Part shown: piece by piece, positions 1-6,171 of the stretch
Position numbering within the stretch: the first letter of the stretch is position 1
Layout: the number at the start of each line of letters is the position of its first letter
Assembly: GCA_964522265.1 (NCBI GenBank)
Contig: CAZFVS010000064.1
Span: 1 to 6,171, forward strand
Length of the DNA: 6,171 nucleotides
Origin: an uncultured Gammaproteobacteria bacterium
GTDB lineage: Bacteria > Patescibacteriota > Microgenomatia > Daviesbacterales > UBA10151
Direction: 5' to 3'
Notes under the pieces: model-generated
The model's input: the letters and a program-made list of their open reading frames with translations, nothing else
What the model was told of the DNA's origin: nothing
Databases searched by the model: none
Program-made: the position numbers and the translations under genes

Positions 1-70
1 GCTGACAGGTTAGATTGTCCCATCCTTTAATTCCTTAGAATGCAATGACCCTGATTATATTGATATCTAT

Positions 71-811
71 TTACTTTGAGAATTTAAAAGTGGCGAGTAT
101 TTTATTGAAATCCTTTTGATAAGAAACATTTAGTTCAACTGTAGAATCAAAACCTGTATTAAATGATATTCTCAAAATATAATCTGGCATTTCCAGATAA
201 ATATCTCTTTTCCCATTACTGGGGGAAGTAAAAATTATTTCTTTGCCCTCTCTTTTATCTATCACAACTGTTTTTGTCTGTACATTATCACCATAATAAC
301 TAAAATCCATATCAGATAGTTTTTTATTAGAGATAGCAATAAAAGAGATGTCTACGCCTTTGCGCAGAACATCACCACCAGCTTGCCCCCCACCTATAAT
401 ACGCTCTATGTCTTTTCCTAAAGAGACGCTTTCAATAGTAGTTTTCGATCCAAGGGTTTCTTTTAACTCATATCCATTAGGATATTTAATTTCATAACCT
501 CTTTGATTATTTGTATATGTTTTCCAATTTCCGGAAGGAACTGGATTTGACTGATTTGCAGTTTCATTATCTTTTGCAGATGAAGGCTGAGCGCTTGAAG
601 CCGCATTAGGCTCGTTAAATTCTTGTGTTATTTTGTAAGTTTTATTGACTGTATAAATTAATCCTCCTATATAAATTACTACTGCAAGAAGAATTACTAT
701 GGATATCCCAAAAATTAAAACTAATGCTGAAAATCCTGCCTGCCTGTCTGCCGACAGGCAAGACCGGCAGGCATGGCCTTTTTGTTTACACTGAGCGAAG
801 TCGAAGTGCAT
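71..811 (-). CDS. Membrane-anchored/secreted hypothetical protein, paralog 1 of a five-member W-x-TY...YP / [ST]FKF array
   Basis: 741-nt ORF (246 aa plus TAA). In order: basic leader MHFDFAQCKQKG; 14 codons encoded by a GC-rich nested palindrome; hydrophobic helix FSALVLIFGISIVILLAVVIYIGGLIY; S/A/N/P-rich linker; globular part opening WKTYTNNQRGYEIKYPNGYE and closing ILATFKFSK-stop. The four other minus-strand ORFs show the same motif order. No family name is asserted. Confidence 0.85.
   Translation of the reverse strand: MHFDFAQCKQKGHACRSCLSADRQAGFSALVLIFGISIVILLAVVIYIGGLIYTVNKTYKITQEFNEPNAASSAQPSSAKDNETANQSNPVPSGNWKTYTNNQRGYEIKYPNGYELKETLGSKTTIESVSLGKDIERIIGGGQAGGDVLRKGVDISFIAISNKKLSDMDFSYYGDNVQTKTVVIDKREGKEIIFTSPSNGKRDIYLEMPDYILRISFNTGFDSTVELNVSYQKDFNKILATFKFSK
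734..778. repeat. Nested GC-rich palindrome lying in frame inside paralog 1 (42 coding nt, 734-775, encoding HACRSCLSADRQAG)
   Basis: Inner hairpin is tgcctgtc-tgcc-gacaggca (741-760; 8-bp perfect stem, 4-nt loop). Outer stem is cctgcc (735-740) paired with ggcagg (766-771), with a 5-nt bulge agacc. The surrounding DNA is AT-rich. Confidence 0.85.
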
Positions 812-816
812 AAATT
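767..816 (-). repeat. Leader module copy A (start codon plus HFDFAQCKQKG codons plus proximal upstream aaattt)
   Basis: Positions 767-807 are identical over 41 nt to 1945-1985. After one mismatch (808 vs 1986), cataaatt is again identical (809-816 vs 1987-1994). The two proteins are otherwise highly diverged. The module contains a tandem hexamer cgaagtcgaagt. Confidence 0.9.
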
Positions 817-817
817 T

Positions 818-834
818 AGCATAGCATATATAAT
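818..834. promoter_or_regulatory. Putative back-to-back -10 elements for paralog 1 (minus) and hicB (plus)
   Basis: On the minus strand, tatgct (818-823) is followed by a 6-nt spacer aaattt and then ATG (811-809). On the plus strand, tataat (829-834) is followed by a 6-nt spacer agttcc and then ATG at 841. Neither gene has a purine-rich SD. The whole intergenic gap is 29 nt. Confidence 0.4.
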
Positions 835-840
835 AGTTCC

Positions 841-1056
841 ATGAAACAACTTCACTCTGTTGTTTGGAAGGAAGATAAATGGTTTGTGGCTAAAGCTCTT
901 GAAGTAGAGGTGACAAGTCAAGGTAAAACTGAACAACAAGCTTTAAAAAATCTAAAAGAGGCTTTAGAATTATATTTTGAGAATCAATCTCAAATTGATC
1001 TTGCTTTAGTAATTAAACCTAAACTTCAGGATCTATCCATCCAGATCCATGCCTAA
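841..1056 (+). CDS. hicB: HicB-like (UPF0150-type) antitoxin, short form without a DNA-binding domain
   Basis: 71-aa ORF. VVWKEDKWFVAKALEVEVTSQGKTEQQALKNLKEALELYFEN fits the HicB N-terminal domain pattern as I remember it (strand-strand, then T.EEAL.N.KEA.ELY.E). Its 3' end overlaps a HicA-like ORF by 8 nt (ATGCCTAA). Confidence 0.75.
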   Translation: MKQLHSVVWKEDKWFVAKALEVEVTSQGKTEQQALKNLKEALELYFENQSQIDLALVIKPKLQDLSIQIHA

Positions 1057-1219
1057 ACTATATTCTGCCAGAGTAATTTTAGCCGCCTTACAAAAAGCAG
1101 GTTTCTCAACCGTTAGCCAAAAAGGAAGCCACATAAAACTCCAAAAGAAAGCTGGAAATAAAACTTTTATTGTTATTGTCCCAAATCACAAAGAAATTGC
1201 CATTGGAACAGTTTATTAG
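1049..1219 (+). CDS. hicA: HicA-family (YcfA-like) mRNA interferase toxin, possibly C-terminally shortened
   Basis: Absent from the supplied track (56 aa). ATG at 1049, TAG at 1217-1219. Translation: MPKLYSARVILAALQKAGFSTVSQKGSHIKLQKKAGNKTFIVIVPNHKEIAIGTVY. The motif order GF..V.QKGSH..L....G.......P.HKE...GT is the HicA signature, including the GSH motif. Confidence 0.8.
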   Translation: MPKLYSARVILAALQKAGFSTVSQKGSHIKLQKKAGNKTFIVIVPNHKEIAIGTVY

Positions 1220-1238
1220 ATGATGCCCGCACCGCCGG

Positions 1239-1291
1239 TTGGCAAGCACACTTCGTCGATATCTATTTATTATAATTTCTTTGCTTGCCAA
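1239..1291. repeat. 10-bp perfect inverted repeat with a 33-nt AT-rich loop, in the convergent hicA/paralog-2 intergenic region
   Basis: ttggcaagca (1239-1248) is the exact reverse complement of tgcttgccaa (1282-1291). GC-rich flanks (gcccgcaccgccgg upstream) stand out against the AT-rich background. No T-tract follows on either strand. Confidence 0.8.
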
Positions 1292-1320
1292 TCCTGAGCT
1301 TGTCGAAGGGCTGGAGCGCC
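1291..1320. repeat. Orphan copy of a repeat core related to the paralog leader module
   Basis: atcctgagcttgtcgaagggctggagcgcc resembles the plus-strand reading of the leader module: ctgagcgaagtcgaagtgc versus ctgagcttgtcgaagggc. It is not part of any credible ORF. Confidence 0.55.
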
Positions 1321-1338
1321 AGGTATGTAGATATATAT

Positions 1339-1989
1339 TTACTTTAAGAATTTAAAAGTAGAGAGGATTTTATTGTAAATCTCATGATATTTTTCTTGAT
1401 CTTTAACTGGATAGCCAGCGCTGTAAGGACTAAAACCAACTGAAATATAACTGTTATTAGTTTTTTCAAAGAAAACTACCTCAGAACCCAGTGGAGCAGG
1501 TTCAGAGTCAGTTCTGTAAACCCTCACGCCATTTATCATCTCAGTCTTGTATTTATAACCAGATTTATCTAAATAGCTCTTCACACCTTTGTTACCTTTA
1601 TTAATATATAAATGAAACTCATGAGACTCTTGGCCAATATATAATTTTTTCCCAGAATTTATATAAATAGTACAATCCTTATCTTCAACACAGTCAATTA
1701 ACTCCCAATTCAAAGGATACTTAAGAGAATACCCACCTTTATTTTTATAATCACTCCACCCTGCAGTTTCATCTGCTGTAGATGCCTCGGGTTCTGGGGA
1801 AGTTTGATCAGAGGTAAAAACCGGAAGAGGTGGGGCAGATACAGGGAATTTCGGTTTACTCAAGATAATATATCCGGCAACTCCTCCAGCAATGAAGATC
1901 AAAGCCAAAATAACAGCCACAACTGGCGCAAACCCTGCCTGCCAGCAGGCATGGCCTTTTTGTTTACACTGAGCGAAGTCGAAGTTCAT
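1339..1989 (-). CDS. Membrane-anchored/secreted hypothetical protein, paralog 2
   Basis: 651-nt ORF (216 aa plus TAA). In order: leader MNFDFAQCKQKG; 7 palindrome-encoded codons HACWQAG; helix FAPVVAVILALIFIAGGVAGYIIL; P/S/T/E-rich linker; domain opening WSDYKNKGGYSLKYPLNWE and closing ILSTFKFLK-stop. Confidence 0.87.
   Translation of the reverse strand: MNFDFAQCKQKGHACWQAGFAPVVAVILALIFIAGGVAGYIILSKPKFPVSAPPLPVFTSDQTSPEPEASTADETAGWSDYKNKGGYSLKYPLNWELIDCVEDKDCTIYINSGKKLYIGQESHEFHLYINKGNKGVKSYLDKSGYKYKTEMINGVRVYRTDSEPAPLGSEVVFFEKTNNSYISVGFSPYSAGYPVKDQEKYHEIYNKILSTFKFLK
1933..1956. repeat. GC-rich palindrome in frame in paralog 2 (21 coding nt, 1933-1953)
   Basis: In ccctgcctgccagcaggcatggcc, tgcctgc (1936-1942) pairs with gcaggca (1945-1951). 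Realistically this gives a 6-bp stem with a 4-nt loop. The flanks are identical to the copy at 3218-3241. Confidence 0.85.
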
Positions 1990-1994
1990 AAATT
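1945..1994 (-). repeat. Leader module copy B
   Basis: 49/50 nt identity to 767-816 (see copy A). Confidence 0.9.
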
Positions 1995-1995
1995 A

Positions 1996-2001
1996 ATAAT
2001 A
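1996..2001 (-). promoter_or_regulatory. Putative -10 hexamer (tattat) 6 nt upstream of the paralog 2 ATG
   Basis: The minus strand reads tattat-taattt-ATG. No SD-like sequence is present. The same geometry occurs at four other genes in this window. Confidence 0.35.
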
Positions 2002-2005
2002 ACAG

Positions 2006-2021
2006 ATATTTATATAAATAT
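2006..2021. repeat. 16-bp perfect AT-only palindrome upstream of paralog 2
   Basis: atatttatataaatat equals its own reverse complement. It lies 17-32 nt upstream of the paralog 2 start, overlapping the region where a -35 or operator would sit. Confidence 0.6.
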
Positions 2022-2090
2022 TTCTGGTTACAAAGTTAAGCTATAGCATAATATTGTAACCTGACACTCAGCTTAAGTAGTGCAGAAGAG

Positions 2091-2351
2091 TTATTTAATC
2101 TTATGGGAAACAGAAACGATGGGTTGGGAGACAGACCAGAGTTCTCTCTGGATTTTTTTTGGGATGGCTTTGCCTAAATCTTTTAAGAATTTACTGGCAT
2201 TAAAAATTTCAAGTATAACTGGCTCTCCATCCTTTGCAACCTCTACAATACCAAAGTTTGTCTCGTAAGAATCATCTATTTTTTTATCACTTAGTTGAAT
2301 CATTAAAATATCAACATCTTCGCTATAACTAATTTTTTGTGGTGCTTTCAT
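2091..2351 (-). CDS. DUF2283-like small protein
   Basis: 86-aa ORF. ISYSEDVDILMIQLSDKKIDDSYE...GIVEVAKDGEPVILEIFNAS follows the DUF2283 pattern as I recall it (Y..E.D.LYI.L......S.E......D..G.VVGIEIL.AS). Its ATG lies 2 nt after the stop of paralog 3. Confidence 0.7.
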   Translation of the reverse strand: MKAPQKISYSEDVDILMIQLSDKKIDDSYETNFGIVEVAKDGEPVILEIFNASKFLKDLGKAIPKKIQRELWSVSQPIVSVSHKIK

Positions 2352-2353
2352 AT

Positions 2354-3253
2354 TTAATCTATACAGATAGGAGGAGTTGGTTGACCGTTTTCAAAAAAGG
2401 TGAGGCATCCATAGATTAACTCATATTCACTGCATTGTCCTATGTTTCCTTGTCCCGTTTTACTAATACATTTGCCCTGACATTGGTCAGAATCTGTACA
2501 CTGCTTACCACCATCCAAAGTTTTTGGGTTGCATATAAGTTCCTCTAACATACCGCGAGGACCCCACTTACCTCCTATTTCTTTACATTGTTGTTCAGTT
2601 AATCTGTTTTTATTATTTAAAAATTTAAATGCAGAAACAAAAGTTTCAAAATCTTTTGGATCTATTGGTTTACCATACATATGTTTTATCCAAGTGATAT
2701 GATAAATTTTTTTATCTTTTGGAATAAAAATATCGTCTTGATTAAACTGTCCTGGAATCTCTGTAGTCCTTTGGGCTTTTATCCCATCAATATTAATATC
2801 GCTAAGCTTGATCCAAGCCATATTTTTAATTTTCGTCAAGTATTGCTTGGTTGATAAATCTTCTGGGTTGTCTATAACTGAGATATAAACCAGATCTGCT
2901 GATTCGCAATTAAAAGGACTGACGCCGCTTGGGCAAGGCTTAACTTTTGGAGATACCACAATCCATGGTTTATCATACCCTTCCCTTTCTTCTTCACCCA
3001 CCTCCCAATCTAAAGGGTGTTTAAAAGTAAATCCTAAATCCTGATTTTTATAAGTTTGCCAATTGTTTTTCTCGTCTTCTCTGCCGGAAATACTAGCAGG
3101 TGAGGGTTTCGGTATAATAACTTTAGAACTCTGAAATCTAATTTGGAATAAATAAAATCCTCCACCCACCAAACCTACCAGAATTATCAAACTTATTATT
3201 AAAATAATCGGCGCAAACCCTGCCTGCCGACTGGCATGGCCTTTTTGCATCAT
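2354..3253 (-). CDS. Membrane-anchored/secreted hypothetical protein, paralog 3, with an extra C-terminal 8-Cys module
   Basis: 900-nt ORF (299 aa plus TAA). It starts MMQKG, then palindrome-encoded HASRQAG, then helix FAPIILIISLIILVGLVGGGFYLF. The domain opens NWQTYKNQDLGFTFKHPLDWE. The family C-terminus FVSAFKFL is followed by 87 further residues containing 8 Cys. Its ATG overlaps the TGA of the upstream paralog (ATGA). Confidence 0.87.
   Translation of the reverse strand: MMQKGHASRQAGFAPIILIISLIILVGLVGGGFYLFQIRFQSSKVIIPKPSPASISGREDEKNNWQTYKNQDLGFTFKHPLDWEVGEEEREGYDKPWIVVSPKVKPCPSGVSPFNCESADLVYISVIDNPEDLSTKQYLTKIKNMAWIKLSDINIDGIKAQRTTEIPGQFNQDDIFIPKDKKIYHITWIKHMYGKPIDPKDFETFVSAFKFLNNKNRLTEQQCKEIGGKWGPRGMLEELICNPKTLDGGKQCTDSDQCQGKCISKTGQGNIGQCSEYELIYGCLTFFENGQPTPPICID
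3218..3241. repeat. GC-rich palindrome in frame in paralog 3 (21 coding nt, 3218-3238)
   Basis: ccctgcctgccgactggcatggcc has the same arms as 1933-1956. Only the central 4 nt differ (cgac vs cagc on the plus strand). Confidence 0.8.
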
Positions 3254-3981
3254 TTGAGGAGTTTGAAACTTGCAAGGATTTGTTCACCAATACTGCTTTC
3301 ATTTGAATCAGTAAACGTCTTAAACAGGAATATTTTTTCTTCTCTTCCAAGCAACACTATTTTAGGTTTTCCCGGTTGATAATAAATCACTGCTGATTTG
3401 GCCAGTTGTCCACTGACTGTGGCTACATCATTAGGAAAAACATGCACATTGGTTGCGGCATCAAAATCACCCCATAAAAAAGGATAGTACCAATAGCGTT
3501 TATACCAACCCTGCTCATCTAAACCGTTCAGATTTTCAAAAACCCAAACAGAAAATGGAGCTGTATTAAAATTATTATCTTTGCCTAAAACTGCTACTGC
3601 CTCCAAAACCTTACCTGGTTCATACCCCACATAACTTGAGAAGTTTTTCCTGAAGTTTCCATTCCCTCTTGTATCAAAATCCGCCTCATTATCTTCTTTG
3701 ACCTCCAGCTCTTTTGGATACCTGAATTCAAATTCTGAATTTTTATCTGTATAAGTTTTTAGCATATCTATAGCAGCAGACGGACTGGGTTTTGGACTGT
3801 TGAAGATTTTTGAGAGGCCAACCGAGGGAGAATCTACCGAGCCTGGAGTCAGGTTCCTGTAAATTACCATTCCTGAGATAACCAAAACTGCAGCAATCAG
3901 CAAAATAATGAGGAGAGCAGAACCTCTTTGTTTGCACTGAGCGGACTTGTGGTGAGCGGAGTCGAACCAACCGAAGTGCAT
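3250..3981 (-). CDS. Membrane-anchored/secreted hypothetical protein, paralog 4 (no palindrome insert)
   Basis: 732-nt ORF (243 aa plus TGA). The expanded leader MHFGWFDSAHHKSAQCKQRG runs directly into helix SALLIILLIAAVLVISGMVIY. The domain opens LKTYTDKNSEFEFRYPKELE and closes ILASFKLLK-stop. Confidence 0.87.
   Translation of the reverse strand: MHFGWFDSAHHKSAQCKQRGSALLIILLIAAVLVISGMVIYRNLTPGSVDSPSVGLSKIFNSPKPSPSAAIDMLKTYTDKNSEFEFRYPKELEVKEDNEADFDTRGNGNFRKNFSSYVGYEPGKVLEAVAVLGKDNNFNTAPFSVWVFENLNGLDEQGWYKRYWYYPFLWGDFDAATNVHVFPNDVATVSGQLAKSAVIYYQPGKPKIVLLGREEKIFLFKTFTDSNESSIGEQILASFKLLK
3922..3981 (-). repeat. Leader module copy D (expanded variant)
   Basis: It has the same ends as copies A and B (aatttATGcacttcg ... 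gctcagtg.aaacaaa.agg.). Internally it carries extra sequence, including a direct repeat tccgctca ... tccgctca with 15-nt periodicity on the coding strand. Confidence 0.75.
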
Positions 3982-3987
3982 AAATTC

Positions 3988-3993
3988 ATAATA
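3988..3993 (-). promoter_or_regulatory. Putative -10 hexamer (tattat) 6 nt upstream of the paralog 4 ATG
   Basis: The minus strand reads tattat-gaattt-ATG, inside the 20-nt gap after the paralog 5 stop. No SD is present. Confidence 0.3.
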
Positions 3994-4001
3994 CCATAAA
4001 G

Positions 4002-4613
4002 TTACGAACCTTGACCAAAGCGGATTTTAGAGATCAGTTCTTCAATTTGAGTGGAAAAATCATCCCTGCTTGATGCAGGAGAGTTATCTGAAGAAACTCT
4101 GTGGGTGATATCCAGCGGCGGTTTCAAAATACACCAATGGTATTTGGTGTAACCTGCGATAGAAGCTTTGGAGCGGATTACTTGAATATCCCCAAGATTG
4201 ACAGTTTCTGTAGAATCCTTCAGACAGGTTGTCACATCCGTTAAAATGGTCATGGGTTTTTGTGCCACTTCACACTTCACGCTTTTTATGTCTGTACTGT
4301 TTGTGGGATCAAGCTCAAAATTTAGAGAATTACCGCATGTTAAAAGGCCCCATTTCTCGGGATAAAAAATTTGGAACCCTGCTCCCCGGTATGTTTTAGT
4401 ACCTGGCATCTTACCATTAGTCTGTAAGGAGGGGGAAGGCGCCAAAGAAGATTTGGCCACAGCAGTAGCCGAGGGTTTTGCCGTGTTTGATTGGTTGCCT
4501 GTTTTTCTATTCTGAAACCCTTTGACAAAATAAAATATAGTCCCGGAAATAATAGCCAAAAGGATCAGCAATACTGACCCTGTAATCAGTAAAACCTTTG
4601 CTCTCTCATCCAT
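4002..4613 (-). CDS. Membrane-anchored/secreted hypothetical protein, paralog 5 (most divergent, lacks the shared leader module)
   Basis: The supplied ORF (to 4631) begins at a GTG. I prefer the in-frame ATG at 4613 (MDERAKVLLITGSVLLILLAIISGTIFYF), because a -10-like taaaat lies within the GTG-extended part. An S/P/A/T linker follows, then KTYRGAGFQIFYPEKWG, and the protein closes LISKIRFGQGS-stop. The start is uncertain by 6 codons. Confidence 0.8.
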   Translation of the reverse strand: MDERAKVLLITGSVLLILLAIISGTIFYFVKGFQNRKTGNQSNTAKPSATAVAKSSLAPSPSLQTNGKMPGTKTYRGAGFQIFYPEKWGLLTCGNSLNFELDPTNSTDIKSVKCEVAQKPMTILTDVTTCLKDSTETVNLGDIQVIRSKASIAGYTKYHWCILKPPLDITHRVSSDNSPASSRDDFSTQIEELISKIRFGQGS

Positions 4614-4616
4614 GAT

Positions 4617-4651
4617 CTGTAATTTTAGCACAAATTGGGTTAAAATTACAG
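4617..4651. promoter_or_regulatory. 11-bp perfect inverted repeat filling the divergent paralog-5/femAB intergenic region, each arm carrying an outward-facing taaaat
   Basis: ctgtaatttta (4617-4627) is the exact reverse complement of taaaattacag (4641-4651), with a 13-nt spacer. On the plus strand, taaaat (4641-4646) is 6 nt before ATG 4653. On the minus strand, taaaat is 8 nt before ATG 4613. Confidence 0.55.
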
Positions 4652-4652
4652 C

Positions 4653-5678
4653 ATGGATTTAAGGAAGATTCTTGACAGCGAAAGGAATGAATACAATCAA
4701 TTGGTAACCCATGTCATACAAAGCTTTGAATGGGGAGAGTTTAGAAAAAGCTTAGGGCTTCCGCTGCTTAGATATGGCCTCTATAAGAACGGCAAATTAA
4801 CCAAAGCCTTTCAACTAACCCTTCACAAAATCCCATTCTTCAATCAGTACGTAGGCTATCTACCCAAAGGCCCTCTCCCCGATAAAGAACTTGCCCAAGC
4901 CTTAGAACAAATTCAACATTATGTTTTTACGTCTGAAGGGAAAAAGCTTTGCTTCATTAAACTTGAGCCGAATATTGAAGTTACCACATCTTTATTTTCG
5001 GTACATCCTAAATTTTTGCCATCTCCAAAACCTCTTTTCACCAAGTACAACTTCCTGATCGATTTAAAACAATCCGAGAAAAAGCTTTTAGAAAATATGC
5101 ATCCAAAAACCAGATATAATATAAAATTGGCGCAAAAAAAAGGCGTGGTAGTTGAAGAAAGGACTGATGATAAAGCCTTTAAAGTTTACCTGAAACTCTA
5201 TTTTGATACCACCAAAAGACAACATTTTTTAGGGCATGATGAAAATTACCATTATCAGGTCTGGCGAAATTTGAGAGATGCCGGTATGGCCAGGCTGCTG
5301 ATTGGATATTATAAAAAGAGCCCGTTATCTGCATGGATGCTGATTAATTTTAAAGATACCATTTATTATCCGTATGGCGGTTCTGCAACCAAACACAAAG
5401 AGGTTATGGCTTCAAACTTAGTGGCATGGGAAGCAATTAGGTTGGGAAAAAGGTTAGGATGTAAAAAGTTCGATATGTGGGGCGCTGCTAACTCTTCCAA
5501 TCCTAACATCAATGATCAGTATTTTGGTTTCCATACTTTTAAAAAGGGGTACGGAGGAAAATTAGTAGAATATATCGGCACATACGATCTGATTTTCAAT
5601 AACCCCTTGTATTTTATATTTACAACAATAGACAGGCTAACATCACTAAAAGTATTCCTCTTGAGATTGCTTAGATAA
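4653..5678 (+). CDS. FemAB-family peptidoglycan interpeptide-bridge aminoacyltransferase (FemX / lipid II:glycine glycyltransferase-like)
   Basis: 341-aa ORF. The motif order is typical of the FemAB family: QSFEWGEFRKSLG near the N-terminus; HPKTRYNIKLAQKKGV; YYPYGGSATKHKEVMASNLVAWEAIRLGKRLGCKKFDMWG; FGFHTFKKGYGG. Confidence 0.88.
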   Translation: MDLRKILDSERNEYNQLVTHVIQSFEWGEFRKSLGLPLLRYGLYKNGKLTKAFQLTLHKIPFFNQYVGYLPKGPLPDKELAQALEQIQHYVFTSEGKKLCFIKLEPNIEVTTSLFSVHPKFLPSPKPLFTKYNFLIDLKQSEKKLLENMHPKTRYNIKLAQKKGVVVEERTDDKAFKVYLKLYFDTTKRQHFLGHDENYHYQVWRNLRDAGMARLLIGYYKKSPLSAWMLINFKDTIYYPYGGSATKHKEVMASNLVAWEAIRLGKRLGCKKFDMWGAANSSNPNINDQYFGFHTFKKGYGGKLVEYIGTYDLIFNNPLYFIFTTIDRLTSLKVFLLRLLR

Positions 5679-6171
5679 TGGACCTTTTACTTGTTTCAAC
5701 CATTTCAACAGTCGCTATCTGCTTACTCGGTCTTTCCTGGTTTGCCGGATCTGATGCCCCATTTGTGGCAACTAAATTGGATAACATTAAAGATGTTCTA
5801 AGATCAGCCGGATGCGGAAAAAACAGGGTGTTTTATGAGTTAGGCTCCGGGGATGGCAGGGTTGTGATCGAGGCCGCAAAGCTGGGCGCACAGGCAAATG
5901 GCGTAGAACAATCCTGGATCAGAGTGTTGTATTCAAGGTTTAAAGCTTGGCAGTTAGGCTTAGAAGATGCACATTTCTATCATGGCAATATTTTTGATAA
6001 AAACTACTTTCCTGCAGACATCATCTATATCTATCTTCTTTCAAAAGCAGTCCAGAGATTGGAGCAAAAACTAAAAAAAGAGCTGAAAAAAAATTCCGTA
6101 GTTATCACTCAAACTTATCATTTTAAAAACTGGAAACCATATAAAAAAATAGGTAATTTTTGGTTTTACCA
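5678..6171 (+). CDS. Membrane-anchored class I SAM-dependent methyltransferase (3' partial, runs off the window)
   Basis: Absent from the track because there is no stop in the window. I read the frame through with no stop codon. The ATG at 5678 overlaps the femAB TAA (TAATG). It has an N-terminal helix LLLVSTISTVAICLLGLSWF, then APFVAT, then the SAM motif I YELGSGDGRVVIEAAKLG, then GVEQS...SR..AW, and a late LEQKLKKEL...F.NWKP. Confidence 0.8.
   Translation, partial: MDLLLVSTISTVAICLLGLSWFAGSDAPFVATKLDNIKDVLRSAGCGKNRVFYELGSGDGRVVIEAAKLGAQANGVEQSWIRVLYSRFKAWQLGLEDAHFYHGNIFDKNYFPADIIYIYLLSKAVQRLEQKLKKELKKNSVVITQTYHFKNWKPYKKIGNFWFY

Follow-up and report, generated by a model that had tools for sequence, protein, structure and literature searches.

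In-frame inserts in membrane-protein paralogs of an uncultivated bacterium are decayed copies of a dispersed 20-nt palindrome

Rickettsia palindromic elements (RPEs) are said, since the work of Ogata et al. in 2000, to lie in frame within functional protein genes of a small, AT-rich genome. The small dispersed repeats SDR1-8, which are 21-27 nt long, were reportedly described by Elhai et al. in 2008 (Genome Res 18:1484) in the Nostocaceae, and reported there only. In the very AT-rich mitochondrial genome of yeast, the GC clusters are GC-rich palindromic mini-elements that occur in frame in var1 and in the variable regions of RNA genes. RPEs have been summarised in PMC3733652, and REPs, short GC-rich palindromes of 20-40 bp, are mostly extragenic (PMC3733652; PMC3116915), with some copies inside ORFs, including N-termini and DNA-repair or RNA-related genes (PMC3733652).

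The window analysed here, the whole 6,171-nt stretch of DNA, has 37% GC, and its main GC-rich islands are short inserts in paralogous genes on the minus strand. A preliminary description had placed these inserts in frame at one Gly|Phe codon junction and had likened them to RPEs. Checking codon by codon on the minus strand verified all the insert coordinates, with 42 nt in P1, 21 nt in P2, 21 nt in P3 and none in P4, and the parallel with RPEs proved apt. The inserts are decayed forms of a perfect palindrome of 20 nt, CCTGCCTGCCGGCAGGCAGG (the master, or 20-mer), which forms a widely dispersed family. The genes and their inserts are as follows.

71-811, minus strand: P1 gene, a membrane-anchored paralog with an N-terminal TM helix and the C-terminus ..FKFSK.
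734-775, minus strand: P1 insert, 42 nt, in frame, reading ...CKQKG-HACRSCLSADRQAG-FSALV.
764-775 plus 734-742, minus strand: outer palindrome copy of P1, CATGCCTGCCGGCAGGCAGG, identical to the copies of L263 and L265.
743-763, minus strand: inner nested unit of P1, 21 nt, T followed by CTTGCCTGTCGGCAGACAGG, with a match at 743-762 (3 mismatches to the master, 0 matches expected).
1339-1989, minus strand: P2 paralog gene, with 989 family members at E<=0.001 among representatives.
1933-1953, minus strand: P2 insert, 21 nt, HACWQAG, reading ...CKQKG-HACWQAG-FAPVV, with a 20-mer copy at 1934-1953 (2 mismatches to the master).
2354-3253, minus strand: P3 paralog gene, with a PsbP_2-like ectodomain and a Cys-rich tail.
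3218-3238, minus strand: P3 insert, 21 nt, HASRQAG, reading MMQKG-HASRQAG-FAPII, with a 20-mer copy at 3219-3238 (3 mismatches).
3250-3981, minus strand: P4 paralog gene.
3921/3922, minus strand: Gly|Ser junction of P4, empty, reading ...CKQRG|SALLI.

The three window sites match CCTGCCTGCCGGCAGGCAGG with 2-3 mismatches, where none is expected from 200 shuffles, and the P3 copy is the most decayed of the three. The start of P3 overlaps the stop of P4 (ATGA), so that the P3 insert lies inside the coding region. The P1 insert is composed of CATGCCTGCCGG, the 21-nt inner unit and CAGGCAGGA, and in the alignment of copies the inner unit sits after the ...TGCCGG of the outer copy; owing to the shared GG, the nesting point is ambiguous by 2 nt, and it falls no more than 2 nt from the palindrome centre. 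That the 42-nt form is one copy nested in another, as had been suggested, is borne out by the outer copy, which matches other contigs, and by the inner unit, which aligns. A homologue search with P1 returned P1 alone, and the nested copy stands without an allelic comparison; exact-protein look-ups with the FemAB-family protein, P1 and P3 gave no record. The remark that every version regenerates a Gly codon is true, but it describes no separate feature: the codon reappears because the element, which ends in ...CAGG, splits the Gly codon between its GG and its third base.

The palindrome has the architecture (CCTG)2CC|GG(CAGG)2, in which pairing is possible in two registers, and it is free of stop codons in all frames on both strands. 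Stretches with the exact 20-mer numbered 35 in the viral collection and at least 120 in metagenomes, on contigs of 29-71% GC. Four matched control palindromes, two with tetranucleotide-repeat halves (CCAG or CCGT replacing CCTG) and two with shuffled halves of equal composition, gave 0 matches in those searches. In other Microgenomates loci, copies that are exact or carry 1-3 changes lie in a UvrD-type helicase (L044), an RNase H (L078), another ORF (L043), a tRNA-like fragment (L040) and a paralog N-terminus (L034). In-frame copies are present in ten housekeeping genes (SecA, CopA-type ATPase, GH115, class II aaRS, PurH, PheS, UvrC, DinB, LigA and RNase J), one tRNA-Met has the 20-mer as its variable arm, and copies are seen in tRNA loops. 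Reading frames vary among genic copies (PACRQAG, LPAGRQ, CLPAGR). Most copies are intergenic, a long stop-free frame spanning 29% of them compared with 67% of random sites on the same contigs. Nested or tandem copies also occur in L252, L259 and L248. Exact copies are sparse, several contigs of 150 kb-1.2 Mb showing one stretch each, and about 10 copies or decayed copies were counted in 1.38 Mb of Microgenomates loci. By eye, many copies are embedded in tandem repeats or mini-elements (L125, L168, L165, L236, L140, L043); simple flank-repeat statistics showed no difference from controls. The flanks of 167 non-redundant copies revealed no conserved tetranucleotide and no consistent target duplication, with a weak A|T preference adjoining the element; on either side of the window copies stand AAAGG[C/T] and [N]TTT. 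Literature searches returned no published description of the 20-mer, its halves or its peptides.

One option raised earlier was a small hairpin repeat that inserts or expands in the leader-coding region of this family. The repeat itself is supported by copies far beyond the family, and its restriction to that region is contradicted by the copies in other genes, tRNAs and intergenic DNA. We found neither a motif that occurs nowhere else and that P4 had simply lost, nor HAxxQAG residues conserved with synonymous changes that destroy the pairing. A sequencing-adaptor or assembly artefact was rejected on the grounds of decayed copies at orthologous sites in independent assemblies (window/L001, L004-L007 and L009), in-frame copies in conserved genes and zero control matches.

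Aligned orthologs contain both filled and empty sites, and consequently the inserts of P1-P3 are true insertions. The P3 ortholog of L004/L009 reads MQKG|FAPILIL and the P2 ortholog of L002 reads MQKG|FSPVVVV; some 30 more MQKG-type N-termini among relatives are without the insert, which is missing from most orthologs and paralogs, and the QKG|F junction carries the 20-mer in 6 of 150 family representatives. The P2 ortholog of L009/L004 is filled, with a copy that reads CTTGCCTGCTGGCAGGCGGG. In L265, neighbouring filled and empty paralogs differ by one clean block of exactly 21 nt, and the empty site shows no precursor repeat. For nine junction copies, divergence is 0.096 compared with 0.41 in the flanks, and 0.10 compared with 0.58 at third codon positions.

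These sites bear on a local origin without any mobile element, in which CCTG/CAGG slippage and replication template switching would build or enlarge palindromes in place. Perfect hairpins can arise by template switching (PMC8794818), the master can pair in two registers, P1 resembles a doubled form, and a reading of the inner P1 copy suggests a shifted register with a T9/A16 double change that retains pairing. The clean 21-nt block and the empty site without a precursor argue the other way, as do the exact 20-mer in more than 150 unrelated contigs and the four controls (CCAG, CCGT and two shuffled-half palindromes) that matched nothing, and we regard a local origin as very unlikely.

A second GC-rich module, module A, lies right after the start codon and behaves as the palindrome insert does. 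Its forms, and the hexamers upstream of it, are these.

785-808, minus strand: short form of module A in P1, CACTTCGACTTCGCTCAGTGTAAA, HFDFAQCK, between ATG and CAA-AAA-GG.
1963-1986, minus strand: short form of module A in P2.
3931-3978, minus strand: long form of module A, 48 nt, in P4, HFGWFDSAHHKSAQCK.
3988-3993, minus strand: -10-like hexamer TATTAT of P4, 6 nt upstream of the ATG (predicted site 4017..3988).
1996-2001, minus strand: -10-like hexamer of P2, the equivalent of the P4 TATTAT.
818-823, minus strand: -10-like hexamer TATGCT of P1, the equivalent of the P4 TATTAT.

Module A is 24, 27 or 48 nt long, always a multiple of 3 and without a stop codon, and its sites are empty in orthologs and paralogs that start directly with MQKG; the P4 ortholog of L004 starts MQRGSAP. 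The long form is also present in the P2 ortholog of L009/L004, and the motif TTCGACTTCGCTCAG recurs at scattered places, both within other genes and in intergenic DNA. A leader-only protein search gave no candidates. The leaders of P1 and P2 are 51/53 identical, compared with 46% identity between the gene bodies, and a derived C-to-A change at position 2 is common to the outer copy of P1, P2 and P3. To judge from the sequences, this points to copying of the insert between paralogs, so that three independent insertions in this genome are unnecessary.

The paralogs are conserved at their 5' and 3' ends and diverge strongly in between, and N-terminal cassettes are common to otherwise different proteins. 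Palindromes are recombinogenic, and the insert might on these grounds act as a site or hotspot of recombination through which cassettes are exchanged or switched among tandem surface-protein paralogs. However, no recombinase gene lies within the window, all the paralogs run in the same direction, the conserved cassette is present in many paralogs that have no palindrome, and the palindrome is found beyond this paralog family; such a role seems extremely unlikely.

Of 36 family genes, 19 have a TANNNT hexamer whose end lies 6 nt upstream of the ATG, and these -10-like boxes suggest leaderless mRNAs. In P3 and L265 1112 the start overlaps the upstream stop (ATGA), so these genes are not leaderless. 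The preliminary description had considered selection on a structure, which would control translation or be a site of recombination, and had proposed folding the first 90 nt of the mRNAs. That of P1 folds strongly (-35.2 kcal/mol, z -4.07), while the folds of P2 (z +0.21) and P3 (z -0.10) do not surpass those of shuffles, and the 21-nt versions are weak hairpins. Among the nine junction copies, none of the 8 pairs changes on both sides, with shuffles performing equally well; counted from the outer end, the second pair is lost in 4 of 9 copies and weakened to a G-U wobble in 2 more, position 2 taking all four bases while its partner remains G. Since compensatory changes are lacking, a dedicated translational-control hairpin is not supported, and the absence of covariation, with an insert missing from most orthologs, tells against both of these structural roles.

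A broader form of selection on nucleic-acid structure in these genes, either through a 5'-proximal hairpin tuning translation or stability of a leaderless mRNA or through a protein-binding palindrome, could draw on the P1 fold, on the -10-like boxes, which would bring the hairpin near the 5' end, on the recurrence at one junction in several family members, and on an element interior far more conserved than the adjoining synonymous sites; this nucleotide conservation could also mean a sequence-level function. Besides the one-sided pair changes, the unremarkable P2 and P3 folds and the many orthologs and paralogs without the insert, its occurrence in genes that are not leaderless (P3 and L265 1112) and the identical 20-mer in unrelated housekeeping genes, tRNAs and intergenic DNA count against such selection, which we consider unlikely. 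In the window, an Rfam scan found no relevant family and ARAGORN no tRNA. The element lies 15-80 nt inside coding sequences. An intrinsic terminator was rejected, the scan flagging only 1936-1951 on the plus strand, antisense to P2, where the T run is the complement of Lys codons.

The inserts might also be non-coding, with translation starting downstream and the hairpins lying in an ORF-like 5' untranslated region. In favour of this, Di Nocera et al. 2013 (PMC3733652) warn that among REPs classed as 'intragenic' at N-termini many may actually be extragenic, and in the L004-L007 population an in-frame TAG follows the insert and the gene caller started the gene downstream. The sister genome L009, however, keeps the frame intact, all versions are stop-free multiples of 3 (21 and 42 nt, and module A as well), in P3 and L265 1112 the start codon and the preceding stop overlap, the -10-like box directly precedes the upstream ATG, and a downstream start would strip the sole positive charges before the TM helix. 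Non-coding inserts appear improbable in the extreme. Class III signal peptides are recognised by Gly at -1 and, in the mature hydrophobic segment, by Phe at +1 and Glu at +5. A type IV pilin-like (class III) G|F cleavage site was rejected, FSALVLI, FAPVVAV and FAPIILI being without Glu at +5 and no pilin domain being present.

The inserts are probably a small dispersed palindromic repeat of the REP, RPE or SDR kind, tolerated as 7 or 14 extra cytoplasmic residues. As the palindrome is stop-free in all frames, a copy could persist and be translated wherever it enters a gene at a tolerant place and lengthens it by a multiple of three bases; in the window this length would be reached by 20 nt and one extra base, making 21 nt. 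In Ca. Daviesbacteria-like (Microgenomates/CPR) membrane proteins, the tolerant spot would be the cytoplasmic tail of four residues, M-Q-K-G, before the TM helix, where a copy would add xACRQAG, so that Arg stays beside the helix. In the genome of the window, the copy most likely passed among paralogs along with the conserved cassette at the 5' end, made up of promoter, ATG, module A and QKG, and P1 would later have taken up another copy at the centre of the one it had, for a total of 42 nt. The extra residues would be translated and nearly neutral, and the repeat would be selfish, non-autonomous DNA spread by machinery acting in trans. Against a selfish repeat, the exact sequence is common to very different genomes, which is unusual for purely selfish DNA. 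The sparseness of exact copies, in which the repeat departs from classical REPs, and the flanks without conservation or a consistent target duplication also speak against it. No mobilising enzyme was found by tblastn in 266 loci (2.57 Mb, with short flanks), which held one Y1 transposase (L143, Pfam PF01797) whose gene is flanked by its own, different, GTAG-tagged REP; a RAYT/IS200 link was rejected as this single unrelated case. A minimal MITE, with two 10-bp terminal repeats around a variable cargo, was also rejected, gapped halves being rare and sharing no interior. The tRNA loops, a GCAAA-AAGGN-TTTGC site and nesting at the centre gave rise to the idea of insertion into hairpin loops. As a general rule this was discarded, flank complementarity and predicted loop context being those of random sites.

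Odd GC-rich peptide inserts in uncultivated bacteria (xACRQAG, LPAGRQ, FDFAQ, PSTSLRAG) are explained in this way as nucleotide-level repeats, and repeat-derived peptides matter when genes and their start sites are called, and also for alignments and structure prediction. The 20-mer would add to the few known coding-sequence selfish DNAs a member 5-7 times shorter than RPEs. An exact 20-bp sequence at low copy in very different genomes is unpredicted by current REP/RAYT models and points to a not-yet-known mobilising or maintaining mechanism. More tentatively, CCTGCCTGCCGGCAGGCAGG may rank with the smallest known mobile elements, a 20-bp palindrome that is either active in very different lineages (29-71% GC, CPR included) or brought into them again and again, settling in essential genes and tRNAs, nesting in itself and in other mini-elements, and moved by unrecognised, widely shared machinery; with module A and related mini-elements it might then constitute a general source of small in-frame insertions in AT-rich uncultivated bacteria.

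Among described systems, REPs and REPINs share with the 20-mer a GC-rich palindromic unit, here of 20 nt, that is mainly extragenic with some copies within ORFs. The 20-mer differs in being a perfect, loop-less palindrome that lacks a GTAG or CGTC tag as well as any conserved flank, in the apparently low density of its exact copies, REPs numbering tens to hundreds per genome, and in having no RAYT association in 2.57 Mb (short flanks); furthermore, REP families are species-specific, whereas the exact 20-mer is common to very different genomes. The yeast mitochondrial GC clusters are an analogy only, with another host and other sequences. SDRs resemble it in size class (20-21 nt here, 21-27 nt there), in self-nested copies (here P1, and L252/L259 tandem or nested) and perhaps in copies within short-period tandem repeats and other mini-elements (for the 20-mer, seen by eye), and the mobilising machinery is not known for either; in-frame colonisation of housekeeping genes is prominent for the 20-mer, in a comparison with SDR1-8 made by description only. 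With RPEs it has in common an in-frame palindrome in functional ORFs (here P1-P3, the helicase, RNase H and ten housekeeping genes), tolerated as extra surface or loop residues, and occurring also in RNA genes and intergenic DNA. RPEs, however, are about 100-150 bp long and found in Rickettsia only, whereas the element described here takes up 20-21 nt and is spread over contigs of very different base composition.

The window, 6171 nt at 37% GC, is a complete contig of an NCBI metagenome-assembled genome, and its FemAB-family protein shares 66-69% identity with its counterparts in Candidatus Daviesbacteria MAGs (Microgenomates, CPR). It carries five tandem paralogs, P1 to P5:

71-811, minus strand: P1, small membrane-anchored protein of the tandem family
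1339-1989, minus strand: P2, small membrane-anchored protein of the tandem family
2354-3253, minus strand: P3, small membrane-anchored protein of the tandem family
3250-3981, minus strand: P4, small membrane-anchored protein of the tandem family
4002-4631, minus strand: P5, small membrane-anchored protein of the tandem family

Each begins with a short N-terminal tail and a single TM helix, continues into an ectodomain that is PsbP_2-like or unassigned, and closes with a conserved ..ILSTFKFLK end. Among 1.84 billion representative proteins searched, 989 family members were found at E<=0.001. The 5' ends of the paralogs (leader, TM helix, linker) and their 3' ends are conserved and the middles strongly divergent (56-121 against 1324-1389; 764-831 against 1942-2009); two proteins, P0002 and P0003, have N-terminal cassettes in common with them and are otherwise different. 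Conserved ends and divergent middles suggest that this surface-protein family undergoes cassette exchange or is under diversifying selection. At a distance of 6 nt upstream of the ATG stands a -10-like hexamer (window sites 818-823, 1996-2001 and 3988-3993); a TANNNT hexamer has this position in 19 of 36 family genes from related loci. No Shine-Dalgarno sequence is visible, and leaderless mRNAs are suggested for many genes of the family.

The preliminary description had placed in-frame GC-rich inserts at one junction in P1, P2 and P3, with none in P4. Reading codon by codon bears this out; the finding is real, and the inserts are the sharpest GC-rich islands of the window:

734-775, minus strand: P1 insert, ...CKQKG-HACRSCLSADRQAG-FSALV
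1933-1953, minus strand: P2 insert, ...CKQKG-HACWQAG-FAPVV
3218-3238, minus strand: P3 insert, MMQKG-HASRQAG-FAPII
3921/3922, minus strand: P4 junction without insert, ...CKQRG|SALLI

Comparison with relatives identifies the blocks of P1-P3 as insertions. Empty sites occur in a P2-type gene of the related locus L002 (MQKG|FSPVVVV) and in the P3 and P4 orthologs of loci L004 and L009 (MQKG|FAPILIL and MQRG|SAP), and about thirty further genes of Daviesbacteria loci have the MQKG start; judged from these sequences, M-Q-K-G directly before the helix is the ancestral N-terminus. At locus L265, two adjacent paralogs both start ATG AAA AAT CAA AAA GGC; the empty one continues with TTT GCA CCA, whereas the filled one has exactly 21 more bases, CAT GCC TGC CGG CAG GCA GGT, ahead of TTT. 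In one population (L004 ~6105-6113; also L005-L007), the TM segment of the P2 ortholog contains an in-frame TAG at the codon that is TTG in L009 and in the window; this ortholog either is a pseudogene or restarts downstream.

Alignment of the insert copies gave a 20-nt perfect palindrome, CCTGCCTGCCGGCAGGCAGG (the 20-mer), from which three sites of the window differ by 2-3 mismatches, none being expected from 200 shuffles. Its halves are rarely found 1-31 nt apart (20 stretches over 31 spacings, a few of them nested or tandem copies of the 20-mer) and share no interior at these spacings, so the repeat unit is the ungapped 20-mer. Because 20 nt would shift the frame, only insertions adding multiples of three survive in genes. 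The QKG|F junction has the structure GG-Y-(20-mer)-N-TTT, in which the base 5' of the element is C or T and all four bases occur 3' of it (pairwise difference 0.78), as at the synonymous third position of the original Gly codon. The Gly codon said to be regenerated by each insert is thus present, and is accounted for by the position of the element between GG and the variable third base. In P1 the outer copy, CATGCCTGCCGGCAGGCAGG, is identical to copies in loci L263 and L265; the extra 21 nt are T plus CTTGCCTGTCGGCAGACAGG (743-763), directly after ...TGCCGG, and this inner unit entered at or within 2 nt of the outer palindrome's centre, a common GG leaving a 2-nt ambiguity.

When 80 loci (1.38 Mb) around Microgenomates FemAB genes were scanned, exact or near-exact 20-mers were found at quite different places, including:

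L044: inside a UvrD/PcrA-type helicase, ..DKTKN-LPAGRQ-ENAITLMTLH
L078: within an RNase H linker
L043: inside another ORF
L040: at the D-loop position of a tRNA-like fragment
L034: exact copy at the QKG|F junction of another paralog

Alignments against 23 helicase and 14 RNase H orthologs place the respective copies in variable loops without counterpart in those orthologs, and in other lineages the same loops hold other GC-rich mini-sequences (PSTSLRAG, HPELVEG, ARNAKQ...VILGNDSDSRI). The exact 20-mer is present in 35 stretches of a viral-contig collection, the maximum being six copies, on a contig of 29.5 kb, and in at least 120 stretches of a metagenome collection, where the contigs among the matches listed span 29% to 71% GC, most of them 30-50%. 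Four control palindromes, two with shuffled halves of the same composition and two from other tetranucleotide repeats (CCAG, CCGT), had no match in the viral collection. The inserts very probably belong to a dispersed repeat family. The small hairpin repeat of the leader-coding region proposed earlier was therefore right in kind and too narrow in scope, as the 20-mer also occupies unrelated genes, tRNAs and intergenic DNA.

Copies are mostly intergenic, since a long stop-free frame covers 29% of them against 67% of random sites on the same contigs. Intragenic copies are real, with ten hosts tested (SecA, CopA-type ATPase, GH115 hydrolase, class II aminoacyl-tRNA synthetase, PurH, PheS, UvrC, DinB, NAD-dependent DNA ligase and RNase J), and the palindrome, being free of stop codons in every frame, can be, and is, read in all three (PACRQAG, LPAGRQ, CLPAGR). 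ARAGORN and Rfam predict a tRNA-Met with the 20-mer as its long variable arm (L112, 2239-2330), and several tRNA-like 5' parts (L040, L119, L195 twice, L201) have a copy at the D-loop. Across tRNA genes and tRNA-like 5' parts its site is the variable arm, the D-loop or the T-loop:

L040 ~898-977: tRNA or tRNA-like site
L119 ~493-560: tRNA or tRNA-like site, with a group I intron downstream (1182-1416)
L195 ~640-700 and ~815-875: tRNA or tRNA-like sites
L201 1-60: tRNA or tRNA-like site
L157 ~320-380: tRNA or tRNA-like site

The 20-mer often sits within other widespread GC-rich mini-elements, of the types GTCATTCTGAGCG...CGAAGAATC and CCCTGAGCTTGTCGAAGG, and also within short-period tandem repeats (sites of one or the other kind are L200 2548, L141 683, L178 2046, L124 2812, L209 1124; L125, L168, L165, L236, L140, L043). 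A community of tiny elements nesting in one another is suggested.

Module A (core TTCGACTTCGCTCAG; 24 or 48 nt, minus strand) is a further GC-rich insert in frame, placed after the start codon and before CAA-AAA-GG in P1 (785-808), P2 (1963-1986) and P4 (3931-3978), and there are orthologs without it. Module A also occurs in other Daviesbacteria paralogs, in a helicase loop (PSTSLRAG), in intergenic DNA and, in a different reading frame, in L266 (MPASIKLSVNQKG). Positions 1-70 of the window hold the end of a G5/3D-type gene. At 1221-1277 (plus strand), DDARTAGWQAHFVDIYLL* is the C-terminal remnant of another G5/3D-domain gene, intact in L004 (6675-7424) and L002 (10625-11314), and hicBA (HicB/HicA pair, 841-1219) stands in place of the expected gene body. 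Between this remnant and a second one (..WSARYVDIYL, about 1312-1345) lies CCTGAGCTTGTCGAAGGGCTGGAGCGCCAGG (1293-1325), a GC-rich mini-element of the 'PELVEG / PFDKLR' type also found in frame in the L044 RNase H (HPELVEG).

A C-to-A change at element position 2 is common to P2, P3 and the outer copy of P1; the P1 and P2 leaders are identical at 51 of 53 positions (-5 to +48) against 46% (DNA) and 28% (protein) in the gene bodies; and the P2 ortholog of L009/L004 contains the insert with three differences, though FemAB identity is only about 66-69%. Because of these three observations, the filled sites of P1-P3 would be one insert lineage, passed between paralogs with a conserved 5' cassette, and the second insertion in P1 may have come later, after the first had been copied. 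Nine copies at the junction, taken from different contigs, differ within the element by 0.096 per site, compared with 0.41 in the 24 nt that follow; at third codon positions the values are 0.10 and 0.58. Such low divergence relative to the flank means that these copies either are younger than the paralogs, having arisen by repeated insertion or by conversion over short tracts, or are under nucleotide-level constraint.

The other option raised beforehand, a structure dedicated to translational control or recombination, is unsupported and of low probability, for several reasons. Compensatory changes were absent from the nine junction copies (0 of 8 pairs changed on both sides, shuffled controls doing as well). 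Position 2 takes all four bases and its partner stays G, so that the pair is broken in four of nine copies and a G-U wobble in two more, and this variation alters the residue with which the insert begins (P, H, R or L). Most relatives lack the insert, which is present at this junction in 6 of the 150 best family representatives (HACRQAG twice, RACRQAG, PACRQAG, window P2 and window P3). It is found both in probably leaderless genes and in genes whose start overlaps an upstream stop (window P3; L265 1112), and an Rfam search of the window gave no match. As for the hairpins themselves, over the first 90 nt the P1 leader folds strongly (-35.2 kcal/mol, z -4.07) and those of P2 and P3 no better than shuffles (z +0.21, -0.10), the 21-nt hairpins being modest.

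The 20-mer is a sequence-defined 20-bp palindrome at many unrelated sites, with copies from exact to decayed, nested copies, and filled and empty homologous sites. It could be a non-autonomous selfish palindrome, mobilised in trans by putative machinery recognising the hairpin or the palindrome, a reading in which we place about even confidence. Neither conserved flanks nor target duplications were found at its copies, and the copies did not favour hairpin loops or complementary flanks. No link to a Y1/RAYT transposase was seen, the one Y1_Tnp gene in 2.57 Mb lying beside its own, different GTAG-tagged REP. This Y1 gene (IS200-like/RAYT-like), at L143 (2428-3526), is accompanied by a partial duplicate of itself, and three copies of a classical GTAG-tagged REP (GGTAGTCGGGCTCGTCCCTGAGCCCGAC) flank them; the cluster is ~450 nt from a 20-mer copy, a nearness that is probably coincidental. 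The sparse copies per contig and the exact conservation across very different genomes are unexplained by the standard REP model.

Searching the open literature for the 20-mer, its halves or its peptides gave nothing relevant, and searching it by topic gave nothing on CPR bacteria. REPs occur inside ORFs and at N-termini (PMC3733652). The 20-mer resembles them, including in this location, but has neither the GTAG/CGTC tag nor the RAYT association of REPs. With Rickettsia palindromic elements it has in-frame colonisation of genes in common, although it is 5-7 times shorter. Small dispersed repeats have reportedly been described in Nostocaceae only. Compared by description, those repeats (Elhai et al. 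2008) are the closest to the 20-mer in size, self-nesting and context.

Follow-up and report, generated by a model that had tools for sequence, protein, structure and literature searches.

Two diverged paralogs in a Daviesbacterales contig share a near-identical 5' block that is probably a native gene start carrying two kinds of in-frame hairpin repeats

The window, by which we mean the whole stretch of DNA analyzed here (6,171 nucleotides), is an entire 6.2-kb contig with five paralogs, numbered 1 to 5 below. On the minus strand, paralogs 1 and 2 (open reading frames 71-811 and 1339-1989) share a block that spans aatttATG and the codons for (H/N)FDFAQCKQKGHA. Pairwise comparison of 767-816 with 1945-1994 confirmed the statement of the preliminary description that 49 of 50 bases are identical in otherwise diverged genes, and identity is perfect over 41 nt, all synonymous positions included. 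Ungapped similarity extends to 68 nt at 90% (764-831 versus 1942-2009), and this match is among the longest direct repeats of the window (family D2). The uneven divergence claimed at the same time was borne out by a sliding-window check, in which nucleotide identity was not comparable along the full gene length, being 0.3 to 0.6 in the body of the genes but reaching 1.0 and 0.9 at their 5' and 3' ends, respectively, with a value of 0.33 both at 35 nt into the gene and at ∼40 nt upstream. Overall, the two proteins share 41% amino acid identity. The 3' ends of paralogs 1 and 2 are thus conserved as well, a feature that had been overlooked in the preliminary description.

The block is a mosaic of four juxtaposed pieces, namely, a native AATTT-ATG, a short repeat unit termed X, the native codons CAAAAAGG, and the first 10 nt of a second repeat unit termed Y (Table 1).

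Table 1. Coordinates of repeat units and native gene-start elements in the window
Feature	Position	Strand	Description
42-nt Y, paralog 1	735-776	-	Y with second 21-nt Y-like hairpin in its loop
Native codons, paralog 1	777-784	-	CAAAAAGG (Q-K-G), between X and Y
X unit, paralog 1	785-808	-	CAC-TTCGACTTCGCTCA-GTG-TAAA; covariance-model match 39.7 bits, E 1e-8
Native start, paralog 1	809-823	-	-10-like TATGCT (818-823), AAATTT (6 nt), ATG (809-811)
Orphan unit, 13-nt-loop sister family	1293-1309	+	CC-TGAGCTTGTCGAA-GG, reverse complement of CC-TTCGACAAGCTCA-GG
Y unit, paralog 2	1934-1954	-	21-nt GC-rich palindrome CCATGCCTGCTGGCAGGCAGG, between AAAGG and GTTT
X unit, paralog 2	1963-1986	-	AAC-TTCGACTTCGCTCA-GTG-TAAA; covariance-model match 35.6 bits
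Y unit, paralog 3	3219-3239	-	CCATGCCAGTCGGCAGGCAGG, codes for HASRQAG; no X; repeat family D1
48-nt composite, paralog 4	3931-3978	-	Inner X nested in loop of outer X

The X unit of paralog 1, built of a 3-bp stem enclosing a 14-nt loop and followed by a 4-nt tail, follows the ATG immediately and in frame, coding for HFDFAQCK. All 24 of its nucleotides are identical to positions 5528-5551 of a phage-like contig (L013), where they lie at the start of a phage structural gene and are read in a different frame (TSTSLSV). The sole mismatch of the block, C to A in paralog 2, breaks the outermost stem pair and replaces H with N. The expanded version reported for paralog 4 was found as a 48-nt composite coding for HFGWFDSAHHKSAQCK, in which an inner unit (3946-3969, TGG-TTCGACTCCGCTCA-CCA-CAAG; covariance-model match of 37.3 bits) interrupts an outer one (3970-3978 plus 3931-3945, CAC-TTCGGT/TCCGCTCA-GTG-CAAA). 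The X hairpin folds weakly (-2.3 kcal/mol, z = -0.4), no better than shuffled sequence, and any structural role would need a protein partner or a single-stranded context.

The Y unit of paralog 2 codes for HACWQAG and folds at -10.1 kcal/mol, while the longer Y of paralog 1 codes for HACRSCLSADRQAG and folds at -28.3 kcal/mol (z = -4.9); removal of 21 nt (CGGTCTTGCCTGTCGGCAGAC) from the latter leaves CCATGCCTGCAGGCAGGCAGG, with one mismatch to the Y of paralog 2. The part of the block that had been noticed in paralog 3 is its Y unit, and the start of this gene (ATGATGCAAAAAGG) overlaps the stop codon of paralog 4; paralog 5, as already described, has no part of the block. The related orphan core seen earlier was also recovered, as an intergenic unit of a sister family with a 13-nt loop, flanked by the relic of a 3D-domain gene on one side and by the stop of paralog 2 on the other.

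The native codons CAAAAAGG recur at 1955-1962 in paralog 2 and at 3240-3247 in paralog 3, and paralog 4 has CAAAGAGG at 3923-3930. Upstream of the ATG, a -10-like TATTAT occurs in paralog 2 (1996-2001) and in paralog 4 (3988-3993); for paralog 4, a consensus scan gave the promoter TGGTCA-18-TATTAT with an extended TG, while the hexamers of paralogs 1 and 2 were read by eye. Judged from this spacing, paralogs 1, 2, and 4 may have leaderless starts.

Orthologs in related Daviesbacteria-like contigs read ATG-CAAAAAGG-GTTT, with neither X nor Y, and CAAAAAGG directly follows the ATG in the insert-free genes L003 10001, L005 5373, and L005 4623. The filled site of paralog 2 (ATG+X+CAAAAAGG+Y+GTTTGCGCCAGTT) corresponds to ATGCAAAAAGG+GTTTTCACCAGTC in its ortholog L003 10001, whose start, ATGCAAAAAGGG, is without both the 24 nt of X and Y. 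Likewise, the filled site of paralog 4 (ATG+48 nt+CAAAGAGG) corresponds to ATGCAAAGAGG in the ortholog L005 4623, which is 58% identical to it and whose start, aaatttATGCAAAGAGG, is missing the whole 48 nt. (The Logan gene call for the L005 ortholog begins at MIAGG.) The insert size is exact, since inserts between ATG and CAA measure 24 or 48 nt and those after AAAGG measure 21 or 42 nt, and no target duplication was found in the filled and empty site pairs of paralogs 2 and 4. Empty orthologous sites read aa(a/t)ttt/aataa-ATG-CAAA(A/G)AGG and already have the flank, the ATG, and QKG, which speaks against the suggestion in the preliminary description that a mobile module donates the -10-proximal flank, ATG, and basic leader. 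Moreover, an X-like unit in the opposite orientation lies within a ∼21-amino-acid insertion in a G5/3D protein of L002 and L005, and this insertion is missing from the L003 ortholog; a covariance-model search of the related 16-kb locus L003/L004 found no unit.

The suspicion that the block belongs to a dispersed repeat family was supported. A first DNA scan with X plus the QKG codons as the query returned at least one relevant match, and pattern scans found the X core in 52 viral contigs and in at least 120 metagenome contigs. X also occurs on plasmids of cultured bacteria, both cyanobacterial (Nostoc, Anabaena, Planktothrix, and Microcystis) and from Sphingomonas and Trichlorobacter, and the host GC content ranges from 31 to 67%; it was essentially absent from cultured phages and Escherichia coli. 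The pattern with which the family sets were collected (TTCGACTYCGCTCANNNYAAR for the viral contigs) held the loop and tail fixed and left the stem positions free, and only the stem statistics are unbiased. Results revealed perfect 3-bp stems in 35 of 47 unique viral units, against 1/64 expected by chance, and 89.4% of stem cells were paired, compared with 50.4% in shuffles (0 of 500 as high) and 25 to 41% in slid controls. Ten stem types occur in the family, and in an independent metagenome set (GC content of 31 to 66%), stems were perfect in 73 of the 120 unique units listed. The nucleotide-level constraint that had been proposed earlier can accordingly be specified as a covarying stem around the loop, the loop itself being held fixed by the search pattern. 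The tail reads YAAR, mostly CAAG or TAAA, and multicopy contigs yielded 56 covariance-model matches in 16 loci.

In addition, CTTCGACAAGCTCAG of the sister family was detected in at least 120 viral contigs, with the next two flanking pairs complementary in 76 of the 123 copies listed versus 1/16 by chance, and the Y-family core was detected in 57 viral contigs, often in several copies per contig and once in the variable arm of a tRNA-Met gene. The peptides FDFAQ.K, LSEVEG, and PELVEG, which the preliminary description had linked to hypothetical proteins, are reading frames of X and of the 13-nt-loop sister family. Rfam gave no match at an E value of ≤1 in the window and, in six multicopy loci, matched rRNA, tRNA, and a group I intron only, never the units. 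Literature searches for the DNA cores and derived peptides returned no match, nor did a protein search with the 43-amino-acid leader only, a result of little weight since the database searched does contain the full protein in identical form. An exact lookup of the FemAB protein, meant to extend the contig, found no entry.

Nesting between loop positions ∼7 and 8 was observed in window paralog 4, L002, L057, L058 (triple, twice), and the Nostoc plasmid L183. Outer stems of ≥7 bp, with units at the tips of larger hairpins, were found in 13 of 107 cases versus 0.4 expected. Only 34% of the units lie deep inside long open reading frames, compared with 68% of random positions, while 32% lie ≤25 nt from a gene start (versus 10%) and 34% lie equally near a stop (versus 11%). 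Units lie in either orientation, and their locations include intergenic regions, tRNA genes, the sequence downstream of a 5S rRNA gene, and the interior of other hairpins, some beside heptamer repeats; no conserved target sequence or junction consensus was found among their flanks. Several other candidates were considered and rejected. As for target-site duplication, a match between the stem and the triplet downstream is confined to GC-rich CAAG-CCC contexts and is not seen in the window, L039, L013, or L010. A general extension of the stem past the tail is not seen, pairing there being only 41.7% versus 35.5%; larger hairpins enclose a subset of the units. Start-codon-specific function was dismissed on the equal enrichment at stops. 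The long-range complementary end pairs that might suggest the joined ends of a cargo-bearing element are separate complete units. For an origin of GGTTCGACTCC from a tRNA 3' end or T arm, the distance to CCA does not fit, and neither ARAGORN nor Rfam gave a match; a hammerhead, preQ1, or other riboswitch or ribozyme found no Rfam match.

Considering these findings, we think it probable that the block is the native start of a membrane-anchored protein family of a candidate phyla radiation (CPR) bacterium into which two kinds of in-frame hairpin repeats were inserted. The native part would comprise the -10 hexamer, 6 nt, ATG, CAAAAAGG (Q-K-G), F-A-P, and a transmembrane helix. X would be the 24 nt between ATG and CAA, with a variable 3-bp stem, a 14-nt loop (TTCGACTYCGCTCA), and an unpaired YAAR tail, and Y would be the 21-nt GC-rich palindrome between AAAGG and GTTT. 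Both would be translated, the short cytoplasmic tail before the membrane anchor growing by 8 and 7 residues, and they would have survived in this N-terminal tail because the position is permissive. The 98% identity over 50 nt would then result from X and Y being near their family consensus, from the conserved ATG context and QKG codons, and from the use of the same two positions. The units themselves would be nonautonomous mobile DNA, and an enzyme acting in trans would copy them as single-stranded hairpins; an HUH tyrosine transposase-like protein (IS200/IS605/RAYT type) is a candidate for this enzyme, as may be another kind of protein. The units appear to favor single-stranded loops, palindrome centers, and the ATG/CAAA site.

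A wider proposal, possible although we hold it only tentatively, is that X, the 13-nt-loop sister family, and Y are cross-phylum "nano-transposons" of 21 to 24 nt, in which the invariant loop would be the recognition site of a horizontally spreading enzyme and this enzyme would insert the single-stranded hairpins wherever loops are exposed, for example, in older copies, in the arms of tRNAs, and in the DNA melted at leaderless gene starts. Such units would survive in compact CPR and phage genomes mainly by translation into tolerant protein termini. If true, nano-transposons would be a general, unrecognized source of N- and C-terminal extensions in the "hypothetical proteins" of uncultivated bacteria.

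We consider it unlikely that the 50-nt tract was copied by recent gene conversion or short-patch recombination of paralog 5' ends, its repeat nature being incidental, even though several observations favor this reading. Paralogs 1 and 2 have the same X stem (CAC/GTG), tail (TAAA), and Y in the same positions, with 41 nt perfect, and window paralog 4 shares with the paralog 2 ortholog of L002 the same nested 48 nt, the inner units being identical at 24 of 24 positions. Furthermore, genomes that share 68% identity in their FemAB genes are 87 to 96% identical over the 5' 230 nt of paralog 2, so recombination does act on these 5' ends, and the presence of X at exactly one site in three paralogs is explained by conversion or common descent at least as easily as by three independent insertions. 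However, identity stops at the unit edges plus the 8-nt start context, which empty sites elsewhere share; the flanks diverge at once; and Y differs between paralogs 1 and 2, being 42 nt with a nested copy in one and 21 nt in the other. Since an unrelated phage-like contig carries an X identical at all 24 positions, such identity is uninformative on recent exchange, and gene conversion is unnecessary. An assembly or chimera artifact of a short metagenomic contig is hardly credible: the window is a whole contig and repeats can mislead assemblers, but this architecture was recovered again from other samples that had been assembled independently (the NCBI MAG L002 and, for four runs, the Logan assemblies L005 to L008), all inserts keep the reading frame, and the family is present in hundreds of unrelated contigs.

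It is also improbable, in our estimation, that the hairpins act in cis on the mRNA, as co-opted repeats whose structures, X at +4 and Y at +36 of a leaderless transcript, would adjust the initiation of translation or shield the 5' end. Because the -10 hexamer lies 6 nt before the ATG in paralogs 1, 2, and 4, the hairpins would sit at the extreme 5' end of the transcript; the Y hairpin is stable (-10 to -28 kcal/mol), units are ∼3-fold enriched near gene starts, and in several phage-like contigs, a reverse-oriented unit abuts the ATG and puts GGAG or GAAG 7 nt upstream. Yet enrichment is equal at stop codons, units are found in either orientation and also in tRNA genes, behind a 5S rRNA gene, and within other hairpins, the orthologs work without them, and X alone folds no better than shuffled sequence. 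Selection on the peptide, as a functional N-terminal sorting or modification signal like FDFAQCKQKGHAC, has very little to recommend it. In its favor, the block is read in frame, belongs to the cytoplasmic tail ahead of the membrane anchor, and encodes Cys and Lys; against this, all synonymous positions of the 41-nt stretch are identical, the peptide is missing from orthologs and paralogs (MQKGF... in L003 and L005; paralog 5), the same 24 nt occur in another frame in L013, in reverse orientation, and between genes, and the stem covariation is at the nucleotide level.

To our knowledge, it has been unclear how repeats of 21 to 27 nt can behave as mobile DNA ever since they were first reported from cyanobacteria, and we know of no enzyme or intermediate. 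The window and its relatives offer natural pairs of filled and empty sites together with inserts of exact size, nested copies, and a sharp consensus (3-bp covarying stem, recurrent 14-nt loop, and 4-nt tail), and the question of how they move thus becomes testable by phylogenetic profiling and by biochemistry on 24-mers. Moreover, the units account for recurring peptides in hypothetical proteins (FDFAQGK, RLRSGQ, LSEVEG, PERSRRV, and ACRQAG), mislead gene callers on start sites, as in the Logan call for the L005 ortholog, and can mimic gene conversion or conserved leaders.

Among known elements, REP/REPIN sequences, the small dispersed repeats (SDRs) of cyanobacteria, and Rickettsia palindromic elements (RPEs) come closest. 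The SDRs of heterocyst-forming cyanobacteria are reportedly dispersed units of 21 to 27 nt, some of them hairpins, and are said to lie within one another as well as within tandem heptamer repeats and palindromes, to vary in presence between close relatives, and to be mobilized by an unknown mechanism. We know of no description of their in-frame translation into protein N termini. By this description, rather than by the consensus sequences of SDR1 to SDR8, X and Y resemble SDRs in size (24 and 21 nt) and in dispersal over hundreds of contigs with multicopy loci, as well as in nesting, location at palindrome apices, heptamer flanks, and copies on Nostoc and Anabaena plasmids, one of them nested. 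According to other papers, SDRs are possibly mobile and ∼20 nt long, HIP1, a palindrome, is an insertion site of SDR5, and a search of HIP1-rich cyanobacteria outside the Nostocaceae did not find SDRs or SDR-like repeats. In contrast, no case of HIP1 as an insertion target was found for X, and the X family also occurs in Daviesbacteria-like CPR genomes, phage-like contigs, and plasmids of Sphingomonas, Trichlorobacter, Planktothrix, and Microcystis.

REPs are imperfect palindromes that fold into GC-rich stem-loops of 20 to 40 nt, with a linked RAYT or IS200-type transposase gene in the same genome, and in REPINs an inverted doublet is the replicating unit. The stems of REPs are long and GC rich, their loops are short and variable, and they carry GTAG/CGTC tags; many families are species specific, and some insert into palindromes (Di Nocera 2013). 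X shares with REPs and REPINs the short extragenic stem-loop, a conserved unpaired tetranucleotide at one end, the lack of target duplication, and intergenic enrichment, and inverted doublets ∼60 nt apart, as in REPINs, occur in Sphingomonas parapaucimobilis (L182, 826/889 and 3956/4014), whereas none were seen in the window or in most contigs, where single and nested units dominate. X differs from REPs in its variable 3- to 4-bp stem, its loop of 12 to 14 nt recurring across phyla, and its YAAR tail (CTTG/TTTA on the other strand); Y is a true GC-rich palindrome (-10.1 kcal/mol), while the X stem is short (-2.3 kcal/mol). No GTAG/CGTC tag is part of a unit, the GTAG of L039 lying on an outer palindrome, and tblastn with two Y1-transposase queries, an IS200 TnpA and an E. 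coli RAYT, over 2.8 Mb of unit-bearing loci gave no match and hence no RAYT near units, which is a weak test.

MITEs have terminal inverted repeats matching an IS element, cause target-site duplication, and measure 70 to 300 bp; X, at 24 nt, shows no duplication, junction consensus, or cargo-bearing end pairs. RPEs, which are 100 to 150 bp long and restricted to Rickettsia, are reportedly selfish palindromic repeats that lie in frame in protein genes and are translated at permissive positions. X and Y are likewise translated, in-frame palindromic inserts, but they measure 24 and 21 nt and occur in many phyla. Finally, the GC clusters of yeast mitochondria are GC-rich palindromic mobile elements of 30 to 50 nt in AT-rich organelle genomes, where they lie between genes, within rRNA genes, and at times in frame inside coding sequence and tend to insert into one another; X and Y are like them in being short GC-rich palindromes with mutual insertion and differ from these eukaryotic organelle elements in host, sequence, and length.

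The near-identity of the 5' ends of paralogs 1 and 2, two of five related minus-strand genes, was shown to consist of two near-consensus repeat units lying at the same two sites of a conserved native start, namely, X, a 24-nt hairpin unit after the ATG, and Y, a 21-nt GC-rich palindrome further into the gene. Positions 767-816 and 1945-1994 agree at 49 of 50 bases, similarity continues without gaps over 68 nt at 90%, and the two proteins are 41% identical. Because sliding-window nucleotide identity was 0.3 to 0.6 in the gene bodies but reached 1.0 over the 5' end and 0.9 over the 3' end, the uneven divergence noted in the preliminary description is real; comparable identity over the full gene was looked for in the same windows and was not found. 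In each of the five paralogs, a short N-terminal tail precedes a single transmembrane helix, after which come a low-complexity linker and a C-terminal domain usually ending in a motif like ILSTFKF; paralog 3 has a weak PsbP_2 match.

The composition of this block was resolved by comparing filled and empty start sites. The window is a complete contig of 6,171 nt, and its relatives, found by a DNA scan and protein look-ups, comprise a Candidatus Daviesbacteria MAG (L002) and Logan assemblies from other samples (L003/L004 and L005-L008). L005 shares the gene order of the window (FemAB, methyltransferase, and then the paralog array), the FemAB genes sharing 66% protein and 68% DNA identity. The L003 ortholog of paralog 2 starts with aataaATGCAAAAAGGGTTTTCACCAGTC, encoding MQKGFSPVV, and the L005 ortholog of paralog 4 (58% identical) starts with aaatttATGCAAAGAGGTTCTGCC, encoding MQRGSAP. 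Relative to these insert-free orthologs, the window genes carry extra DNA at two exact places. One, between ATG and CAA, holds X, which is 24 nt long in paralogs 1 and 2 and 48 nt long in paralog 4; the other, between AAAGG and (G/A)TTT, holds Y, which measures 21 nt in paralogs 2 and 3 and 42 nt in paralog 1. Since the aatttATG flank and the codons CAAAAAGG are present in insert-free genes, they are native, which contradicts the earlier proposal that a repeat donates the promoter-proximal flank and ATG; the 50-nt block therefore comprises, in order, native start (8 nt), X (24 nt), native codons (8 nt), and the opening 10 nt of Y. Across 38.5 kb of window-related loci, a covariance model placed units solely at the starts of paralogs and within the 3D gene, with none found in L003/L004. 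The G5/3D protein of L002 and L005 has an insertion of ∼21 amino acids, absent from L003, which contains an opposite-orientation X-like unit inside a 9-bp outer inverted repeat.

Coordinates of features in the window and in loci gathered by the scans
Contig	Feature	Position	Strand
Window	Paralog 1	71-811	minus
Window	Paralog 2	1339-1989	minus
Window	Paralog 3	2354-3253	minus
Window	Paralog 4	3250-3981	minus
Window	Paralog 5	4002-4613	minus
Window	3' ends of paralogs 1 and 2 plus ∼16 nt past the stop, 82-90% identical	56-121 and 1324-1389	
Window	Reading frame IDIYLL-stop	58-78	
Window	hicB/hicA toxin-antitoxin pair	841-1056 and 1049-1219	
Window	Relic C-terminus of G5/3D-domain gene (DDARTAGWQAHFVDIYLL, then stop), directly after hicB/hicA	1219-1275	
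Window	Orphan core	1293-1309	
Window	Start regions with -10-like hexamers and no Shine-Dalgarno sequence	812-840, 1990-2001, 3982-3993, 4632-4652	
Window	17-nt inverted repeat between divergent paralog 5 and femAB starts	4617-4633 / 4635-4651	
L002	GC-rich in-frame inserts in helicase ORF	4703-4824 and 5070-5094	
L005 (also L006-L008)	In-frame TAG in transmembrane helix of paralog 2 ortholog	6110-6120	
L013	Copy identical to window X (24/24)	5528-5551	
L063	Four head-to-tail X units, 27-nt period	4264-4368	
L109	Three head-to-tail X units, 24-nt period	1857-1928	
L182	Inverted doublets ∼60 nt apart, intergenic	826-912 and 3956-4037	
L223	Y palindrome in 92-nt tRNA-Met gene	2239-2330	
L235	Y palindrome in D-arm-like sequence	about 500-560	

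In the stretch that paralogs 1 and 2 share at their 3' ends, the tail of the 3D gene is present as a degenerate copy, so the ancestral duplicated segment was a 3D tail plus one paralog. In L002, L003, and L005, the 3D gene is intact and convergent with the paralog 2 ortholog, versus a relic in the window; hence, the hicB/hicA cassette replaced most of the 3D gene here. The ATG of paralog 3 overlaps the stop of paralog 4.

X has the sequence CAC-TTCGACTTCGCTCA-GTG-TAAA. A scan of viral contigs (which may include mis-binned cellular DNA) with its core recovered 19 loci (GC, 34-67%), in nearly all of which the unconstrained 5' triplet complements the 3' triplet. A second scan with TTCGACTYCGCTCANNNYAAR, leaving the stem positions free, yielded 52 loci and 47 unique units, 35 of which had perfect 3-bp Watson-Crick stems (1/64 expected by chance), with ten different stems. 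In the alignment, 89.4% of stem cells were paired, compared with 50.4% in shuffles (0/500 reaching the observed value) and 25-41% in slid controls, and double-sided changes were present in all three stem pairs. The same pattern found at least 120 unique units in metagenomes (GC, 31-66%); among the 120 listed, 73 had perfect stems and 23 more formed a CCC...GGA subfamily, the stem statistics being the only unbiased part of sets gathered with fixed loop and tail. X is therefore built from a covarying stem of 3 bp, an additional invariant T:A closing pair, a 14-nt loop that was held fixed in the search pattern, and an unpaired YAAR tail; variant-loop copies, e.g., TTCGGCTACGCTCA, had paired stems too. 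As free nucleic acid X is barely stable (-2.3 kcal/mol), and no matching family was found in Rfam. Its core occurs on plasmids of cultured Planktothrix, Anabaena, Nostoc, Microcystis, Sphingomonas parapaucimobilis, and Trichlorobacter lovleyi and is essentially absent from cultured GenBank phages and 5,426 E. coli genomes. In one metagenome subfamily (L146, L136, L153, L159, L164, L119, L152, L132, and L120), the unit caps a longer covarying hairpin, GTCA-stem-(C/T)CC-loop-GGR-TAAA-CTCC-stem', suggesting either a composite element that spreads itself or repeated insertion into another hairpin-repeat family.

The units also behave like insertions. The expanded version in paralog 4 parses as CAC-TTCGGT / TGG-TTCGACTCCGCTCA-CCA-CAAG / TCCGCTCA-GTG-CAAA, i.e., a complete 24-nt unit within the loop of another, and L002 has the same arrangement. 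Further nesting was double in L057, triple at two sites in L058, and single on a Nostoc flagelliforme plasmid, every insert lying at about loop position 7|8 with equal numbers of left and right halves. An outer hairpin of at least 7 bp with a unit at its apex accompanied 13 of 107 perfect-stem units (0.4 expected), and one X unit occupies the exact centre of a 14-bp palindrome; neither target duplication around units nor a junction consensus at their edges was found. Units lie in gene interiors in 34% of cases versus 68% for random positions and are about threefold enriched near both starts and stops, which is the pattern expected of insertions filtered by selection. The identical copy in L013 lies where a phage structural gene begins and is read in a different frame. 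Some contigs contain many copies, in tandem arrays or inverted doublets. The array in L063 is directly 3' of a 5S rRNA gene; this contig measures 446 kb, and its 23S rRNA contains a group I intron. The S. parapaucimobilis units (L182) have a different tail, TGAA, and one copy, CAC-TGAGCGAAGTCGAA-GTG-CAT, has the same 23 nt as window positions 789-811.

Y folds at -10.1 kcal/mol. The 42-nt form in paralog 1, in which the loop of Y holds a second, Y-like hairpin of 21 nt, folds at -28.3 kcal/mol (z = -4.9). Among viral contigs, 57 contained the Y core, TGCCTGCNGGCAGGCRGG, mostly in the form of a perfect 20-nt palindrome, CCTGCCTGCCGGCAGGCAGG; loci often held multiple copies, set between short tandem repeats. 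In L223, this palindrome occupies the variable arm of a tRNA-Met gene still recognized by ARAGORN; in L235, it lies between GGTAGCTCAGTTGGTA and GAGCG, where ARAGORN called no tRNA. The orphan, an isolated related core, is a member of a sister family whose loop is 13 nt long (TTCGACAAGCTCA) and which is even commoner (at least 120 viral contigs); among the copies listed, 76 of 123 had two further complementary pairs, versus 1/16 by chance. The peptide strings that the first reading had linked to proteins of other assemblies proved to be reading frames of X and sister-family units. In L002, a UvrD/PcrA-like helicase ORF has in-frame inserts (peptides ILSDRRESNE and VIASGAKQ) that look like other hairpin-repeat families.

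The units would be translated, with the ATG as native start, and the cytoplasmic tail ahead of the anchor would tolerate 8 + 7 added residues. A -10 hexamer lies 6 nt upstream of the ATG in paralogs 1, 2, and 4, a spacing that suggests leaderless mRNAs; with hexamers likewise placed at hicB (TATAAT-agttcc-ATG) and femAB (TAAAAT-tacagc-ATG) and no Shine-Dalgarno sequence, transcription of all five looks leaderless. Units in paralogs 1, 2, and 4 may represent independent hits at a hot spot, or the inserts may have come to be shared through short-patch recombination. Judging from sequence identities, recombination certainly acts on the paralog 2 region, because its 5' 230 nt (1700-1962; anchor helix and Pro-rich linker) are 87-96% identical to L002 and 80-89% to L003, versus about 40% for the C-terminal domains and a FemAB baseline of 68%; paralog 2 thus appears to be a conserved anchor module joined to swapped domains. 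Owing to the in-frame TAG in its orthologs in L005-L008 (TTG in L002), the gene caller begins the protein at MIAGG (P0003), and these may be pseudogenes or strain variants.

As for mobilization, we infer that the units are non-autonomous mobile DNA and that an enzyme provided in trans would act on them as single-stranded hairpins. Three features are reminiscent of HUH-type chemistry (IS200/IS605, RAYT): units favour loops and palindrome centres, carry an unpaired tetranucleotide, and leave no target duplication. A weak test, tblastn with two Y1-transposase queries against 2.8 Mb of unit-bearing loci, found no such enzyme. REP/REPIN elements share the tag and stem-loop architecture of X, some REP families insert into palindromes, and REPINs form inverted doublets, as do the S. 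parapaucimobilis units, but they differ in tag, stem length (that of X is far shorter), loop conservation, and host range. In-frame insertion into genes is also seen in Rickettsia palindromic elements, but these measure 100-150 bp. The closest described elements would be the cyanobacterial small dispersed repeats (SDR) of Elhai et al. 2008, which are reportedly 21-27 nt long, lie within one another and within heptamer repeats and palindromes, and have no known mechanism. Papers that cite them give their size, possible mobility, and link to HIP1 and report no such repeats from HIP1-rich cyanobacteria beyond the Nostocaceae. X and Y are thus assigned to the very small hairpin repeats that work like SDR or REP elements, rather than to a named family.
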